Source: an uncultured Spirochaetota bacterium (GTDB lineage: Bacteria; Spirochaetota; Spirochaetia; SZUA-6; Fen-1364). From it: DNA of 64,000 bases. Below are positions 1-64,000 of the stretch, piece by piece. Where the stretch lies: the NCBI GenBank assembly GCA_963745235.1, contig CAVUXE010000009.1:96001-160000 (forward strand). The letters run 5' to 3'. A program made the position numbers and the translations under genes. The notes beneath the pieces were generated by a model. It saw nothing but the letters and a program-made list of their open reading frames with translations. It did not search any database and was not told where the DNA came from. Positions within the stretch are counted from its first letter, which is position 1; every line of letters starts with the position of its first letter.

Positions 1-2
1 TG

Positions 3-992
3 AGCGTCTTCTCGATTGCCGACACGCTCTCTCGAATGATCAAGGGCAAGGAAAGGGTCTCCGCGGAGCTGCTGCAATACAAGGACCGGGTCAACACGCG
101 AGACGAGATCAAGCTCCTTTCAAACGAGGTCAACAAGATGACCACGGTCATCAAGGGCGTGATTCCGTATATCTCTGCCTCGACGTTGAAGCACTCGGAA
201 CGTGAGAAACCCACCACGGAGAGGAAAAACCTCACGTTCCTGTTCACCGACATCCGGGGATTCACGAGCATCTCGGAGAAATTGAGCCCTGACAAGGTCG
301 TGCAGATGCTCAACCACTACCTGGACCTGCAGACCTCCGTGATCCATGCCAACGGCGGAGAGGTGGACAAGTTCGTGGGCGACGAGATGATGGCCATGTT
401 CGAGGGCGCGAAGAAGGACTTCAACGCCTGCAAGGCGAGCCTCGAGATCCGCAAGGCAATGGCGCATGAGAAGGAGCTCGCCCAGGCCCAGGGACGGGAG
501 AACGTGTCCATCGGGATCGGGATCAACACTGGAACGGTGGTCTTCGGCAGCATGGGCGCCAAGGAACGAATGGACTTCACGAGCATCGGGGACACGGTGA
601 ACCTTGCCGCCCGCCTGGAGGGCACCAACAAGGAGTACGGCACCAAGACGCTGATCACCGAGGCGGTGTACGAGAAGGTGAAGGACGCGTTCCTCTGCCG
701 CGAGATTGACCTCATGACCGTGAAGGGCAAGACGGAACCGGTCCGCATCTACGAGGTGCTGCAGGATTCGAAAGCAGCCGCGGAGAAGCTGACGAAGTTG
801 AAGAAGGTCTTCGAGACGTCCCTGGAGCACTATCGCAAGCAGAAGTGGGCGGAGGCGGAGAAGGGATTCTCACTGCTCGTAAAAGAGCTCAAGGACGAAA
901 CGAGCGGGGTGTTCCTCCAGCGCATCCAGGAGTTCAAGGCAAGCCCGCCGGCACGGGGCTGGGACGGGGTGTTCCACAGGACATCGAAGTAG
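3..992 (+). CDS. Class III adenylate/guanylate cyclase with HAMP domain (5' end outside the window)
   Basis: Frame is open from the window edge. HAMP-like RDEI..L..VN.M, then FTDIRGFT, VDKFVGD, DFTSIGDTVNLAARLE; K/D specificity residues indicate adenylate cyclase. Confidence 0.92.
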   Translation, partial: SVFSIADTLSRMIKGKERVSAELLQYKDRVNTRDEIKLLSNEVNKMTTVIKGVIPYISASTLKHSEREKPTTERKNLTFLFTDIRGFTSISEKLSPDKVVQMLNHYLDLQTSVIHANGGEVDKFVGDEMMAMFEGAKKDFNACKASLEIRKAMAHEKELAQAQGRENVSIGIGINTGTVVFGSMGAKERMDFTSIGDTVNLAARLEGTNKEYGTKTLITEAVYEKVKDAFLCREIDLMTVKGKTEPVRIYEVLQDSKAAAEKLTKLKKVFETSLEHYRKQKWAEAEKGFSLLVKELKDETSGVFLQRIQEFKASPPARGWDGVFHRTSK

Positions 993-1044
993 GGCCCGGT
1001 GCGCCCCGCACCCCGCAGGGCAGCGCTCGGCCTTCCGCTTGTCC

Positions 1045-1812
1045 TTAGGGAGTAATGTCCGCGACGGATTCCACGATCTGCGTTGGCTGATAGGGATAGC
1101 GCTGCACATCCTCACGCCGCGTGACGCCGCTCAAGACCAGGACGGTTTCCATGCCGCTCTCGACGCCGGCCACCATGTCGGTGTCCATCCTGTCCCCTAC
1201 CATCACGGTGTCCTCGGAGTGGACCCCGAGGTAGTTCAGGGCGGTCCTCATCATCAGCGGGTTGGGCTTGCCGACGAAGAAGGGGCTGACTCCCGTGGCC
1301 TTTTCGATCAGCGCGGCCATGGCGCCGCAGGCGGGGACAAGGCCCCCGTCCCCCGGCCCCGATGGGTCAGGATTCGTGGCGATGAATCGCGCCCCCCGGG
1401 CGATGAGTCGGATTGCCGTCGTGATGAGCTGGAAGTTGTACGAGTTGGTCTCACCCAGCACGACGTACCAGGGCTCGATGTCGGTGATGATGAAGCCGGC
1501 TTCGTGCAAGGGATCGGTGAGCCCGCTTTCGCCAATGACGAAGACCTTGCCGTTGCCCTTCTGCGACTTGAGGAAGCTCACCGTCGCCATGGCGGAGGTA
1601 AAGATGCTCTGCGGAGCCACCGACAGCCCGACACTGCTGAGGCGATACGCGAGATCCTTCTGTGTATACTTCGGATTGTTCGTAAGCACGAGATGCTTTG
1701 CGCCGCGCTCCTGGAGCCGCCGGAGAAACGCATCCGCGCCCCGGATGGGGTCCATGCCGCGGACCAGGACCCCGTCCATGTCGATGAGGTAGCTTTTTTG
1801 GTTTGCAGACAT
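1045..1812 (-). CDS. nagD: HAD-IIA family hydrolase (NagD-like)
   Basis: DMDGVL, LTNN, GKPN and GDRMDTD motifs; ATG at 1812. Confidence 0.88.
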
Positions 1813-1891
1813 TGCGGCAAGCATCATACGTGATGGCCCGCAGTGCCCGCAAGGCGTCTGCTTGGCCGCGGAAGCGAGGAGGCAACTGGAC

Positions 1892-2604
1892 ATGCGCAGG
1901 CCTGAGGCGATTCTCTTCGACCTCTGGGGGACACTTATCGACTCGGCGGCTTTCGATCCCGCTCTCGGGAACGCCGCGCTCCTTGCCTTCGCCGAGAACC
2001 CGCGCGGGGTGACCCTGGACGACCTCCAGGAGCTGGGGGAAGGCTGGTGCGGGCCACCATACCGCGCGAAGAGCAATCTGGCCTCGAGTTCACCCAGGGC
2101 GCTCTCTTTCGCATCCTCTCGGACGCATTCGACCTGCGCTTCACCCGGCCGTTTGCCGATCTGGAGTGGGAGTTCTGGAATGCGTCGTTGACGGTTGTGC
2201 TGCGCCCGGGCGTGCGGGAAATGCTGGAGAGCGTACGTCTGCTCGGCATGCGAAGCTGCGTGATCTCCAACTCCTCTTTTGCCGCCGGCACCATCACGAG
2301 GGAGTTGGAGCGCCAGGGGATCTCAGGCTTTTTCGAGTTCGTGGTCTCCAGCGCGGACTATGGCATCCGCAAGCCCGACGCGCTGATTTTCGAAGCGGCT
2401 CTTCGCAGGATGGAAGTCTCGCCGGACAAGGCGTGGTTTGCCGGAGACAACGTGGGCTACGACATCGTGGGGGCCACTGACGCGGGGCTGTTCCCCATTG
2501 CATACAACGCCCACGCGCCCATCCCGGGGAGCATTTCCGAATACGCGGCAATCTCCCACTGGCGCGAGCTCCTGGACCTGCTGGAAGGTGCGCACACGGG
2601 TTGA
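1892..2604 (+). CDS. HAD-IA family hydrolase (frameshift near 2040, probably a sequencing error)
   Basis: AGGAGG RBS; FDLWGTL in frame 1, then ISN, KPD and GDNVGYDI in frame 2. Confidence 0.82.
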
Positions 2605-2698
2605 GAGCCCTGCACCCTCTGTGGTTGACAGAGGAAAGACTTCTGGTCACTGAGCGCTCAGAAACGGCTTCTCGACTGATGGACCGGACGTTGCAGAG

Positions 2699-2727
2699 AC
2701 CGGCCGTCACATTCACCGGCCGTCACA
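2699..2727 (+). repeat. 13-bp direct repeat ACCGGCCGTCACA x2 (16-bp period), candidate regulator site
   Basis: Copies at 2699-2711 and 2715-2727, directly upstream of a -35 hexamer. Confidence 0.6.
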
Positions 2728-2729
2728 AT

Positions 2730-2758
2730 TTGACGGGCGCGTCATTTCGGGCTATCCT
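2730..2758 (+). promoter_or_regulatory. sigma70-type promoter
   Basis: TTGACG (2730-2735), 17 nt, TATCCT (2753-2758). Confidence 0.6.
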
Positions 2759-2927
2759 TGAACTGAGGGCACCGGAGTGGGACCACCCATTTCCGCAGCC
2801 CGTGACTTCGTGCGCTGTGGAGGGTATATGCAACATACCGACGACCCTGGGGGTAGGCTGACTTAGCGCACGGGGGGTGACCTCCATCTCCCTGTGCCGG
2901 TCTTTGGCGCGCCACGGGAGGTGGAGC

Positions 2928-3575
2928 ATGAAAAAGATAAGAGTCTTTCTTGACCTGTTTGTTCTGAGCGGTTTCGTCAGCAGCTTCTTCTACGGATTTC
3001 TCAACCCGCTGTACGTCAGCGTGATACTCGCGCACCTGGACCCGCGCATCATCGCCGTGGGATCCTTCATGTCGTCAGGGTTCCCCGTGCTCATCGGGGC
3101 CGTTCTGGGCAACAGACGCCTCTTCAAGCGCCTGTATGCCGTTCTTCCCTGGCTCATGGTCCTCGAGCTTGTAGCGGCGTGCGCCGCCGCCGCCATGGCC
3201 TCCCTCGATCTCGCCGTCTATTACCTTGCATCCATGGTGATCATGGGGGTGTTCTCCACGTCGGTTGTGTATCTGCTGCAGAAGGTCAAGGAGGCGAGGT
3301 ACCGCGCCAGCCGGGCGAGCTTCGACAGGCGCTACGGAATGGCGGACGCGCTGGGCTCAGGGGCAGGCTCGGTTCTGAGCATTGCCGCAGTCTCAATGCT
3401 GCGCGACCCGCTTCACATCGCGGTTGCTGGGGCGCTTCAGACCGGCGTGGTCTATGGGCTTTTTCTCATCATGTACCGTCGGGTCCCGGGCCCTCGCGGG
3501 CGCCGGACGGCCGACGAGGAGCCGCATCCATGGCGCGAAACTGCCCTTGCGACGCTGCCGCCCCAGGCGGCCTGA
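2928..3575 (+). CDS. Membrane protein, about 6 TM, half-MFS-like
   Basis: GGAGG RBS; about six hydrophobic segments; 215 aa. Confidence 0.7.
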   Translation: MKKIRVFLDLFVLSGFVSSFFYGFLNPLYVSVILAHLDPRIIAVGSFMSSGFPVLIGAVLGNRRLFKRLYAVLPWLMVLELVAACAAAAMASLDLAVYYLASMVIMGVFSTSVVYLLQKVKEARYRASRASFDRRYGMADALGSGAGSVLSIAAVSMLRDPLHIAVAGALQTGVVYGLFLIMYRRVPGPRGRRTADEEPHPWRETALATLPPQAA

Positions 3576-3689
3576 GCTCGCGTTCGACCGTTCCCACGGG
3601 GATGAATCCCGCCGGGACTTGACACCAGCCGGCCGCACCGCTATCAGTAGTGCAACCGCGCCCCTGAAGCGCGGCGGAAGGAGCACCCC

Positions 3690-5448
3690 GTGCCAGACCC
3701 ATCACCCCATGGCCCTGCCCCCGCGCGGGACACAGCGCAAGGGGCGTCGACCTCGGACTTCATCCGCGACTTCGTCGCGGAGGATCTGAAGAGCGGCCGA
3801 TTCTCCCGCGTGCAGACACGGTTCCCGCCGGAGCCCAACGGATACCTGCACATCGGCCACGCCAAGGCCATGTGCATTTCCTTCGGCATCGCCGAGCAGT
3901 TCCACGGCAAGTGCAACTTGCGCTTCGACGACACAAACCCGACCAAGGAGGAGCAGGAGTACGTCGACGCCATCAAGGGTGACGTGAAATGGATGGGATT
4001 CGACTGGGAGGATCGGGAGTTCTACGCCTCCGACTATTTCGAGCAGCTCTACCAGTGGGCAGAGCAGCTCATACGAGCGGGCAAGGCATACGTGGATGAC
4101 CTCGACGAGAAGGAAATCCGCGAATATCGCGGGACCGACGTCGTGGACAAGGGCCCCATCACCGTCACGCCTCCGGGCCGCGACAGTCCGTACAGGAACC
4201 GCCCGGTGGAGGAGAACCTCGATCTTTTCCGCCGGATGCGCGCCGGGGAGTTCCCCGACGGGGCGCGGACGCTGCGGGCGAAGATCGACATGGCGCATCC
4301 CAACCTGCACATGCGGGACCCCGTCATGTACCGCATCCGCCACGCGTCGCACCATCGCACGGGCGACGCGTGGTGCATCTATCCCATGTACGATTTCCAG
4401 CATCCGCTCTCGGATTCCATCGAGGGGGTCACGCATTCCCTGTGCAGCCTGGAGTACGAGATCCACCGGCCGCTGTACGACTGGTTCCTGGAGCAGCTTG
4501 GCATCTTCCACAGCCGACAGATCGAGTTCGCGCGCCTCAATCTCACCCACACGGTTCTGAGCAAGCGCTGGCTGCTGGAGCTGGTCAGGGAAGGGCGGGT
4601 GAGCGGCTGGGACGACCCCCGCATGCCCACCATCGTCGGGCTGCGCCGTCGCGGCTACACCCCCGAGGCGCTACGGGACTTCGTGTCGCGCATCGGCATG
4701 TCAAAGGCGGACAGCACCGTGGATATCGCGCTGCTGGAGCACTGCCTTCGCGAGGATCTGAACAAGAGCTGCCGGCGGGCCATGGCGGTGCTGAGACCGT
4801 TGAAGCTCGTGATCGAGAACTGGCCCGCGGGAAAGGTCGAGGAGCTGGAGGCGGTGAACAACCCGGAGGATCCCTCCGCGGGCACGCGCAGGGTGCCGTT
4901 CTCCGGTGAGCTTTTCATCGAGCAGGACGATTTCCGCGAGGTACCGCCGCCCAAGTATTACCGGCTCTCCCCGGGGCAGCAGGTGCGGCTGCGCTACGGG
5001 TACATCGTGACCTGCACCGGCGTGAAGAAGAACCCGGCCACGGGCGCCGTGGAGGAGGTCCGCTGCCAGTACGATCCGTCCACCCGGGGCGGCAACGCGC
5101 CGGACAACCGCAAGGTGAAGGCCACCATCCACTGGGTCTCCGCGGCGCACGCGCTGAGCGTCGAAGCCCGGCTGTACGACCACCTTTTCCTTGCGGAGTA
5201 TCCGCAGGCGGTGCCGCCAGGCATGGACTGGAAGGACACCATCAATCCCGCCTCCCTGGAGGTCGTTCAGGGAGCCCGCGTGGAGCCGGGGCTTGCGTGA
5301 TGCAGCCGCAGGGGACAGGTTCCAGTTCGAGAGGCTTGGCTATTTCTGCGTGGACCCTGATTCGAAGAACGGAAAGCTGGTTTTCAACCGCACAGTGTCA
5401 CTGAAGGATACCTGGGCCCGGATAGAGAAGAGAGCGTCTCAGACCTGA
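3690..5448 (+). CDS. glnS: Glutamine--tRNA ligase (one extra G near 5290)
   Basis: [18 protein letters not shown], and C-terminal FQFERLGYF in the next frame; removing one G of CCGGGGC restores the frame. Confidence 0.97.
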
Positions 5449-5501
5449 GGGTGATTCAGGAGCCGTGCCCGTCCTCCTTGATTCCCTGAGGCGGCTGCGT
5501 T

Positions 5502-5702
5502 TCAGTGCCATTCTGTGGAGAGGATTCTTCCCCATTGCGGGTTCGCGGGCACGGAGCCGTCCGGGAGAACATCTCCCGGTTGATCAGGGGAGGTGTCCCC
5601 CTCATGTTTCTTGTTGAACCGGCGCTGCCTTTTTTCTTCCTGTTTCTTCAGGCGGGCGAGCTCCTTGCGGCGTTTTTCACTCTGGTATGGCGATCTGCCC
5701 AT
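5502..5702 (-). CDS. Small basic protein (MGRSPYQSEKRRKELARLKKQEEKRQRR...)
   Basis: GGGAGG RBS; K/R/E-rich helix; lies downstream of the RRM gene. Confidence 0.7.
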   Translation of the reverse strand: MGRSPYQSEKRRKELARLKKQEEKRQRRFNKKHEGDTSPDQPGDVLPDGSVPANPQWGRILSTEWH

Positions 5703-5831
5703 GTGGTCCTCCCTTCTCCATGCCGTCGCCGCCCGGAAGCACGGCACGGATGAATGACTTTCTTCAAGAGGCCGAAATCGAAAAGGGAGGCCCAGCCAGA
5801 GCGTGCCGGACGGCGCCTCCCCCAGATCGCC

Positions 5832-6137
5832 TTAGTAGTACCGGCTGCGGCTTCCTCCGCCTCCCCCGCCGCTGCTGTTGTTGTCCCGCGGCTTGTCGTT
5901 CGCCTCGTTGACCTTCAACTGCCGGCCGTCGACTTCCTTGCCGTTCAGCGCTGTCATGGCGGAGCGGGCGGCGTCTTCGGACGCCATCTCGACGAACCCG
6001 AAGCCCTTGGCGCGCCCGGTGTAGCGGTCGGTGATCACGTTGACGGACACCACCTCGCCGTACTGGGCGAAGAGCTGTCTCAGCGTGTCCTCGCTCGTGT
6101 TATAGTTCATGTTGCCGACATAGATTTTCTTCGCCAT
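5832..6137 (-). CDS. RRM RNA-binding protein with Gly-rich tail
   Basis: RNP2 IYVGNM, RNP1 KGFGFVEM, C-terminal GGGGGG. Confidence 0.95.
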   Translation of the reverse strand: MAKKIYVGNMNYNTSEDTLRQLFAQYGEVVSVNVITDRYTGRAKGFGFVEMASEDAARSAMTALNGKEVDGRQLKVNEANDKPRDNNSSGGGGGGSRSRYY

Positions 6138-6498
6138 GTCGATCCCCCTTTTTGTGCGGAGGCCTTCCCCCCGCCGTTCCAAAGCCCCAGAGCCTGCCGA
6201 CGACAGGCTCAATGCGCTCCTAGCAAGGTTGCGGGCGTTCGCGCTGCATGACTGTCATGGGCCATCAAAACGGGGGAAAAAGAATTGATTCGAAGGGAAA
6301 CAATTACTTTATGGGGAAGTAATTCGATCACTCGAGCTTCTTCCAGATTCACCCCTGGGCGGCACACATCGTACATGATGCAATCCCGCGCGTGCCATGT
6401 CATCTCTCCGCGCGCCAGTCCTGAGGAACGCGGTATTCCTCCGCATGTCAGTCCTGTTTCAACGAAACCATCCCACGAGCGACCGGAATACGCAAAGA

Positions 6499-6527
6499 AG
6501 CATACTCGATCCGGAATGCCAAGTCAA
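6499..6527 (-). promoter_or_regulatory. sigma70-type promoter facing the RRM gene
   Basis: Minus strand TTGACT, 17 nt, TATGCT. Confidence 0.55.
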
Positions 6528-6594
6528 GTAAGAAAATCCCCGACGCCCCCTGTCAACGCCTCGCACCAGCGTCCGCCGCGTCCGCCGGCGTTTG

Positions 6595-6623
6595 TTGACA
6601 GCGCATTCGGCGGCGCTTAGGAT
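6595..6623 (+). promoter_or_regulatory. sigma70-type promoter
   Basis: TTGACA, 17 nt, TAGGAT, followed by a GGGAGG RBS and ATG 6651. Confidence 0.6.
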
Positions 6624-6650
6624 ACGGGAAAGAGGGAGGGGAAAGACGCA

Positions 6651-6930
6651 ATGAGCGAAATGAGCTTTCTCCTTGCCGTGTTTGCCGTCATTGAGCACCT
6701 GAACAAGTCGGAGCTGACTACCACCAGCAAGAAGCTGATCATTGCCTACGTGAACGAGGCCAACGGAGAAGAGCTCGTGGAGAAAGCGCGCGAGGCGGTC
6801 AGGAGGTACACGGAGACGGTCCTGCCAACCCTCGCGAGCATCCGCACGAAAGCGAAGACGGTCAAGCTCGACAAGCTGGACCACCTGGTCCTGAAGCTGG
6901 AGTACGAGGGCGCACGGCTCACGCGCCTAG
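6651..6930 (+). CDS. Hypothetical helical protein, about 92 aa (stop masked by an extra C at 6926/6927)
   Basis: Promoter and RBS present; TAG 6928-6930 comes into frame after removing one base. Confidence 0.65.
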
Positions 6931-7846
6931 GGTCGCCCTTTCTCGCTTCCCTCAGGGATCTGGCAAAAAAGAATCCAACCACGGCAAACGTGACAAGGGG
7001 TGAAATCCACTGCGGGATGGAAATGCCGAACCCGTCGCACATCATGACGATGCCGAGGAACAGGATGGAATACATGGCGCCGTTCTTCAGGAAGCTGTAC
7101 CGCTTGATGCGTTCCACGTTTCCCGCCGTAACCTGGCGCACGATCACGGCCCCGAGGCCGTTGCCCGCCACGATCAGCGGCACGCTGAGCGTGAAAGCAA
7201 AAGCGCCCAGCACTCCGTCGATGGAAAAGGTCATGTCGATGACCTCCAGGTACAGGATCTTCGCCACATCAGACATGCCGCTCCCTGCCAGTTCCCGCTC
7301 CTTCCTCTCCGCGTTCTCCTTGAAACCGTGCGTGATGAAAAATACGGTGGAGCCGAAGACGGCGGCGAATCCAACCATGTCGCTCATGGGCAGGGCCAGC
7401 CAGACGGTTCCCGCCAGGAAGATGGACGCGATCGTATAGAACCAGAAACCCTTCTTGTAGAAAAACTTTTCTCCCGGGATGCTGAAACGCTTCGGCTCCA
7501 GGAACAGCCAATGGAGGAACAGAAGGACCAGGAATACGCCTCCCCCCATGAGCAAAGGTGGCGCGGACAGGCGCACCGCCTGGACTACGCGCGGGTCGCT
7601 GGAAAACGTCGCGGTGAGCGCTCCCCAGGGCCCTATCCCCGGCAGCGCCAGCCAGACGATCAGCCAGGGAAGGAGCCCGCGCACGACGAACACCGCGAAA
7701 ACCACTCCCCAGAGGAGAAACCATCGACGCGCCCGTCGCGCCATGCCGGAAAGGACCGTTGCGTTTATGATGGCGTTGTCCACGCTGGAGATCGATTCAA
7801 AAAGGGACAGTCCGAAGACGGTGAGGAGGACGCCGAGGACAGTCAC
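6919..7846 (-). CDS. DUF475 / TerC-like membrane protein
   Basis: ESISSVDNAIINA, YLEVIDMTFSIDGV and GAMYSI motifs; GTG start; TGA 6921-6919 comes into frame after the same 1-nt fix. Confidence 0.85.
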
Positions 7847-7929
7847 GCGCGGCAGTGTATCCCCGGCGGAAGGGAAAAACCAGCAAGTGATTGCCACGAA
7901 GGCCCGGAGTACCGATACTGTAGGAAGCG

Positions 7930-8700
7930 ATGGACGCGAAACTCCTGGATGCATGCGCGGTCCTGCTGGGACCGCAGGCAAGAAGGGCAGGCCAGGCCCT
8001 GTTGCGCCAGTTGACTGTCGGCACGGTTCGAGCCGCATTCCGCAGGCTCGCGCTGCGCACGCATCCCGACAGGACAGCGGGTTCCCGCGACGGGACGCTT
8101 TTTATCGAGGTGTCCCGAGCGTACGAGCTGCTCATGGCTTTCCTGGTGGCCCGATCAACTCCAGCCGGTGCTCGCGCCCACCGGACGCACGAAAGCCCTC
8201 CCCGTCCATCGGCAGCGCGTCCGAACCCCTCGCGGCAGCGCACACGGGAAGTGTTCTACCACGGCCCGCTTCCTCGCCGGCGCCTTCGGCTGGCGGAGTT
8301 TCTCTACTACTCGGGATGCATATCCTGGCAGTCCCTGATCAGCGCGCTGGTCTGGCAGCGCACTGGACGGCCCCGGTTCGGCGAGATAGCGCGTCAGCTG
8401 CGCCTGGTATCAGAGAACGACATGATGCGCGTCCTTCAGTCCCGCGCGCTCCACGAACAGACAGGGGCCACCGCTTCACGGCTTCGGCTCATCACCGTGG
8501 AGGACGTGCGACGGATCCTCAGGATCCAGCGCGCGCGCCAGCGGCCCATCGGCAGGTACTTCGTGGAGAAAGAGCGCATGGCGGATGCGGAGCTTTCCCG
8601 GCTCCTGCACGAGCTGTTCAGGCACAATGCGCGCTGCCGTCTCGAAGCCGAGAAGAATCGCCGCAAGAATCGGGTTGAGAAGGAAGAGGCCACCGCGTAG
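7930..8700 (+). CDS. J-domain protein with C-terminal MshEN-like repeats
   Basis: AFRRLALRTHPD (HPD motif); RLAEFLYYSGCISWQSLISALVWQ and three further similar repeats. Confidence 0.8.
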   Translation: MDAKLLDACAVLLGPQARRAGQALLRQLTVGTVRAAFRRLALRTHPDRTAGSRDGTLFIEVSRAYELLMAFLVARSTPAGARAHRTHESPPRPSAARPNPSRQRTREVFYHGPLPRRRLRLAEFLYYSGCISWQSLISALVWQRTGRPRFGEIARQLRLVSENDMMRVLQSRALHEQTGATASRLRLITVEDVRRILRIQRARQRPIGRYFVEKERMADAELSRLLHELFRHNARCRLEAEKNRRKNRVEKEEATA

Positions 8701-8741
8701 CTTCCTCCTGTGGCGCCGGGTGCGTCACACGGAGGCAGCAC

Positions 8742-9746
8742 ATGGGCGCGCTTGACGTCGCGCTTCTCCTGTCCATTTCCGCGATCTGGGGAAGCTCATT
8801 CATGTTCATGAGGTACCTTGCCCCGGCGGTCGGTCCGGCGTTCACCGCGGACATGAGGACGCTCATCGCCGGGATCATCCTCGGGTTCTTCTTCCTCGCC
8901 ATACGCTTTCGGCCGGGATGGCGCAGAAACGCCGGCCATTTCGTCGTCATCGGCCTTTTGAATGCCGGGATCCCGGCCCTCCTCTACTCCTTTGCCGCCC
9001 TGTCCCTGCCTGCGTCGGTAGAAGCCATCCTGAACGCGCTTTCGCCGCTGTTTGGCGCTGTCTTCTCCGCGATCTGGCTCGGAGAAAGATTCACCGTCCG
9101 CAAGATCGTCGGTCTTGCCCTGGGGCTTGCCGGAGTAGCGCTGGTCACGGGCCTCGGGACCGGGCCCGGGGAGGGGACGACGCTCCTTTCGGTTGCGGCG
9201 TGCGTCCTGGCAACCGTGTGCTACGGCCTGGCGGGAGTGTACATCAGGAAAAAGGCGCCTCACGTAAAGCCCATGGCAGTGGCTGGAGGAAGCCAGCTGG
9301 CCGCTGGCCTCATCATGCTTCCCCTCGTCTTTCTTGCTCCTCCCCCCGCAGGCGAGCTCATTCGCGTGGCCCCGGTGATCCTCGTGTTCGCGTTCCTGTG
9401 CAACGCGGCGGCCTTCCTGATGTATTTCCGGCTCATCTCGAGCGCGGGGCCCACAAAGGCGCTGACGGCCACGTTTCTGATCCCCGTGTCGGGTATGGTC
9501 ATCGGGGCTCTGGTGCTCCTGGAGCCCGTGACAGCGCGGATGCTGATGGGGACTCTCGTCATCCTGGCGGGCAGCGCCCTGGTGGTGGCGCCTGCTTTCC
9601 TTGACAGGGCGTACGCGGCCGTTTATAGATTCATCATCGCGTCATTCCGAGGAGCAAACCGTGAGAAACGATTCAGCGCGCGCAATCCCCCGCCTGGAGC
9701 TGATGGACCGGGAGCAGTGCGAGAAGATCCACCAGGCATCGCTTGA
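8742..9746 (+). CDS. DMT/EamA family transporter (true end may be 9604)
   Basis: IWGSSF and about 10 TM segments; the C-terminal tail overlaps the next promoter and gene. Confidence 0.88.
   Translation: MGALDVALLLSISAIWGSSFMFMRYLAPAVGPAFTADMRTLIAGIILGFFFLAIRFRPGWRRNAGHFVVIGLLNAGIPALLYSFAALSLPASVEAILNALSPLFGAVFSAIWLGERFTVRKIVGLALGLAGVALVTGLGTGPGEGTTLLSVAACVLATVCYGLAGVYIRKKAPHVKPMAVAGGSQLAAGLIMLPLVFLAPPPAGELIRVAPVILVFAFLCNAAAFLMYFRLISSAGPTKALTATFLIPVSGMVIGALVLLEPVTARMLMGTLVILAGSALVVAPAFLDRAYAAVYRFIIASFRGANREKRFSARNPPPGADGPGAVREDPPGIA
9601..9629 (+). promoter_or_regulatory. sigma70-type promoter for the mttB homolog
   Basis: TTGACA, 17 nt, TATAGA. Confidence 0.5.
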
Positions 9747-11088
9747 GATACTGCGGAAGACCGGCGTGCGAGTGTACAGCGACGAAGCCCGCGCGCTGCT
9801 CCAGGATGCCGGATGTCTTGTGACGGACGGCAACCTGGTTCGCATCCCCCCCGCAGCCGTGGAGTGGGCGCTTGCGCACGTCCCTTCCACTATAGCCTTG
9901 TGCGATCGGGGCTCGACGACAGCCAGCGTCAGGCTGACCCCGGGAGAGTCCAGCTTCGGCCCGGGCTCTGACTGCCCGAACTATCTCGACCCGAAGGACG
10001 GGGCGCGTCGCCCGTTCACGCTTGCCGACCTGGATGGCTGCGTTCGCCTGGCCGATGCCCTTCCCGAGATCTCTTTCCTCATGTCCATGGGGATTCCCCG
10101 CGACTATCGCGGCAACGCGTACCGACGGCAATATGCAACCCTGATCCAGGGAAGCAGGAAGCCGGTTGTGTTCGTCTGCAACGACGCGGCTGACTGCCGC
10201 GCAATCACGGCGGCGGCTGCCGCAGTGGCGGGCGGAACGGAGGAGCTGCGCCTCAATCCCACGCTGCTCCTGTACTCGGAGCCGACAACGCCGCTTTCCC
10301 ACAGCGCGACGGCCACGGAGAAGCTCCTCTTCATGGCGGCGCGCGGGCTTCCGGTGGTGCACTCCCCCGCCCCCATGATGGGCAGCACCGCCCCCGTCAC
10401 GGTTGCGGGCGGTCTTGCCCTCGGCAATGCCGAAGTCCTGAGCAGCATCGTCATTCACCAGAAGAAGCGGCCCGGCGCCCCGTTCCTGTACGGAAGCGGT
10501 CTTCATCACATGGACATGAAGACGTCAATCAGCGTCTATGGCGCGCCGGAGTTCCAGATTGCACGCGTTGCGGTGGCATGCATGGGGAGGCACTACGGCC
10601 TCCCTACCTGGGGGTACGCCGGCCATTCGGACGGCATCCTGTTCGATGAACAGGCCGCCGCTGACGCGGTGTTCTCCGTCCAGACTGCTCTTCTCAGCGG
10701 GACAAACCTCATCCACGACGTCGGGTACCTGGAGGCGGGTCTCATCACGTCCCCGGAGATGATGGTGTTCACGGCAGACATGATCCGCATGATGCGGCAC
10801 TTCACCGACGGGTTCGGCATGAGCTCGGAAGATCTTGCCCTGGAGGCCATCCACGCCGTGGGGCCCGGAGGCAACTACCTCGGTGAGGAGCACACCCTCC
10901 GGCATTTCCGCGAGATGTGGCAGCCTGAGCTCTTCGACAGGCAGCGTTTCGACAGCTGGCAGGCCTCCGGCTCGAAGAGTCTTCGGGCCCGGCTGCGGGA
11001 GAAGACACTCGAGATCATGGCGAGCCACCCCGGCGCCCCGTTGTCCGATCCCTTGCGGAAGGAAGTGGAGAAGGTCCTGGAGCTCTAG
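9661..11088 (+). CDS. Trimethylamine methyltransferase (MttB/COG5598) family, non-pyrrolysine
   Basis: IHQASLEILRKTGV, GSTAPVTVAG, GPGGNYL; no in-frame TAG; GAGGAG RBS and GTG start. Confidence 0.9.
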   Translation: MRNDSARAIPRLELMDREQCEKIHQASLEILRKTGVRVYSDEARALLQDAGCLVTDGNLVRIPPAAVEWALAHVPSTIALCDRGSTTASVRLTPGESSFGPGSDCPNYLDPKDGARRPFTLADLDGCVRLADALPEISFLMSMGIPRDYRGNAYRRQYATLIQGSRKPVVFVCNDAADCRAITAAAAAVAGGTEELRLNPTLLLYSEPTTPLSHSATATEKLLFMAARGLPVVHSPAPMMGSTAPVTVAGGLALGNAEVLSSIVIHQKKRPGAPFLYGSGLHHMDMKTSISVYGAPEFQIARVAVACMGRHYGLPTWGYAGHSDGILFDEQAAADAVFSVQTALLSGTNLIHDVGYLEAGLITSPEMMVFTADMIRMMRHFTDGFGMSSEDLALEAIHAVGPGGNYLGEEHTLRHFREMWQPELFDRQRFDSWQASGSKSLRARLREKTLEIMASHPGAPLSDPLRKEVEKVLEL

Positions 11089-11118
11089 GCTGGCAGGCGC
11101 GCGGAGTGGGCTTCGACC

Positions 11119-13316
11119 TCAGGAGGCCGCGGCCGCGGACCCCGCCTTGATGACATCGCAAAGAAGGGCCTTGTAGACGGGGAACCCGGAAATGGGATCA
11201 CGGTTGTCGGCATCCGTGAGCTCGTTGACGTTGCTGCTCTTCCAGCCCCCCATGGCAATGGGACTCCCTCCATGAGCGTCCGCCTCCACTGAGCCCGCCA
11301 TGATGTCCTCTGTGACGAAGGCCTGAAAGCGCACGCGGCCGCGGGGGCTCACCACGTCCACCGGGTCTCCCGAGGAAACCCCTCTGACCGCGGCGTCCTG
11401 GGGATGGATCCAGACAAGGGGACACGGCCGTTGGCGCACCAGGGCCGGGATGTTGTGGTGCTGCGAGTTGAGAAACGACTTGGCCCGCGCCCCGGAGTTC
11501 AACACAAGAGGGTATCTGGCCGCCAGCTCGGGGTTGCCTATCGGCCCTTCAGCGGGCGGTGTAAAGACCGGCAGCGGGTCGTAGCCGGAAGCTCTGCAGG
11601 ATTGTGGAAGCAATCTCCAGCTTTCCGGAAGGCGTCGGGAACCCCGGCGCGCCATCCGCGCGAAGGAGCCCCCTCTCCCACTTGCGATATTCCACCTGCC
11701 TGGCGGGCAGCGGCACACCGTCCGGGCTGTGCTCAAGTGCATCAAGGTCGATTCCCGTGCCCTCGAAGGCCCATTCGAGCATCTGGCGGGATGAGCGCGG
11801 GAAAAGGTGGCCGTAGCCAAGCCGGTCTGCGATCCCGGAAACGATATCCCAGTCGCTGCGCGACTCTCCCAGAGGCTCCACCACCTTGCGGCGCAGTCTC
11901 ACGCGGTCCCCCGAGACGAGGTACGAGTCGCTCTCGAAAGATGTCGCCGCCGGGAAGGATGATGTCGGCGTACCGCGAGTCTGCCGTCGGGTAGCGGTCC
12001 ACCACGAGCAGGAAGTCCAGCGCCGAAAAGCTGCGCCTCCAGAGACCCGGGGTCGGATAGCCCGTCAGCACGGAGGCGCCGAACACGAGCAGGCCGCGAA
12101 CCGGGTACGGGCGGCTCTCCAGGATGGCCGCCGGAAGGTCCATGGCCTGCGCTTCCTTGCGGAAGGAGTAGTAGAGGGGGTAGGTGGTCGAGCCAACGGG
12201 AGCTGCCCCGACGGGGGGAGCCAGCCGGTGTCCGGTGCTCACCCTGAACCCGGCGTCCGGCGAGGCGAAGACGTTTCCGCCCGGCACGTCGATATTGCCC
12301 GTGAGCGCCCACAGGATGAGGATGGCCCGGATGTTCTGCACCGCGCTGTTCGTATATTCGAGGCCGGAGTAGACAAGAAGCGCCGCCCCCTGCGCGGCCG
12401 CGATGTCGCGGGCCACGGACCGGATCACCTGCGGCGGGACTCCAGTTATCGACGAAGCATGCTCCGGTGTGAACCGTGAAACATACGCGCGCAGCTCCTC
12501 GAAACCCGTGGTCCACTCCCTGGCAAAGGGCTCGTCGTACAAGCCCTCCCGGACGATCACGTTGATCATTGCCAGTGCCAGCGCGCCGTCTGTGCCCGGC
12601 CGCACGGGGACCCATTGAGCGTCAGCACGCACCGCGGTCTCGGTTCGCCGATGGTCTATCGCGATGACTCGGGCCCCGCGCTTTCGTGCCTTCAGGAGCC
12701 GCTCCATCAGCTCCGGAGGGGACGCGTTGGCCGGGTTCGTGCCCCACACCACGACGAGGTCTGAGCTTTCAAGGTCGGCATAGGTATCTGCCCACCAGAT
12801 TCCCATTGTGGTGGCAGGCGCAATCACCGCCTGGCTCACGTAGCAGTTGGAGCCCGCCCCCGTGGTATTGGGAGATCCCAGGGGAAAGAGGAGGCTCCAG
12901 GCGCAGCTCTCCCGAACCCCGGCAGGGGCCAGCATCTCCCACAGCGACCGCTCGAACGTGCCCCGGCCGGTGTACGTGCACAGCGCCTCGGGGCCGAACC
13001 GCGAGGCTATCTCGCTCACCCGGGAGGCAACCGTGTCCAGCGCCTCGTCCCAGCTCACCCGGTGAAACCTGTTTTCTCCGCGGTTTCCATCCCGGGCAAG
13101 AGGATGCAGGAGCCGGTCGGGTGAATACAGGATCTCCGCGGCCCGGCTCACCCGCCTGCAGCAGATGCCGTTGGGACGGCTGGGATCAGGGACGACGCGA
13201 ATGATGCGGTCCCCTTGCAGCGTAATGGTCACGGAGCATCCCGAAGCGCAGATGCCGCAGTTGCCGGGAACAATGCGCTGGGCAGGCTGGTGAGGCGGTT
13301 GAGAAGACCCTTTCAT
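11119..13316 (-). CDS. Molybdopterin (bis-MGD) oxidoreductase with N-terminal 4Fe-4S (frameshifts near 11955 and 11590)
   Basis: CGICASGC...C, WGTNP, RPGTDGAL, ADIILP, TPSGKLE and a C-terminal MPT-dinucleotide domain. Confidence 0.88.
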
Positions 13317-13417
13317 CAAGGTGCCCATCATAGCGCCCTATCGGCTCCCGAGACAACATGATGAATCGGCAGGGCGAATTGGTTGCCCGGCGCAATTATT
13401 CGTCCCTGAAAATGCAC

Positions 13418-13445
13418 TTGCACTCGGATGGTCTTCTTCTATAAT
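13418..13445 (+). promoter_or_regulatory. sigma70-type promoter for the ABC operon
   Basis: TTGCAC, 16 nt, TATAAT. Confidence 0.55.
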
Positions 13446-13473
13446 GAGGCGCTGTGAAAGGGGGATGATCCTC

Positions 13474-15000
13474 ATGCCACACAAGTTATCCATGCGTCTT
13501 CTTGCCGTAGCGGCGCTCTTGTCGGCAGCTGTCCTGGCTCAGGCGGCGCCGACGCCCGGGGGCGTGATGAAGATCGGCAGCCAGCCCGTCAGCAACCTGG
13601 ATCCGCACTTTGCCACCTCCATTGCTGACATTACGCTGCTCGAGCAGGTCTACCAGCATCTCACCTACATCGACCCCAACAACCGGGCCGTTCCCGACCT
13701 GGCCACCAAGTGGCAGTCAGCGGACGGCAAGGTCTGGGTGTTCACCATCCGCGGTGACGCGAAGTTCTCCAGCGGGGAGCCGGTGACCGTGGACGACGTG
13801 ATTGCCAGCTTCAACCGTCTGCGTGACCCCAAGGTGGGAAGCCCCGCTGCCAGCCTCTTCAAGGGCATCCAGGACATCAAGGGGCTGGACGCCTCCCGGG
13901 TGCAGTTCACGCTTTCCGACACGAACCCTGAGTTCGCAAGCGACGTGGGGGACTACCACGCGTGCATCATCCCCGCATCCAGCAAGGACCCGGGCAAGGA
14001 CAGAATAGGAAGCGGACCCTTCATGATCGACTCCTATTCCCCTGAAGACCGCATCGTGCTGAAGAAGAACCCGTACTTCGCCGCCAAGGATTCCAATGGC
14101 CAGGCCCTCCCGTACCTGGATGAGATCGACATCATCTTCTCTCCTGACCAGGGTGGCCAGGTGGAGGCTCTTCGCGGCGGCCAGCTCAACTACGTTGCCG
14201 GCCTGAGCGCCCAGCTGGCTGACGCCGTCTCGAAAGACCCGCAGACAAAGATCATCAGGAACACGTCGAACATGCACTGGGTCATCCACATGCGCTCCGA
14301 CAAGGGCCATCTTGCTTCCGACAACAGGATCCGTGAGGCCTTCAAGCTGGCAACGGATCACCAGGCCATTGTGGACGCGGTGAGGCCGGGGCTCGCTTCA
14401 GTTGGCAATGGCTTCACGCCCGTTGGCCCGGCGTTCGCTGACTACTACCTGGACAAGGCGCCCAAGGTCGACATTGCGCGGGCAAAGAAGCTTCTCGCCG
14501 AGGCGGGATATCCCAACGGTCTGAAGATCACCCTGGCCACCCAGAACCAGCTGGATGTCGTCCCGATTGCCACGGTCTGGAAAGAACAGCTGGCGAAGAT
14601 CGGCGTCCAGGTGGACATCCAGATAGTCCCCTCCGATGTGTACTACGGGAACGGGGACCAGAGCTGGCTCGTTGCAGACTTCGGCATCACGGATTGGGGC
14701 TCGCGCGCGACGCCTGTCACCTACTTCAAGCTCGCTTACACGAGCGACGCGCAGTGGAACGAGAGCCACTGGTCTGATGCCCAGTTCGACGAGATCACGA
14801 GCAAGGTCGACAAGGAAATGGACAAGGCCAGGCGCGTTGCGCTGTACAAGCAGGCCCAGCAGATCCTCATCGACCGCGGTCCGGTCATCGTCGCCTATTT
14901 CGAAAAGGCGGTTGCCGGCCTCAGCGCGAACCTCCAGGGCGTGGTCCTGACCTCTGACTGGCCAAGGACCCGGTTCACCAACGCCTGGCTCTCGAAGTAG
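13474..15000 (+). CDS. Family 5 (peptide/nickel-type) ABC substrate-binding protein
   Basis: Signal peptide; LDP, GSGPF and AKKLLAEAG motifs. Confidence 0.92.
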   Translation: MPHKLSMRLLAVAALLSAAVLAQAAPTPGGVMKIGSQPVSNLDPHFATSIADITLLEQVYQHLTYIDPNNRAVPDLATKWQSADGKVWVFTIRGDAKFSSGEPVTVDDVIASFNRLRDPKVGSPAASLFKGIQDIKGLDASRVQFTLSDTNPEFASDVGDYHACIIPASSKDPGKDRIGSGPFMIDSYSPEDRIVLKKNPYFAAKDSNGQALPYLDEIDIIFSPDQGGQVEALRGGQLNYVAGLSAQLADAVSKDPQTKIIRNTSNMHWVIHMRSDKGHLASDNRIREAFKLATDHQAIVDAVRPGLASVGNGFTPVGPAFADYYLDKAPKVDIARAKKLLAEAGYPNGLKITLATQNQLDVVPIATVWKEQLAKIGVQVDIQIVPSDVYYGNGDQSWLVADFGITDWGSRATPVTYFKLAYTSDAQWNESHWSDAQFDEITSKVDKEMDKARRVALYKQAQQILIDRGPVIVAYFEKAVAGLSANLQGVVLTSDWPRTRFTNAWLSK

Positions 15001-15024
15001 AGCCTCGTCGTCTCCCAGCGCGCG

Positions 15025-15888
15025 ATGAGCGACCCAGGGACAGCCTCGCCCTCCCGCGGTCTCTCGCGCGTGCTGGGACGCCTTCGGCGCAATCCGGCGG
15101 CCCTCGCTGGCACGGTGGTCTTCCTCTTCTTTCTGCTCATGGCCCTCATCGGGCCCCTGGTGGCGCCCTACAGCTTTGAAGCCCAGAACATAGCGCAGCG
15201 GCTCAGGCCCCCGGATGCGGCCCACCTCCTGGGAACAGACCAGTACGGCCGGGACATCCTGAGCCGGATCCTTACGGGGAGCAGGGGGATCTTCCTCTTG
15301 AGCGGGACGGGCACCCTCCTGGCCGCCTTCATCGGTGTCTCCCTGGGGCTTTTCTCCGGCTTCTACGGGCGCCTCTGGGACGAGGTCCTCATGCGCATCC
15401 TCGACGTGCTCCTCTCCTTTCCGCCCCTGCTCTTTGCGCTGCTTCTGCTCGCTACCCTGGGCCCCTCCCCGCTCAACCTGCTGCTGGTGATATCTGTCCT
15501 CTACGTCCCGATGCTTGCGCGCCTTGCCCGCAGCACGGTGCTCGACCTCCGCACACGGGAGTTCGTCGAAGCGGCGCGCATCCGCGGGGAGCGTGACCTG
15601 GCCATCCTTTTCCGGGAGATCCTTCCCAACGCCCTGGGCCCCATCCTGGTGGAGATCTCGGTGAGATTCTCCTACTCGATCTTCCTTGTCGCCTCCCTGG
15701 GTTTCCTGGGGTTGGGCGTCCAGCCTCCCTCCCCCGATTGGGGGCTGCAGATCAACGAGGCGCGAAGCTTTTTTGCCACCGCCCCGTGGATCCTGCTCTT
15801 TCCGGCCGGGGCCATCTCGCTCCTGGTGGTGGCCACCAACCTCATGACGGACGGGCTGCGGCAGGTCCTGCAGCCGGGGTCACGGTAG
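15025..15888 (+). CDS. ABC permease, DppC/OppC-like
   Basis: HLLGTDQYGRD, EFVEAA (EAA loop), PPSPDWG. Confidence 0.93.
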   Translation: MSDPGTASPSRGLSRVLGRLRRNPAALAGTVVFLFFLLMALIGPLVAPYSFEAQNIAQRLRPPDAAHLLGTDQYGRDILSRILTGSRGIFLLSGTGTLLAAFIGVSLGLFSGFYGRLWDEVLMRILDVLLSFPPLLFALLLLATLGPSPLNLLLVISVLYVPMLARLARSTVLDLRTREFVEAARIRGERDLAILFREILPNALGPILVEISVRFSYSIFLVASLGFLGLGVQPPSPDWGLQINEARSFFATAPWILLFPAGAISLLVVATNLMTDGLRQVLQPGSR

Positions 15889-15890
15889 CC

Positions 15891-17963
15891 ATGGCGGACC
15901 AGGCAACGGTGTTCCAGGCGGCGGACCTCTCCATCGGCTACCGCACGGAGTCGGGGCTCCTGCCCGCCGTGCGGGGCGCCACCTTCAGCGTCCACGAAAA
16001 AGAATGCTTCGGCGTGGTCGGGGAGTCCGGTTCGGGCAAGACAACGCTTGCAATGGGTGCCATCAACTATCTCAGCGAGAACGGGGAAGTCCTCGGCGGC
16101 TCCTCAAGGCTTCGCGGCCAGGAGATCACGAGCCTTCGCCGCTTCCAGATGCGGAGGATCTGGGGAAGCCGCATCGGCATGGTTTACCAGAACCCCTCCG
16201 CGGCCCTCAATCCCTCCCTGCGCATTGGTGAGCAGCTGTGCGAAGTGGCCCGCCGGCATCTCGGCCTGTCCCGCAGATTGGCAGGGGAGGCATCCCGGGA
16301 GATGCTTGCCCGGGTGGCCATGCCGGACCCCGTTGCGATCATGCAGCGCTATCCCCATCAGCTCTCCGGGGGGATGCTGCAGCGATGCGTCATTGCGATG
16401 GCGATGATCACACGGCCCGAGCTTCTCATCCTGGATGAGCCCACGACGGCGCTCGACGTGACGACGCAGGCGGTGGTGCTCGACCTGGTGGCTCAGCTCA
16501 CGAAAGAGCTCGATTCAGCAGTCCTCTACATCACGCATGACCTGGCAGTTGTCTCGAAGCTGTGCGACAGGGTGGGCGTGATGTACGCGGGGGAGTTCTT
16601 CGAGCAGGCGCCCGTCAGGGAGCTCTACCACGCCCCTCTTCATCCCTACACGCTGGGCCTCCTGGGGTGCGTTCCCCGCTTCGATCCCGAGGGAGGAAAG
16701 CACCTTCTTGCGAGCATCCCGGGGTCCATTCCCCGCCTGGACAGGCTGCCCGCGGGCTGCATCTTCGCCGCGCGCTGTCCGTTCGTCCAGGACAGGTGCC
16801 GCACATCTTCCCCGCCCCTGCGGGAGGTACGCCCTGGCCACTTCAGCGCCTGCCTGCGATGGGACGAGCTGCCTACTGCCGCGGAGTACGCGCGATCCAC
16901 CCCGGCCGTCCCCGCTCATAAGGAGGAACGGCCGGAGGTCCTTCGCGCGGTGGAAATCAAAAAGAGCTTTCCGCCGACGGAAAGGCTCTTCGGGTCGGGG
17001 GGCAGGAAGAGCATGAGTGTCCGCGCCGTGGATGGCGTCACCCTCTGGGTCCGCAAGGGGAACACCCTTGGGGTGGTTGGGGAAAGCGGATGCGGGAAGA
17101 CAACGCTGCTTCGGGTGATCAGCGGCCTGGCGCCGGGGACCTCGGGGGACCTGCTGCTGGATGGCCGGAAGCTGGAACGAAGCGTCCAGCGACGCCCCCG
17201 GAAAGTTCTGAAGATGCTTCAGATGGTGTTCCAGAATCCCGAGGCATCGCTGAACCCCCGCCACACCGCTGGGCGCGCCATCGCGAGGCCGCTGCGCCTT
17301 CTTGCCGGGCTCTCCCGCCGTGAGGCGCGCGGCCGGGTCTCGGAGCTGTTGCAGGCGGTCAACCTTCCCCCCGCTTTTTCCCGCCGGCTGCCGGAAGAGC
17401 TGAGCGGCGGGGAGAAGCAGCGGGTCGCCATTGCGCGGGCGTTCGCCGCATCCCCCCGGATCATCCTTCTCGACGAGCCCCTTTCCTCACTGGATGTCTC
17501 CGTGCAGGCGTCACTGGTCAACCTGCTCTGCGAGCTGCAGGAGAGGAACAACGTCTCCTATCTCTTCATCTCCCACGACCTTGCGGCTGTCCAGCACCTT
17601 TCCCACTGGATCGCGGTCATGTATCTCGGGATCCTCATGGAATGGGGCGATGCGGAAGATGTCTTTGCGCCGCCCTTTCATCCCTACACGGAGGCGCTCC
17701 TCTCCGCCATCCCCGTGGCGGACCCTGACATCAGGCAGCGCCCCATCCGCCTGGAAGGCAGCGTCCCCAGCGCGGCGAACGTTCCCTCCGGTTGCAGGTT
17801 CCACACCCGGTGCCCCCGCAAGATCGGCAGGATCTGCGAGACGGAGACTCCGCCGTGGCGGGAAGGGAGAAACCACCACAGTATCTACTGCCACATCCCG
17901 CTGGAGGAGCTCAGGCGGCTCCAGGCCGACACCATTGCCAGGACGACGAAGGGCGATGGCTGA
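15891..17963 (+). CDS. ABC ATP-binding protein, fused DppD-DppF
   Basis: Two NBDs (GESGSGKT with LSGGM; GESGCGKT with LSGGE) and oligo_HPY tails. Confidence 0.93.
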   Translation: MADQATVFQAADLSIGYRTESGLLPAVRGATFSVHEKECFGVVGESGSGKTTLAMGAINYLSENGEVLGGSSRLRGQEITSLRRFQMRRIWGSRIGMVYQNPSAALNPSLRIGEQLCEVARRHLGLSRRLAGEASREMLARVAMPDPVAIMQRYPHQLSGGMLQRCVIAMAMITRPELLILDEPTTALDVTTQAVVLDLVAQLTKELDSAVLYITHDLAVVSKLCDRVGVMYAGEFFEQAPVRELYHAPLHPYTLGLLGCVPRFDPEGGKHLLASIPGSIPRLDRLPAGCIFAARCPFVQDRCRTSSPPLREVRPGHFSACLRWDELPTAAEYARSTPAVPAHKEERPEVLRAVEIKKSFPPTERLFGSGGRKSMSVRAVDGVTLWVRKGNTLGVVGESGCGKTTLLRVISGLAPGTSGDLLLDGRKLERSVQRRPRKVLKMLQMVFQNPEASLNPRHTAGRAIARPLRLLAGLSRREARGRVSELLQAVNLPPAFSRRLPEELSGGEKQRVAIARAFAASPRIILLDEPLSSLDVSVQASLVNLLCELQERNNVSYLFISHDLAAVQHLSHWIAVMYLGILMEWGDAEDVFAPPFHPYTEALLSAIPVADPDIRQRPIRLEGSVPSAANVPSGCRFHTRCPRKIGRICETETPPWREGRNHHSIYCHIPLEELRRLQADTIARTTKGDG

Positions 17964-18908
17964 ATGCTGCGCTTCATCACGCGACGGCTTGGCCTGGTAC
18001 TGCTCACCCTGCTGATCTCCTCGGTGCTGATTTTCCTGGTGACGCAGATTCTCCCCGGGGACGTGGCCCGGGCAATCCTCGGCAGGTTTGCCACGCCCCA
18101 GGCGCTCGCCAACCTGAGGGAGAAGCTCGGCCTGGACCGCCCTCTCCTGGTCCAGTACGGGAGCTGGCTGATGCACTACGTCCAGGGGGACTGGGGTCTG
18201 TCCCTTTCGACGGGAGAGCCGGTTTTCCCCCTCGTGACGACCCGGCTTCGCAACTCCGGCATGCTGGCTCTCGTTGCCTTCATCATGTACGTCCCCCTGG
18301 GCATCATCCTGGGGCTTTTCTCCGCTCTTCGCCGGACAAAGGTCTTCGACCAGGTGGTGTCCATCACGTCCCTGGCATTCATCGGCCTGCCGGAGTTCGT
18401 GACGGGGCTCGTCCTCATTGCCATTTTTGCGATCGGCCTGAACTGGCTGCCCGCGAGCTCCGCAATCCGGCCCGATTCAGGTTTCATTGCCGCGCTTCCG
18501 CGCCTCATTCTGCCCGGCATCACGGTCTCCCTGGTGAGCCTGGCATATATCACGCGCATGACGCGCTCCAGCACCGCCACGGTCCTGGAGACGGATTACG
18601 TTCGAAGCGCATACCTCAAGGGCCTGCACCCGCTGCGCGTCCTGTTCACGCACGTGCTTCGAAACTCCCTGCTTCCCACGGTGACGGTGATTGCCGTGGG
18701 GATCGGATGGCTCATCGGGGGACTGATCGTGACGGAGTCCCTGTTCAGCTACCCGGGGCTCGGGAGGCTGCTGTTGTTTGCCATCCAGCGCAGGGACCTG
18801 CCGCTCCTCCAGGCAATTACATTGCTCCTTGTCGTTGTCTTCAGCCTTTCCAATCTTCTGGCCGACATCCTCTACGCTCTGCTGAACCCTCGAATCCGCT
18901 ACACGTAG
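17964..18908 (+). CDS. ABC permease, DppB/OppB-like
   Basis: PGD, GLDRP, DYVRSAYLKG and NPRI motifs. Confidence 0.93.
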   Translation: MLRFITRRLGLVLLTLLISSVLIFLVTQILPGDVARAILGRFATPQALANLREKLGLDRPLLVQYGSWLMHYVQGDWGLSLSTGEPVFPLVTTRLRNSGMLALVAFIMYVPLGIILGLFSALRRTKVFDQVVSITSLAFIGLPEFVTGLVLIAIFAIGLNWLPASSAIRPDSGFIAALPRLILPGITVSLVSLAYITRMTRSSTATVLETDYVRSAYLKGLHPLRVLFTHVLRNSLLPTVTVIAVGIGWLIGGLIVTESLFSYPGLGRLLLFAIQRRDLPLLQAITLLLVVVFSLSNLLADILYALLNPRIRYT

Positions 18909-18971
18909 CGGAAGCCCCGCGCCGCGCTTCGCCGCTCCCGGGTCCCAATCTCCCGTTTGCCGGCGCGACAC

Positions 18972-18983
18972 TTTAGTACTAAA
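18972..18983. promoter_or_regulatory. Palindrome TTTAGTACTAAA, candidate MarR operator
   Basis: Perfect AT-rich palindrome 7 nt before the MarR ATG, overlapping the -10 region. Confidence 0.6.
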
Positions 18984-18990
18984 TTATGGC

Positions 18991-19524
18991 ATGAACACAG
19001 GCGGACGCGGAGGACCGGCGGCTCAGAGAGCCGGCTCGGAAGGTCGCTGCTCGCCGGCGCGGACACGGCGCGCAGTTGCAACCTGGCTCAGGCTGGCGAA
19101 GCTCGTGAGCGGGCAGCACGCAGCCCTCGGGGCGCGGTTGCGGGACTCCGGACTGAGCCTGGCGCAGTTCGACGTCATCGCCCAGATCGGGGCATCCGAA
19201 GGGCTGACGCAGAAAGAGCTTGCAGATCGGCTCGTGGTGACCCCTGGTAATGTCACCCAGCTGCTGCAGAAGCTGGAGAAGAGGAGGCTCGTCGTTCGGC
19301 CGCCGAGCGGCCGGTGCAACAGCGTCCGGCTGACGGCCGCCGGCAGGAGCCTGCATGACGGCCTTGTGCCCGGGCAGGAGCGTGCAGTTGCCCGACTCTT
19401 TCTCAGGCTCACGGACGTGGAGCTGGAAACGCTTTCCCGCTTGTTGCGGAAAGTCACTCGCGCGCAACGCGAGCAAAACGAGGAATCGGGGCGGGGAGCC
19501 CCGGAGGAGGACTCACATGAGTGA
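18991..19524 (+). CDS. MarR family regulator
   Basis: LSLAQFDVI, LTQKELA, LEKRRLV and VRLT..G winged helix. Confidence 0.88.
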   Translation: MNTGGRGGPAAQRAGSEGRCSPARTRRAVATWLRLAKLVSGQHAALGARLRDSGLSLAQFDVIAQIGASEGLTQKELADRLVVTPGNVTQLLQKLEKRRLVVRPPSGRCNSVRLTAAGRSLHDGLVPGQERAVARLFLRLTDVELETLSRLLRKVTRAQREQNEESGRGAPEEDSHE

Positions 19525-20176
19525 AAAGGCGAAAATCGCCATCGTCTATTACAGCGCCATGGGGCACGCCTACCAGGTCGCGAAGGCCTTCGAGGCGGGC
19601 GCCAAGGCCGAAGGGGCGGAGGTCAGGCTCCGCAAGGTGAAGGAGCTTGCCACTCCCGAGGTGATTGCGACCAACCCGGCGTGGAAGGCCCACCTGGAGG
19701 CGACAAAGGATGTTCCCGAGGTGACACTCGCCGACCTGGAGTGGGCCAATGGGTTCATCTTCGGCAGCCCGACGCGCTACGGCGTCATGGCTGCGCAGCT
19801 GAAGCAGTTTTTCGACTCCACCGGCCCGCTCTGGGGGCAGGGGAAGCTTTCGCACAAGCCCGTCACCGCTTTTGCCGGGGCAATGAACCCGCACGGCGGC
19901 CAGGTCAACACCATCAACTCCATCTACTCAGTCATGCAGCACTGGGGCACCATTGTTGTCCCGACCGGCTACACGGATTCGAGCATCTATGCGGCAGGAG
20001 GAAGCCCGTACGGTGTCATCTACACTGCGGCGGCCCGGGAAAGCACGTCCGTGGAAGAGCCGGTCCTGGCCGCGGCACGCTACATGGGAGCCCGCCTGGC
20101 GCGCTACGCGGAGGTGCTGGCGGCAAACAGGGAGCGGCTGCTGTCCGCCCCGGGAGCAGGCACCAGGGCGGCGTGA
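19517..20176 (+). CDS. wrbA: NAD(P)H:quinone oxidoreductase, WrbA type
   Basis: YYSAMGH, GSPTRYG, HGGQ, GGSPYG; GGAGG RBS. Confidence 0.92.
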   Translation: MSEKAKIAIVYYSAMGHAYQVAKAFEAGAKAEGAEVRLRKVKELATPEVIATNPAWKAHLEATKDVPEVTLADLEWANGFIFGSPTRYGVMAAQLKQFFDSTGPLWGQGKLSHKPVTAFAGAMNPHGGQVNTINSIYSVMQHWGTIVVPTGYTDSSIYAAGGSPYGVIYTAAARESTSVEEPVLAAARYMGARLARYAEVLAANRERLLSAPGAGTRAA

Positions 20177-20332
20177 CGGGACTGACGAGGCTGCGCGGCG
20201 GGAAAGCGGAAACGCATCCCCGCCGCGTTTGCCTGTCAGCAGGCGAATTGCTGCGTGCTCGAGCCTCAAGGGAGTGTCGGAAGCAATGGTCGTCTACCGG
20301 GTGAAGCCGAGGGAAATGATGTCCGTGGGCAC

Positions 20333-21872
20333 CTAGCGCTCGGGCCGGAAGCTCCTTTCGACAAAAAGTCCAGCAAGGGCAGCGCCGACCCATGCCAGGA
20401 CCGCGCAGACGATCATGACCATCTTGAAGGTGTCCACAAAAGCCATGCGGATTGCGGACCGGACGGCCGCGGCTTCCTGGGGCGCCGCCGCCGCGGGCAC
20501 CGCGGCGGCTCCGAGCCGGCTCGCCTCCTGGGAAAGGGCCAGCCGCACGGGCTCGGAAAAACCTGCTGACGTTGCCCGGGCATCCAGGCCGTGCGAGAAC
20601 ATCACAAGGGAAAACGCACCGACGACCGCGATGGCCAGGACGCCCGCCGTTCGCGACACGGCGTTATTGATGCCCGACGCGGTCCCCGACAGGTGCGTGG
20701 CAACGGAGCCCATGACCGCGGTTGTGAGCGGTGCAACGGTGATCCCCATGCCGACCCCCAGGAGCACGACCCCCGGGAAGAAGCTGACCCAGTAGCGGGA
20801 CGGACCGGGGGTCAGGCCGCTCCACGCCATTGAGAGGAAGGCCAGCCCGGCGATCGCCGGGCCGATGACCAGGGGAAGCCGGGGGCCTGACTTGTCAACC
20901 AGGCCGCCTGCCCACCGGGACAGCGCTGTCAGGATCAACGCGAACGGGGTGAAGGCGAAACCCGCCACGGCCATGCTGTAGCCTTGCGCCTGAACGAGGT
21001 TCAAGGACAGGAAAAACATCCCGACGCTCAGCGCGCCGTAGAGGGCGAGGGTAAGCAGGTTGGTCCCGCTGAAGGTCCGGGAAGCGAACAATCCGAGAGG
21101 GATCATGGGGTGAGCGCTGCGAGTCTCGACGACCAGGAAGCCGGCCAGCGCCGCAACTCCCGCGGCAAGAGCGGCAATGATGCGTGGATCACCAAACCCG
21201 AAGTCCGGGACAGAGATGAAACCGTACGTGAGCCCCGCCAGGGAAATGATGAGGAGCCCGGCCCCGGGGAAGTCGATTCTGCCGCCGGCTTCCTCGTTGC
21301 GGCTCTCCGGCACCTTCAGGAAAAGGGGGATGAGCGCAGCGACGCCGAGAGGGATGTTGATCAGGAAGACGCCGCGCCAGAATCCCGCTCCGGACAGCAC
21401 GCCGCCCAGGATGGGCCCGATCACGGTGACGATTGTCGTAGCGGCCGACCAGGTTCCGATGGCCCGGCCGCGCCGCGTCGGCCCGAAGAAGGAGCTGATG
21501 ATTGCCAGGCTGCCGGGAATCATGAGAGCGCTGCCGATTCCCTGGACGGCGCGCGCCCACAGCAGGAACTCAGCGCTCGGCGCCAGGCCGCACACCAGGG
21601 ACGCCAGCATGAAAAGGCCGATGCCCAGGGCAAAGACCTTCCTGCGGCCGAACAGGTCCCCCAGGGACCCGCCCACCGGGATCAGCGCCGCCAGCATGAG
21701 AAGGTACGCGTTGACGATCCAGAGAAGCTGAACGCCTGTGGCATGCAGGCCGGCCTGGACCGCCGGGCAGCGCCACGTTGAGCGCGGTGCCGTCTATGAA
21801 CGCCATGCTGGAAGCAAAGATTGTCGAGAAAAGGACCCAGGGTCCCGGGTCCCCGCTGGCACGCTCCGCCAT
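20333..21872 (-). CDS. MFS transporter, DHA2 family (frameshift near 21765)
   Basis: MAFIDGTALNVALP, GDLFGRRK; about 14 TM. Confidence 0.9.
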
Positions 21873-21905
21873 GTCCGAAAGGTAACGACCGGAGGGCTCC
21901 GCGGG

Positions 21906-24900
21906 CTACTTTTCGTTCCCCCAGACTACAACAGGCGCCTCACCCTGTGCGGCCGCTCGCTTCGCAGTTGCTCCCGAGCTGACTGTGTCCGCGTATCGGG
22001 CCGCAAGCTCCGGGGCAACGCTCTTGAGCTTTGTCATGTAAGCAGATGCCTCGCCGGAATCCCCCAGGGAGGAATAGATCCGGGCCGCCAGCAGGTTGAG
22101 AAGGGGCGATGACTGGTTTATCGCAAGGCCCTTCTTCACCATGGCCAGCGCTCCCTCGTTGTCCCCCGAAAGCACCCTGATATTGGCCACGTTGACGTAG
22201 GGGGAGACAAGCGACGGGTCAGCGGCAATCACGCCCTGGAACGCGGCCTCCGCCTCTTTCATGTTCCCGAACATGCCGTGGAGGATCCCCATCCGAATGC
22301 GAAGCAGGCTGGCCTGCCTGCCGGACAGCCCCGCAAGCTGGGCTGACAGCTCCGAGAGACGGGAGGTATAGACGACCTCCGTAAAGCCCGAAAGCGATGC
22401 CGAGTAGATCTTCGAAACCGCCGTCGAAGACGGGTCGATGACCGTGAGGGAGCTCGGCGGAAGCGGAAGCGGCGGCCACGTCTCCCGCATCTCGGCCAAC
22501 GGAAGAAACTCGAAGGACCCGGTTTGACGATACTTCCTCACAAGCTCTGAAGCTGCTGTCCACGCCGCCATGAATCCCTGGCGCAGCACCGTGGTTTCCA
22601 CCGGGAGCCACACCGTGCCGTGGACAATGACCTCCTGGGCCTTCGTCGTGAACAGCGCCGCGTTCTCAGCCGGCTCACCCGAGTCGAAAGCCAGGAAGAT
22701 GTGGCCGGGAGTCGTGAGGACCGCCGTCCGTATTCCGACAGATTCCAGGAGCGATGCGAGGAGCGCCGTCGTGTCGCTGCAGTCCCCCCCGCGGTTGGAA
22801 AGGGTCACCCGGGGGAAATGCACGGTGTCTATGACCTGGGCGTTGCCGAGGATCTTGGAGATGGGGGTCTCGGGGTTGGGAACATAGCTCATCCCGTAGG
22901 CCCCGAGTGAGTCGCATAGATGCATGGCATAAAAGATCTTGCGCGATATCTGCAGGCCACGCGCAGAGTCCCCGATGTCCAGCATGCGCCGCGCGAACCC
23001 GGCAACCGTTTCCTCGTTCGGGGTGATGTATGCGGCGATCTTGCGCGTGTCATCCCAGGTCAGGGCGGTGTTGCGGTTCATGGTGGCGCTCACGATCTTG
23101 CTGACCGTCTGCTCCGCGCCGTTCACCGTGCAGGTGACCTTCACCTCCACCTGGACCGCGGCATCCTCCTGCAGCTCCAGGACCGAGGGCTGGAGCTTCA
23201 GGATGAGGTCGAAAGAAGCCTGCTCTCCCGAAGGGAGGATAGGCAGCGTCCTGGCTTCCGACGGGAAATCCATGAACCGGGGAATGAAAACGCTGACGCG
23301 TACGTTCTCGGCTGACGTGGGAAGGGGGTTCGAGACGGTCACGGTCCCGGCAGGATGCGTGAGGTAGAACTGCATGAGCGCAGGGAAAAGGCTGGGGAGC
23401 TTCACGTCCTGGACCACAAGGGGGGCCTGTTGCTGAGGCGCCGGGCCACCTGACTCGAAGAGCTTCTTCAGATCTTCCATTGCCGCCCGGGTCTCCCGGT
23501 CATCCCGGTTTCTGCTCAGCACTTGCTCGTACGTCTGCAGGGCCTGCGTATAGGCGAGCCGGGCGGATTCCGGCCCGAGGTCTCGCAGCGTGTCGCGGGC
23601 CTTCCTGTCCAGCTCCGCGGCCGCGCGCTTCAGATCCACAATCTCCAGGGCCCGCAGCCTGGCCTCCGCCGCCTGGTTGCCCGGGTCTGCATCCAGGACT
23701 TTCTGCCAGGCAGCCCGAGCCAGGAGCGAGGAGCCGGCAGCCTCGTAGAGAGCGGCAGCCTGCGCAAGGGTGGAGGCCTCATCCGCTCCAGCGCCCTGCG
23801 TGAGGGCCATCAGCTTTTCTTCCGTCTGGTTGTGGATGCCCTTCTGCTCGCAATAGGCGGTATCCAGCAGCCGGACGATGCGCCGTGCGTTCATGTCCGA
23901 GAGATAGACCAGCCCGCGGTTCCAGTCCGCTGCCACCGAGCCGATTGCGGGCAGCTTTTCAACATCCAGACCCGCCAGTGTTTCAAGCTTCCAGACCAGG
24001 CTGCCGTCCCGGGAGAACTTCAGGAGCTGCCCGCTGGAAAGCACAATGAAGCTTCCGTCCGGTCCGATGGCCATTGCGACCGGCGCGAGCGGCTTGGCCG
24101 GGTCAACAAGGGGGAGCACATAGTCCACAAGCCGGCCTTCCGTGGTATAGATGCGGAAGGCGCGCAGCACGTAGTCATAGACCCAGACCGTCGAATCCGG
24201 GCTGACGCCGATGAAGCTGATGTATTGAGTGGCGTTTGCGAAAAGCGGGAAATCTTCCCGCTTCTTTCCGGTGATCTTGACTGCCTTGCGCGCGGGAGAA
24301 TCCACCACGAGCACGCCGCCATCCGGAAGCGCGGCGAAAGGTGCGGTAGCAAGCTCGACGCCAGTCTGCATCTTCCGCGCGCCCGGGGAATCCGCGTCAA
24401 CGCGGTACAGGCTGCTTCCCTGGGCCGGTTTCAGGAGCACCGTGCCGCCGGGGGTGACGGAGACTCCGAGTGCGTAGTTGACAACGCCGGTGTCTCCCAG
24501 GCTTTTGCCCGGCTCGGCCACCACGCGCATTGAAGGATCCAGCTCCACGCAGCCGTTGCCAAGCGCGGCAAGAAGGTTCCCGTTCTGCCGTGTTGCCAGG
24601 GACCACGGATACGCATATTGGGAAATCAGCGCGGCCGGCAGCTCATCCACCGCCCGCGGCGCCGGGGCTGATGCCTGCTGCGTCATCCCTGTCATCGAGC
24701 CCCACAGCATGAAGACCGCATGGGCGAAGAGAGACGGGAGCTCGGGGGTGGGCTGGCCGACCCACGGGTAGGCAGCTGATTCCGCACCATCGGAGATGCG
24801 CTTGATGCGCATGACAACGCTCGGGTTGTCGGGTCCGAGGCTTGCAATCAGGGACAGGGAGTAGTCGAAGCTCCCGCCGGCCTCCGCTCTGGCACACTGG

Positions 24901-25088
24901 ATGCGGTCCCCGTACAGCCTGTTCGTGACTCCCGCCATGGTGTCCAGGAGCTCAGCCGCCTGTCCCTGCGCCTCCGTGGTCCGGGGATTCACAAGCGGCG
25001 CATCCAGCCTGATGCGCTGCACGGCGGCGGCGCCCGCGGAGGCGGCGCACCCCGCAAGGACAAGCAGAATGATCATCAGCTTCTGCAT
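21906..25088 (-). CDS. Large exported protein: beta-propeller, TPR, Ig-like, transglutaminase-like and TPR domains
   Basis: Signal peptide; NHL-like repeats; GDCSD..L..LLES.GI..GHI papain-like core; TPR tail. Confidence 0.8.
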   Translation of the reverse strand: MQKLMIILLVLAGCAASAGAAAVQRIRLDAPLVNPRTTEAQGQAAELLDTMAGVTNRLYGDRIQCARAEAGGSFDYSLSLIASLGPDNPSVVMRIKRISDGAESAAYPWVGQPTPELPSLFAHAVFMLWGSMTGMTQQASAPAPRAVDELPAALISQYAYPWSLATRQNGNLLAALGNGCVELDPSMRVVAEPGKSLGDTGVVNYALGVSVTPGGTVLLKPAQGSSLYRVDADSPGARKMQTGVELATAPFAALPDGGVLVVDSPARKAVKITGKKREDFPLFANATQYISFIGVSPDSTVWVYDYVLRAFRIYTTEGRLVDYVLPLVDPAKPLAPVAMAIGPDGSFIVLSSGQLLKFSRDGSLVWKLETLAGLDVEKLPAIGSVAADWNRGLVYLSDMNARRIVRLLDTAYCEQKGIHNQTEEKLMALTQGAGADEASTLAQAAALYEAAGSSLLARAAWQKVLDADPGNQAAEARLRALEIVDLKRAAAELDRKARDTLRDLGPESARLAYTQALQTYEQVLSRNRDDRETRAAMEDLKKLFESGGPAPQQQAPLVVQDVKLPSLFPALMQFYLTHPAGTVTVSNPLPTSAENVRVSVFIPRFMDFPSEARTLPILPSGEQASFDLILKLQPSVLELQEDAAVQVEVKVTCTVNGAEQTVSKIVSATMNRNTALTWDDTRKIAAYITPNEETVAGFARRMLDIGDSARGLQISRKIFYAMHLCDSLGAYGMSYVPNPETPISKILGNAQVIDTVHFPRVTLSNRGGDCSDTTALLASLLESVGIRTAVLTTPGHIFLAFDSGEPAENAALFTTKAQEVIVHGTVWLPVETTVLRQGFMAAWTAASELVRKYRQTGSFEFLPLAEMRETWPPLPLPPSSLTVIDPSSTAVSKIYSASLSGFTEVVYTSRLSELSAQLAGLSGRQASLLRIRMGILHGMFGNMKEAEAAFQGVIAADPSLVSPYVNVANIRVLSGDNEGALAMVKKGLAINQSSPLLNLLAARIYSSLGDSGEASAYMTKLKSVAPELAARYADTVSSGATAKRAAAQGEAPVVVWGNEK

Positions 25089-25834
25089 CGCGGCCTCCAG
25101 CAGGTCTCGGCCCGGGCCGCCTCCACGCCGTCACCGGTGCGCAGGACGGCGTGCGAAAGCCTTCCCGGATCACGAGGGTCGTGCTGCGTGCGCACCACGA
25201 TATTCCCCCCGTAGGTCGTCTCTGAGAGAAAATCGATCCCCAGCTCGGTGACCATGCTGCCGTCCAGGAGGTCGAGCCCAGCGCTTTCGACCACCCATTC
25301 GACGTAGCGGCTGTTGCCCACGTGCCTGTTGGCGTCCAGGTCTCCAAAGCGCACCACGGCCGACCATTCCTTCTCAGCGCGCGCAGGGCCGGGCAGTTTC
25401 TCCATGTCCGCATCCAGAGCGCGGGGAAGAGCATTCATGCCGGGGGGATCGAAGACGGACTGAACGCGCACGGGTCGAAGGGAGTCCAGCTTCAGGGCAA
25501 GCCATGCGCTTGTTGCGCACGCAATCTGCGCACCCCCGGCGTCTCTCACGGAGAAATCCCGGAGAGCAAACAGCCTCTCGATGCCTGCGGGCCACGTGCG
25601 AACCGTTACCTTCTCTCCCAGGGTGGGATACCTCTCCACCCTCATGCGCAGGCGCGAAAGGATCCACGCGAGCCCCCGAGGCCGAAGGTCTTCCGGCGCT
25701 ACGCCGAGCAACTGGGTGTGGTAGCCCGCTGTTTCCTGCAGGAGGTCCCACAGCCCTCGAACACAGAGAAAGCCGTGGGCGTCCGTGTCGAAGAGGTGGA
25801 CCGTGTAGGAAGCTTCGGCAACCAGCTCAGCCAT
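25076..25834 (-). CDS. Acyl-ACP thioesterase
   Basis: Two hotdog folds, LQETA, WILSR, DLDANRHVGNSRY; alternative GTG start at 25843. Confidence 0.9.
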   Translation of the reverse strand: MAELVAEASYTVHLFDTDAHGFLCVRGLWDLLQETAGYHTQLLGVAPEDLRPRGLAWILSRLRMRVERYPTLGEKVTVRTWPAGIERLFALRDFSVRDAGGAQIACATSAWLALKLDSLRPVRVQSVFDPPGMNALPRALDADMEKLPGPARAEKEWSAVVRFGDLDANRHVGNSRYVEWVVESAGLDLLDGSMVTELGIDFLSETTYGGNIVVRTQHDPRDPGRLSHAVLRTGDGVEAARAETCWRPRCRS

Positions 25835-25911
25835 GGCCTTCACGGGGTTGAGGGTATCCGCGCACCATGATAAGGTCAATGCGCGCCCGCGCCGACACTC
25901 TAGGTGCTGTC

Positions 25912-27576
25912 ATGAGCATCCGCTGGAAAATCATCCTGATCGTTCTTCCTCTCATCGTCGCGACCCTGGGGCTCACCGGGGGCTCCTCGTTTTTCTCCAC
26001 GCGCAACGGCATCACGCGGATCGCCAAGGACTTCCTCGGCTTCAAGGCTGACGAGCTTCGCAAGCAGGCGGAAAGCCAGTGGTCCCTGCTCGTGCAGAAC
26101 AACCTCACCGAAGAGCCGGACATGGTATCCGCGACAAAAGCCGCGGTGGAAGCGTACGCGCGCAGCATTGCCGGCAGCCCCGCCGAGCTGATTGTCGCGG
26201 TGGGGGAGGACGGCGGAGTGGCCATGAGCACGGCCGACGTCAGCCTTTCCCCGTCGGAAAAGACCGCCCTTGCCGGCCTTGCGAAGGCGAGGACCGCTGA
26301 CCTGATCCCCGCCATCAGCATCGGGGGCAGGGACAGGGTGGCCAAGGGCTTCTGGTTCGACCCCTTCAAGTGGTACATCCTGACCACCGAGGACCGGGCA
26401 GCGTTTTACAGCCTCGTCAACCAGATCACCGTCCAGACGGGAATCATTCTCCTGGGCGCCATCGGGGTCGGGGTCCTCCTGGTGCTCCTTTTTGCCGGCT
26501 ACCTCACCCGGCCGCTGACCCGCGTGGCTTCCACCATGAAGGCAATCATCTCCACCAATGATCTCTCCAAGCGCGTGGTGGTGGAGTACCACGACGAGAT
26601 CGGGCAGCTCGCGCAGACTTTCAACCTGATGGTGGCAGAGCTGGAGAAGGCGTACCGGCAGGTGAAGGGGTTCGCCTTCAAAGCGGTGCTGGCCCAGAAG
26701 AAAGAGCAGAAGATCAGGAACATCTTCCAGAAATACGTTCCCAAGGACGTCATCGAGGAGTTCTTCAAGAACCCGGAGAGGATGCTCATTGGTGACAACC
26801 GCATCGTCTCAGTGATGTTCTCTGATATCAGGAGCTTCACATCCATCTCAGAGAAGATGACCCCGGATGACCTGGTCAGCGTTCTCAACAGCTACTTCTC
26901 GCTCATGGTGGACATCATCATGGACCGCCACCATGGAGTGGTGGACAAATACATCGGGGACGCGATCATGGCGATCTTCGGCGCCCCGAAACGCCACGAT
27001 GACGACGGCCTGCAGTCTGTGCTCGCAGGCCTGGACATGATCGAGGCGCTGGACGGGTTCAACGCGCGCCAGGAGAAGCAAGGCAAGCCGCCGTTTCACA
27101 TCGGTGTCGGGATCAACTACGGCGTGGTCACCGTCGGCAACATGGGGACCGAAAAGAAGATGGACTACACGGTGATCGGGGATACGGTCAACCTCGCTTC
27201 ACGTCTGGAAGGGCTCACCAAGCAGTATCATCAACCCCTCATCTTTGCTGAAAGCCTGCTCTCCAAAGTGGAGGGCATTCTCCCCTGGCGGCTTCTCGAC
27301 AGGGTCGCGGTGAAGGGCAAGAAACAGGGAGTGAAGATCTACACCGCGAAAAAGGACACTTCCCCCGCGGAAAAAGAGGCCTGGAGCCTGCACAACGCTG
27401 GAATGGACGCATACTACAAGAGGAGCTTCACCCGGGCCCTGTCCTTGTTCAGGGATGTGCGGCGCTTGCTGCCTCATGATGGTCCCGCCGGCATCTTTAT
27501 CCAGAGCTCTCAGCGGTTCATCAAGAGCCCGCCGCCCCCCGCGTGGGACGGTGTCATCGAGATGACGACCAAATGA
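25912..27576 (+). CDS. Membrane adenylate/guanylate cyclase (2 TM, HAMP, class III catalytic domain)
   Basis: FSDIRSFT, VDKYIGD, DYTVIGDTVNLASRLE. Confidence 0.93.
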   Translation: MSIRWKIILIVLPLIVATLGLTGGSSFFSTRNGITRIAKDFLGFKADELRKQAESQWSLLVQNNLTEEPDMVSATKAAVEAYARSIAGSPAELIVAVGEDGGVAMSTADVSLSPSEKTALAGLAKARTADLIPAISIGGRDRVAKGFWFDPFKWYILTTEDRAAFYSLVNQITVQTGIILLGAIGVGVLLVLLFAGYLTRPLTRVASTMKAIISTNDLSKRVVVEYHDEIGQLAQTFNLMVAELEKAYRQVKGFAFKAVLAQKKEQKIRNIFQKYVPKDVIEEFFKNPERMLIGDNRIVSVMFSDIRSFTSISEKMTPDDLVSVLNSYFSLMVDIIMDRHHGVVDKYIGDAIMAIFGAPKRHDDDGLQSVLAGLDMIEALDGFNARQEKQGKPPFHIGVGINYGVVTVGNMGTEKKMDYTVIGDTVNLASRLEGLTKQYHQPLIFAESLLSKVEGILPWRLLDRVAVKGKKQGVKIYTAKKDTSPAEKEAWSLHNAGMDAYYKRSFTRALSLFRDVRRLLPHDGPAGIFIQSSQRFIKSPPPPAWDGVIEMTTK

Positions 27577-29846
27577 GAGGCGCCGTGCTCGGCCTTCTCC
27601 GGAAGGCCCATACGATCAGGACGTCCCTGGGACTGCCTCCCGACGGGCGTGACGAGTTTGCTTTTGATCCGGATTCGGGCATTTCAGAAGAGGATCAGAA
27701 GGACGTCCTCCGGCAGATCGAGCGCGTGGCCACCCAGAACCGGATGGATGTGCGGCCCGAAGAGTTTGCCGTCAAGGCGGCCAAGCGTGGGATCCTTTTC
27801 CCCGTGCTCGTGAACCTCGTGGCCGTCATCGCGCTGGTCGGGGGTCTTGGGGCTCTGTACTTCTTCTTCCAGAAAGGGGAAACACAGCTTTCCCGGAGCG
27901 AGACCGGCACCATCACGGCGGAAGGCAAGCTCATCGAGACTTTCAAGAAGGAGTCGGAGGCCAGGCTCCTGGAGAAGAACCAGCAGATCAACCAGATCCA
28001 GGACCGCTTGCAGCAGATCGACAAGCAGCGCCAGGACCTCCAGGCGAACATGGATTCGAAGATCCAGGAGCGGGAAAGTCAGCTCAAGGCTTCCATGGCG
28101 GCCGAGTTGGAGGCGGAGAAGGCCCGGCTCCAGAAGCAGGGGTTGTCTGAAAAAGACATCAACAGCCGCCTGGCAGCTCTGGAGGCTCAGAGGAACGCGG
28201 AATCCTCCCGGCAGCTTGAAGCGTTTCGCGCCCAGGCGGAGACCGACAGGCAGAAGGCGGATGAAAACCTCAAGGCACTCCAGGCGGAGTTCAACTCGAA
28301 CCTGTCCAAGGCCAACCTGGAGCGCCAGCAGGTCCTGGATGAATCGAAGAAGCGCGAGGCGGACCTCCAGGCCCAGCTGGAGCAGAAGACAAAGGAAGCC
28401 GCCTCAACGCAGGCGAGCTCGCAGCAGGCTCTGGCGGCCTTCCAGTCGCAGAAACAGCAGGAAGACCTCGTGGCGGGCCAGCTCGTGGGCCTGTACACCG
28501 TGGTCAAGGCCGACATCTCCGCCAGGGACTACCCCAAGGCGCTTGCGAGCCTGCAGGCCATTCGCGACTACGTCACCCGCGCGGACGTTGCCGTCCTTCC
28601 AGCAATTCAGCAGAGGCAGGACGTCGACCTCTTTGTCGTGGATTCGCTCTCCAGCTACGTGCAGGGCCAGCTTTCCCCGGCGGCCACGGACACAAGCTCA
28701 TTGGTGGCGGCGGCAGGACAGATATCCGAGGTCAGGACCGCGGTCTCCCAGGCGGACACGCAGGCCCGGGCAGGGAATATCGCTGAGGCGGAAGTGCTCT
28801 ACGACAAGGCGCTTGCCGTGATCCCGGAGATTGCAAGGAGCTACGCTTACTTCACGACAAAAGCGCGTGACGCCCAGTCCGCGCGGGAACAGGTCCTCAA
28901 CGCCGGGCTCACCCGCGCCGAAGCCGCCTTTGACGCCGGGCGCTACCCTGACATGCTGGCTGCTTACAAGGATGCTCTGAGCTATCTGCCGGAGACCTCC
29001 GTGAGGCTGGACACAACGCTGTCGAACATCCTTTCCGCGGGGTCCGAGCAGGGCAGGACGCGAACCCTGGCGGATCAGGGGAGGGCCGCCGCTCCCATTC
29101 TGAGCCAGGCGGAGGCAAGTCTTTCCAAGGGAAAGCCGGCGGATGCGTTGTCCCGCTATCTCACCATCCTGGACCGCTACCCGCAGAGCCCGCAGGCCCC
29201 CGCGGCGGTAAAGGGAATCTCGAAGGCAGCCGCCGCGCTGAGCGACAGCGCGGACGCCCGACTGTCTGCGCAGGAGAAAGAGCTCGGAGCGCAGGTTGCC
29301 GCGCTGCAGGGGTCCAAAGACAACGCAGCCGCTTTCCAGAAAAAGATCGATGCGCTTGCCGCCGAGAACCAGAGACTGAAGACAGCCGCGGACAAGGCAG
29401 CCGCCGACGCGGCGGCACGGCAGGCGACGGCGGTCGGGCAGCAATCCGCCCCGGGGTCGTCGCAGGACCTTGCGTCCCTGCGCGCCAGGCTGGCGGCGTT
29501 GAGCAGCGGGTACTCCGCATACACGTCCCGCGAGGACCCACTCCTCAAGGCGCGCGGAGACATGGGCCTCGTGGACACCAAGGCCTATCTGGACGATTTT
29601 CTCGGATCCAAGCCCATGGAAGAGACGTTCCCGGGCCTCTTCGAACGGATCAAGCGATACGATGAGGGCTTCCTGTCCGCGGGCAGGGCAAACGCCATCC
29701 AGGAGGTCCTGGACGTGGTCATAGAGATGTCCAAGCAGGCGACTCCGGACGCGCGCGCGAAGTTTCTCTCGGATGAGCAGAAGGCCTACAGCAGCGACAA
29801 GGACATGACGGACCTCGTGAAGGGGCTGCGGTCCCTCATGAAGTGA
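27573..29846 (+). CDS. Single-TM coiled-coil/TPR protein
   Basis: ATGA overlap with the cyclase; one TM, long Q/E/K heptads, TPR-like YPQSPQA. Confidence 0.8.
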   Translation: MRGAVLGLLRKAHTIRTSLGLPPDGRDEFAFDPDSGISEEDQKDVLRQIERVATQNRMDVRPEEFAVKAAKRGILFPVLVNLVAVIALVGGLGALYFFFQKGETQLSRSETGTITAEGKLIETFKKESEARLLEKNQQINQIQDRLQQIDKQRQDLQANMDSKIQERESQLKASMAAELEAEKARLQKQGLSEKDINSRLAALEAQRNAESSRQLEAFRAQAETDRQKADENLKALQAEFNSNLSKANLERQQVLDESKKREADLQAQLEQKTKEAASTQASSQQALAAFQSQKQQEDLVAGQLVGLYTVVKADISARDYPKALASLQAIRDYVTRADVAVLPAIQQRQDVDLFVVDSLSSYVQGQLSPAATDTSSLVAAAGQISEVRTAVSQADTQARAGNIAEAEVLYDKALAVIPEIARSYAYFTTKARDAQSAREQVLNAGLTRAEAAFDAGRYPDMLAAYKDALSYLPETSVRLDTTLSNILSAGSEQGRTRTLADQGRAAAPILSQAEASLSKGKPADALSRYLTILDRYPQSPQAPAAVKGISKAAAALSDSADARLSAQEKELGAQVAALQGSKDNAAAFQKKIDALAAENQRLKTAADKAAADAAARQATAVGQQSAPGSSQDLASLRARLAALSSGYSAYTSREDPLLKARGDMGLVDTKAYLDDFLGSKPMEETFPGLFERIKRYDEGFLSAGRANAIQEVLDVVIEMSKQATPDARAKFLSDEQKAYSSDKDMTDLVKGLRSLMK

Positions 29847-29861
29847 GGAGCGCCGGCTCCT

Positions 29862-30959
29862 TCAGTATTTCAGCGAATCGATCTGGCTTGTCGCAATGGA
29901 ATACACGGCGAACGACATGTGGTTGTTGCCGGTCACAATGGGCAGAGAGAAGAAAACGCGCGGGGTGCCGCTGACGTATTCCTCGTAGGCGAGCTGGAGA
30001 TTTCCCATCGGGAAGCTTGCCACCACGTTTCCGTTGGAGTCATAGACCCGCCCGATCCCTCCCTGCGTGGAGAAGAGCTCTCCCGTGGTCAAAAGCGCAT
30101 CTATGCGCGATACAACGCCCGTGAGCTGGGTTTCGTGGAAAACGCCGAGTGCATCCACCCACCATTTCCAGCACTGCCAGGACCCACCCGCGTTGAAGCT
30201 CGCGTAACTGGCCCCGGACGCCGGGTCGTGATAGTACAGCACCCTGACGGCTCCCGCGGCCAGGAAATCCAGGGTTTCCGGCGGCGAGGGGACCACGTAC
30301 GCGAAGCTTGTTGCAATGACACCGGTGGAACTCATGGTCGCCAGGCCCTCCCAGAACTTCCCTCCGGAGTCCCTGATGAGGAAATAGAGCGTGTCTGTGG
30401 CTGCAGCGGACGGAGAGACCGAAACTCCGATGGCGGCGACCGGCGCCGTTCCATAACCCCCGAGCGCGGAGAAGCTGAGCCCGTAGATCAGCGTGTCGCT
30501 CGTTGTTGCAACTTCGGCTTGCACGACCGCGAGTGCAGTGTTCGAAGGATTCGTGGAATCGAACGAAGTGAGCGAGGTAAAGTCTCCCGCTTTCACGGGA
30601 ACAGCGACAGCGGCAGGATAATTGGGGTCCTGGTGATACAGGCTTCCCGGCGCGGAGACAAATGAGGAGTATCCACCGAGGCCGTCAGGCTGCACGAACC
30701 CCAGGAACTCCTGGGAGTTGCCGGGGTCAGTCATGTAGTAGAACCCCCGAGACGCGTCCACGCCGCTCGCGGTCTTCTCGGGGTAGAAGGCCGGCGTGGA
30801 TGAATAAGATCCGGTGGAGTAGTTATTCAGCGGTCCCAGCTGCGATTCCTTTGTCATCTTGCTGAGAATGACCGCCGCGGAGCTGTAGGCCAGGTCGAAC
30901 GGAGGCGCGCACGAAACCAGAAGTGCAATCCCGGCAGCGGCCGCGAAAAGCTTCTTCAT
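29862..30959 (-). CDS. Lipoprotein, beta-rich
   Basis: MKK...LLVSC lipobox; ATGA overlap with the upstream gene. Confidence 0.8.
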   Translation of the reverse strand: MKKLFAAAAGIALLVSCAPPFDLAYSSAAVILSKMTKESQLGPLNNYSTGSYSSTPAFYPEKTASGVDASRGFYYMTDPGNSQEFLGFVQPDGLGGYSSFVSAPGSLYHQDPNYPAAVAVPVKAGDFTSLTSFDSTNPSNTALAVVQAEVATTSDTLIYGLSFSALGGYGTAPVAAIGVSVSPSAAATDTLYFLIRDSGGKFWEGLATMSSTGVIATSFAYVVPSPPETLDFLAAGAVRVLYYHDPASGASYASFNAGGSWQCWKWWVDALGVFHETQLTGVVSRIDALLTTGELFSTQGGIGRVYDSNGNVVASFPMGNLQLAYEEYVSGTPRVFFSLPIVTGNNHMSFAVYSIATSQIDSLKY

Positions 30960-32167
30960 AGCATCCACCGCACGCCGAATCGAATGTTCGCGAAATCGAA
31001 CGCTCCGAAAGAGACCGGCACGTAGCCGAAAGGCACGCCGTTGGGACCAAGAGAATCAACGAAGAGGTCGGTCATTGCGCTCAGATACAACATCGGAACG
31101 TATTCGACGAACAGCCTGCTCCTGCCCGCCAGAGGAAACTCCACGCCGAGGTTCAGCTGCAGCCCGCCCGGAGAGATGGCGTCAAGGTGGGGCGGGAATC
31201 CCGGGATGAGCACGACGCGAAGGAACCCTCCCACCGAGGTGTACCAGCGCAGGAATGCGTCCTCGGGAGACCAGTACGATCCCAGCTGAACGTTCACGTG
31301 GACCAGGGGGAAGCTGTGGAGAAGGGAATCAGGGCTGAAAGCAAGCCCCACGAGGAAGCTCGTGACCCCGACTTTGAGGAATGCCGTGTCCGGGAGCAGG
31401 AAGAATCCGGCATCTCCGCCGATGAAAAGGGCGTTGAAGAAAGAACCCTCCACGGAGAAAGAAGGTCCCGGCTGCTGTGGTATCTGAAGGTCGCGATCCG
31501 TGTCGACGTACAGCTCCATCTGCGCGGGATAATATCCTGCCCGGGTGGCCCGCACATGGTAGAAGGAGGGCGCCTCGAGATTCACCGTTGCCGCCCCATA
31601 CCTGCTCGTGAGCACGGGGCCGCCGGGCAATCCGCTTATCCGCGTGTCCGGGATCGCATGGATCGTCAGCTTTACGGTCCGTCTCACGGCGGGCTGATAC
31701 TTTTCCCTTGCCAGAGAGACGACCATTTCCCAGGACACCCGGGAGACATCCGCGGATGCGAGGTCTTGCACGGCGGAAAAGCCCTGGTCAATGATCGTGC
31801 TCTGCGTCAGCAGATCGAAGGACACGACGTGAATGGCCGGAGAGCCGCGACTTCCCGAGACTGCCACCCAGAGCCAGCTGTCCGCGCCTCGCCGGGCTGC
31901 CTCGTCGTTTCGCGCCGCCGGCGTCGGCGGGAACGCGAACGGTCCGTACTCGATGACCCTGAATCCTGGAAGACCTTCCTGGAGGGACAAGACCAGGGAC
32001 TTCGACAGGATAACCGCTTCCAGGGCCGTGAAGCCGCTTTCCGGCTGCGCTTCCAGCGACACCAGGAGCCGCCGCGGGACGTTTGCGGCCTCCGAGGACG
32101 TCTGCGCAAAGCACACCCGGGCCAGCAGCAGTATGACGATGATGAGCGGGGTCTTCTTCACGATCAC
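30956..32167 (-). CDS. Exported protein with PEGA-like domain and predicted C-terminal beta-barrel
   Basis: Signal peptide; alternating aromatic strands; ends IRFGVRWML. Confidence 0.7.
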   Translation of the reverse strand: MIVKKTPLIIVILLLARVCFAQTSSEAANVPRRLLVSLEAQPESGFTALEAVILSKSLVLSLQEGLPGFRVIEYGPFAFPPTPAARNDEAARRGADSWLWVAVSGSRGSPAIHVVSFDLLTQSTIIDQGFSAVQDLASADVSRVSWEMVVSLAREKYQPAVRRTVKLTIHAIPDTRISGLPGGPVLTSRYGAATVNLEAPSFYHVRATRAGYYPAQMELYVDTDRDLQIPQQPGPSFSVEGSFFNALFIGGDAGFFLLPDTAFLKVGVTSFLVGLAFSPDSLLHSFPLVHVNVQLGSYWSPEDAFLRWYTSVGGFLRVVLIPGFPPHLDAISPGGLQLNLGVEFPLAGRSRLFVEYVPMLYLSAMTDLFVDSLGPNGVPFGYVPVSFGAFDFANIRFGVRWML

Positions 32168-33147
32168 TGTCCCCACCACGCGTTGATCCTGGAGACGACC
32201 CGGGAGGTTCTGTCATACACGTAGTACCAGCCGCCGCTCACGCGAGTGGCCATCTGAACGTCAGTGCTGCCGTTGTAGGGCAGGGAAAACGGCAAGGTGT
32301 TCCCGGAGACGTCGAGCCGGACAAAGGTCCCCCCCGGCGCGTTGCTGGCCCGTTGAAAGGAAATGAATCCATTCTGGGAATAGGCCGCCAGCCCGTTGTC
32401 CGCCCTTGGGGCTGTAAATGAGCCGTATGAGGTCAAGGGGGAGGTGAGCGTTCCACCGAAGCTCGCGGCAGGAATATGAAAATAGTAGTCTTGACCGGTC
32501 GTTGTCTCTTCCAGAATAAGGGTCGCAAAGGACAGAGCTGGGTCTGCCGTGATGTCCACGATCTGGAAGTTGAAGGAAGGGTTGGCGCTGATGCTTGCCC
32601 CTGACGAGCTTGCATAGCCCCAGACATTGCTGTAGATCGTGTAACTGAGCTGATTTCCGGAAACGTTGAAGCCTGCGTAATTCAACGTCCCGTCAGAAAA
32701 GCCGAAGTTGCCGGGGCCAGGGGAAAAAGTGCGGGCAACGAAGCCGAAAATCCCCGTTTGCCCCGCCGGACAATCCAATCCGAGAATCAATACACTGCCG
32801 GATGCCCCGAGGAATGCCCGCGTGTTCGCGAAAGACGCGGAAAGCAAGCTGAGGTCCTGGTACGAGATCGTCTGGAGCACGTTCAGGTTTTGATCCATGA
32901 CAAAAAGGTGCGGGCCGTCGTACGGCTGGGCATCGGCAAGGAAGACCAGGTCCACGCCGTTCGCCGTCAGAGTGCTGAGGGTAAAGCTCCCGGCAAAATC
33001 CGACGGGATGTCGGCCGAAAAATCCCTTTGGGCCGCGAGCTGCGTTGCCACAGGCGGAAACGTCGAGGCGCTGAAAAAGCCGCACGAGCTCACCAGGCCG
33101 AAAAGAAAGGCCGCTATGACCGCGCGGGCACTCCGTGCGACTACCAT
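32164..33147 (-). CDS. Lipoprotein, beta-rich
   Basis: FLFGLVSSC lipobox; S/T/G/N-rich. Confidence 0.78.
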   Translation of the reverse strand: MVVARSARAVIAAFLFGLVSSCGFFSASTFPPVATQLAAQRDFSADIPSDFAGSFTLSTLTANGVDLVFLADAQPYDGPHLFVMDQNLNVLQTISYQDLSLLSASFANTRAFLGASGSVLILGLDCPAGQTGIFGFVARTFSPGPGNFGFSDGTLNYAGFNVSGNQLSYTIYSNVWGYASSSGASISANPSFNFQIVDITADPALSFATLILEETTTGQDYYFHIPAASFGGTLTSPLTSYGSFTAPRADNGLAAYSQNGFISFQRASNAPGGTFVRLDVSGNTLPFSLPYNGSTDVQMATRVSGGWYYVYDRTSRVVSRINAWWGQ

Positions 33148-34401
33148 CTGAACACTGCCCCGAGCGTCACGGGCGGGAGCACACCGCCTGCAAGAACGAT
33201 ATTTCTCCCCAGCAGATTCGGGCTCGTGATGCCGAGTGCCATCTTCAGCTCGGGCCGCAGGAAGAAGATCACGCCAGGCAGGCTCAGCTCCCCCGACACG
33301 CTGATGATGTTGAGGTAGCTGTCAACGAACAGGGGCAGGCCTCCGCCGCTGCCCGGACGCCTCGGAAAGAATGACTCCGAGCCCGGCTGAGGCTGCGAGT
33401 CGAAAACGGGAATCCGGCGGGAAGAACAGGTAGCTGCCCGCTGAAATCTCGGAATCCACGTGGAAGAGCCAGTTTCCCCACTGCGTTGCCGGCACCTGTC
33501 CGTACGGGTAGAGCGAGAACGAAAGGAAGACCGAGTCTGGAACCGGGTAGTAGCGCAGCGCCGCTCCCCCGCCAATGAGCTGTCCGAACGTCCACTGCGC
33601 TTCAACGGCCATCCTCGTCACGTGCGCCAGCGAGGAAAGCGCAATCACGGGAGCGCACCGCACGCTCTCCCACGCCGAGTGATACCCCGCAAGGCGCTTC
33701 TCCACCACGAGGGTTTCCCCTTGCCTCATGCCAGGCGCCTGGAAGATGAGCTTCCCGCCTTCTATGCTCCCCGCGCTTCGCTCCCCTGCCAGGAGAACCT
33801 CCATCCCATCCTGAGAGGAAAGGAAGGTGACGGACGAAAGGAGATTTCCTGTTTCCTCCGTGGACCGGGCCTCGCCGGGCGTCGGAAGGCTGAGACGTGA
33901 CAGGAGATCCTTCATCTCGTCGTGCAGGACGCTGTAGATTCCGAGGTTGTAGCGCCATGTCTTCATGAAACCCGCCATCAGGCCGCCCGTCCGTGTTTCG
34001 TAGCAGGAAACGGAGATCAGGATCCGGTCATCCTGGACGGAGTAGAACCCGCTCACCGCGATTCCCGCGCCGGCGGTCCCTGCAACCGAGCTTGTCCGGG
34101 AAGGATCCAGAAAGTCCTGCCCTGAGAGCTTCGAGCCATCCCCCGCTCGCCATTGGGTCTCGGGCACAAGCTGAAATCCCGATGCACTGAGCTCCGCACT
34201 GATTGCAGAAGAGAGACTTTGAGACCTGTCGGGCGCCTCCCCAGGCGCGGGAGTTGCCGCTCCCCGGGAAGCCGGGGAAAGGTCCACGAAAGGGAAGACA
34301 CATGCCATTCGGTGAGCGGCCAGCACCGTCTGGCCGGCGGCGACAAAACCTGCAAGCGTGAATATCAGGATCGCGCAGAACAAGGACCTTGTTGCGGGCA
34401 T
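33141..34401 (-). CDS. Exported protein with CsgG/FlgO-like, PEGA-like and predicted beta-barrel domains (frameshift near 33352)
   Basis: VFPFVDLS, AVSGFY, CYETRTG; ends TLGAVFRW; same layout as 30956..32167. Confidence 0.7.
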
Positions 34402-34443
34402 TGCGATGATTACGCGGAGCAGTATAGTGCATTTCGGCTGTCC

Positions 34444-34472
34444 TTGCCACATTTCTCCCGATCGACTACACT
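34444..34472 (+). promoter_or_regulatory. sigma70-type promoter, overlapping a divergent one
   Basis: Plus strand TTGCCA-17-TACACT; minus strand TGGCAA-17-TATACT. Confidence 0.5.
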
Positions 34473-34485
34473 TTGAAGAGGTCAT

Positions 34486-36402
34486 ATGTCGCCAGAGGAT
34501 CTGCTCTCACTCCTTCGCGGCTTCGCCCTGCGAAACAAGGCCTCCACGGTTGACCTGCGACAATTCATTGCATCGCTTCCCAAGGGCCAGATCACTCCGA
34601 CAGAGATGGGGACGGCGCTGACCGGACTTGCAAAGAAGGGGGCGCTTCGTCTCTCCGCTTCCGAAGGCAAGATCCGTGCCGTCTCGTTTCCGGACTTTTC
34701 CGAGATGGCTCTTCAAGAGGAATACAGGCGATTGGCGGTTGAGCCTGACCTGCCCTTCCCGAGCCCGGAGAGCCTCCCCGTGAAGGTCCCGCCTGAGGAG
34801 GTTGCGACTGTCGACGTGAAGGGAGACTTCGCCAAGCTCCTGGACGATGATGAGACCCCCCGCAAGGGCATCGTCAGAGTGGAGTTTCCCGACGGGGTGA
34901 GGTCTCTCGTCGTGCCCCGGGATATCGTAAGCACTGGCCTGATCGAGGCCGCGGCGGCCAAGATTTCCCGCTACCTGCAGGACCCGAAGAACGCCTCTTT
35001 TGCGGAGAGCAAGCTGGGATCCGTGCTTCGCGGGAACGAGCTCGTCCTTCGCCAGGCCCTGGAGGACGCCACCAGCAGGCCGCGCAAGGCTGCCTCCCTG
35101 ATCCTTTCACCCAGTGATTTTCAGTTCCGCTTCTGGAACCACCTGACGAACCTCCTGCTCCAGGATTCCCGGGGGAAGGAACGCAAGACGGACGCGGACC
35201 ACGGGTTGTGCCAGTCCGCGCTCATCGTTGCCTACGCGGTTTTCCACATGAAGGGCGCGTCGCAGCGGGACCAGGAACGGACCGCTGACCTGAAGAAGCT
35301 CGACGCCGCGGTCCGAAAGCCCCCTTTCGTATTCGGCTACCAGGAGCTGTATGAGCTGAAGGATGAGAAAGGCGCGGCGTACTCGGCCAAGCACACCCGG
35401 GACTTCATTCATGGATTTCTCAAGGAGAAGACCCAGCGTGTCGGGGATGAAAGCCTCCCCTACCTGGTGCGGGTGCACGCCGTCTCTCAGAACAAGGACT
35501 ATTTCATCCAGCGGGACCTTCTGGTGACGGTCTTCCTGCAGAAAATCGCAGAGGCTTCGGATGAGCTGCGAGCTCGATTCCTGGACCAGTGGGCAGCCGC
35601 AATGAAGACAGACACCTACCCTCCGGCCGCGCGAAACGATGCGGCCTTCCGGCGCGATGTGGAGGTCCATGTCAAGGAAGACTATCCGCTCCTCTCCGCC
35701 CTGGCCAACGGCTCGGTTCTCTACCTGGCCGCGGAGCTTCCGGGAACGCCGCAGGCGGCCAAGGCGGAGGTCGCCCGGTGCTTCTCCGTGGAAAGCATCC
35801 TGCGCCCCTTCGATGAGCTTCTGGGGCTGAACCGTGCCCGGCTGCTCAAGGACGTCCGTCTGTACCTCCCGTTCTGGCAGACCATGCCGCTCATCAGCGG
35901 CATCGTGCGATTTTTCCGGCGGCTGGGCCGAAAGCGGTCGCGGGAAGAGGGACAGGCCCCGGGACCCCCGGCGAGCGCCCGTGTCGTTCTGGGCGAGCCG
36001 GCTGCGGCAGCGCTGGGGAAGACAGCGGGCGGAGAAAAAGGCAAAGGGGAGAAGACCAACCTTCTTCAGTACAAGAGGAGCATCCAGGCCCTCATTTCTC
36101 ACTACGTCCCTTCCGGCAAGACGATAGATCTCACCCTGGACGAGCTTGCCGAGAAGTGGAACCCGCTTTACGACTCCCGGGCGAAAAAGAACCTCGTCGA
36201 AGACGTGAACGCGCTGGTGAGGGACTTCCTGCGCCCCATCCGGCGGTCATTTCTCGCTCAACCCCCTGACATCAAGAGGCTCCACGCCCTTGCGGAGCAG
36301 CTCTCGACGAGCAAGAGCCTGGCGAAGATCAAGAAACGCGAGGTACTGAAAAGCTACATTGAGCTGTACATGGTCCGCAGCCTCGAGGTTAAATCTCTCT
36401 AG
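34486..36402 (+). CDS. Hypothetical cytoplasmic helical protein
   Basis: 638-aa ORF with typical codon use and a GAGG RBS; no motif recognised. Confidence 0.8.
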   Translation: MSPEDLLSLLRGFALRNKASTVDLRQFIASLPKGQITPTEMGTALTGLAKKGALRLSASEGKIRAVSFPDFSEMALQEEYRRLAVEPDLPFPSPESLPVKVPPEEVATVDVKGDFAKLLDDDETPRKGIVRVEFPDGVRSLVVPRDIVSTGLIEAAAAKISRYLQDPKNASFAESKLGSVLRGNELVLRQALEDATSRPRKAASLILSPSDFQFRFWNHLTNLLLQDSRGKERKTDADHGLCQSALIVAYAVFHMKGASQRDQERTADLKKLDAAVRKPPFVFGYQELYELKDEKGAAYSAKHTRDFIHGFLKEKTQRVGDESLPYLVRVHAVSQNKDYFIQRDLLVTVFLQKIAEASDELRARFLDQWAAAMKTDTYPPAARNDAAFRRDVEVHVKEDYPLLSALANGSVLYLAAELPGTPQAAKAEVARCFSVESILRPFDELLGLNRARLLKDVRLYLPFWQTMPLISGIVRFFRRLGRKRSREEGQAPGPPASARVVLGEPAAAALGKTAGGEKGKGEKTNLLQYKRSIQALISHYVPSGKTIDLTLDELAEKWNPLYDSRAKKNLVEDVNALVRDFLRPIRRSFLAQPPDIKRLHALAEQLSTSKSLAKIKKREVLKSYIELYMVRSLEVKSL

Positions 36403-37604
36403 TGAACGCACAACACGATTTCGACAGGATCATCGAGAGGCGGGGGACTGCCTCCTTGAAATGGGACTCGGGCATGCGGCTCACCGGCATGGATGGGCTC
36501 CTCCCGTTCTGGGTCGCGGACATGGATTTCGAGGCCCCGCCGGAGATTCGGGATGCGCTTGCCCGCCGCCTCCAGCACGGCATCTACGGCTACACCGTTG
36601 AGCCGGAGTCATACTTCCAGGCCGCCGGGCAGTGGCTCGAGCGGCGCCACGGCTGGAAGGTCAAGCGGGATTGGATGCTGCCCTCCCCCGGCGTCATCCC
36701 CTGTCTCTCGGCGGCCATCCTTGCGCTGACCGATCCGGGAGACGGAATCGTCATCCAGCCTCCCGTGTATCACCCCTTCGCCATGCGCGTCACCGGGAAC
36801 GGGAGGAGGGTGGTGGAGAACCCGCTCGTGCTCTCCGGGGCGAAATGGGAGATGGACTTCGACGGCCTGGACAGGGCCATCGACTCCGGCACACGCATGC
36901 TGATCCTCTGCAGCCCGCATAATCCGGTGAGCCGGGTCTGGTCCCGCGGAGAGTTGGAGCGGCTCGTCGAGATCTGCGTCCGCAGAAAGGTCGTGATCGT
37001 TTCTGACGAGATTCATTTCGACCTCGTGATGCCGGGCTTTCGCCACATCCCCATTGCCTCCCTTTCCCCGGAAGCGTCGCGCATCACCGTCACCCTTTTC
37101 GCCGCCACCAAGACTTTCAACCTGGCGGGGCTGGGAGGGTCACTCGCCGTGGCGGAAGATCCCGAGCTGCGAAAGCGCCTGGACGCCGCGCAGCACGCGG
37201 TCTTTGCCGGCCTGGCCAACGTGTTCGCGGCAACCGCTTCAGAGGCGGCGTGGCGCAATGGCGGCCGCTGGCTGGAGGAGCTCCTGGGGTATATCCAGGG
37301 CAACTATCGATTTGTCGTCTCGTTTCTGGCCCAGCGCCTCCCCGTTGTTCGCGCCTTTCCCCTGGAAGGCACCTACCTCGCGTTCCTCGACATGAGACCA
37401 CTCGGGCTGAGCGATGACGAGCTGACCGACCGGCTGCGGCGCGTCGGCGGAGTATGGCTGGATGAAGGCCGCAAGTTCGGTCGGGGCGGGCAGGGGTTCC
37501 AGCGGCTGAACCTCGCGTGTTCCCAAGCAGTCCTCAGCGACGGCCTGGAGCGCGTTGCCCGCGCGCTCTCCTCCGCTGTCCCTTCGACTCCTCACGCGAG
37601 GTGA
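36402..37604 (+). CDS. PatB/MalY family PLP-dependent C-S lyase
   Basis: WVADMDF, CSPHNP, SDEIH, KTFNLAG. Confidence 0.93.
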   Translation: MNAQHDFDRIIERRGTASLKWDSGMRLTGMDGLLPFWVADMDFEAPPEIRDALARRLQHGIYGYTVEPESYFQAAGQWLERRHGWKVKRDWMLPSPGVIPCLSAAILALTDPGDGIVIQPPVYHPFAMRVTGNGRRVVENPLVLSGAKWEMDFDGLDRAIDSGTRMLILCSPHNPVSRVWSRGELERLVEICVRRKVVIVSDEIHFDLVMPGFRHIPIASLSPEASRITVTLFAATKTFNLAGLGGSLAVAEDPELRKRLDAAQHAVFAGLANVFAATASEAAWRNGGRWLEELLGYIQGNYRFVVSFLAQRLPVVRAFPLEGTYLAFLDMRPLGLSDDELTDRLRRVGGVWLDEGRKFGRGGQGFQRLNLACSQAVLSDGLERVARALSSAVPSTPHAR

Positions 37605-37947
37605 GGAAAATGGGCGGGACGAGCGTCCACACCGCCAGCGCAACCGCCCCGTGCCACGGCTCGTAGTACGGCGGACGAACGAAACGCAGCGGGCCCGTAC
37701 CGATTGCATAGATCCAGACCACAAGGGAGAGGGTAGAGACAACGAGCTGGGCGCGGGAGTCGACGCCGGACGCCCTTCTGAGATACACCGGCGTGATTGC
37801 CACGAGGAGGAGGGCAACCACGAGATGAGGCAGGAGCGCTGGAGGCATCACGCCCTGGATGAAGATGAAGACGGCAATCACCTCACTGGGAATCAGCTTC
37901 AGGAGGACCTGCAGAAAAGAGTTTTCCTGCTCGATCGATCTGCTCAT
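37534..37947 (-). CDS. Small membrane protein, about 4 TM
   Basis: LLKLIPSEVIA...; hydrophobic segments; AAAGG RBS. Confidence 0.7.
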   Translation of the reverse strand: MSRSIEQENSFLQVLLKLIPSEVIAVFIFIQGVMPPALLPHLVVALLLVAITPVYLRRASGVDSRAQLVVSTLSLVVWIYAIGTGPLRFVRPPYYEPWHGAVALAVWTLVPPIFLTSREESKGQRRRARGQRAPGRR

Positions 37948-37990
37948 TGCGGCACCTTTCATTTTGAATCACGCATGACTTTTCACGACG

Positions 37991-38704
37991 TCAACGACGC
38001 TTCCACCATATTCCCGTGCATTCGGGCACTATCACATCGCCTTCTGCCGCGAGCTCATAGTCTGCCATCTGGCCGAAGAACAGCTCGACCAGCCGCCTCG
38101 CTTCAGACAGGGAAGGGAACCGGTAGTCCGTTCGAATCCAGCGGGCCGTGAACCCGAGCTGCCTTTCCAGATAGCCGTAGAAGACAGGCAGGACGGCACC
38201 CGGCGCCGCGGGCATGCGCAGACCCGTCCCCAGGGTCTCAATGACGATGAGCGTGCCCCCCGGCATCAAGAGCCGCGCGCTTTCGGCGAGCAGGGCGTCC
38301 GCGGTGTTCTGCCATTGGCTTTGCCCCTGCGAGACGGTGTACCCGAAGCTCCATCCCTCAATGACGATTTCCGCGCTCGCGTCGGGGAGTGGAATGGCCC
38401 TGTTGTCCGCCTTCTGAAGAGTGACATTGCCAAGGGCACGGCCCTTCAGATTCGAGGCCGCCGTGTCCAGCATGTGCTGCGATGCGTCGAAAGCGAGGAC
38501 TTCCGAGCACAGCGGGGCAACGAGCATGGTGACCCGACCGGTCCCGGCCCCCATCTCCACCACGGTCTTTCCCTCGAAATCCGTGATCTCTCCCAGGGCC
38601 CGCGGGAGGTTCCCTTGCCAGTCCTCCGCGGCGACGAGCTCGTGGTATTCCGCGGCGTGCCTGTTGAAGATCAGCTCGAACCGCGTCTGCTCATTCTCCG
38701 TCAT
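37991..38704 (-). CDS. Class I SAM-dependent methyltransferase
   Basis: VVEMGAGTGR, LMPGG. Confidence 0.9.
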   Translation of the reverse strand: MTENEQTRFELIFNRHAAEYHELVAAEDWQGNLPRALGEITDFEGKTVVEMGAGTGRVTMLVAPLCSEVLAFDASQHMLDTAASNLKGRALGNVTLQKADNRAIPLPDASAEIVIEGWSFGYTVSQGQSQWQNTADALLAESARLLMPGGTLIVIETLGTGLRMPAAPGAVLPVFYGYLERQLGFTARWIRTDYRFPSLSEARRLVELFFGQMADYELAAEGDVIVPECTGIWWKRR

Positions 38705-40215
38705 CGCTTCCCTCCATTCTTATTGGCCCGCTCACGAGCCGGCCTGACCGCCGGCTCCAGCCGGGCCGCGGCGCCGGAAAGCCTGTACACCCTGCATGCA
38801 GCCCCTGACTCGATCTCCCGGGGGTAATGCGTGACCACAACGGCAGGGATGGGGTGAAGCGAGAGAAGCCGCAGCACCAGGGTCCAGAGGCTCCCCCGCG
38901 CTTCGCCGTGCAGGCCGCTGAACGGCTCGTCCATGAGGATGGCATCAGGGGCACGTGCGAAGCAACGGGCAAGGGCCGCGCGCTTCTTCATCCCTCCCGA
39001 AAGCTCCTCCGGCCTCTTGCTCTCCGCCCCCGCAAGCCCCACCTCTGCAAGGAGAACGCGCGCGGCGCCAAGCGCCTCTTCGCGGGTGTGCCCGCCGTAG
39101 AGAAGGGGAAGCGCGGCATTCAGCTCGACGCTCCTCCAGGGCAGCAGCCTGTCATCCTGGAACACGAAGCCGATGCGAAGCGGCCTGGATATCGAGCCGC
39201 TTTCCGGCCGAAGGATACCTCCGATCAGCTTCAACAGGGTTGACTTTCCAACCCCGGAGTCGCCCGTAATGACCGCTACGGTGCCCGGCGGGACGGAGAG
39301 GTTGATTCCTTCCATCAGCGTCCCTTTCCCGGGCCACGAGAATCCGACTTCCCGGAGCAAGACGCGGGGCGCGCGGGGGGCCTCCGAGAAAAGCTGCTGC
39401 ATCACCCTGGCTCCGCTGCTGACCCCGCGAGGCACCGAGCCGCGGACGAACAATCCGCGCAGAGGAAGTCGGACATGCGCGACCCAGGGAAGCGCGTACG
39501 TGAATGCGAGAATCATCAGGATGAGGACAATCGCCCACGCGAAAAGGCTGCGGATCCGCAGGGACATGTACGCGGACTGGATCTGAAAGCCGATGCCGTT
39601 GACGGCGCCGAAATACTCCGCGGTGACCGACGCCTTCACCGCCAGGACGAGCCCGGCCTTCAACGACGCGGCAAGGAAGGGACCCAGGTGCGGGAGGACC
39701 AGCTCCCGCATGCGCGGGAGAAACCCCGGGGCGAACACGGACAGCATTTCCCCGTACGGGCGGGGCAGGGTCGTCATTCCTTCCCCGATTGTTACGGCCA
39801 CCAGGGGGAAGGTGATGAGGGAGATCACGGTGATTGCCGGAAGGTGACCGATCCCCACGAGGGCCACGAGCGGAATGGCCCAGAGGAGAGGCGGCATACC
39901 CTGAAAAAACTGCACGATGGGCCGGAAAAACGCGCCCGTGCCGGGGCGGCTGCCGGAGGCGATTCCTACGACGAGCCCCGCCGCAAAACCCGCACAGAAA
40001 CCGATGCAGACCCGAACGAAGGTGATGAGGATCTGCTGCCACGTGAAAGCCTGGGCAAGAAGGACCACGGTGTCCGCGGCGGACGTCCACGGCGAGGGCA
40101 CCAGATAGGAGCCGGCAAAGAGACTTGCCGCGGTCCACACGACAAGGAGCGCGGCCGTTCCAGCCGCTGCGGGAAGGCGAAGGTGCTGTGCGTGCGTCGT
40201 CTTCCCGCGTTCCAT
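38701..40215 (-). CDS. NitT/TauT-type ABC permease fused to ATPase
   Basis: TM domain (PPLLW, AEYFG..GIG) followed by GDSGVGKS, LSGGM and DEPF. Confidence 0.85.
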   Translation of the reverse strand: MERGKTTHAQHLRLPAAAGTAALLVVWTAASLFAGSYLVPSPWTSAADTVVLLAQAFTWQQILITFVRVCIGFCAGFAAGLVVGIASGSRPGTGAFFRPIVQFFQGMPPLLWAIPLVALVGIGHLPAITVISLITFPLVAVTIGEGMTTLPRPYGEMLSVFAPGFLPRMRELVLPHLGPFLAASLKAGLVLAVKASVTAEYFGAVNGIGFQIQSAYMSLRIRSLFAWAIVLILMILAFTYALPWVAHVRLPLRGLFVRGSVPRGVSSGARVMQQLFSEAPRAPRVLLREVGFSWPGKGTLMEGINLSVPPGTVAVITGDSGVGKSTLLKLIGGILRPESGSISRPLRIGFVFQDDRLLPWRSVELNAALPLLYGGHTREEALGAARVLLAEVGLAGAESKRPEELSGGMKKRAALARCFARAPDAILMDEPFSGLHGEARGSLWTLVLRLLSLHPIPAVVVTHYPREIESGAACRVYRLSGAAARLEPAVRPARERANKNGGKR

Positions 40216-40219
40216 GGAC

Positions 40220-41206
40220 CTACTGCGCGAAAAAGAACCGTTCGTCGAGGGTCCGTTTTTCTCCCGGGAGAAACGGCGCAACCTGGCGATAGTAGGCAAG
40301 CACCCTGGATTCGTTTTGCGCAAGGTCCGGCACTTCGAAGAAAGTCCGCCGCGTCGCTTCTTTCACAACGGCTGGAGCGAGCCCGAGGGTCGCGGCGAAG
40401 CCGTCCGCGGCAGCGGCGGGGCTGACCGAGACCGCGCGGCTGGATTCCCGCCAGGCTTCCACCACCGCGAGCAGCAGAGACCTGTGCGATGAGGCAAACG
40501 CTTCCGTGGAGAAGAGGCTGACTTGGGGGGACCTGCCGTCCCCTCCGTTCATCGCCGCCCAGGCCTGCGAATACTCGATAAGCCGCAGAAGCCCGTTCCT
40601 GCCGGAAACGGAGGTGGCTATCGGCTCAGGCAAAGCGGCAGCGTCGATCTGCCCGGAGAGAAGGCGCGCCACGCTCTGGGCAAAAGGGCCGTAGCTGATG
40701 GAAAGATCTTTCCCGGGATCGATCCCCTGGTGGGCAAGGAGGGCACGGGTCTGGAAGTCCAGCGGCGAGCCGGGAAAAGGCAGGGCAAGTCTTTTTCCCC
40801 TCAGGTCGGCGAAGCTCCTGATGGAGGAATCCCTGCCGACCAGCGAAGCGAGGGCCCATACGCCTGTGTCGATCATGATGATGGGACTGCCGTCCAGCCG
40901 GTTCTGCCAGCCCTGGCTCGTTCCGCTCAGGAGCAGGTCCGCATCCCCGCGAAGGAGGAGCGCGAGGGCCTGGGCATGATTGGCAAACATCTCCACCTGT
41001 ATGTCCGCGCCGGGGAGGGAGCGCTCCTTTGCCATCATCAGGAAGGGCAGCGCGGACGTGGTCTGGGGAACGAGGATGCGGATGCGCTCGATGTCCCGAG
41101 CCGCCGAATGGCCGATGCTGACGGAAACAAGGAGGGCAATGCAGAGAAAAAGGACTGTGAAGCCGCCGGGCGAGCTGAGCGGGTTTCGGCCGTTGGAGGG
41201 GTCCAT
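40220..41206 (-). CDS. NitT/TauT (NMT1/SsuA-like) substrate-binding protein
   Basis: DLRGKRL, GQIDAAALPEP; signal peptide. Confidence 0.87.
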   Translation of the reverse strand: MDPSNGRNPLSSPGGFTVLFLCIALLVSVSIGHSAARDIERIRILVPQTTSALPFLMMAKERSLPGADIQVEMFANHAQALALLLRGDADLLLSGTSQGWQNRLDGSPIIMIDTGVWALASLVGRDSSIRSFADLRGKRLALPFPGSPLDFQTRALLAHQGIDPGKDLSISYGPFAQSVARLLSGQIDAAALPEPIATSVSGRNGLLRLIEYSQAWAAMNGGDGRSPQVSLFSTEAFASSHRSLLLAVVEAWRESSRAVSVSPAAAADGFAATLGLAPAVVKEATRRTFFEVPDLAQNESRVLAYYRQVAPFLPGEKRTLDERFFFAQ

Positions 41207-41292
41207 ACCGCGCGCCAGAGTATTCCATTTGAATTAGCGCGACAAGCAGGAGCTTCGAGGGGTATAATGGCAGATCAGCAGGTAGCTTTGGC

Positions 41293-43443
41293 ATGCTCAA
41301 GAACATGAAAATTGGCGGGAAGCTGATCCTCGTCGGGACACTCATCATCGCAATCCCCCTGGTCGCCGTGGCAGTCGTCGTGGTGACGCGGGCCAGCCGG
41401 GCCCTTCAGCAGCTGAACGATCAGCAGCTTGTCAGCCGGGCACAGGAAATTGCCAGGACAATCGAAGGAATGTATTCCGAGGAGCTGAAGGTTGCCTTGA
41501 CCATTGCGCGCGACCCGGTAGTCGTGGCAGCCGCGGAGACAAGCAACGCTCCGGATACGACGAAGCCGCCCAAGGCAAACGGGACCGCGACAGAACGACC
41601 CCTGGGAATTGCGGCGACTCCGGACGCTGCAGCATTTCTGGCCGATATCACGCGGCTGGACGCGACCTACGAGTCTGTCAACCTGGTGGACATGAGCGGC
41701 AACGTGGTTTCCGCGCAGGCCGCAGGCGGGCCGAGCCCGAACCTCGGCCTCATGACGTGCTTCAAGGAGGCAACAGCGGGCCGGACCAACATTGGGTCCG
41801 TGGTCCTCAGCAAGGTCACCGGCAAACCGGTGACTCCCGTGGCTGTCCCCGTGAGCTCCGGTGGAAAGGTGGTCGGGGCCGTCATTCTCATTCCCCGGAT
41901 CGATTTCCTCGGCAACCTTGTCGCCGGAGAACGGGTCGGGCGCACCGGCTACGTGGCCGTTGTCGACAGCGCCGGGATGATCATTGCGCACGCTGACCCT
42001 GGTCTCATCATGAACATGAACATCCTCGAGATGGAAGGGGACCTGGCAAACGACATCGCAACGGTGAAATCCGGGGTTGCTCACTACGTGTTCAAGAATG
42101 TCGAGCGGGAGGCGGCATTTGCGCCGGTGAAAAACACCGGCTGGAGCGTCATCCTGACGCTTCCCTCAAGCGAGTATCTTGCCCCTGTCAAGGATATCCA
42201 GGTTCTTCTGATCGTGATTGCCGCCGCTGCGCTTCTTCTGACCCTGGTGCTCTATCTCCTTTTCGCGCGCTCCATCACTGTTCCCCTCTCCCGTGCGGTG
42301 GCTTTTGCGCAAGCCGTTGCCTCGGGGGACTTCACCCAGCAGCTCCTGATCCATCAGCGGGATGAGGTCGGAGAGCTCGCAGAAGCGCTCAACGGGATGT
42401 CGGTGAAACTGTCCGCCATGGTAGCCGCGGTCCAGCAGGACGCCGTGGAGCTTGCCTCGTCCAGCACCCGGATCTCGGACAGCGCGCAGAAGCTCTCCGA
42501 GGGGGCGCAGACCCAGGCCTCCACCATCGACAGAACCAGCGCATCCATGGAGGAGCTGAGCGCATCCGTTGAGCGCGTGGCGGAGCACGCGCAGTCGCAG
42601 GCGGCGGCCGCAGAACAGGGCACAAGCTCAATGATGCAGGCCCTCGCCACCATCGAGAGTGTATCCGGGAGCCTCCGGGAGATCTCGGAGCTTGCCAGGA
42701 AATCCGTGGACAGCGCCTCAGCAGGCACGCAGGCGGTGCAGTCCGTGGTCGAAGGCATCAGCACGATTGCAAGCGGTTCGGAGCGCATTGCGGGCATCCT
42801 GACCCTCATTGCCGACATCGCCGACCAGACGAACCTTCTGGCGCTCAATGCCTCCATCGAGGCTGCCCGGGCGGGCGAGCACGGACGAGGATTCGCCGTT
42901 GTGGCCTCGGAGGTGAGCAAGCTCGCAGACAGGAGCTCCTCGTCAACGAGGGAGATCGATTCGCTGATCCGGGAAAGCATTCGCAACGTGACAAAAGGCG
43001 TGGAGACGGCCCGGAGCTCCGAGAAGGCCATGGAGCAGATTCGTGACTCGTCTCAACAGGTCAACGAGATGATAGAACGGGTCTCCGAGTCCATGGGCAC
43101 ACAGGTCAACGCCATCAAGGAGCTCGCAAAGGCCCTGGAGAATGTCAGCGAGATGAGCCGGAACATTTCTGCCTCTACAGAGGAGCAGACCTCCAATGCG
43201 CGGGAGATGTCGCAGGCACTGGAGGGGATCAACGAGATCACGCAGACCTCGGCGTCCGCCGCGGAGGAAATGTCGGCCTCCACGGACCGGCTATCCGGCA
43301 TGGCCAAGGAGCTGCAAAGGCTCGTTGTCCAGTTCAGGATCCGGGCGGAAGGGGGAGCGCCGGCAGCAGAGACTCTCCCTCCCGAAGAAAGCGGGGCGCC
43401 GCCGCTCCTCCCCGGCGCAGGCAGCCCACCCTCGCCAGCGTGA
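41293..43443 (+). CDS. Methyl-accepting chemotaxis protein (dCache, HAMP)
   Basis: [30 protein letters not shown]. Confidence 0.96.
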
Positions 43444-44460
43444 GTGAGGGACTCCGTGAAAGCGGTCATCATTGGCACGAGCGGTCACATCGACCTTGCC
43501 CTCGAGGTCCGCGACAGGCTGCCGCAGCTGAGCTTCGTGGGGATTGCGCCCGGCTCGGCTGACGAAGACACGCGGGATTTCTTCCTGGACAGGCTGGAGA
43601 AATCCCTGATCCCCTTCTATGAGGATTACCGGCGGATGCTGGACAGAGAGAAGCCGCATGTCGCCGTGGTGGCCCCTTTCTTCTTCCTGCAGTCCGCCGT
43701 TGCCTGCGACTGCATGGAGCGCGGCATCCACGTCTTCGTTGAAAAACCAATGGCGGTTTCCCTGGAGCAGCTGGAGCGGCTTCGCCGGGCGCACGCCCGC
43801 GCCCGGGTGGCCCTTTGTCCCATGCTTGAGTCCCGGTATCGGCCTGAGTTCCACGCCGCGTATCGGGCCGTCAGGGAGGGACTGATCGGGGAGCCCCTGC
43901 TGATCACCGCACAGAAGTCGTACAAGCTGGGCGCGCGCCATGCAATGTACACGCACCGTGCCACCTATGGAGGCACCATACCCTGGGTCGCCATACACGC
44001 AATCGACTGGATCCAATGGTTCAGCGGCGGAAAGATTACCGAGATCGCAGCGCGCCAGACCGCGCGGGGCAACCTGGGTCACGGCGAGCTGGAAAGCTCA
44101 GGCGCCTGCCTCTTTCGGCTCTCCAACTCCGGCACGGGGATCGTGAGCTTTGACTACTTCCGGCCCACATCCGCTCCGACGCATGGAGAGGACAGGCTGC
44201 GCGTGGCGGGGGAAAAGGGGGTCGTGGAGATTGCCGCCGGAGAGGCCACTGTGTGCACCGGCGACGCCCCTCGCCTTCCGCTTGCGAAGGATGAGCCGGT
44301 ATCGATTTTCCAGGAGTTCATCCGGCACATCGAGGCGGGGGTGCCTCTGCGCATGAGCGCGGAGGAGGCCTTCGCGGTGAGCGAGCTCAGCCTTCGCGCG
44401 CGGGAAGCTGCTGACACCGGGACGAGCATCCGGGTGAAGGGATGGGAGGAAAAGCAGTGA
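43444..44460 (+). CDS. Gfo/Idh/MocA oxidoreductase
   Basis: HVFVEKP and AIHAID motifs. Confidence 0.9.
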   Translation: MRDSVKAVIIGTSGHIDLALEVRDRLPQLSFVGIAPGSADEDTRDFFLDRLEKSLIPFYEDYRRMLDREKPHVAVVAPFFFLQSAVACDCMERGIHVFVEKPMAVSLEQLERLRRAHARARVALCPMLESRYRPEFHAAYRAVREGLIGEPLLITAQKSYKLGARHAMYTHRATYGGTIPWVAIHAIDWIQWFSGGKITEIAARQTARGNLGHGELESSGACLFRLSNSGTGIVSFDYFRPTSAPTHGEDRLRVAGEKGVVEIAAGEATVCTGDAPRLPLAKDEPVSIFQEFIRHIEAGVPLRMSAEEAFAVSELSLRAREAADTGTSIRVKGWEEKQ

Positions 44461-45424
44461 GAAAAAGGAAGCTGGGAAGCCGGGGCCGGAGATCACGGTG
44501 ATCGGGCTGGGAACGTGGGCCATCGGCGGCGCCGGGTGGCAGTACGCGTGGGGCGCCCAGGATGACAGGGATTCCATTGCTGCCATCCACAGGGCGGCGG
44601 AGCTGGGCATCAACTGGATCGATACGGCGGCTGTCTATGGCCTTGGACATTCCGAGGAGGTGGTCGGGAAAGCGCTGGCGGGGCGCCGGGAAAAGGTCAT
44701 GATCGCGACGAAGTGCGGCCGGACGTGGGACCCCGGCAGCAGCGAGATTGTGGGCAGGCTGTCGGCGGCCAGCATTCGAAAAGAGCTGGAGAATAGCCTG
44801 CGAAGGCTCGCCACGGATTACATCGACCTGTACCAGATCCACTGGCCGCGGCCCGAACACAACATCGAGGAAGGCTGGAACGAGATTGCAAGGGCGGTAA
44901 AGGAAGGCAAGGTCAGGTTTGCGGGGGTTTCCAACTTTTCCGTGGAGCAGCTGCGGCGCATCCATGCCATACACCCGGTCACCTCGCTCCAGCCGCCCTA
45001 CAGCATGCTGCGCCGTGAGACGGAGAGGGAGCTCCTTCCCTTCTGCAGGGACAACGGGATCGGCGTGATTGTCTACAGCCCGATGCAGATGGGGCTTCTC
45101 AGCGGAGCGTTCACTCGTGAGCGTGCCGCGCGCCTGGCCGCGGACGACCTTCGCGCCCGCAATCCCTATTTCACCGAACCCGCGCTGGGCCTGAACCTCG
45201 CGCTGGTGGACACGCTGAAGCCAATTGCCCGGCGCAACGGCCGAAGCATGGCGGAGCTCGCCCTTGCGTGGGTCCTGCGCCGGCCCGAGGTGACCGCGGC
45301 GATTGTCGGCGGACGTCGGCCAGAGCAGGTCGGAGAGACCGCCGGCGCTGCTGACTGGGACCTCACCGCGGCTGAAGTTGCCGAGATAGAGGCGCTCCTG
45401 GCGGCGCGGGAAGCCAGGGGATAG
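44457..45424 (+). CDS. Aldo/keto reductase (frameshift near 44485)
   Basis: RKLG...IGLGTW, DTAAVYG, IDLYQIHW, GVSN, YSPM. Confidence 0.93.
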
Positions 45425-45439
45425 GGGCCCGGAGCCCTC

Positions 45440-45468
45440 TTGCGTCTTGCGCCAATCCGGTATATAAT
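45440..45468 (+). promoter_or_regulatory. sigma70 promoter of the MarR-RiPP operon
   Basis: TTGCGT (45440-45445), 17 nt, TATAAT (45463-45468). Confidence 0.7.
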
Positions 45469-45484
45469 TGCTACTAGCAATTAT
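45464..45484. promoter_or_regulatory. Operator: perfect inverted repeat ATAATTGCTA-C-TAGCAATTAT
   Basis: 10-1-10 dyad over the -10 and TSS, directly upstream of a MarR gene. Confidence 0.75.
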
Positions 45485-45513
45485 TGATAGATGCAAACAA
45501 GGGGCGTGCATCC

Positions 45514-45957
45514 ATGGCGGAAGCGCAGAAGCGTTTCATCGACTACATCATCGAGCTGAAGACGCGTTGTCACTTCGAGGAAGAGATCGGCGAAGAGTGC
45601 CGCCTTGCGCCGCGCGAGGTGAGCTGCCTGAGCGCCCTCTCCCCCGGAGAAAGCGTCTCCGCGGGGGAGCTTGCCGGGCGCATGGGCCTGTCTCCCTCCC
45701 GCGCCAGCAGGCTCATCATGGCCCTGCGGACAAAGGGGATGGTCCTGGAGACCTTCGATGCCATTGACAGGCGCGCTGTCTCGATCTCCCTCACCCCCGC
45801 GGGGGAGAGGCTCGCGCTCAGGATCGAGCTGAAGAAGGACGAATGCGAAAAGCGTCTCCTTGGCGCCTTCAACCGCGAGCAGTTGCGGACTGTCCGAGAC
45901 GGGCTGGCCACCCTGAGCATCGCTTTTCAAGGAGGAGATCATGGAAGAGTTGGTTGA
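45514..45957 (+). CDS. MarR family regulator with four Cys
   Basis: ELAGRMGLSPSRASR and DRR.V.ISLT..G motifs. Confidence 0.88.
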   Translation: MAEAQKRFIDYIIELKTRCHFEEEIGEECRLAPREVSCLSALSPGESVSAGELAGRMGLSPSRASRLIMALRTKGMVLETFDAIDRRAVSISLTPAGERLALRIELKKDECEKRLLGAFNREQLRTVRDGLATLSIAFQGGDHGRVG

Positions 45958-46600
45958 TGCGGTGCGCGCCCGCTACGACACGTTGTCGCAGCAGGCCTGC
46001 TGCCTGTCCTGCGGCGGGGCGGTGAGCTACGGCAAAGCAGAGTCCGGCGAGATCTGCGTGGACCTGGGGAGCGGACAGGGGCGCGACGTCCTGCGCCTGG
46101 CGGGGGAAGTCGGTGAGCGGGGCCACGCGTATGGAATTGACGCGTCTGACGGAATGCTGAAGAAATCCCGCGCAAGCGCAGAGAGGCTCGGGGTGGCAAA
46201 CGCCACCTTTCTCAAGGCGGACCTGCATCGTATCCCTCTCGAGTCGGACAGCGTGGATCTCGTCATCTCCAACTGCACCATCAACCACGCGGCGGACAAG
46301 CAGGCGGTGTGGAACGAGATATTCCGCATTTTGGCCCCCGGCGGGAGGTTCGTGGTGAGCGACATCTATTCGACGAACGAAGTCCCGGCAAAGTTCGCGA
46401 ACGACCCCGCGGCCATCGCGGAATGCTGGGCGGGGGCCGTGACGCGGGAGGAGTATTTCAGCCAGCTCGAGCGCGCCGGCTTCGACACGGTGGCCGTCCG
46501 CGAGGAAAGCGCGCCGTATGCCAAGGGCGAAATCGAAGTCGTCAGCCTGACGATTTCGGGCACAAAGCCGCGCCGCAGATGCTGCTGTCGCGGCCAATAA
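45941..46600 (+). CDS. ArsM-like SAM-dependent methyltransferase
   Basis: CCLSCG, VDLGSGQG, ISNCTIN, AECWAGA, C-terminal CCC; GGAGGAG RBS. Confidence 0.85.
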   Translation: MEELVDAVRARYDTLSQQACCLSCGGAVSYGKAESGEICVDLGSGQGRDVLRLAGEVGERGHAYGIDASDGMLKKSRASAERLGVANATFLKADLHRIPLESDSVDLVISNCTINHAADKQAVWNEIFRILAPGGRFVVSDIYSTNEVPAKFANDPAAIAECWAGAVTREEYFSQLERAGFDTVAVREESAPYAKGEIEVVSLTISGTKPRRRCCCRGQ

Positions 46601-46619
46601 CACAAGGAGGAGGCGAGAC

Positions 46620-46715
46620 ATGAAATCTCTCATCAGACCGAAGAAAGCGGCCGGGGCTTGCGTTGCCCAGTGCTGCGCCAAGATCTCTACGGTCGTCGCC
46701 GGCTGCCACGACTAA
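46620..46715 (+). CDS. Cys-rich RiPP precursor peptide, 31 aa (MKSLIRPKKAAGACVAQCCAKISTVVAGCHD)
   Basis: Translated by hand; AAGGAGGAGG RBS, TAA stop; directly upstream of a radical SAM/SPASM gene; below the ORF-track cutoff. Confidence 0.85.
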   Translation: MKSLIRPKKAAGACVAQCCAKISTVVAGCHD

Positions 46716-46724
46716 TGCCGGTGC

Positions 46725-46757
46725 GCGGGCCCTCGGGGCGCATGCCCCGGGGCCTGC
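46725..46757 (+). terminator. GC-rich hairpin after the precursor gene (stabiliser or partial terminator)
   Basis: GCGGGCCC-T-CGGGGC / GCAT loop / GCCCCGGGGCCTGC; about 14 bp stem, weak U tail. Confidence 0.55.
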
Positions 46758-46776
46758 CTTGAAAGGCTTCAAAGAC

Positions 46777-48090
46777 ATGGTGCTGTCGCGTCACAACATC
46801 ACGGGACGACTGAAGGACTCCGAGGGTTCCTTCATCATCAACCCTCTTTCCCGCAGCGCGGACCTTCTGAGCCCCGAGAGGGCCGGGGAGCTGGCCTCCG
46901 GCACTTTCTCCAATCCACGGGAGCTGGCCGAAAAGGGGTACCTGGTCGATCCTGACGAGGAAACCCGCAATTTCCGCGCTGCATACCTGGATTTCCTCGA
47001 CTCGCGGGATCATGGAGAGACCCAGCTTTTTTTCGTTCCCTGGTACTCCTGCAACTTCGCCTGCCCCTACTGCTACCAGGAGGGGTATGCCGCCCAATCA
47101 GGCGTGCTAGGGGATGAGGTGAGCGAGGCGTTTTTCAATTACGTCGGGAAGGAGTTCGCCGGCGGTCCGTCTATGTGACTCTCTTCGGAGGGGAGCCCCT
47201 CCTGCCGGGCGACCGGGCGCGGAAAAGCATCCAAAGGTTTCTCGACCTGGCAGCGGCGCAAAGCCTTTCGGTTGCCGTGGTAACCAACGGGTACATGCTT
47301 CGCGACTACCTGGAGACATTGCAGCGTGCGGCCATTCGTGAGGTCCAGGTGACCCTGGACGGGGTGGGCGGCCTGCATGACCGCAGGAGACCGCTGCGGG
47401 GCGGCTTGCCCACTTTCCAGCCGATTGTCGATGGGGTCGACGAGGCGCTGAAGCGCGGCATTCCCATCAACCTGCGGGTCGTGCTGGACCGGGAGAACAT
47501 CCACGGCCTGCCGGAGCTGGCGCGATTCGCCCGGGACCGGGGCTGGACCGGGAATCCTCTCTTCAAGACGCAGCTGGGGCGAAATTACGAGCTTCACACC
47601 TGCCAGGCGGATCCCGGCAGGCTCTACACCCGCGTGGAGCTCTACCAGGAGCTCTCCACCCTCGCTTCCCAGCATCCCGAAGTCATTCGAGCTCCACCGG
47701 CCGGCATTCTCCCTGGCAAAGTTCCTCTGGGAGAACGGGGAGCTGCCCGCGCCCTTGTTCGACTCCTGTCCCGGCTGCAAGACGGAATGGGCGTTCGACT
47801 ACGCCGGCCGCATCTATTCCTGCACTGCGACCGTCGGCAAGGTCGGAGACGAGCTGGGGACATTCTATCCGCAGGTGAGCAGGCGGGATGACCTGATCGA
47901 GGAGTGGCAGCAGCGGGACGTGACATCGATCCCGGAGTGCCGCACCTGCAATCTCCAACTGGCCTGCGGAGGCGGGTGCGCGGCAGTTGCCCGCAACCGG
48001 GAGGGCAGGCTGAACGCCCCTGACTGCCGTCCGGTGAAAGAGCTGCTGGAAATGGGGTTGTCACTCTATTTTGGAAAGGAATACGAATGA
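46777..48090 (+). CDS. Radical SAM/SPASM peptide maturase (frameshifts near 47165 and 47690)
   Basis: CNFACPYC, FGGEP, TNG, QVTLDG; SPASM CPGC..G.IYSC and CRTCNLQLACGGGC-x15-C; RRE-like N-terminus. Confidence 0.9.
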
Positions 48091-49373
48091 TGGCTGCAAT
48101 GGTTCACGAGATCGCGGCGGACCAGTATGAAAAGGAAGTTCTGGCAGGAGGAAAGGTCGTCCTTGACTTCTACTCCACCGAGTGTCCGCCCTGCGAGGCG
48201 CTGGCGTCCAAGTACGAGGGGCTCGCCCGGATCTACGGGGAGGACGTGCGGTTCCTGAAGATTTTCCGACAGGGGAACAAGGCGCTCGCGGAAACACTTG
48301 GCGTGGCAAGCTCGCCCACTCTTTTGTTCTACGACGGGGGGAAGCGGCTCGAAGGTCAGCTGAGCGGCGGAATTCGACGCTCGCAGATCGCCGAGCGGCT
48401 GGACCAGATGCTCCCTCCCAGCCGCGTTCAGGAGCTGCGGGGAAAGGTCACCCCGGTCGTCACCGACTGTGACGCCCTCATCCTGGGCGGCGGTCCTGCC
48501 GGCCTGACCGCCGGGATCTACCTCGCACAGGCGCACCTGAAGACCGTGATCGTGGACACCGCGCTTCCCGGCGGATTCGTTGCAACCACACACCAGGTTT
48601 CCAACTACCCGGGGTTCCCTGACCCTTTGAACGGCTACATGCTTTCCCATTTCATGAGCGAACAGGCAAAGAAAGCGGGGGTTGTTTTCCGCGCAGCCGC
48701 GGATGTGGCCGCCCTGGACCTCGAAAGAAAAACAGTCCTCCTCGACGGCTATGAGACGGTCCGGGCACGCACGGTCATACTCGCCACGGGCTCCACCCCG
48801 CGGCCGCTGGGAATCCCCGGGGAAAAGGAGCACAGGGGCCGCGGCATTTCCTACTGCGCCACGTGTGACGCGAAGTTCTACGAGGGAAAAGACGTGGTGG
48901 TCATAGGCGGAGGCAATTCCGCCGTGGAGGAATCCCTTTTCATTGCGAGGTTCGCCCGCAAGCTCACCGTTGTCCACCAGTTTGCCCAGCTCCAGGCCAA
49001 CAAGGAGGCCCAGAAGAAGGCCTTCGACAACCCGCGGGTCGATTTTCTCTTCGAGCACGAGCCCCGGGCGTTCATCCGTCACGCGGACATGGACATGGAG
49101 GTGATCGTGGAGAACCTGCGGGATCATTCAATCAGAGGGCTTCGCTCGAACGGCGTGTTCGTCTTCGTGGGTTTCATACCGAATGTCCTCCCCTTCGACG
49201 GCGAGTGCAATCGGGATGCAGCGGGGTACATCGTCACTGACGAGAAGATGCGTGCCAGCCTTCCCGGCGTCTACGCCGTGGGGGACGTGCGGTCGAAACC
49301 TTACCGCCAGATTACCACGGCGACAGCCGATGGCACGATTGCCGCCATCGCCATTTCCCAGGAGTTGGCATAG
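48087..49373 (+). CDS. Thioredoxin-thioredoxin reductase fusion
   Basis: N-terminal Trx fold (DFYSTECPPC), then GGGPAG, CATCD, GGGNSA and GD. Confidence 0.92.
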   Translation: MMAAMVHEIAADQYEKEVLAGGKVVLDFYSTECPPCEALASKYEGLARIYGEDVRFLKIFRQGNKALAETLGVASSPTLLFYDGGKRLEGQLSGGIRRSQIAERLDQMLPPSRVQELRGKVTPVVTDCDALILGGGPAGLTAGIYLAQAHLKTVIVDTALPGGFVATTHQVSNYPGFPDPLNGYMLSHFMSEQAKKAGVVFRAAADVAALDLERKTVLLDGYETVRARTVILATGSTPRPLGIPGEKEHRGRGISYCATCDAKFYEGKDVVVIGGGNSAVEESLFIARFARKLTVVHQFAQLQANKEAQKKAFDNPRVDFLFEHEPRAFIRHADMDMEVIVENLRDHSIRGLRSNGVFVFVGFIPNVLPFDGECNRDAAGYIVTDEKMRASLPGVYAVGDVRSKPYRQITTATADGTIAAIAISQELA

Positions 49374-49433
49374 CGGACCAGGATCGATTCGCGGCCTTGT
49401 TCTGGGCTGCACCAGGTAGATCCGCCCGGTAGT

Positions 49434-49481
49434 GGGAATCCGGATTCCCGTTTTTTCTCATCACGGGAACCCGCGTTCCCG
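49434..49481. promoter_or_regulatory. Two related dyads GGGAA-N6-TTCCC, candidate enhancer (UAS) sites; the first may also act as a terminator
   Basis: GGGAATCCGGATTCCC at 49434-49449 and CGGGAACCCGCGTTCCCG at 49464-49481; centres 31 bp apart. Confidence 0.55.
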
Positions 49482-49570
49482 CTTCCCGGCCGGCCGCTCG
49501 CGGCCTCGTGAAAAAGAGCGCGCCGGCCAGTCTTTTTCGCGCGTTTTTGCCGCTCTTGCGGAGCCTGTCC

Positions 49571-49586
49571 TGGCACAGATCGTGCA
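49571..49586 (+). promoter_or_regulatory. sigma54 (-24/-12) promoter
   Basis: TGGCACAGATCGTGCA = TGGCAC core with exact GG-N10-GC spacing. Confidence 0.75.
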
Positions 49587-49597
49587 TACTGTCGGTA

Positions 49598-51128
49598 ATG
49601 CCCCCGTTGGTCTCAATGAAAAACATTACGAAGCACTTCGGTTCCGTGAAGGTCCTGGACCAGGTTGATTTCGTCATTTACCCGGGCGAGGTGCACATCC
49701 TGGCGGGGGAAAACGGGGCCGGCAAGAGCACCCTCATGAAGATCCTTGCGGGCGCATACGCCGACTACCAGGGCCGAATCGAGATGGAGGGACGGGAGAT
49801 CCGCCCCTCGAGCCCTCTGGACGCCAACCGGCATGGGATTGCGGCCATCCACCAGGAGCTTTCCCTCATCCCGTCCATGACCGTTGCAGACAATCTCTTT
49901 CTCGGCCACCCCATCACCCGAAGGGGCTTTGTTCAGGCGGGAGCCCACCGGCGCAGCGCGGAGGACGTCCTGGGCAGAGCGGGCGTCCGTGCCTCGGTCA
50001 CCTCGCTCGTGGAGGACCTGCCTATCTCGGTGCAGCAGCTCATCGAGATCACCAAGGCCATACGATTGAACGCGCGGGTCCTCATCATGGATGAGCCGTC
50101 AAGCGCCCTGAACGCGCACGATGTGGAAACCCTCTTCGCCCTCGTGCGGCAGCTGAAGGTCGAGAACCGCGGGATAATCTATATCACTCACCGACTTGAG
50201 GAGATCCACCGGCTTGCAGACCGGATCACTGTGCTTCGTGATGGACGGCTCGTGGGCAGCTCTGCGGCTTCCGATCTTCCCGAGAAGAAGCTCATCCGAA
50301 TGGATGGTTGGCCGGGAGATCGAGGAGCAGTTCCCCCGCCACACGCCGCAGATCTCCACCGAGGCGCTGCGGGTGGAAAATCTCTGCGTTCGCGCCGCCA
50401 GCCGCGCTCTGCGTCCCCTGGTGGACCGGGTCTCCCTTGGTGCTTCGCGCGGTGAGATCCTTGGAATCGGCGGGCTGCAGGGCTCCGGTGCCAGCGAGCT
50501 CTTTCTCGGTCTTTTCGGCGCGTTGCCAAAGAGGACGGAAGGGCGGGTGGCCATTGATGGAAAGCCGGTCCGAATCCGATCTCCCCGCGACGCCATTGGG
50601 AACGGCGTCGCCCTGCTGACCAACGACCGCAAGGCCACCGGGCTCATCGCCTCAATGTCGGTGACGGCAAACATGTGCGCGGCCAACATGAGGACCCTGG
50701 CGCCCCGCGGGTGGCGGCATCCGCGCCTGGAAGTCCGGGCGGCCACCGAGATGGGCAGGGCGCTGCAGCTTCGCGCCGCCTCGCTGGACATGGAGGTCGG
50801 GGAGCTCTCCGGCGGCAACCAGCAGAAGGTGGCCATCGGCAAGTGGCTCACGACGAACCCGCGGATCATGCTCCTTGACGAGCCGACCCGCGGAATAGAC
50901 GTGGGCGCCAAGCACGAGATCTACCAGCTCATGAACGACTGGACTGCTCACGGGATCTGCATTCTCCTGGTGACCTCGGAGATGCCCGAGCTTCTCGCCA
51001 TGAGTGACAGGATCGTTGTCATGCACCGGGGGGCCATTACAGCGGAGCTCTCCCGCCAGGAGGCCACCGCTGAGAAAGTCCTGGAGGCGGCCATGGGAAA
51101 GACGAACGGAGGCGGAAATGGTCGGTGA
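49598..51128 (+). CDS. Sugar (CUT2) ABC ATP-binding protein (frameshift near 50300)
   Basis: GENGAGKS, DEPS, LSGGNQQK, DEPTRGIDVGAK. Confidence 0.93.
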
Positions 51129-52188
51129 GATACGGGAGCAGCTTCGCGGGGACCTGGGCCGCGGACCGAAGACCGGACAGAAGCGAAACGGTGTGGCCGG
51201 CGTTCTCCAGGCGATCGGCCATGCGTTGACCAGCTCCGCCGGCCGGGCATGCCTCGAGCTCCTGCTGGTGCTTCTCCTGGGCGTCATCTTCAACGCGGAC
51301 GGGGCATTCTTCAAAGAGGGGACGCATCGTGACACCCTGCGCCAGGCCTCGGTCTACGGGATCCTTGCCTGCGGGATGACGCTGGTCATCATCACCGGGG
51401 GGATCGACCTCTCCGTCGGGAGCGTCCTTGCAGTCTCCTCCGTCTCCTTTGCCCTCCTGTCCATGCACATGGACTGGACCTGGTGGCTGGCCATCCCGGC
51501 ATGCCTCGGGCTGGGCGCCCTCCTCGGTTCAGCCTCCGGCGCCCTGGTCTCCAACGCGAAGCTGCAGCCTTTCATCGCCACGCTGGCGCTGATGACCTTT
51601 GCCCGCGGTTTCGCCAAGTACATCACCGGCGGGCAGAAGATCTCCACCTACGTCACGCAGGGCGACAAGGTCATCATCAAGGAGCTCCCCCCGGTCTTCA
51701 AGTTCATCGACTCGCGCATCCTGGGAGGCAACCTTGCCATTGTGAGCGTGATCTTCTTCGTCTGTTTCATCGTCGCCTGGATCTTCCTTGCCCGCCACAA
51801 GTGGGGCAGGGAGCTCTACTCCATCGGCGGCAACGAGGAGGCGGCCAGGCTTTCTGGGGTCCCCGTGCGCATGGCAAAGTTCCTGGCATACACCTTCTCC
51901 GGGCTCATGTGCGGCGTGGCGGGCATTTGCCAGGCTGCACAGGAGACGCAGGGGGATCCCGAGACCGGGGCAGGCTACGAGCTGACTGCCATTGCCATGG
52001 TGGTCATCGGCGGGACGAGCCTCGCGGGAGGACGGGGGAGCATGGGGCTCACGCTCCTGGGCATCCTCACCATCGGATATTTGCAGAAGATTCTCAGCAT
52101 CAATGCGGTCCCGGAAGCCGGCCGGCTCATGATCACCGGGATCATCATTGTGCTCGCCGTTCTGACGCAGAAGCGGAGGACCAAGTAA
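51118..52188 (+). CDS. Sugar ABC permease, RbsC-like
   Basis: GGIDLSVG, GGNEEAARLSG, GGTSLAGG. Confidence 0.93.
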   Translation: MVGEIREQLRGDLGRGPKTGQKRNGVAGVLQAIGHALTSSAGRACLELLLVLLLGVIFNADGAFFKEGTHRDTLRQASVYGILACGMTLVIITGGIDLSVGSVLAVSSVSFALLSMHMDWTWWLAIPACLGLGALLGSASGALVSNAKLQPFIATLALMTFARGFAKYITGGQKISTYVTQGDKVIIKELPPVFKFIDSRILGGNLAIVSVIFFVCFIVAWIFLARHKWGRELYSIGGNEEAARLSGVPVRMAKFLAYTFSGLMCGVAGICQAAQETQGDPETGAGYELTAIAMVVIGGTSLAGGRGSMGLTLLGILTIGYLQKILSINAVPEAGRLMITGIIIVLAVLTQKRRTK

Positions 52189-52275
52189 CGGTGCCTCCGG
52201 GAGAGGAGGAAAGAGGCAAGCAGACCGGGCTTCGGAATGTTCTCGAAATCCAATCTCTTTGAAAGGAGATGATCC

Positions 52276-53205
52276 ATGAGATCCATCACAAAGTTTCTCC
52301 TCTGTGCGGCTCTCCTGTGCTCGCTGGCGGTATTACCCGTGTTTTCCGCCCCGAAATACATCATCGGGATGAGCCAGTGCAACCTCGGTGAGCCCTGGCG
52401 CGTGCAGATGAACGCGGACATCAAGGCAGAGGCCGCCAAGCACCCGGAGATCCAGGTGATCTACAAGGACGCGCAGAATGACGTGCTGCAGCAGCGCGCC
52501 CAGGTCGAGGAGTTCGTCGACGCCAAGATCAACCTGCTCATCATCAGCCCCAAGGAGGCGCAGCCGCTTGCGGAGCCCGTGTCCAAGGCAATGGCCGCGG
52601 GCATCCCCGTCATCGTGCTGGACCGCGATATCATTGGCCAGAACTACACCGAGTTCATCGGCGCGGACAATGTGAAGATCGGCCGCGCTGTCGGGAAGTG
52701 GCTCGTCCAGAACTACGGCGGAAAGTCGGCCAGGGTCGTTGAGATCATGGGACTGCAGACCTCGACTCCCGGCCAGGACCGGCACAACGGCTTCCTGGAG
52801 GCGATCAAGGGCTCCGACTTGAACGTGATCTTCCGCGCGGATGCAAAGTGGCTCGAGCCCGATGCCCGCCGGGAGATGGAGTCCGCCCTCGCCCGGTTCG
52901 ACAAGATCGACATCGTGTACGGGCACAACGATCCGTCAGCCCACGGGGCGTACCTCGCGGCGCAGGCGGCGGGCCGGGAGAAGGACATGGTGTTCGTCGG
53001 AATCGACTCCCTGCCCCAGGAAGGTGTCGCGTACGTGAAGCAGGGCATCCTGACGGCGACCTTCCAGTATCCCACCGGCGGTGACGTGGCCATCAAGCAG
53101 GCCCTCAAGATCTTCAACGGAGAAAAGGTCGTCAAGAGGATCGTCCTCGGCTCGCGGATGTTCACGAAAGACAACGTGGACGCCGGAGGACAGGCCATCG
53201 AATAG
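52276..53205 (+). CDS. Sugar ABC substrate-binding protein
   Basis: Signal peptide; EPWR, DR and GHND motifs of the periplasmic binding protein type 1 fold. Confidence 0.92.
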   Translation: MRSITKFLLCAALLCSLAVLPVFSAPKYIIGMSQCNLGEPWRVQMNADIKAEAAKHPEIQVIYKDAQNDVLQQRAQVEEFVDAKINLLIISPKEAQPLAEPVSKAMAAGIPVIVLDRDIIGQNYTEFIGADNVKIGRAVGKWLVQNYGGKSARVVEIMGLQTSTPGQDRHNGFLEAIKGSDLNVIFRADAKWLEPDARREMESALARFDKIDIVYGHNDPSAHGAYLAAQAAGREKDMVFVGIDSLPQEGVAYVKQGILTATFQYPTGGDVAIKQALKIFNGEKVVKRIVLGSRMFTKDNVDAGGQAIE

Positions 53206-53226
53206 GCGCATCTCCTTCCTGCAGTG

Positions 53227-53259
53227 CCCCCGGACCGGCCTGTCCGGGGGACCATTTTT
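53227..53259 (+). terminator. Intrinsic terminator
   Basis: CCCCCGGAC/GTCCGGGGG stem followed by ACCATTTTT. Confidence 0.65.
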
Positions 53260-53286
53260 GATCCGTCCGTGCTATACTCGTGGTGA

Positions 53287-54642
53287 ATGTCGACCGGCGA
53301 CGCGAGGCCCGCCATGGATTACCGCATCCTGATTATCGATGACGAGAAAGAGCTCTGTGTCTCTCTTTCAGAAATCCTGACGGAGGAGGGTTACCACACC
53401 CTCTTCACCAGTGATCCGCTTGAAACGCCAGCCATCCTGGCGCGCACCCGCGTGGACCTCATCATCCTGGACATCCGTATGCCCGGCATCGGAGGCATCG
53501 ACCTTCTGCGGATGGTGCGCAAGACCAACCCGAACATCAAGGTCATCATCCTGACCGGCCATCCCAGCATCGAGAACGCCGTCCTTTCCATGAAGTACGG
53601 GGCCGCGAACTTCTATGAAAAGCCGCCCAACTTGAAGAAGCTCCTCAAGGAGATCCGCGAGTTTTCCGCGCGAGATGCCTCCGTCGGCGGACCCACCGGG
53701 GTCGAGTTGCAGTCCGCCCGCCGGGTGGTGACCAGAGATCCGCGGATGGTGAAAGTCCTCCAGTCAGCGGAGAAGGCGGCTGCCACAACGGCCCCCGTTC
53801 TCATAACAGGGGAGAGCGGCACGGGCAAGGAGCTCATTGCAAGCCTTGTGCACGAAGCGGGGCAGCGGGCAGACAGGCCCTTCATCAAGGTGAACTGCGC
53901 TGCCATCCCCGAGACGCTCCTGGAAAGCGAGCTCTTCGGCCACGAGAAGGGCGCCTTTACGAACGCCCTGGCCCAGAAGAAGGGCAAGTTCGAGCTTGCC
54001 CATGAGGGCACTATTTTTCTCGACGAGATCGGAGACATGAGCTCGAGCACGCAGGCCAAGATCCTGCGGGTCCTGCAGGAGCAGGAGTTCGAGCGGGTGG
54101 GAGGAACGCAGACGATCCGGGCCGACATCCGAATCATCGCGGCCACCAACAAGGACCTTCGACTCCTCATCCAGAAGGATGCCTTCCGGGAGGACCTCTA
54201 CTACCGGCTGTGCGTGATCTCCCTGCACATACCACCCCTGCGCGAGCGGCCTGAAGACGTCGAGCTGCTCATCGACCACTTCCTCAAGCTCTTCTCCACC
54301 CAGTATGCGCGGGAAATCCGCGGGCTGGACGCGCAAACCCGGGAGCTGCTCCTGGCCCACACGTGGCCCGGGAACGTGCGGGAGCTGAAGAACTGCATCG
54401 AAAGGGCCACGATCTTCTGTGAGGGGGAGCTGGTCACCCTCGAGGACCTTCCCTCCCAGTACATGGAGCTGGAGGGGACTCATCTGGGCCAGAAGCTCCA
54501 GAGCAGCTTCGAGCAGCTGAACCGCGCCATGATCATGGAGGCCCTGGAAAAGTCGAAGGGCAAGAAGTCGAAGGCCGCGGACATGCTGAACATCAACCGC
54601 CGGACGCTGTACAACCGCATGAGGAAGCTGGGCTTGAGCTGA
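53287..54642 (+). CDS. sigma54-dependent response regulator (NtrC family)
   Basis: Receiver IDD/D/T/K, GESGTGKE, GAFTNA, FLDE, WPGNVREL and a Fis-type HTH; alternative start 53314. Confidence 0.95.
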   Translation: MSTGDARPAMDYRILIIDDEKELCVSLSEILTEEGYHTLFTSDPLETPAILARTRVDLIILDIRMPGIGGIDLLRMVRKTNPNIKVIILTGHPSIENAVLSMKYGAANFYEKPPNLKKLLKEIREFSARDASVGGPTGVELQSARRVVTRDPRMVKVLQSAEKAAATTAPVLITGESGTGKELIASLVHEAGQRADRPFIKVNCAAIPETLLESELFGHEKGAFTNALAQKKGKFELAHEGTIFLDEIGDMSSSTQAKILRVLQEQEFERVGGTQTIRADIRIIAATNKDLRLLIQKDAFREDLYYRLCVISLHIPPLRERPEDVELLIDHFLKLFSTQYAREIRGLDAQTRELLLAHTWPGNVRELKNCIERATIFCEGELVTLEDLPSQYMELEGTHLGQKLQSSFEQLNRAMIMEALEKSKGKKSKAADMLNINRRTLYNRMRKLGLS

Positions 54643-56459
54643 TGATGAAGCCGCGCGGGCCCCTCCTCGTTTCCATGAGGAACATCCATGTCAGCTATGA
54701 CAGCGTGCAGGCGCTGCGGGGGGTGGACTTCGACCTCGGCGCCGGGGAGATCCACGGTCTCCTGGGTGAGCACAGGGCCGGCAAGTCGACGCTGGTGAAG
54801 CTGCTCTCGGGAGCCGTGACGAAAGAGCGGGGGACGATCTGGCTCCGTGGAGAGGAGGTCCAGTCCTTCACGCCGAAATCCGCCATGCAGAACCGGATCG
54901 CTATCGTCTACCAGAACATGAACGTGATCCCGAGCATCAGCGCCATCGAGAACATCTTCACCGGGCAGCGGGTGACCCGACGGCTGGGCTTCCTGGACAC
55001 GAAGAGCATGGAGAGCACCGCGGTGAAGCTCTTCCAGGCCCTCCAGGTGGACATCAACCCGCACGCGCGGCTGGAGGACCTGACGGAGGCGGAGCAGCTC
55101 ATGGTGGAGATCGCCAAGGCGCTTTCCATCGAACCGGAGCTGCTGATCTTCGACGAGATATCGAGCAAGCTGACCCCCCGGGAGATGGAAACGATCTATC
55201 GGCTTCTCTTCGAGTTCAAGAGCCGTGGCAGGAGCGTGATCTACATCTCCCACAACATGGATGAGATCTTCCAGCTCGCCGACAGGGTCACCATCCTGAA
55301 AAACGGGCTCCGCCAGGGGACGGAGGAGATCCAGGACATCGACAAGCTCAAGCTGATCAAGATGACCTATTCCTACGTCCTGAGCAGGGAGGAGCTGGAG
55401 CAGGACAACCGGGAGCTTTTCCTGCTGAAGAAGTACAACGAGAACATCATCCGTAACCTTCCCATCGGGGTGATCATCCTCGACCAGAAAAAAAGGATCT
55501 CCATCGTCAACTTCGCGGCCGTGAAGATCCTTGCCCTGAAGGACGAGGTGCTGATGGACCAGCCGGTGGCGACGCTCCTTTCGCGCTGCGGGATGGAAAA
55601 ACGCGCGGAGATCGAGGAGAGAATCACCGCCAAGGAGGAGCACGTCTGGGAGGAGCTGCACTGCGCGGAAAAAGGGCTGGTCCGCCTGCGTGTCTTCCCG
55701 TTCCAGGACGACGAGTACAAGCACCTGGGCACCATCCTCGTCATCGAGGACATCTCGCGGGACCGCTATTTCCAGGACTACCTGCTGCGCTCCGAGAAGA
55801 TCGCCTCCATTGCGGAGCTTGCCACCGGGGTGGCGCACGAGATCTCCAATCCCCTCAGCGTCGTGCTCAACTACGTGGATCTTCTCAAGCGCCACCACGC
55901 GAGCGGCGCAGACGCGGAAAGACTCTCCAAGATCGAACGCGAGCTGAACCGAATCGGGGAGATCATCGGCAGCCTGCTTTCCTTCTCCAAGGTGCGCAAG
56001 ATCCCCATGGAACCGCTCAGCGTCGCCCGGATCATTTCCGACGTCGTTCTCCTCGTGGACCACAAGATCCACGAAAAAGCGGTGAACCTTCGCCTGCCAG
56101 CCGTGCCGGACGATCTGCTGGTCTACGGGGAGGAGAACAGCCTGAAGCAGGTCTTCGTGAATCTCCTCATCAACAGCGCGGAGGCCGTCCTCGAGCACGG
56201 GACCGTGGAGGTAGCCGTCAAGCGCATCGAGGCTGACAACTGCGTGGAGGTCTCGATCATCGACGACGGCTGCGGCATTCCTTCCGAGATCATCGACAGG
56301 ATTTTCGATCCTTTTTTCAGCACCAAGGCGGGAAAGAAGAACACCGGCCTCGGACTCTCCATCTGCCAGCACATCGTGGAATCCCACGAGGGGGTGATCA
56401 TGTGCTCGTCCGAGGAGAACACCGTGATGAGCGTGCGGCTTCCGATCTACCGCCCGTAG
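54642..56459 (+). CDS. Histidine kinase with N-terminal ABC ATPase domain (NBD-PAS-HisKA-HATPase)
   Basis: GEHRAGKS, VYQ, LLIFDE and ISH; PAS-like IIRNLPIGVIILD; AHEISNPL; N, G1, F and G2 boxes; no TM segment. Confidence 0.9.
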   Translation: MMKPRGPLLVSMRNIHVSYDSVQALRGVDFDLGAGEIHGLLGEHRAGKSTLVKLLSGAVTKERGTIWLRGEEVQSFTPKSAMQNRIAIVYQNMNVIPSISAIENIFTGQRVTRRLGFLDTKSMESTAVKLFQALQVDINPHARLEDLTEAEQLMVEIAKALSIEPELLIFDEISSKLTPREMETIYRLLFEFKSRGRSVIYISHNMDEIFQLADRVTILKNGLRQGTEEIQDIDKLKLIKMTYSYVLSREELEQDNRELFLLKKYNENIIRNLPIGVIILDQKKRISIVNFAAVKILALKDEVLMDQPVATLLSRCGMEKRAEIEERITAKEEHVWEELHCAEKGLVRLRVFPFQDDEYKHLGTILVIEDISRDRYFQDYLLRSEKIASIAELATGVAHEISNPLSVVLNYVDLLKRHHASGADAERLSKIERELNRIGEIIGSLLSFSKVRKIPMEPLSVARIISDVVLLVDHKIHEKAVNLRLPAVPDDLLVYGEENSLKQVFVNLLINSAEAVLEHGTVEVAVKRIEADNCVEVSIIDDGCGIPSEIIDRIFDPFFSTKAGKKNTGLGLSICQHIVESHEGVIMCSSEENTVMSVRLPIYRP

Positions 56460-57266
56460 CTATCGCACGGTGACCTTGTATCCCCTCACCTCGGTGCGGC
56501 CCGTGCCGGTGATCACCTCGTTTCCCAGCTCCAGCCCGGTCACGTAGAGATTGTCCCCCAGCAGCTTTCGCGACTGCAGGAAAGCGGCAAAAGCTCCAAC
56601 GTCGAGCGGTCCTTTCAGGACGGGTGTTCTGGCGAGGAAGGCCACGTATGTCCACTTCTGGGGGTTCTTGCCGGAAGCGTCGCCATGAGATTCGCGGACG
56701 AAGACATCAAAGGTGGTGCCGTCAAGCGTGAACACGTCTGTCCACACCCCTGCCGGTGTCATTCCCTTGTTGTCGATCCAGATCATGACCTCGTGGGTTA
56801 TGGCAGTCGGCCCCGCGGGCAAAGAGGACACGGTCCAGAACTCGAAGGCCATGTTGCACATTCCCGTGGCCTCGAACGAGATGTCGTAATCCACCGTGAT
56901 TCCGCGTGAGCCTATGAGGAGCGGAAGGTTGTCCGCCCGGCCCTGACGCTTTGCGTCCCAGGGGCTGTCCCCATACATCACCTCCGGATACGCAACGACG
57001 CCGTCGCTGGAGGGCCACCGCCACTGCCACCCGAAAGCGATCTCCCCGTTCGCGGTGCTCGTGAAGATTGCCTGCTCGTGCGGCCCATGCGCGGCCGCCC
57101 TGTTCCACGTGTTGTTGCTGAGCAGGTAGCCGCCGCCCAGGGACAGGGAAGCAAAGTCCCTGCTGAGACGGACGTCGCCGGTCTGCCGTTCATGCATCTG
57201 GGAGAGGCACCCCGTGAGCACAATGGCGCACACCAACCCCGCCACACAGGCTCGCAGCCGCGGCAT
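56460..57266 (-). CDS. GH12 family glycoside hydrolase lipoprotein
   Basis: LTGC lipobox; NNTWN, AYPE, EVMIW and LELGNE motifs. Confidence 0.85.
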   Translation of the reverse strand: MPRLRACVAGLVCAIVLTGCLSQMHERQTGDVRLSRDFASLSLGGGYLLSNNTWNRAAAHGPHEQAIFTSTANGEIAFGWQWRWPSSDGVVAYPEVMYGDSPWDAKRQGRADNLPLLIGSRGITVDYDISFEATGMCNMAFEFWTVSSLPAGPTAITHEVMIWIDNKGMTPAGVWTDVFTLDGTTFDVFVRESHGDASGKNPQKWTYVAFLARTPVLKGPLDVGAFAAFLQSRKLLGDNLYVTGLELGNEVITGTGRTEVRGYKVTVR

Positions 57267-57443
57267 TCACATCCCTTTCCCCGTCACCTGCTCTTCGCTT
57301 TTCACGAACGTCCCGCACGTGGTGCAGTACCAGCTGCTCACGCTGATCTTCACCGTGGTCCCGTCCGGATCCATCCGGGTCGTGTTCTTCTTGCGAACCT
57401 CCATCTCCCGCGGCTCGCGGCAACGCGGACACAGCTCGTTCAT
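57267..57443 (-). CDS. 58-aa zinc-ribbon protein (MNELCPRC...YCTTCGTFVK...)
   Basis: Translated by hand; GGAGG RBS; two CxxC pairs; stop abuts the GH12 ATG. Confidence 0.75.
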   Translation of the reverse strand: MNELCPRCREPREMEVRKKNTTRMDPDGTTVKISVSSWYCTTCGTFVKSEEQVTGKGM

Positions 57444-57492
57444 GACGCACCTCCGCTCTCACTCGGATGCCGGATTGTATCACAGCGGGGCG

Positions 57493-58059
57493 CTAGTCCA
57501 TCATCAGGGAGGAAATGTCGATCTGCAGGAGCGTCTGGTCCCTGAAATAAAAGGTTGTCGAGTTGGTGATCTCCTGCGTAAAGGGCACATTGTAGGAAAC
57601 GGAGTTTTCCTGCGTGTCCTGCGGTGGACCGAAGAGCTTCATGATCTGCTCCCGCGTGGTCTCTCCGAGCCGGATCCCGTACTTCAGGGGGAACTGGTTG
57701 CCGCGCAGCTGGATGAGGACGAGGTTCTCGACGTCCTTGCCGATGACGTGAAGGTAGACCAGGTCCCCAAAGGCATACCGCAGCGTGATGATGGAGTTGA
57801 CAATTCTCGGGTCGTGCTCGCTTGGGGCATCCCGAGTCAGGGTCTCACGGGGGCGGCCGAGCACCTTTACCGCGTCTGTGTGCACCTGCATTCGAGAGGC
57901 GGGAAGGGCGACCGAGGCGAACGGGTTGATGGAGAACGCCTGGACCGACGGAGGTCCGCTCTCTACCGCGGCTTTCCCCGGTGGCGGGGGCGCCGTTCCG
58001 CAGCCCGCCGCGCACAGGAGGGCGAGCGCGCAAGCGAGCACTCGTACGTGCGAACGCAT
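57493..58059 (-). CDS. Lipoprotein of unknown function
   Basis: AAGC lipobox; GIRLG.TT.EQI..LFG.P motif. Confidence 0.75.
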   Translation of the reverse strand: MRSHVRVLACALALLCAAGCGTAPPPPGKAAVESGPPSVQAFSINPFASVALPASRMQVHTDAVKVLGRPRETLTRDAPSEHDPRIVNSIITLRYAFGDLVYLHVIGKDVENLVLIQLRGNQFPLKYGIRLGETTREQIMKLFGPPQDTQENSVSYNVPFTQEITNSTTFYFRDQTLLQIDISSLMMD

Positions 58060-58097
58060 AGGCGGTCTATGAATATAGGCCCGGTCCGCGGGCATTT

Positions 58098-58481
58098 CTA
58101 TTTCGTGTCTGCTTCTTCTTCCAGGTAGAACCGCATGATCGTGCTCCCGATCACGATCCGGTCCCCGTACTGCAGGCGGCTCTTCTCCGAGAGCTTTCGC
58201 GAGTTGAGGAAGGTGGAGTTCGTCGAGTTCAGGTCTTCGATGAAGTAGTCTCCCGCCCCGTCCACTGACACGGCGCAGTGCCGCCGGCTCAGGAGCGGGT
58301 CATCTATGACGAACTCACAGTCACCCTGGCGCCCAAGGACGCTGTGAGGCTGGTCGATCACGAACGTCGTTCCGAATCCCATGCGGGAAAGGATGACCAG
58401 GAGAGCTCTCTTTCCCAGCGCCGCCGAATACTTGAACTTCTGCGGGTCTTTCCTGATCTGTGTATTCTCTCCGCCGTTCAC
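58098..58481 (-). CDS. FHA domain protein
   Basis: LGR, SRRH, DLNSTNST and GDRI motifs. Confidence 0.88.
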   Translation of the reverse strand: MNGGENTQIRKDPQKFKYSAALGKRALLVILSRMGFGTTFVIDQPHSVLGRQGDCEFVIDDPLLSRRHCAVSVDGAGDYFIEDLNSTNSTFLNSRKLSEKSRLQYGDRIVIGSTIMRFYLEEEADTK

Positions 58482-58594
58482 AACGGGATCATCCCGGCGC
58501 CGGCAGCGGCTGTCAAGGTGCGCTTGCCTCCCCGCCGAACGGCGGTAGACTGTCGCCTCGGCGCGTGCTTCAATCCCGGCCAAGGAAACCACGC

Positions 58595-59431
58595 ATGGCA
58601 ATACTCCTGGCCGGTCTCTCCGCGCTGATGTACGGCGCGGCTGACTTCTGCGGGGGGATGGCGACGCGCAGGGCGCCGCTTCCCGCCGTGCTCGCCTCTT
58701 CCCAGGCGGTGGGCCTCGTGGTCGCCGCGGTTGCATCCCTCGCTTTCGGTTTTCACCTGACTGCTCCGTCAGATCTCGCCTGGGGCGCCCTGGCCGGCGT
58801 ATCGGGAGCCGCCGGTATTGCCGCGCTCTACTACGCCCTGGCCACGACAGTGGTTGCCGTGGCATCCCCCCTGGCCGCCGTTACGGGTGCCGTCATACCG
58901 GTCCTCCTGGGAGTTGCCGCGGGGGAAAGGCCAGGCTCCCTGGCGTGGGTGGGAATCGGGATGGGAGTGTGCGCCATTGCTCTGCTCACCGCGGGACCTT
59001 CAAAATCTCCCAGGGAGCGAGCAGTCCGTCGCGCGGCGCTCCTTGGCGTGCTGGCTGGTCTCGGATTCGGACTGTTCTTCTTTTCGATTTCCAGGACCTC
59101 TCACGCTTCGGGCCTGTGGCCGCTGGTGGCGGCCAGGATCGCAACCGTTTCGCTCGTGGTTCTTTTTGCCGTTGCGGCTCGCAGGCCTCTGCGCCTGTCG
59201 AAGGCGTCGCTTCCCATGGTTCTCCTCTCGGGAGGACTGGACATGGGAGCAAACATCGCGTTCCTTCTTGCGAGCAGGAGCGGGATGCTGAGCATCTCTG
59301 CCGCTGTCGCCGCCCTTTACCCGGGGCCCACGGTCATCCTCGCCTGGATCCTGCTGAAAGAGCGCGTGACGGCGCCCCGCGTGGTGGGGCTGGCCCTTGC
59401 CCTTGCCGGTGTGGCGCTCATTTCCGCGTGA
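58595..59431 (+). CDS. DMT/EamA family transporter
   Basis: YGAADFCGG; about 10 TM; LKER. Confidence 0.88.
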   Translation: MAILLAGLSALMYGAADFCGGMATRRAPLPAVLASSQAVGLVVAAVASLAFGFHLTAPSDLAWGALAGVSGAAGIAALYYALATTVVAVASPLAAVTGAVIPVLLGVAAGERPGSLAWVGIGMGVCAIALLTAGPSKSPRERAVRRAALLGVLAGLGFGLFFFSISRTSHASGLWPLVAARIATVSLVVLFAVAARRPLRLSKASLPMVLLSGGLDMGANIAFLLASRSGMLSISAAVAALYPGPTVILAWILLKERVTAPRVVGLALALAGVALISA

Positions 59432-59467
59432 GGGTCGCCCTGTCCGGAGCCCGCAGCCGTTCGAACC

Positions 59468-59665
59468 TCAGGCAGACCTTGCCCTCTTTATCCTGGCGCC
59501 CAGGATGATGAGGACGATGCCGATGATCCCGAGCCCCCCGCCGATGACAATCCAGCGCTTGTGCCCGGCCATCTGTCCGTAGGAAAGGACATTCGTCCCC
59601 TGAAGCGCCCAGATCACCCCGACCACAAGGAGAAGAACGCCGAGTACGATGAGAACCCATTTCAT
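59468..59665 (-). CDS. Small 2-TM protein
   Basis: MKWVLIVLG...WALQG.N...M.G..W. Confidence 0.72.
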   Translation of the reverse strand: MKWVLIVLGVLLLVVGVIWALQGTNVLSYGQMAGHKRWIVIGGGLGIIGIVLIILGARIKRARSA

Positions 59666-59766
59666 AGAAGCAAAGATAGCTCTTTGCGGATGCGCGGGAC
59701 AGCGAGCGGGACAGCAACAAGAAGCGAACGGTTGCCCGGAGCGCGGCGCAATCGTACCATTGCCGT

Positions 59767-60765
59767 ATGAGGGCAGGCCTTGCGGTCTGTCTCCTGACGC
59801 TCGTGGCGGCTTGGGCATTCGGGGCCCCCTCCGACGTGCCTGTCACACCGACTCCCGCTCACGACCCTGCCATCATCAGGGAAGGAGACTGGTACTACCT
59901 GTTCACCACGGGTCCGGGGATCACCATCCAGCGCTCGCGCGACCTGGTATCCTGGTCCGTGGTCGGCTCGGTGTTCCGCACCCCTCCCGACTGGACGTAC
60001 AGGGACGTGCCACGGTTCGACGGCACTGTCTGGGCACCCGACATCTCGTTCGTCCACGGCCGCTACCTCCTCTACTACGCGGTGTCCTCGTTCGGGAGCA
60101 ACCAGTCCTGCATCGGGCTTGCCACCAATGCCACCCTTGACCCCCACAGCCGCCAGTATCGCTGGGAGGACAAGGGAAAAGTCATCGGGTCCCTGCCATG
60201 GAAGGACGATTGGAACGCGATCGATCCAAACCTCGCCGGGGATGATGAAAACCACTTTTTTCTGGTCTTCGGCTCCTTCTGGGGCGGCATCAAGATGGCG
60301 GCAATCGACCCTGACACCGGAAAGCTGCTGAAAGACCCGCCCGACCTCATCTCGCTCGCGCGGCGCCCGTCCGTGGCCGCGGATCCCATCGAGGCGCCTT
60401 TCATTTTCCGCCACGCTGATATGTACTACCTGTTCGTTTCTTTTGACTACTGCTGCCGCGGCATCAGGAGCGACTACAAGATAGCCGTTGGACGATCCTC
60501 GCGGCTCACGGGGCCCTACGTGGACAGGGACGGCAAACCGATGACCGAGGGCGGCGGCACAATAGTCCTGCAGAGCTACGACGACGTGCACGGCCCCGGC
60601 CACAACGCGGCCATTCATGACGGGGACACGGACTGGCTCGTCCACCACATGTATGACGGGACCCGGGGCGGAATGGCGGTGCTGCAGGTTCGCCCCCTCG
60701 CCTGGAGCGATGACGGATGGCCTGTTGCCGGCCCGCCGCTTTCGGCGCCGCGGGCTTTTCAGTAG
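59767..60765 (+). CDS. GH43 arabinan endo-1,5-alpha-L-arabinosidase
   Basis: AHDP, WAPD, NAIDP, GSFWGGI, IEAP, CC and GPGHN motifs. Confidence 0.92.
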   Translation: MRAGLAVCLLTLVAAWAFGAPSDVPVTPTPAHDPAIIREGDWYYLFTTGPGITIQRSRDLVSWSVVGSVFRTPPDWTYRDVPRFDGTVWAPDISFVHGRYLLYYAVSSFGSNQSCIGLATNATLDPHSRQYRWEDKGKVIGSLPWKDDWNAIDPNLAGDDENHFFLVFGSFWGGIKMAAIDPDTGKLLKDPPDLISLARRPSVAADPIEAPFIFRHADMYYLFVSFDYCCRGIRSDYKIAVGRSSRLTGPYVDRDGKPMTEGGGTIVLQSYDDVHGPGHNAAIHDGDTDWLVHHMYDGTRGGMAVLQVRPLAWSDDGWPVAGPPLSAPRAFQ

Positions 60766-60924
60766 CTTGACGCTCTGTGCGTGTTTTAATAAGGTGTAAT
60801 TGGCTTGGATAGGATCGGAGTAATTCAATACGACTCATGAAATCAGTCCGACAGAGGGAATGATGTCGTCGCGCGGTGCGTGCTCGCGCGCACAAGGGTT
60901 GGCCAAGCATCAGGAGTCCATGGA

Positions 60925-62464
60925 GTGAGCCGCCAGATCCTTTCGATGCGGAAAATCGACAAGCGCTTCACGGGTGTGCATGCGCTTCGCCAGGTGGATT
61001 TCGACCTCGACGAAGGCGGAGATCCATGCCCTGGTCGGGGAGAACGGCGCGGGCAAGTCCACGCTCATGAAGGTTCTCATCGGCATCAATTCCAAGGACT
61101 CCGGTGAGATCCACTACCTGGGCCACCCGTTCAACCCGCGGGACCCCAAGCATGCCCTGGAGATGGGGATCGGGATAATCCATCAGGAATTGAACATGAT
61201 GGACCATCTCACGGTGGCCCAGAACATCTTCATTGGCAGAGAATCCACCCGGCTGAACGGCATCTTCCTGGACAAGCGGGAGCAGAACCGCATGACGGAA
61301 GAGCTGTTCAAACGGCTCAAGATGAACATCGACCCCAACGAGCCCCTGGCGCGGCTGACCGTCGGGAAGCAGCAGATGGTGGAGATCGCCAAGGCGGTGT
61401 CGCACCGCCTTCGAATCCTGATCCTGGACGAGCCAACCGCGGCGCTGACGGACGCCGAAATCGACGAGCTGTTCACCATCATGCGGGACCTGGCCAGCAG
61501 AGGCGTCGGCATGATCCACATTTCCCACCGCCTTGACGAGATCCACCGCATCGCGGATCGGGTCACGGTGCTGCGCGACGGTGAGCGAGTCGACACCAGG
61601 AAAACCTCGGAGGTGACGAAGCAGCAGATCATCAACATGATGGTCGGCCGCGTCATTTACGAGCAGCCGAAGACCCGCAGCAGCGTTCCCGCCGGAGCGC
61701 CGGTCGTGCTTCGGGTGAACCGGCTGAACGCCGGGAGGCTCGTGAAGAACGTCAGCTTCGAGCTGCGCCAGGGAGAGATCCTCGGCGTCGCAGGGCTGAT
61801 GGGGTCCGGCAGGACGGAGACGGCCCGGGCAATCTTCGGCGCGGACGAGGTGCAGAGCGGCACAATCGAGGTCCGCGGGCGGCGTGTCTCCATCCAGTCG
61901 CCGGAGGATGCCGTGGCGTACGGCATCGGGTACCTGTCGGAAGACCGCAAGCGCTTCGGGCTGGCGGTCAACCTGAGCGTGCGGGACAACCTGGCCATGG
62001 CCACCTATGACCGCTTCCAGCGGGGCCTGTTCATCCACGCGACGAAGGTCCGGCGGGTCACGGAGGATTACGTCCAGAAGCTGAATATCAGGACGCCGTC
62101 CCTGGAGCAGCTGCTGCGAAACCTTTCGGGCGGCAACCAGCAGAAGGTCGTCATCGCAAAGTGGCTGATCCGCAACTGCGACATCCTGATCTTCGACGAG
62201 CCGACCCGCGGAATCGACGTCGGGGCAAAGAGCGAAATCTACACGCTGATGAACGAGCTGACTCGTGAGGGAAAGTCGATCATCATGATCTCTTCGGAGC
62301 TTCCCGAGATCCTTCGCATGAGCGACCGCATCCTCGTGATGTGCGAGGGAAGGCTCACCGGGGAGCTTCCCATCGAAGAGGCGAGCCAGGAGGCAATCAT
62401 GGAGTACGCAACCATGGGGCGCCAGGAAGTCCTCAGCGAGGAGCTGATGCATGGCGTGACATGA
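60925..62464 (+). CDS. Sugar ABC ATP-binding protein (frameshift near 61015)
   Basis: GENGAGKS, LSGGNQQK, DEPTRGIDVGAK. Confidence 0.93.
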
Positions 62465-63748
62465 CGCTTGAAAGCAGAATGCAGCGCTTTCGCGAGCGCG
62501 GGCTGAAGTGGGCGCTTGCCCCCGGGGCGCTGGTCATTCTCTATATCTTTTTCGGAATATTCGGGCGCGACTATTTCTCCTACCCCACCCTGGTGAACAT
62601 CATCGATGCCGCCTTCTACATCGGGTTCATCTCGATGGGCGTCACCTTCGTCATCATCAGCGGCGGGATCGACCTTTCCGTCGGGACGGTCATGATGTGC
62701 GGCCGCCATCACCGGCGGCACGGCGCTCAAGAACGGGTTGCCCATGGTCCCCTCGCTTCTCCTGATCGTCGTCGTGGGCCTCGCCTTCGGGTTCCTCAAC
62801 GGCTTGCTGGTCTCCCGGCTGAAGATGCCGCCGTTCATCGTCACCCTCGGCACCATGATGATCTCCATGGGCGTCGGCTCCATCGTCTCCAACGTGGCGA
62901 GCGCCACCTTCCCCATCCGCGGCACGCCGGGCGGATGGTTCAAGAGACATCTTCCTCTACCTCAGCCCGAGCGGAGGAGCCATCCCCACGGGCGCGTTCC
63001 TGCTGGCCGCCGTGGCCGTGATCTGCCACCTCATGCTGTCCAACACGAAGCTGGGCCGCTACACCTACGCCATCGGCAGCAACCTGGAGGCCGCCCGGCT
63101 CTCCGGCGTCGACGTGAAGAAGTGGCAGATGCTCGTCTACGTCATCGCCGGCGGCACCGCCGGCATCGGCGGGATCTCCTACGCCGCCATCTACACCACG
63201 GTTCTCCCCGCCCAGGGGCAGGGCTTCGAGCTGTACGCAATTGCCGCGGCGGTCATCGGCGGCACGTCGCTCGCGGGAGGCATCGGCACGATCTGGGGAA
63301 CCATCATCGGCGTGTTCATCATGTCGGTGCTGGCCACCGGCCTGCCCTCCCTGAACCTGGAGGCCCACTGGCAGACATTCTTCACCGGCGTCATCGTCAT
63401 TGGCGCTGTGCTTCTGGACATGTACCGCAACAGGAAGGCAGCGGAAGTCCGGATCGAAACGCCGGCGGACCTCTACAAGGCGTCCATGACTGAAAAGATC
63501 GCCGCCCTCAGGAACGAAGCGTCTCTGCGAAGGTCGGGAGGGGACGCGAAGGCGGCTGCGTCCGTTCAAGCGCAGATTGCGGCGGCGCAGAAGCGAATTG
63601 AGGACCACCTTCGCGAAGATGAAGGCGGAGGAGAAGGCGGAGCAGGCCCGGATCCGGGCGGAGGAACGCGCTGCGGACCACGAGTTCGCGGAGATGCTCA
63701 AGCACGAGGAGCTTTCAGAACAGGAAGAGAATGGAGCGGCAGCCCTAG
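62461..63748 (+). CDS. Sugar ABC permease with long charged C-terminal tail (frameshifts near 62700, 62945, 63595 and 63745)
   Basis: GGIDLSVG, GSNLEAARLSG and GGTSLAGG across frames; end inferred. Confidence 0.8.
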
Positions 63749-63781
63749 CACGGTACGCCGTGCTATCACGGTACGCCGTGC
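63745..63781. repeat. Tandem 18-bp palindromic unit CTA(G/T)CACGGTACGCCGTG x2
   Basis: Copies at 63745-63762 and 63763-63780; each folds as CACGG-TACG-CCGTG. Confidence 0.7.
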
Positions 63782-63860
63782 GGAAGGCTGCAGGACTCCT
63801 GAAAGTGGTGATCAGCCCGGAGCGCATGTTCCGGGCACGAAAACTCAAGAGGAGGTATCT

Positions 63861-64000
63861 ATGAGATTCTTCAGACGGGTCGGGCTGCTGCTCGTAGCCG
63901 CGGTATTCTCGTTGCCGCTGGTGGGATGCAAGCCAGCGAAGATCTACATTCCCGTCATTTCGAAGGGCTTCCAGCACCAGTTCTGGCAGACGGTCAAGAA
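63861..64000 (+). CDS. Sugar ABC substrate-binding lipoprotein (3' end outside the window)
   Basis: GAGGAGG RBS; LVGC lipobox; ISKGFQHQFWQTVK. Confidence 0.88.
   Translation, partial: MRFFRRVGLLLVAAVFSLPLVGCKPAKIYIPVISKGFQHQFWQTVK

Follow-up and report, generated by a model that had tools for sequence, protein, structure and literature searches.

The window, a stretch of 64,000 nucleotides from an uncultured Spirochaetota bacterium, contains at 45440-49373 five tightly packed open reading frames, all on the plus strand. They encode, in this order, a MarR-like winged-helix repressor (marR, 45514-45957, 147 amino acids from its ATG), an ArsM-like SAM methyltransferase (45941-46600, 219 amino acids, overlapping marR by 17 nt), a precursor-like cysteine peptide of 31 codons (46620-46715), a radical SAM (rSAM)/SPASM peptide maturase (46777-48090, about 437 amino acids) and a thioredoxin::thioredoxin-reductase (Trx::TrxR) fusion (48087-49373, 428 amino acids). 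The peptide gene follows the methyltransferase gene after a gap of 19 nt and has a GGAGG ribosome-binding site, while the rSAM gene is preceded by a structured spacer of 61 nt containing a GC-rich hairpin (46725-46757, plus strand). The rSAM and Trx::TrxR genes share an ATGA overlap. A terminator-like hairpin with a T-run lies downstream on the same strand (49431-49460), consisting of a 9-pair stem at 49431-49452 and then TTTTTCTC. The ArsM-like methyltransferase, the cysteine peptide, the rSAM/SPASM maturase and the Trx::TrxR fusion are the four core genes of a cassette.

A promoter-like pair is located in front of marR on the plus strand (45440-45468), with TTGCGT as the -35 element at 45440-45445, a 17-nt spacer and a perfect TATAAT as the -10 element at 45463-45468. 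It was not called by the promoter rule of the program because the -35 element matches TTGACA at only three of six positions; in five relatives the corresponding hexamer reads TTGAC[AC]. The -10 element is overlapped by a perfect 10-1-10 palindrome, ATAATTGCTA-c-TAGCAATTAT (45464-45484, no strand), the core of which, TTGCTANTAGCAA, occurs once in the window, compared to 0.02 occurrences expected by chance, and once in the 5.85-Mb genome. A core of the form TTGCTA-N-TAGCAA was found upstream of marR in all five relatives examined, with no or one mismatch and sometimes duplicated. The ATG start of marR was set by orthologues having the same MAEA/MAGA start, and the TTG at 45484 falls inside the operator. 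The encoded protein scores just under the Pfam gathering thresholds (25.3 bits compared to 27 for PF12802, MarR_2, and 22.9 compared to 24.6 for PF01047, MarR), and the orthologue in L015 matched MarR-type NCBIfam models with an E value of 5e-10, also under their cut-offs. By resemblance, the product would be a MarR-like protein acting on a palindromic operator. The gene packing and the palindrome on the -10 element uphold the original prediction of a single operon with a dedicated repressor site. Of the 80 related loci, tblastn found marR in only 12.

The peptide consists of a leader, MKSLIRPKK.., and a core, AQCCAKISTVVAGCHD-stop, giving 31 amino acids in total. Of 80 related loci, which come from many phyla, 78 have an open reading frame ending in [QL]CC[AT]K-x6-8-GCH[DN]-stop immediately in front of the rSAM gene, and the peptide was kept in all seven close loci (7/7). 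The 68 distinct peptide sequences have one common core and a variable leader, and in an alignment of 28 peptides residues A16, Q17, C18, C19, A20, K21, G28, C29, H30 and D31 were invariant. The short cysteine-containing frame adjoining the maturase gene, proposed earlier from the window, is a real and conserved gene, and a conserved neighbouring peptide accompanies the maturase in the homologous loci. The hairpin behind it has a folding energy of -36.3 kcal/mol (z = -2.67). Among related-locus spacers of at least 20 nt, 55 of 71 folded with z < -2 and 64 of 71 had a stem run of 7 or more, as judged with mononucleotide shuffles.

A search of species-representative genomes gave at least 518 confirmed rSAM enzyme relatives. 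Among the best 80 loci, 78 have the peptide, 75 the methyltransferase and 75 the Trx::TrxR fusion, and most of the absences fell at contig ends. The cassette occurs in Spirochaetota, Bacteroidota, Ignavibacteriota and other phyla, and it is patchy within the genus, being found in 4 of 21 genomes. Its regulators are MarR, Crp or zinc-ribbon proteins, not ArsR, and accessory genes in other phyla encode DUF1847, DUF6132, a YgaP-like TM protein and an SQR-like protein. Neighbours were annotated as ten gene clusters recurring in at least four of the best 80 loci; no protease or exporter was found among these ten clusters, which fits the intracellular role proposed earlier, nor was ArsR, Acr3, ArsB or ArsC. 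One unannotated cluster, present in three loci, appeared ABC-type ATPase-like by eye. No description of the gene set was found in the literature and no curated family was reached at its cut-off; the set is widespread among bacteria and apparently undescribed.

The rSAM enzyme has the CxxxCxxC motif as C92, C96 and C99 (47050-47073 in the window), invariant in all 31 aligned rows, and eight further cysteines (C276, C331, C349, C388, C391, C397, C401 and C417) are likewise invariant in 31/31. The C-terminal piece encoded in the window scored 44.2 bits with the SPASM model TIGR04085 (cut-off 27). The seven-cysteine SPASM motif and an upstream cysteine are present, which judging by sequence would be enough for two auxiliary 4Fe-4S clusters. 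A structural model of an orthologue (pLDDT 89.2) had an RRE-like beta3-alpha3 N-terminus with strands at residues 8-11, 18-22 and 27-31 followed by helices, and the closest fold to it was CteB (5wgg, E = 3.5e-17, TM 0.70), matched over the full length including the N-terminal domain. The RRE-like N-terminus proposed earlier is thus upheld by the fold model, and in a model of the enzyme-peptide complex the leader of the peptide was placed onto it. The complex scored 0.82, compared to 0.02 for the best of three controls, although such a pass may also stem from likeness to solved RRE-leader complexes (CteB, SuiB, ChlB). The mark used was passed by 58 of 80 solved complexes and by 2 of 110 mismatched pairs, in a calibration set that left out riding ligands and the alignments made for this analysis. 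The runs shared at least 50 % of their contacts, with a partner pLDDT of at least 49. Leader residues 1-8 contacted enzyme residues 19-31 in the model, and core residues 20-23, 25-26 and 31 contacted barrel and SPASM residues, the fold of the peptide itself being uncertain (pLDDT 49-55).

Among known systems, the cassette is closest to CteB/ScfB with its SCIFF peptide. CteB (5wgg) is the top match among solved structures in sequence (1.6e-9) as well as in fold, and it likewise combines an N-terminal RRE-like domain, CxxxCxxC and a SPASM domain with two auxiliary clusters; a short Cys-rich substrate is encoded alongside this thioether-forming maturase as well. In contrast to SCIFF, the peptide described here has three cysteines and a different, C-terminal GCHD core, three intact orthologues of the rSAM enzyme scored only 62-100 bits with the SCIFF maturase model TIGR03974 (cut-off 425), and the carriers of the cassette belong to Spirochaetota, Bacteroidota, Ignavibacteriota and further phyla, not to Clostridia. 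We know of no SCIFF loci with an ArsM-like methyltransferase or a Trx::TrxR fusion, whereas the present cassette has both. The highest-scoring curated families were the maturases of the CefB (Cys-every-fifth), TIGR04463 ('very short C-rich') and PapB-type ranthipeptide groups, in all of which a short Cys peptide likewise accompanies an rSAM/SPASM enzyme. Their peptide motifs and partner genes are different, however, and the same three orthologues remained far under the cut-offs (115-154 bits compared to 600 for CefB NF038107, 105-149 compared to 525 for TIGR04463 and 88-124 compared to 340 for PapB NF047865). PapB makes a Cys-to-Asp link, and such a link would fit the C-H-D end of the peptide. 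Of the sactipeptide or ranthipeptide assignment made originally, the resemblance stands, whereas membership in any such curated family at its cut-off does not. Thioether chemistry is still the most likely activity to propose for the rSAM enzyme on grounds of relatedness.

The methyltransferase scored 187.2 bits with the ArsM model NF008823 in the window copy and 194-196 bits in orthologues, under the cut-off of 263, and its closest solved relatives are the arsenite methyltransferases 5evj (8.9e-25) and 4fr0. As in ArsM/AS3MT enzymes, it has a DLGSG SAM-binding motif and three arsenic-binding cysteines: C24, C112 and C162 align to those of the ArsM motifs GCG, SNCVIN and ECxxGA, and both the triad and DLGSG were invariant in 71/71 rows. 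It is shorter than ArsM, with neither the C-terminal domain nor the ~60 positions at the start of the profile. It differs further in that a CC pair is joined directly to its SCGG motif and in reading SNCTINH where ArsM has SNCVINL. The tail of the window copy is Cys-rich (RRRCCCRGQ), as are the tails of 53 of the 71 methyltransferases. Since the triad is invariant, metalloid or thiol chemistry is as likely as methylation of the peptide, and the motifs would point to the former at least as much as to the latter. ArsM/AS3MT enzymes depend on a thioredoxin system. In the ArsL/ArsM pathway to arsinothricin the rSAM enzyme forms the first C-As bond before ArsM methylates, and the present cassette would resemble this system in combining enzymes of the radical SAM and ArsM methyltransferase types. 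Unlike ArsL, the rSAM enzyme described here belongs to the SPASM/RRE peptide maturases and has a conserved peptide as its partner, and the arsinothricin ArsM model NF040538 gave only 117-122 bits compared to its cut-off of 500.

The Trx::TrxR fusion matched Pfam Thioredoxin and Pyr_redox_2, with CPPC in the Trx domain and CATC in the reductase domain, and scored 305 bits with TIGR01292 (cut-off 343). It reads HQF at the place of the usual NADPH arginine motif, HRR, and is in this respect atypical; CPPC, CATC and HQF were each at least 95 % conserved in 64 rows. The fusion may plausibly hold the peptide cysteines reduced, and recycling of a disulfide of the ArsM-type enzyme itself would fit equally well.

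We consider the locus to be an intact, MarR-repressed operon of a widespread and unnamed four-core-gene cassette that works as follows, and give this reading a probability of about 0.7. MarR, bound to the palindrome overlapping the -10 element, would keep the operon off until a signal arrives. The 31-residue peptide would be made in excess over the enzymes, helped by the hairpin behind its gene. Its leader (MKSLI and a lysine-rich stretch) is modelled to dock, in the form of a strand, to the RRE-like domain at the N-terminus, and the near-invariant core, AQCCAK-x-S-x4-GCHD, would enter the rSAM barrel. The rSAM enzyme, predicted to carry a single SAM cluster together with two auxiliary clusters that are fully ligated, would install one or more cross-links, most likely thioethers from the conserved cysteines as in its relatives CteB and PapB. 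The ArsM-type methyltransferase and the Trx::TrxR fusion could then perform thiol or metalloid chemistry on or with the peptide: either a remaining thiol would be methylated, or a metalloid bound to thiols, in which case the reductase would recycle disulfides. The two halves of this model may be in tension, since with all three cysteines as thioethers none would be left as a metalloid ligand. The cassette is probably an undescribed variant of rSAM peptide maturation, with a product that stays in the cell, as no conserved protease or exporter was found. On the opposite side we note that the recurrent neighbours are without arsenic-resistance genes, that a canonical ArsM is encoded elsewhere and that MarR accompanies only 12 of 80 loci.

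It is also possible, but unlikely, that the cassette serves anaerobes as a module for the methylation of metalloids (arsenic or antimony), in which the three-Cys peptide acts as a thiol ligand or chaperone giving As(III) to the ArsM-type enzyme. Trx::TrxR would then recycle the enzyme disulfide, and the rSAM enzyme would only shape the peptide, for example by a thiol-sparing cross-link. The invariant arsenic-binding cysteines (71/71), the arsenite methyltransferases as closest solved structures, the vicinal CC pair and third conserved Cys of the peptide and the Cys-rich tails of 53/71 methyltransferases are all in favour, as are the thiol- or metal-flavoured accessory genes of other phyla (DUF1847, DUF6132, YgaP-like TM and SQR-like); the co-encoded thioredoxin system presumably fits ArsM/AS3MT chemistry as well. 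However, ArsR, Acr3, ArsB and ArsC were absent from the annotated clusters (at least four of the best 80 loci), the regulators are MarR, Crp or zinc-ribbon proteins instead of ArsR, and the methyltransferase remains under the ArsM cut-off (187 compared to 263 bits), whereas a separate canonical ArsM above it (328.6 bits) was found on another contig (C49) of the same genome. The nearest rSAM relatives, moreover, use up Cys thiols and do not spare them.

Conservation of the core across phyla with a variable leader, in 68 distinct peptides, is unusual for antibiotic RiPPs and could suggest a redox cofactor derived from the peptide, or a surrogate for a low-molecular-weight thiol, following a logic similar to that of mycofactocin or PQQ. 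The near-invariant core would be the working part, tailored or cycled by the methyltransferase and the reductase. This is in line with the dedicated reductase in 75 of 80 loci, with its conserved HQF in place of the usual NADPH arginine motif and with exporters and proteases not being recurrent. We nevertheless find it improbable: neither partner dehydrogenases nor a peptidase recur with the cassette, and its patchiness within the genus (4/21 genomes) is more in keeping with an accessory trait than with a core cofactor.

An ordinary secreted antimicrobial or signalling peptide of the ranthipeptide or sactipeptide type, with exporter and protease encoded elsewhere, appears very improbable. The closest rSAM families are indeed Cys-peptide maturases (CefB, TIGR04463, PapB and CteB), and a hairpin follows the precursor gene. 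Hairpins behind the precursor gene are common in RiPP operons. Such a peptide is, however, difficult to reconcile with the lack of transporters and peptidases among the recurrent neighbours of the 80 loci, with a core that varies very little across phyla and with a very short leader.

The window reads the rSAM gene in three frames: the assembly lacks a base after 47162, with a -1 shift there, and has one base too many at 47688, with a +1 shift. Both frameshifts are assembly errors. Metagenome contigs from public data, at least 95 % and mostly at least 99 % alike, corrected both places. One letter was left out at 47688 in four of four runs from four studies, and a C was put in behind 47162 in contigs of two runs (X1 and X7), the other two being without coverage there; the latter correction comes from two short contigs with a depth of 4-4.8. 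As the indels are not real, the objection that the original prediction had itself tied to them fails. That the operon is decaying, with the rSAM gene a pseudogene carrying two real frameshifts, is scarcely credible: the gene is spread over three frames in the window and cassette frameshifts also occur in two relatives (G008 and G015), but both places were corrected in contigs of four other public runs, the two shifts cancel each other exactly and the shifted middle piece, read in its own frame, continues to match Radical_SAM. The adjoining ABC ATPase gene is split too, which points to assembly quality, and intact orthologues were found as single open frames of ~450 amino acids in G007, G028 and G039, with a long open frame in G040 as well.

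The five genes stand as a close-packed set on the forward strand (45440-49373). A MarR-like regulator (45514-45957) is followed by an ArsM-like methyltransferase of 219 aa (45941-46600), a cysteine peptide of 31 codons, MKSLIRPKKAAGACVAQCCAKISTVVAGCHD, preceded by a GGAGG site (46620-46715), a radical SAM (rSAM)/SPASM gene (46777-48090) and a thioredoxin::thioredoxin-reductase (Trx::TrxR) fusion (48087-49373), downstream of which a terminator-like hairpin and then a T-run start at 49431. A perfect -10 box (TATAAT at 45463) and a weak -35 box (TTGCGT at 45440) with a 17-nt spacer were read by hand upstream of marR. A rule-based promoter scan did not call this pair; it was retained because the -10 box is perfect and because five relatives carry TTGAC[AC] at the position matching the -35 box. 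The -10 box is overlapped by a perfect 10-1-10 palindrome (45464-45484), whose core, TTGCTANTAGCAA, is found a single time in the window, compared to 0.02 occurrences expected, and a single time in the entire 5.85-Mb genome. The same core, with no or one mismatch and sometimes in tandem, lies 5' of marR in all five relatives examined, two of them from other families, and the palindrome is thus predicted to be a dedicated, autoregulated operator. That the operon is real and intact is among the best-supported parts of the reading.

In the assembly the rSAM gene spans three frames, with the two outer pieces in a common frame and the middle piece, in its own frame, still matching Radical_SAM. Public contigs from four metagenome runs of four studies were aligned to 46600-48100 and were at least 95 % alike, mostly at least 99 %; the best-matching run may be the source sample, while the remaining three studies are independent of it. 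At 47688 all four runs omit one letter, and after 47162 an extra C is present in both covering runs (short contigs, depth 4-4.8), the other two having no coverage there. When both corrections are applied the gene becomes a single open frame. The ORF listing shows one uninterrupted frame for the orthologue in each of three related genomes (G007, G028 and G039), and the orthologue of a fourth (G040) is likewise encoded in a long open frame. We conclude that the two frameshifts are assembly errors and not decay, as the original prediction had presumed. Other copies are broken as well: in G015, a genome with an orthologous cassette, the rSAM gene is frameshifted at another place than the window copy, and G008 has frameshifts in its methyltransferase, rSAM and Trx::TrxR genes alike, the rSAM shift again lying elsewhere. 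These two cassettes, both from the genus of the window, suggest that assemblies in this MAG group are error-prone. Beyond the operon, the gene of a two-domain ABC sugar-transporter ATPase (49508-51128) is split into overlapping frames (49508-50455 and 50196-51128), probably through one more assembly indel of the kind seen in the rSAM gene.

In all seven close loci the methyltransferase and rSAM genes flank the small peptide ORF. A scan of species-representative genomes with an orthologous rSAM protein gave at least 600 pattern matches, with a relative encoded at 518 of them, and the analysis continued with the best 80. These best 80 of at least 518 relatives are all from MAGs and are 51-100 % identical; their loci are labelled Spirochaetota, Bacteroidota (many Prolixibacteraceae and Bacteroidales), Ignavibacteriales, Latescibacterota, Myxococcota, Fibrobacterota, Acidobacteria, delta-proteobacteria, Marinamargulisbacteria and others, and the genera represented include Tangfeifania and Prolixibacter. 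An ORF ending in [QL]CC[AT]K-x6-8-GCH[DN]-stop immediately precedes the rSAM gene in 78 of the 80, with 68 distinct sequences. As the 78 peptides were retrieved by this motif pattern, agreement at its letters is no independent sign of conservation, and it is the presence of the ORF in 78 of 80 loci that carries weight. The short Cys-rich peptide next to the maturase, proposed from a single sequence, is thus a real and conserved gene, and this too belongs to the best-supported parts of the reading. The two loci without the ORF differ from each other: L025 has the rSAM gene with neither peptide ORF upstream nor methyltransferase, and in L093 the methyltransferase directly abuts the rSAM gene.

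The peptide leader, variable in length, starts with MKSL[IV] and continues with a lysine-rich stretch. Across an alignment covering 28 of the 78 peptides, the core residues A-Q-C-C-A-K and G-C-H-D do not vary and a Ser occurs in at least 90 %; outside this alignment, L replaces Q in two loci, and T for A, N for D and A for Ser are found once each. Extra leader cysteines occur in L041 and L082, each with a second CC pair, and as CNC in L067, and the additional Cys of the window peptide (in GACVA) is likewise unconserved. In the window, the spacer between the peptide and rSAM genes folds as a hairpin (-36.3 kcal/mol, z = -2.67), and of 71 spacers from related loci with a length of 20 nt or more, 55 had z below -2 and 64 a stem run of 7 or longer. 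By exact look-up, these peptides are annotated as 'hypothetical protein' in database records, and the enzyme as 'radical SAM protein'. An ESM Atlas search with the peptide gave scores of up to 0.86 to unnamed clusters and 0.79-0.81 to two bacteriocin-precursor families, all below a meaningful level.

The window rSAM pieces and three intact orthologues match peptide-maturase families only, each far below its cut-off: CefB (115-154 bits, cut-off 600), TIGR04463 (105-149, cut-off 525), PapB (88-124, cut-off 340) and SCIFF (62-100, cut-off 425). In 31 orthologues C92, C96, C99 and eight further cysteines are invariant, while C334 is not conserved (22 of 31); the invariant cysteines would suffice for two fully ligated auxiliary clusters. 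Folds and models were computed on an intact orthologue, and its AlphaFold model (pLDDT 89.2, pTM 0.88) has three strands followed by helices at the N-terminus, as an RRE does. By fold, the top match of this model was CteB (5wgg; E = 3.5e-17, TM 0.70), a thioether synthase that was also the top match of the enzyme by sequence (1.6e-9), and the next fold matches were TigE, anSME, SuiB, SkfB and ChlB. A complex model of the enzyme with three 4Fe-4S clusters, SAM and the peptide scored 0.82 compared to 0.02 for the best of three controls. In a calibration without riding ligands or custom alignments, 58 of 80 solved complexes reached this mark, as did 2 of 110 mismatched pairs. Its runs share at least 50 % of contacts and partner pLDDT is at least 49, with the peptide's own fold uncertain. 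Leader residues 1-8 are placed against enzyme residues 19-31, including the invariant N22, L24, A28 and D29, and core residues 20-23, 25-26 and 31 against barrel and SPASM residues. The model supports peptide binding by the enzyme, although the pass may partly reflect likeness to complexes that have already been solved. That the enzyme is an RRE-bearing SPASM maturase, with the cassette peptide as its predicted substrate, is likewise among the best-supported parts of the reading. The bonds made would most likely be thioethers from the conserved cysteines, judging from the relatives of the enzyme only.

The nearest solved relatives of the methyltransferase are arsenite methyltransferases (5evj, 8.9e-25; 8xt7; 4fr0), and its C24, C112 and C162 align with the cysteines of the ArsM motifs GCG, SNCVIN and ECxxGA. 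In an alignment of the window copy and 70 orthologues these three cysteines are kept in all 71 rows, an adjacent CC pair in 70 and 69 of the 71, and the DLGSG motif throughout; a Cys-rich C-terminal tail is common rather than universal (53 of 71). Excluded from this alignment were four second-copy paralogues with a different tail, without Cys (L026:8003-8659, L032:5045-5668, L048:4504-5133 and L081:6897-7508). Against the ArsM profile the cassette enzymes score 187-196 bits, below the cut-off of 263, and lack about the first 60 profile positions. A canonical ArsM (NF008823, 328.6 bits, above cut-off) is encoded on another contig of the same genome (C49:11683-12501; L099:6603-7505), where it lies outside an ars operon, with a nucleoside hydrolase and a CdhD-like gene as neighbours. 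Given the invariant cysteine triad, the score below cut-off and the separate canonical ArsM, the cassette enzyme is a distinct, shortened ArsM-type paralogue with its putative thiophilic site under strong constraint. Such a constrained site counts against the enzyme having simply switched to methylating the peptide and leaves a metalloid, a thiol-bound substrate or the peptide as candidate substrates. The original prediction, in which the SPASM enzyme and the methyltransferase both modify the peptide, therefore holds in part: the operon, the peptide gene and the RRE-bearing maturase are supported, whereas the methyltransferase site speaks against simple methylation of the peptide.

In the Trx::TrxR fusion, CPPC of the thioredoxin domain and CATC of the reductase domain are each at least 95 % conserved (64 rows). 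NADPH-dependent enzymes usually have arginines at a position where the fusion has a conserved HQF, and its electron donor may for this reason differ from theirs.

It is conceivable, with a probability of roughly 0.06, that the product of the cassette is an organo-metalloid peptide. As(III) or a comparable thiophilic element would be bound by its three conserved cysteines, and a carbon radical, generated within the core by the RRE-guided rSAM/SPASM enzyme, would capture the metalloid, giving a C-As bond. The ArsM-type enzyme would next methylate the bound metalloid, with the reducing steps provided by Trx::TrxR. ArsL and ArsS form a C-As bond on small molecules, whereas here the bond would be made on a peptide core, and the product would be the first ribosomal peptide bearing a carbon-metalloid bond.

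At least hundreds of anaerobic bacteria from many phyla hold this near-constant tiny peptide core together with the same three enzymes, a set without a family name. The peptide is covered by no curated NCBIfam or Pfam family, and the rSAM enzyme and methyltransferase are below every cut-off. Full-text searches of CC-licensed PubMed Central papers and of bioRxiv found no mention of the cassette, although subscription surveys of rSAM RiPPs could contain one; the sole literature match to 'QCCAK' was a snake-venom paper. In the consulted passages of a 2026 selenoproteome review, ArsM-type selenoproteins are only listed. Such core conservation is unusual among ribosomal peptide natural products and suggests an intracellular function over an antibiotic one, possibly as a cofactor, as a thiol or metalloid carrier or in a stress response. 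A peptide-modifying rSAM enzyme beside an enzyme with all arsenic-binding residues of ArsM would connect the chemistry of ribosomal peptides with the methylation of metalloids or thiols. The metagenome runs containing the stretch are recorded from anoxic soils, peat and sediments, and the link would bear on which organisms methylate arsenic there.

The cassette is patchily distributed within the window's genus, with strong matches in 4 of 21 genomes, and in 7 of 41 relatives searched. By tblastn the methyltransferase and Trx::TrxR are each present in 75 of the best 80 loci, three of the five misses lying at contig ends in both cases. MarR was found in only 12 of them, and outside Spirochaetota (Bacteroidota and Ignavibacteriota loci, L021-L097) the cassette occurs without it. 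Among the annotated neighbour clusters found in at least 4 of the 80 loci there was no protease, exporter or arsenic-resistance gene. In other phyla the recurrent neighbours are instead a divergent 144-aa zinc-ribbon (IS1595-type) protein (22 of 80 loci), DUF6132 and DUF302 (20 each), DUF1847 (13, frequently located after the rSAM gene and before Trx::TrxR), a Crp-type regulator (8), a membrane Fer4 protein (6), an SQR-like flavoprotein (5) and a YgaP-like TM protein (4). NCBIfam and Pfam searches on the accessory genes of other phyla returned DUF names, the SQR-like protein and thioredoxin-like matches only, and gave no function. One further, unannotated neighbour cluster, from three loci, resembles an ABC-type ATPase by eye.

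What the first reader, a model, noticed from the sequence alone, without database searches (positions are those of the whole stretch)
54642..56459. Histidine kinase whose sensor is an ABC ATPase domain
Seen: one unbroken 605-aa ORF with a CUT2/RbsA-like NBD (about aa 1-245), a PAS-like domain, HisKA (His399, AHEISNPL) and HATPase_c. It has no TM or periplasmic domain. The NBD keeps Walker A (GEHRAGKS), Q-loop, Walker B DE and the H-switch; its signature is degenerate (LTEAE). Known: kinase-transporter partnerships such as BceS/BceAB, PhoR/Pst and DctB/DctA use separate proteins. Inference: this NBD may dock on a sugar permease or pair with the transport ATPase, coupling transport flux or ATP state directly to autophosphorylation. 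I do not know of a characterised example.
Basis: partly seen in the sequence, partly recalled or inferred. Interest (0 to 1): 0.88.

Follow-up and report, generated by a model that had tools for sequence, protein, structure and literature searches.

The report
Sensor kinase fused to transporter ATPase domain
A soluble bacterial sensor kinase carries, in place of a membrane sensor, one ATPase domain copied from a sugar importer, and it sits in a conserved gene module that switches that importer on, so the importer itself probably serves as the kinase's receptor.

Summary
Window 54642-56459 (+) is one unbroken 605-aa gene with four domains: a CUT2 (RbsA/AraG-type) NBD1-like ABC domain, PAS, HisKA and HATPase_c. 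It has no membrane segment.

The fusion is a conserved family. 115 of the 120 best database relatives carry both the ABC and HisKA domains. The window's own genome holds four such modules. 11 of 401 genomes sampled from the phylum have a full-length match (a lower bound).

The kinase-borne NBDs form one clade nested among transporter NBD1 domains. They keep the Walker A Lys, the Q-loop Gln and the Walker B Asp-Glu. Their NBD-NBD face is remodelled: a His-Arg P-loop, a degenerate signature motif and an altered D-loop.

The kinase always follows a sigma54-dependent response regulator and lies beside one complete CUT2 sugar transporter. All 12 near-consensus sigma54 promoter sites in the 14 regions scanned fall in the module's intergenic region, 11 of them facing the transporter operon. 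The output of the system is therefore well supported.

The input is inferred. Docking of the NBD on the permease got only weak support in a complex prediction (0.60 against 0.00 for controls).

I found no description of this fusion in print. I rate it a new variant of transporter-coupled signalling. The frameshift in the neighbouring ATPase gene is most likely an assembly error.

The parts
49434..49449 (.). Palindrome GGGAATCCGGATTCCC, a candidate enhancer (UAS) site for the sigma54 activator, 137 bp upstream of the promoter
   Evidence: Exact palindromes with 6-base arms, of the GGGAA-N6-TTCCC type or close variants of it, lie 98-165 bp upstream of the sigma54 site in 6 of 14 modules (C9, L001, L002, L006, L010a, C75; in C75 the arms read GGGGAG/CTCCCC).
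49465..49480 (.). Second palindrome GGGAACCCGCGTTCCC, a candidate UAS site
49571..49586 (+). Sigma54 -24/-12 promoter-like site TGGCACAGATCGTGCA, in front of the transporter-regulator-kinase operon
   Evidence: one mismatch to TGGCAC-N5-TTGC; sites at the equivalent place in 14 of 15 modules. rpoN is present in the genome.
49598..51128 (+). CUT2 transport ATPase with two NBDs. NBD1 has Walker A GENGAGKS; NBD2 has a degenerate Walker A and a canonical LSGGNQQK signature. In this window it is frameshifted at about 50298-50304, in the NBD1-NBD2 linker. The start may be 49598 or 49616.
   Evidence: one base is left out at 50298 in contigs of 3 of the 3 runs that cover the place. The gene is intact in L001 and L110.
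51118..52188 (+). CUT2 permease (BPD_transp_2, RbsC-like), a single gene and so presumably a homodimer
   Evidence: E 1.1e-47; RbsC 212 bits, below its cut-off. No solved relative by sequence.
52276..53205 (+). Periplasmic sugar-binding protein (Peripla_BP_4, RbsB/YtfQ-like) of unknown specificity
   Evidence: E 8.8e-47. In one search all equivalog models score below their cut-offs.
53287..54642 (+). Response regulator of NtrC/AtoC type: receiver domain, sigma54 AAA+ domain and HTH_8. Its sigma54-contact loop reads GAFTNA.
54642..55376 (+). Residues 1-245 of the kinase: a single NBD1-like ABC domain
   Evidence: AF2 pLDDT is about 90 over most of the domain.
55377..55439 (+). Residues 246-266: a highly conserved helical linker (SREELEQDNRELFLLKKYNENI)
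   Evidence: R249, L252, N256, L259, K263, Y265, N266 and E267 are invariant in 28 sequences. The monomer model is of low confidence here.
55440..55754 (+). Residues 267-371: PAS domain
55812..55994 (+). Residues 391-451: HisKA (DHp) domain with the phospho-acceptor His399
   Evidence: A398, H399, E400 and P404 are invariant.
56130..56447 (+). Residues 497-602: HATPase_c catalytic domain
   Evidence: N507, N511, D541, G543, G545, F555, G569 and G571 are invariant.

Best explanation
This is a soluble two-component sensor kinase. Its sensor is a single ABC nucleotide-binding domain descended from NBD1 of CUT2 (ribose/arabinose-type) sugar-importer ATPases.

It belongs to a conserved five-gene module: sugar-binding protein, two-NBD ATPase, permease, sigma54-dependent response regulator and NBD-kinase.

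Output (well supported): the kinase phosphorylates the adjacent regulator. The regulator binds upstream palindromes and activates a sigma54 promoter in front of the transporter operon. In this window that operon also contains the regulator and kinase genes, which gives positive feedback.

Input (inferred):
- The kinase dimer presents two NBD1-like domains. These dock on the coupling helices of the homodimeric permease, in place of the transport ATPase.
- The binding protein plus permease then act as the receptor.
- Docking of sugar-loaded binding protein changes how the ATP-loaded NBDs open and close.
- This movement passes through the conserved helical linker and the PAS domain to the DHp/catalytic core.

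The remodelled NBD-NBD face (His-Arg P-loop, degenerate signature, altered D-loop, and an H-loop His lost in some members) fits an ATP-binding conformational switch better than a transport motor.
For: Shown:
- Domain architecture and an intact frame.
- A conserved family: 115 of the 120 best relatives carry PF00005 plus PF00512. Identity runs from 49 to 88% over the full length in 28 aligned sequences.
- One origin: 29 kinase NBDs form a single clade (SH-aLRT 96) nested among 63 CUT2 NBD1 domains, with 19 NBD2 rows as outgroup.
- Synteny: the regulator lies directly upstream in 15 of 15 modules found in L001-L010 and the four own-genome loci. A complete CUT2 transporter lies beside 14 of those 15, plus L110 and L113. 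L010 and the window's genome hold two and four whole modules respectively.
- Sigma54 sites: all 12 hits with at most 1 mismatch, in 252,875 bp on both strands, lie in the module's intergenic region, and 11 of them face the transporter operon. Tandem palindromes lie upstream. rpoN is present.
- ATP-binding residues are kept: K48 29/29, D171 and E172 29/29, Q91 28/29.
- The helix after the Q-loop, which in importers lines the groove for the coupling helix (recalled knowledge), is at least as conserved as in true NBD1 domains: N104 25/29, I105 26/29, F106 25/29, G108 28/29.

Weak support for docking: two copies of the permease (40-356) plus the kinase NBD (1-250) gave ipSAE 0.60, 0.60 and 0.61 against 0.00 for the best of 3 controls. 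The tool's verdict was 'weak support'.
- The mark was reached by 58 of 80 solved complexes and 2 of 110 mismatched pairs.
- A score of 0.60 or under was given by only 7 of those 80 solved complexes and by both mismatches that passed.
- The runs agree in at least 94% of contacts, and the partner's pLDDT is at least 79.
- No solved relative of the permease exists by sequence (0 hits at E<=1e-5), so a pass from memory of a like complex is less likely.

Inference from recalled knowledge of MalK and MetN: NBD C-termini point away from the membrane, so a C-terminal PAS-kinase is sterically compatible with docking.
Against: - No experiment or contact map shows docking. The complex score falls in the band where passes are, in the tool's words, more often wrong than right unless the guess was likely beforehand.
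- Every module with enough flank also encodes a complete two-NBD ATPase. The permease therefore does not need the kinase NBD, and I found no module lacking the ATPase.
- A homodimer of NBD1-like domains would have no canonical signature motif in either ATP site: G150 is present in only 4 of 29. How ATP would drive closure is therefore unclear.
- A test for extra similarity between a kinase NBD and the NBD1 of its own module was inconclusive and not specific to the groove.
- The PAS domain could be the true ligand sensor.
Confidence: 0.5

Rival explanations
1. The NBD does not touch the transporter. It is a cytoplasmic ATP/ADP-dependent dimerisation or energy-state switch. The PAS domain senses the imported sugar or a metabolite of it, and the kinase then induces the transporter.
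For: - The NBD-NBD face is remodelled in a way specific to the family: H44 28/29 and R45 27/29 against N 62/63 and G 62/63 in NBD1; P173 0/29 against 62/63; K/R176 27/29; a degenerate signature. This suggests a new self-contained dimer mode.
- A PAS domain is always present.
- Every module keeps its own full ATPase.
Against: - It does not explain why the sensor is specifically a CUT2 NBD1, nor why each copy sits beside exactly one CUT2 transporter, including duplicated modules.
- The helix after the Q-loop stays conserved.
- The docking prediction beat all 3 controls (weak).
Confidence: 0.27
2. The kinase NBD pairs with the NBD2 half of the transport ATPase. Its consensus Walker A, Walker B and H-loop would meet NBD2's canonical LSGGNQQK signature, giving one competent ATP site as in native CUT2 ATPases. 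The kinase would then read the ATPase cycle, that is transport flux, rather than the permease.
For: - The motif logic fits. In the window's ATPase, NBD2 has a degenerate Walker A (GLQGSGAS) and H-loop (TSE) but a canonical signature. NBD1 and the kinase NBD have the converse pattern.
- The H-loop His is kept in 23 of 29 kinase NBDs, and the Walker B Glu in 29 of 29.
Against: - NBD2 is covalently tied to its own NBD1 in every intact ATPase seen.
- No free-standing NBD2 gene was seen in the modules.
- The split ATPase in the window is most likely an assembly error.
- This pairing was not tested by any prediction here.
Confidence: 0.1
3. The fusion is an artefact: a misassembly, two genes read as one, or a decaying pseudogene.
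For: The MAG is indel-prone. Frameshifts lie in two neighbouring ATPase genes and in one paralogous kinase.
Against: - The same full-length architecture occurs in 115 of 120 relatives from many sources.
- It occurs in an independent 98%-identical assembly and in 11 of 401 sampled genomes.
- The catalytic residues of both halves are invariant.
Confidence: 0.01

Closest known systems
MalK-MalT (E. coli maltose system)
   Same: The ATPase subunit of an ABC sugar importer carries information about transporter activity to a transcription regulator. The regulatory part sits C-terminal to the NBD, away from the membrane (recalled knowledge; only titles and abstract openings were seen).
   Different: MalK is the working transport ATPase, and it sequesters a separate STAND activator. 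Here a second, non-transport NBD copy is fused covalently to a histidine kinase, and the output runs through a sigma54 response regulator.
BceAB-BceS, the PstSCAB-PhoU-PhoR system and DctA-DcuS/DctB ('trigger transporter' or co-sensor systems)
   Same: A transporter acts as the receptor or flux sensor for a two-component kinase that controls the transporter's own expression (recalled knowledge; the BceAB abstract opening was seen).
   Different: In those systems the kinases are membrane proteins separate from the transporter and contact it through transmembrane or accessory proteins. Here the kinase is soluble and itself carries a transporter subunit domain.
XylFII-LytS-YesN, LuxP-LuxQ, TorT-TorS and ChvE-VirA (kinases that depend on a binding protein)
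   Same: A Peripla_BP-type sugar-binding protein provides the signal for a kinase that induces a sugar ABC transporter. For example, XylFII-LytS controls xylFGH (passages of PMC8050422).
   Different: Those kinases bind the binding protein with a periplasmic ligand-binding domain. This kinase has no periplasmic or membrane part, so any signal from the binding protein must pass through the permease. In that review the terms 'ATPase' and 'nucleotide binding domain' occur 0 times.
AtoS-AtoC and NtrB-NtrC type sigma54 two-component systems
   Same: The core has the same order PAS, HisKA, HATPase_c. The partner regulator has a receiver domain, a sigma54 AAA+ domain and HTH_8 (AtoC 450 bits). Databases name the kinase 'AtoS'.
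   Different: It scores far below the AtoS equivalog cut-off (250 against 646 bits). AtoS has transmembrane helices and no ABC domain (recalled).
KdpD
   Same: KdpD is a histidine kinase with an N-terminal nucleotide-binding region, and it controls its transporter, KdpFABC (title and abstract opening of PMC11018627 seen; the N-terminal Walker motifs are recalled).
   Different: The KdpD N-terminal domain is not an ABC NBD. KdpD is membrane-anchored, and its partner is an OmpR-type regulator.

Membership tests
ABC transporter nucleotide-binding domain (PF00005), CUT2 NBD1 subgroup | Walker A GxxxxGK[ST] with the catalytic Lys | tested here: met
   GEHRAGKS; K48 is present in 29 of 29 family members. 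The inner residues differ from NBD1: His-Arg against Asn-Gly.
ABC transporter nucleotide-binding domain (PF00005), CUT2 NBD1 subgroup | Q-loop Gln, Walker B Asp-Glu and H-loop His | tested here: met
   Q91, D171, E172 and H204 are present in the window protein. Family counts are 28/29, 29/29, 29/29 and 23/29.
ABC transporter nucleotide-binding domain (PF00005), CUT2 NBD1 subgroup | ABC signature motif LSGGQ (LSxGxQQ in CUT2 NBD1) | tested here: not met
   The motif reads LTEAEQL. Gly150 is present in 4 of 29 kinase NBDs, against 27 of 63 NBD1 and 19 of 19 NBD2 domains. Q153 is lost.
CUT2 transport ATPase (RbsA/AraG/XylG type) | Two tandem NBDs in one polypeptide of about 500 aa | tested here: not met
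   There is a single NBD (residues 1-245) followed by PAS and the kinase core. All equivalog models score far below their cut-offs.
CUT2 transport ATPase (RbsA/AraG/XylG type) | Docks on the permease | tested here: inconclusive
   Complex prediction: 0.60 against a best control of 0.00, verdict 'weak support'. No contacts were given.
HisKA-class sensor histidine kinase | H-box His in the DHp domain, plus N, G1, F and G2 boxes in the catalytic domain | tested here: met
   H399, N507/N511, D541-G543-G545, F555 and G569-G571 are invariant in 28 sequences. Pfam HisKA and HATPase_c score above their cut-offs.
HisKA-class sensor histidine kinase | Autophosphorylation and transfer to a cognate response regulator | not testable with these tools
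   Only the genetic pairing is shown: the regulator gene lies directly upstream in 15 of 15 modules.
Sigma54-dependent two-component system (NtrBC/AtoSC type) | Regulator with a receiver domain, a sigma54 AAA+ domain and HTH; rpoN in the genome; a -24/-12 promoter at the target | tested here: met
Sigma54-dependent two-component system (NtrBC/AtoSC type) | GAFTGA sigma54-contact loop | tested here: inconclusive
   The loop reads GAFTNA here. N or D stands at the fifth place in 13 of 15 module regulators, and G in 2 of 15. The effect is unknown.
Kinases that bind a solute-binding protein directly (LuxQ, LytS, TorS type) | A periplasmic ligand-binding domain flanked by membrane helices | tested here: not met
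   No hydrophobic segment: the highest KD19 value is 1.53. The domains tile the whole protein.
Trigger-transporter / co-sensor systems (Bce, Pst-PhoR, DctA-DcuS) | Kinase signalling depends on the transporter | not testable with these tools
   Only synteny and the weak docking prediction bear on this.

The most novel reading that the evidence does not exclude
A histidine kinase has acquired a surrogate ABC ATPase domain that plugs it directly into the cytoplasmic face of a sugar importer. The binding protein and permease then double as its receptor, which would be a hard-wired 'transporter-as-receptor' two-component system.

The principle may be general. Atlas clusters with ABC_tran plus HisKA, with or without GAF, also exist in Actinomycetota (leads only).
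Probability: 0.45. Interest if true: 0.85.

Novelty: new variant of a known kind. Interest (0 to 1): 0.72.

Why it matters
How transporters pass information to kinases (Bce, Pst-PhoR, DctA-DcuS) is a long-standing question. It is hard to study because the partners are separate membrane proteins.

Here the link is a covalent fusion of a transporter subunit domain to a soluble kinase. It comes in a compact five-gene module with a predictable read-out, a sigma54 promoter. That makes the coupling directly testable by mutagenesis of well-understood ABC motifs, by reconstitution and by cryo-EM.

It would also add the ABC NBD to the list of bacterial sensor domains. It could explain how free-living spirochaetes with dozens of CUT2 importers induce particular ones: this genome has 44 permease paralogues and four such sensor modules.

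Tried and rejected
1. Natural split ATPase. The two overlapping ABC ORFs at 49508-50455 and 50196-51128 suggested separate NBD1 and NBD2 proteins that could swap partners with the kinase NBD. I rejected this. The break is a single extra base in the linker. It is absent from contigs of the 3 of 3 runs that cover it; a fourth run, X3, has no cover there. It is also absent from L001 and L110. The MAG shows similar frameshifts in the C28 ATPase and the C75 kinase.

2. Co-evolution proxy. I asked whether a kinase NBD is more similar to the NBD1 of its own module than to those of other modules (14 pairs). Overall identity was 32.4% against 31.2% (permutation p 0.013). The Q-loop/helical segment gave 27.5% against 25.6% (p 0.057), and the largest excess was in residues 211-245 (p 0.012). 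The effect is small, not specific to the groove, and may reflect shared composition. Inconclusive.

3. Search for other architectures of this NBD, using a profile of 14 kinase NBDs against 1.84 billion representatives. The 150 best were almost all two-NBD ATPases of about 500 aa, whose two matches add up. The longer ones I checked were ATPase-permease or ATPase-binding-protein fusions, and one (P0134) was a truncated family member. Uninformative.

4. Search for modules without a transport ATPase, which would have been strong support for docking. None was found among the loci. L005, L109, L112 and L114-L117 are too short or lack recognisable flanks.

5. My first sigma54 scan had an indexing error and returned nothing. 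I corrected it.

6. The Atlas hits in Actinomycetota (score 0.84, below 0.9) are leads only and were not followed up.

7. I did not fold-search the AF2 model. Sequence evidence for all four domains was already decisive.

Paper supplements were not consulted.

9. Literature. Eight full-text searches and term look-ups in two papers found no description of an ABC-NBD-kinase fusion. The two papers were PMC8050422 (passages) and PMC1183210 (one passage). Subscription journals are not covered.


Full report
OBSERVATION

The ORF at 54642-56459 (+) is open for 605 aa. Its ATG overlaps the stop codon of the upstream regulator gene by one base. Pfam finds ABC_tran (25-173, E 2.9e-22), PAS (267-371), HisKA (391-451) and HATPase_c (497-602). 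NCBIfam aligns residues 10-241 to the N-terminal half of the two-NBD CUT2 sugar ATPases AraG, YtfR, XylG and RbsA. It aligns residues 258-603 to AtoS. All these scores are far below the equivalog cut-offs.

No 19-residue window reaches a hydropathy of 1.6, so the protein has no membrane segment.

The frame is confirmed in two ways. L109, an independent assembly, encodes the same protein at 98% identity over residues 1-605. Contigs of four public runs showed no indel in the gene, although their cover is patchy.

A CONSERVED FAMILY WITH ONE ORIGIN

Of the 120 best database relatives, 115 carry both PF00005 and PF00512. Four lack the ABC domain and one lacks the kinase part. These five are shorter (365-491 aa), and some sit on short contigs.

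In 28 aligned full-length members (49-88% identical to the window protein) the following residues are invariant: the Walker A G42, H44, R45, G47 and K48; Q91; D171 and E172; H204; the H-box H399; the N, G1, F and G2 boxes; and much of the linker between the NBD and PAS.

The window's genome is a MAG of 5.85 Mb in 104 contigs, 85.7% complete. It holds four such genes, one of them frameshifted. In a sample of 401 genomes of the phylum, 11 genomes (9 of 153 genera) have a full-length match at E<=1e-85. This is a lower bound, because only three candidates per genome were scored.

I built a tree of 111 NBD rows:
- 29 kinase NBDs;
- 63 CUT2 NBD1 domains from the same loci and genome;
- 19 NBD2 domains, being every third one of the 58 found.
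HSPs under 190 aa or containing stops were dropped. The tree puts all kinase NBDs in one clade (SH-aLRT 96), nested among the NBD1 domains, with NBD2 as the outgroup clade (99). The method was a quick IQ-TREE search without bootstrap. The fusion is therefore old and arose once among the rows examined. It is not a repeated recent copy of the neighbouring ATPase.

THE MODULE AND ITS OUTPUT

In the window the gene order is: two-NBD ATPase, permease (BPD_transp_2), sugar-binding protein (Peripla_BP_4), response regulator (receiver, sigma54 AAA+ domain, HTH_8), NBD-kinase.

In all 15 modules found in L001-L010 and the four own-genome loci, the regulator gene lies directly upstream of the kinase. 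In 14 of the 15 a complete CUT2 transporter with a single permease gene lies beside them; L005 shows none in its fetched flank. L110 and L113 add two more such modules. L010 carries two whole modules.

I scanned the 14 regions (252,875 bp, both strands) for TGGCAC-N5-TTGCW with GG and GC held fixed. All 12 hits with at most one mismatch lie in the intergenic region between the regulator-kinase genes and the transporter operon. Eleven face the transporter operon and one faces the regulator gene. With up to two mismatches, 14 of 15 modules have such a site.

In the window the site is at 49571-49586. It is preceded by two palindromes at 49434-49449 and 49465-49480. Similar GGGAA-N6-TTCCC-type palindromes lie 98-165 bp upstream of the site in 6 of 14 modules. 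The genome encodes sigma54. The circuit from kinase to regulator to sigma54 promoter of the transporter operon is thus well supported, though it remains genomic inference.

The regulators have an unusual contact loop, GAFT[N/D]A, in 13 of 15.

ANATOMY OF THE NBD

I compared 29 kinase NBDs with 63 NBD1 and 19 NBD2 domains.

Kept:
- Walker A Lys: 29/29.
- Q-loop Gln: 28/29.
- Walker B Asp-Glu: 29/29.
- The helix after the Q-loop: N104 25/29, I105 26/29, F106 25/29, G108 28/29. This is at least as conserved as in NBD1.

Changed in a family-specific way:
- Walker A inner residues: Asn-Gly becomes His-Arg (28/29 and 27/29, against N 62/63 and G 62/63).
- The Pro after Walker B is lost: 0/29 against 62/63.
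- The D-loop gains Lys or Arg: 27/29.
- The signature is degenerate: Gly150 in 4/29, and Q153 lost.
- The H-loop His is kept in only 23/29; it is lost in the divergent L003-L009 group.

By general knowledge of ABC proteins, all the changed positions lie on the face that meets the partner NBD. The nucleotide pocket and the region that in importers faces the membrane domain are kept. This pattern suggests an ATP-binding conformational module that may still address a membrane domain, rather than a transport motor.

In CUT2 ATPases the single competent ATP site is made from the NBD1 Walker A plus the NBD2 signature. The window's ATPase shows exactly this pattern. The kinase NBD resembles the NBD1 half.

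THE INPUT

The main reading is that the kinase dimer docks its two NBDs on the permease homodimer and so reads the state of the binding protein and permease.

I tested one step of this. Two copies of the permease (40-356, with an alignment of 30 rows built from the genome's own paralogues and the related loci) were folded with the kinase NBD (1-250, 28 rows). The results were:
- ipSAE of 0.60, 0.60 and 0.61, against 0.00 for the best of three controls. The tool's verdict was 'weak support'.
- The mark was reached by 58 of 80 solved complexes and 2 of 110 mismatched pairs.
- Scores of 0.60 or under came from only 7 of those 80 and from both mismatches that passed.
- The runs agree in at least 94% of contacts, and the partner's pLDDT is at least 79.

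No solved structure resembles the permease by sequence. No CUT2 ATPase is among the best solved relatives of the NBD. A pass from memory of a like complex is therefore less likely, but the general architecture of ABC importers is well known to such models. No interface was reported.

Evidence against or neutral:
- Every module keeps a full ATPase.
- No ATPase-less module was found.
- The similarity test between cognate NBDs was inconclusive.

The AF2 monomer model has mean pLDDT 77. The NBD is near 90 and the linker at 242-262 is under 50, so the model adds nothing on mechanism.

THE NEIGHBOURING ATPASE

In the window the ATPase is split by one extra base at about 50298-50304, in the NBD1-NBD2 linker. 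Three of the three runs that cover the place lack that base. L001 and L110 encode an intact protein. The MAG has similar breaks elsewhere. I treat the split as an assembly error or a rare variant, not as biology.

COMPARISON WITH KNOWN SYSTEMS, AND NOVELTY

In function the nearest known systems are:
- MalK-MalT;
- the transporter-dependent kinases (BceAB-BceS, Pst-PhoU-PhoR, DctA-DcuS);
- the kinases that depend on a binding protein (XylFII-LytS, LuxPQ, TorTS).
All of these use separate proteins and membrane-anchored kinases. A review of signalling by binding proteins lists only periplasmic contacts (passages).

Eight full-text searches, plus look-ups in that review and in a census of signalling proteins, found no description of the fusion. 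Databases call the protein 'AtoS' or 'ATP-binding protein'.

The Atlas holds a 62-member cluster of this architecture (score 0.98). It also holds, as leads only (0.84), ABC_tran-HisKA clusters with or without GAF_2 in Actinomycetota.

I rate the finding a new variant of a known kind (transporter-coupled two-component signalling). It is real and conserved. The output side is well supported, and the input mechanism is still open.

Noticed in passing
window 50298-50304 (ATPase gene 49598-51128): One extra base splits the two-NBD transport ATPase at its inter-domain linker. The base is absent in contigs of the three other runs that cover the place and in two related loci. Similar frameshifts lie in the C28 ATPase and the C75 kinase paralogue, so the MAG consensus seems prone to indels.
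   Followed up: yes
window 48087-49373 (+): A 428-aa fusion of a thioredoxin domain (6-106) with a thioredoxin-reductase-like pyridine nucleotide-disulphide oxidoreductase (129-416). It lies directly upstream of the module's promoter region.
   Followed up: no
window 56460-57266 (-): A glycoside hydrolase family 12 protein with a lipoprotein-like N-terminus (LTGC). It is convergent with the kinase gene and abuts its stop codon. It is also present next to the kinase in L109 (94% identical), and about 1.8 kb away in L110 (63%). It may hint at the kind of glycan whose sugars the module senses.
   Followed up: partly
own genome G000 (whole): The genome has 44 tblastn matches of at least 270 aa to the CUT2 permease, and dozens of two-NBD ATPases. 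Only four transporters carry an NBD-kinase module (C9, C28, C35, C75).
   Followed up: partly
window 53287-54642, residues 222-227; related loci: The sigma54-contact loop of the module regulators reads GAFTNA or G[AS][FY]TDA in 13 of 15, instead of the canonical GAFTGA (2 of 15).
   Followed up: partly
G000:C9:14093-14572: The only match to the sigma54 DNA-binding domain lies in an open frame of just 234 aa. This is short for RpoN and may reflect another frameshift or a truncated call.
   Followed up: no
L009:4415 (+): A second sigma54-like site (TGGCACAGCCTTAGCA) faces the regulator-kinase genes in the divergent intergenic region. It suggests separate autoregulation where the regulator and kinase are not in the transporter operon.
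   Followed up: no
ESM Atlas clusters: Clusters in which 98-100% of members carry ABC_tran and 100% carry HisKA, one of them also GAF_2, occur mainly in Actinomycetota (64 and 166 members; about 826 and 852 aa). A 515-aa Spirochaetota cluster has 136 members. These may be independent or related NBD-kinase fusions.
   Followed up: no
window 54480-56387 (-): A 635-aa antisense ORF overlaps almost the whole kinase gene. I did not scan it against any library. It may be a by-product of base composition.
   Followed up: no
window 58098-58865 (-) and about 61016-61660 (+): An FHA-domain protein, and a further CUT2-type ATPase (C9:157016-157660), lie downstream. They are not part of the module.
   Followed up: no
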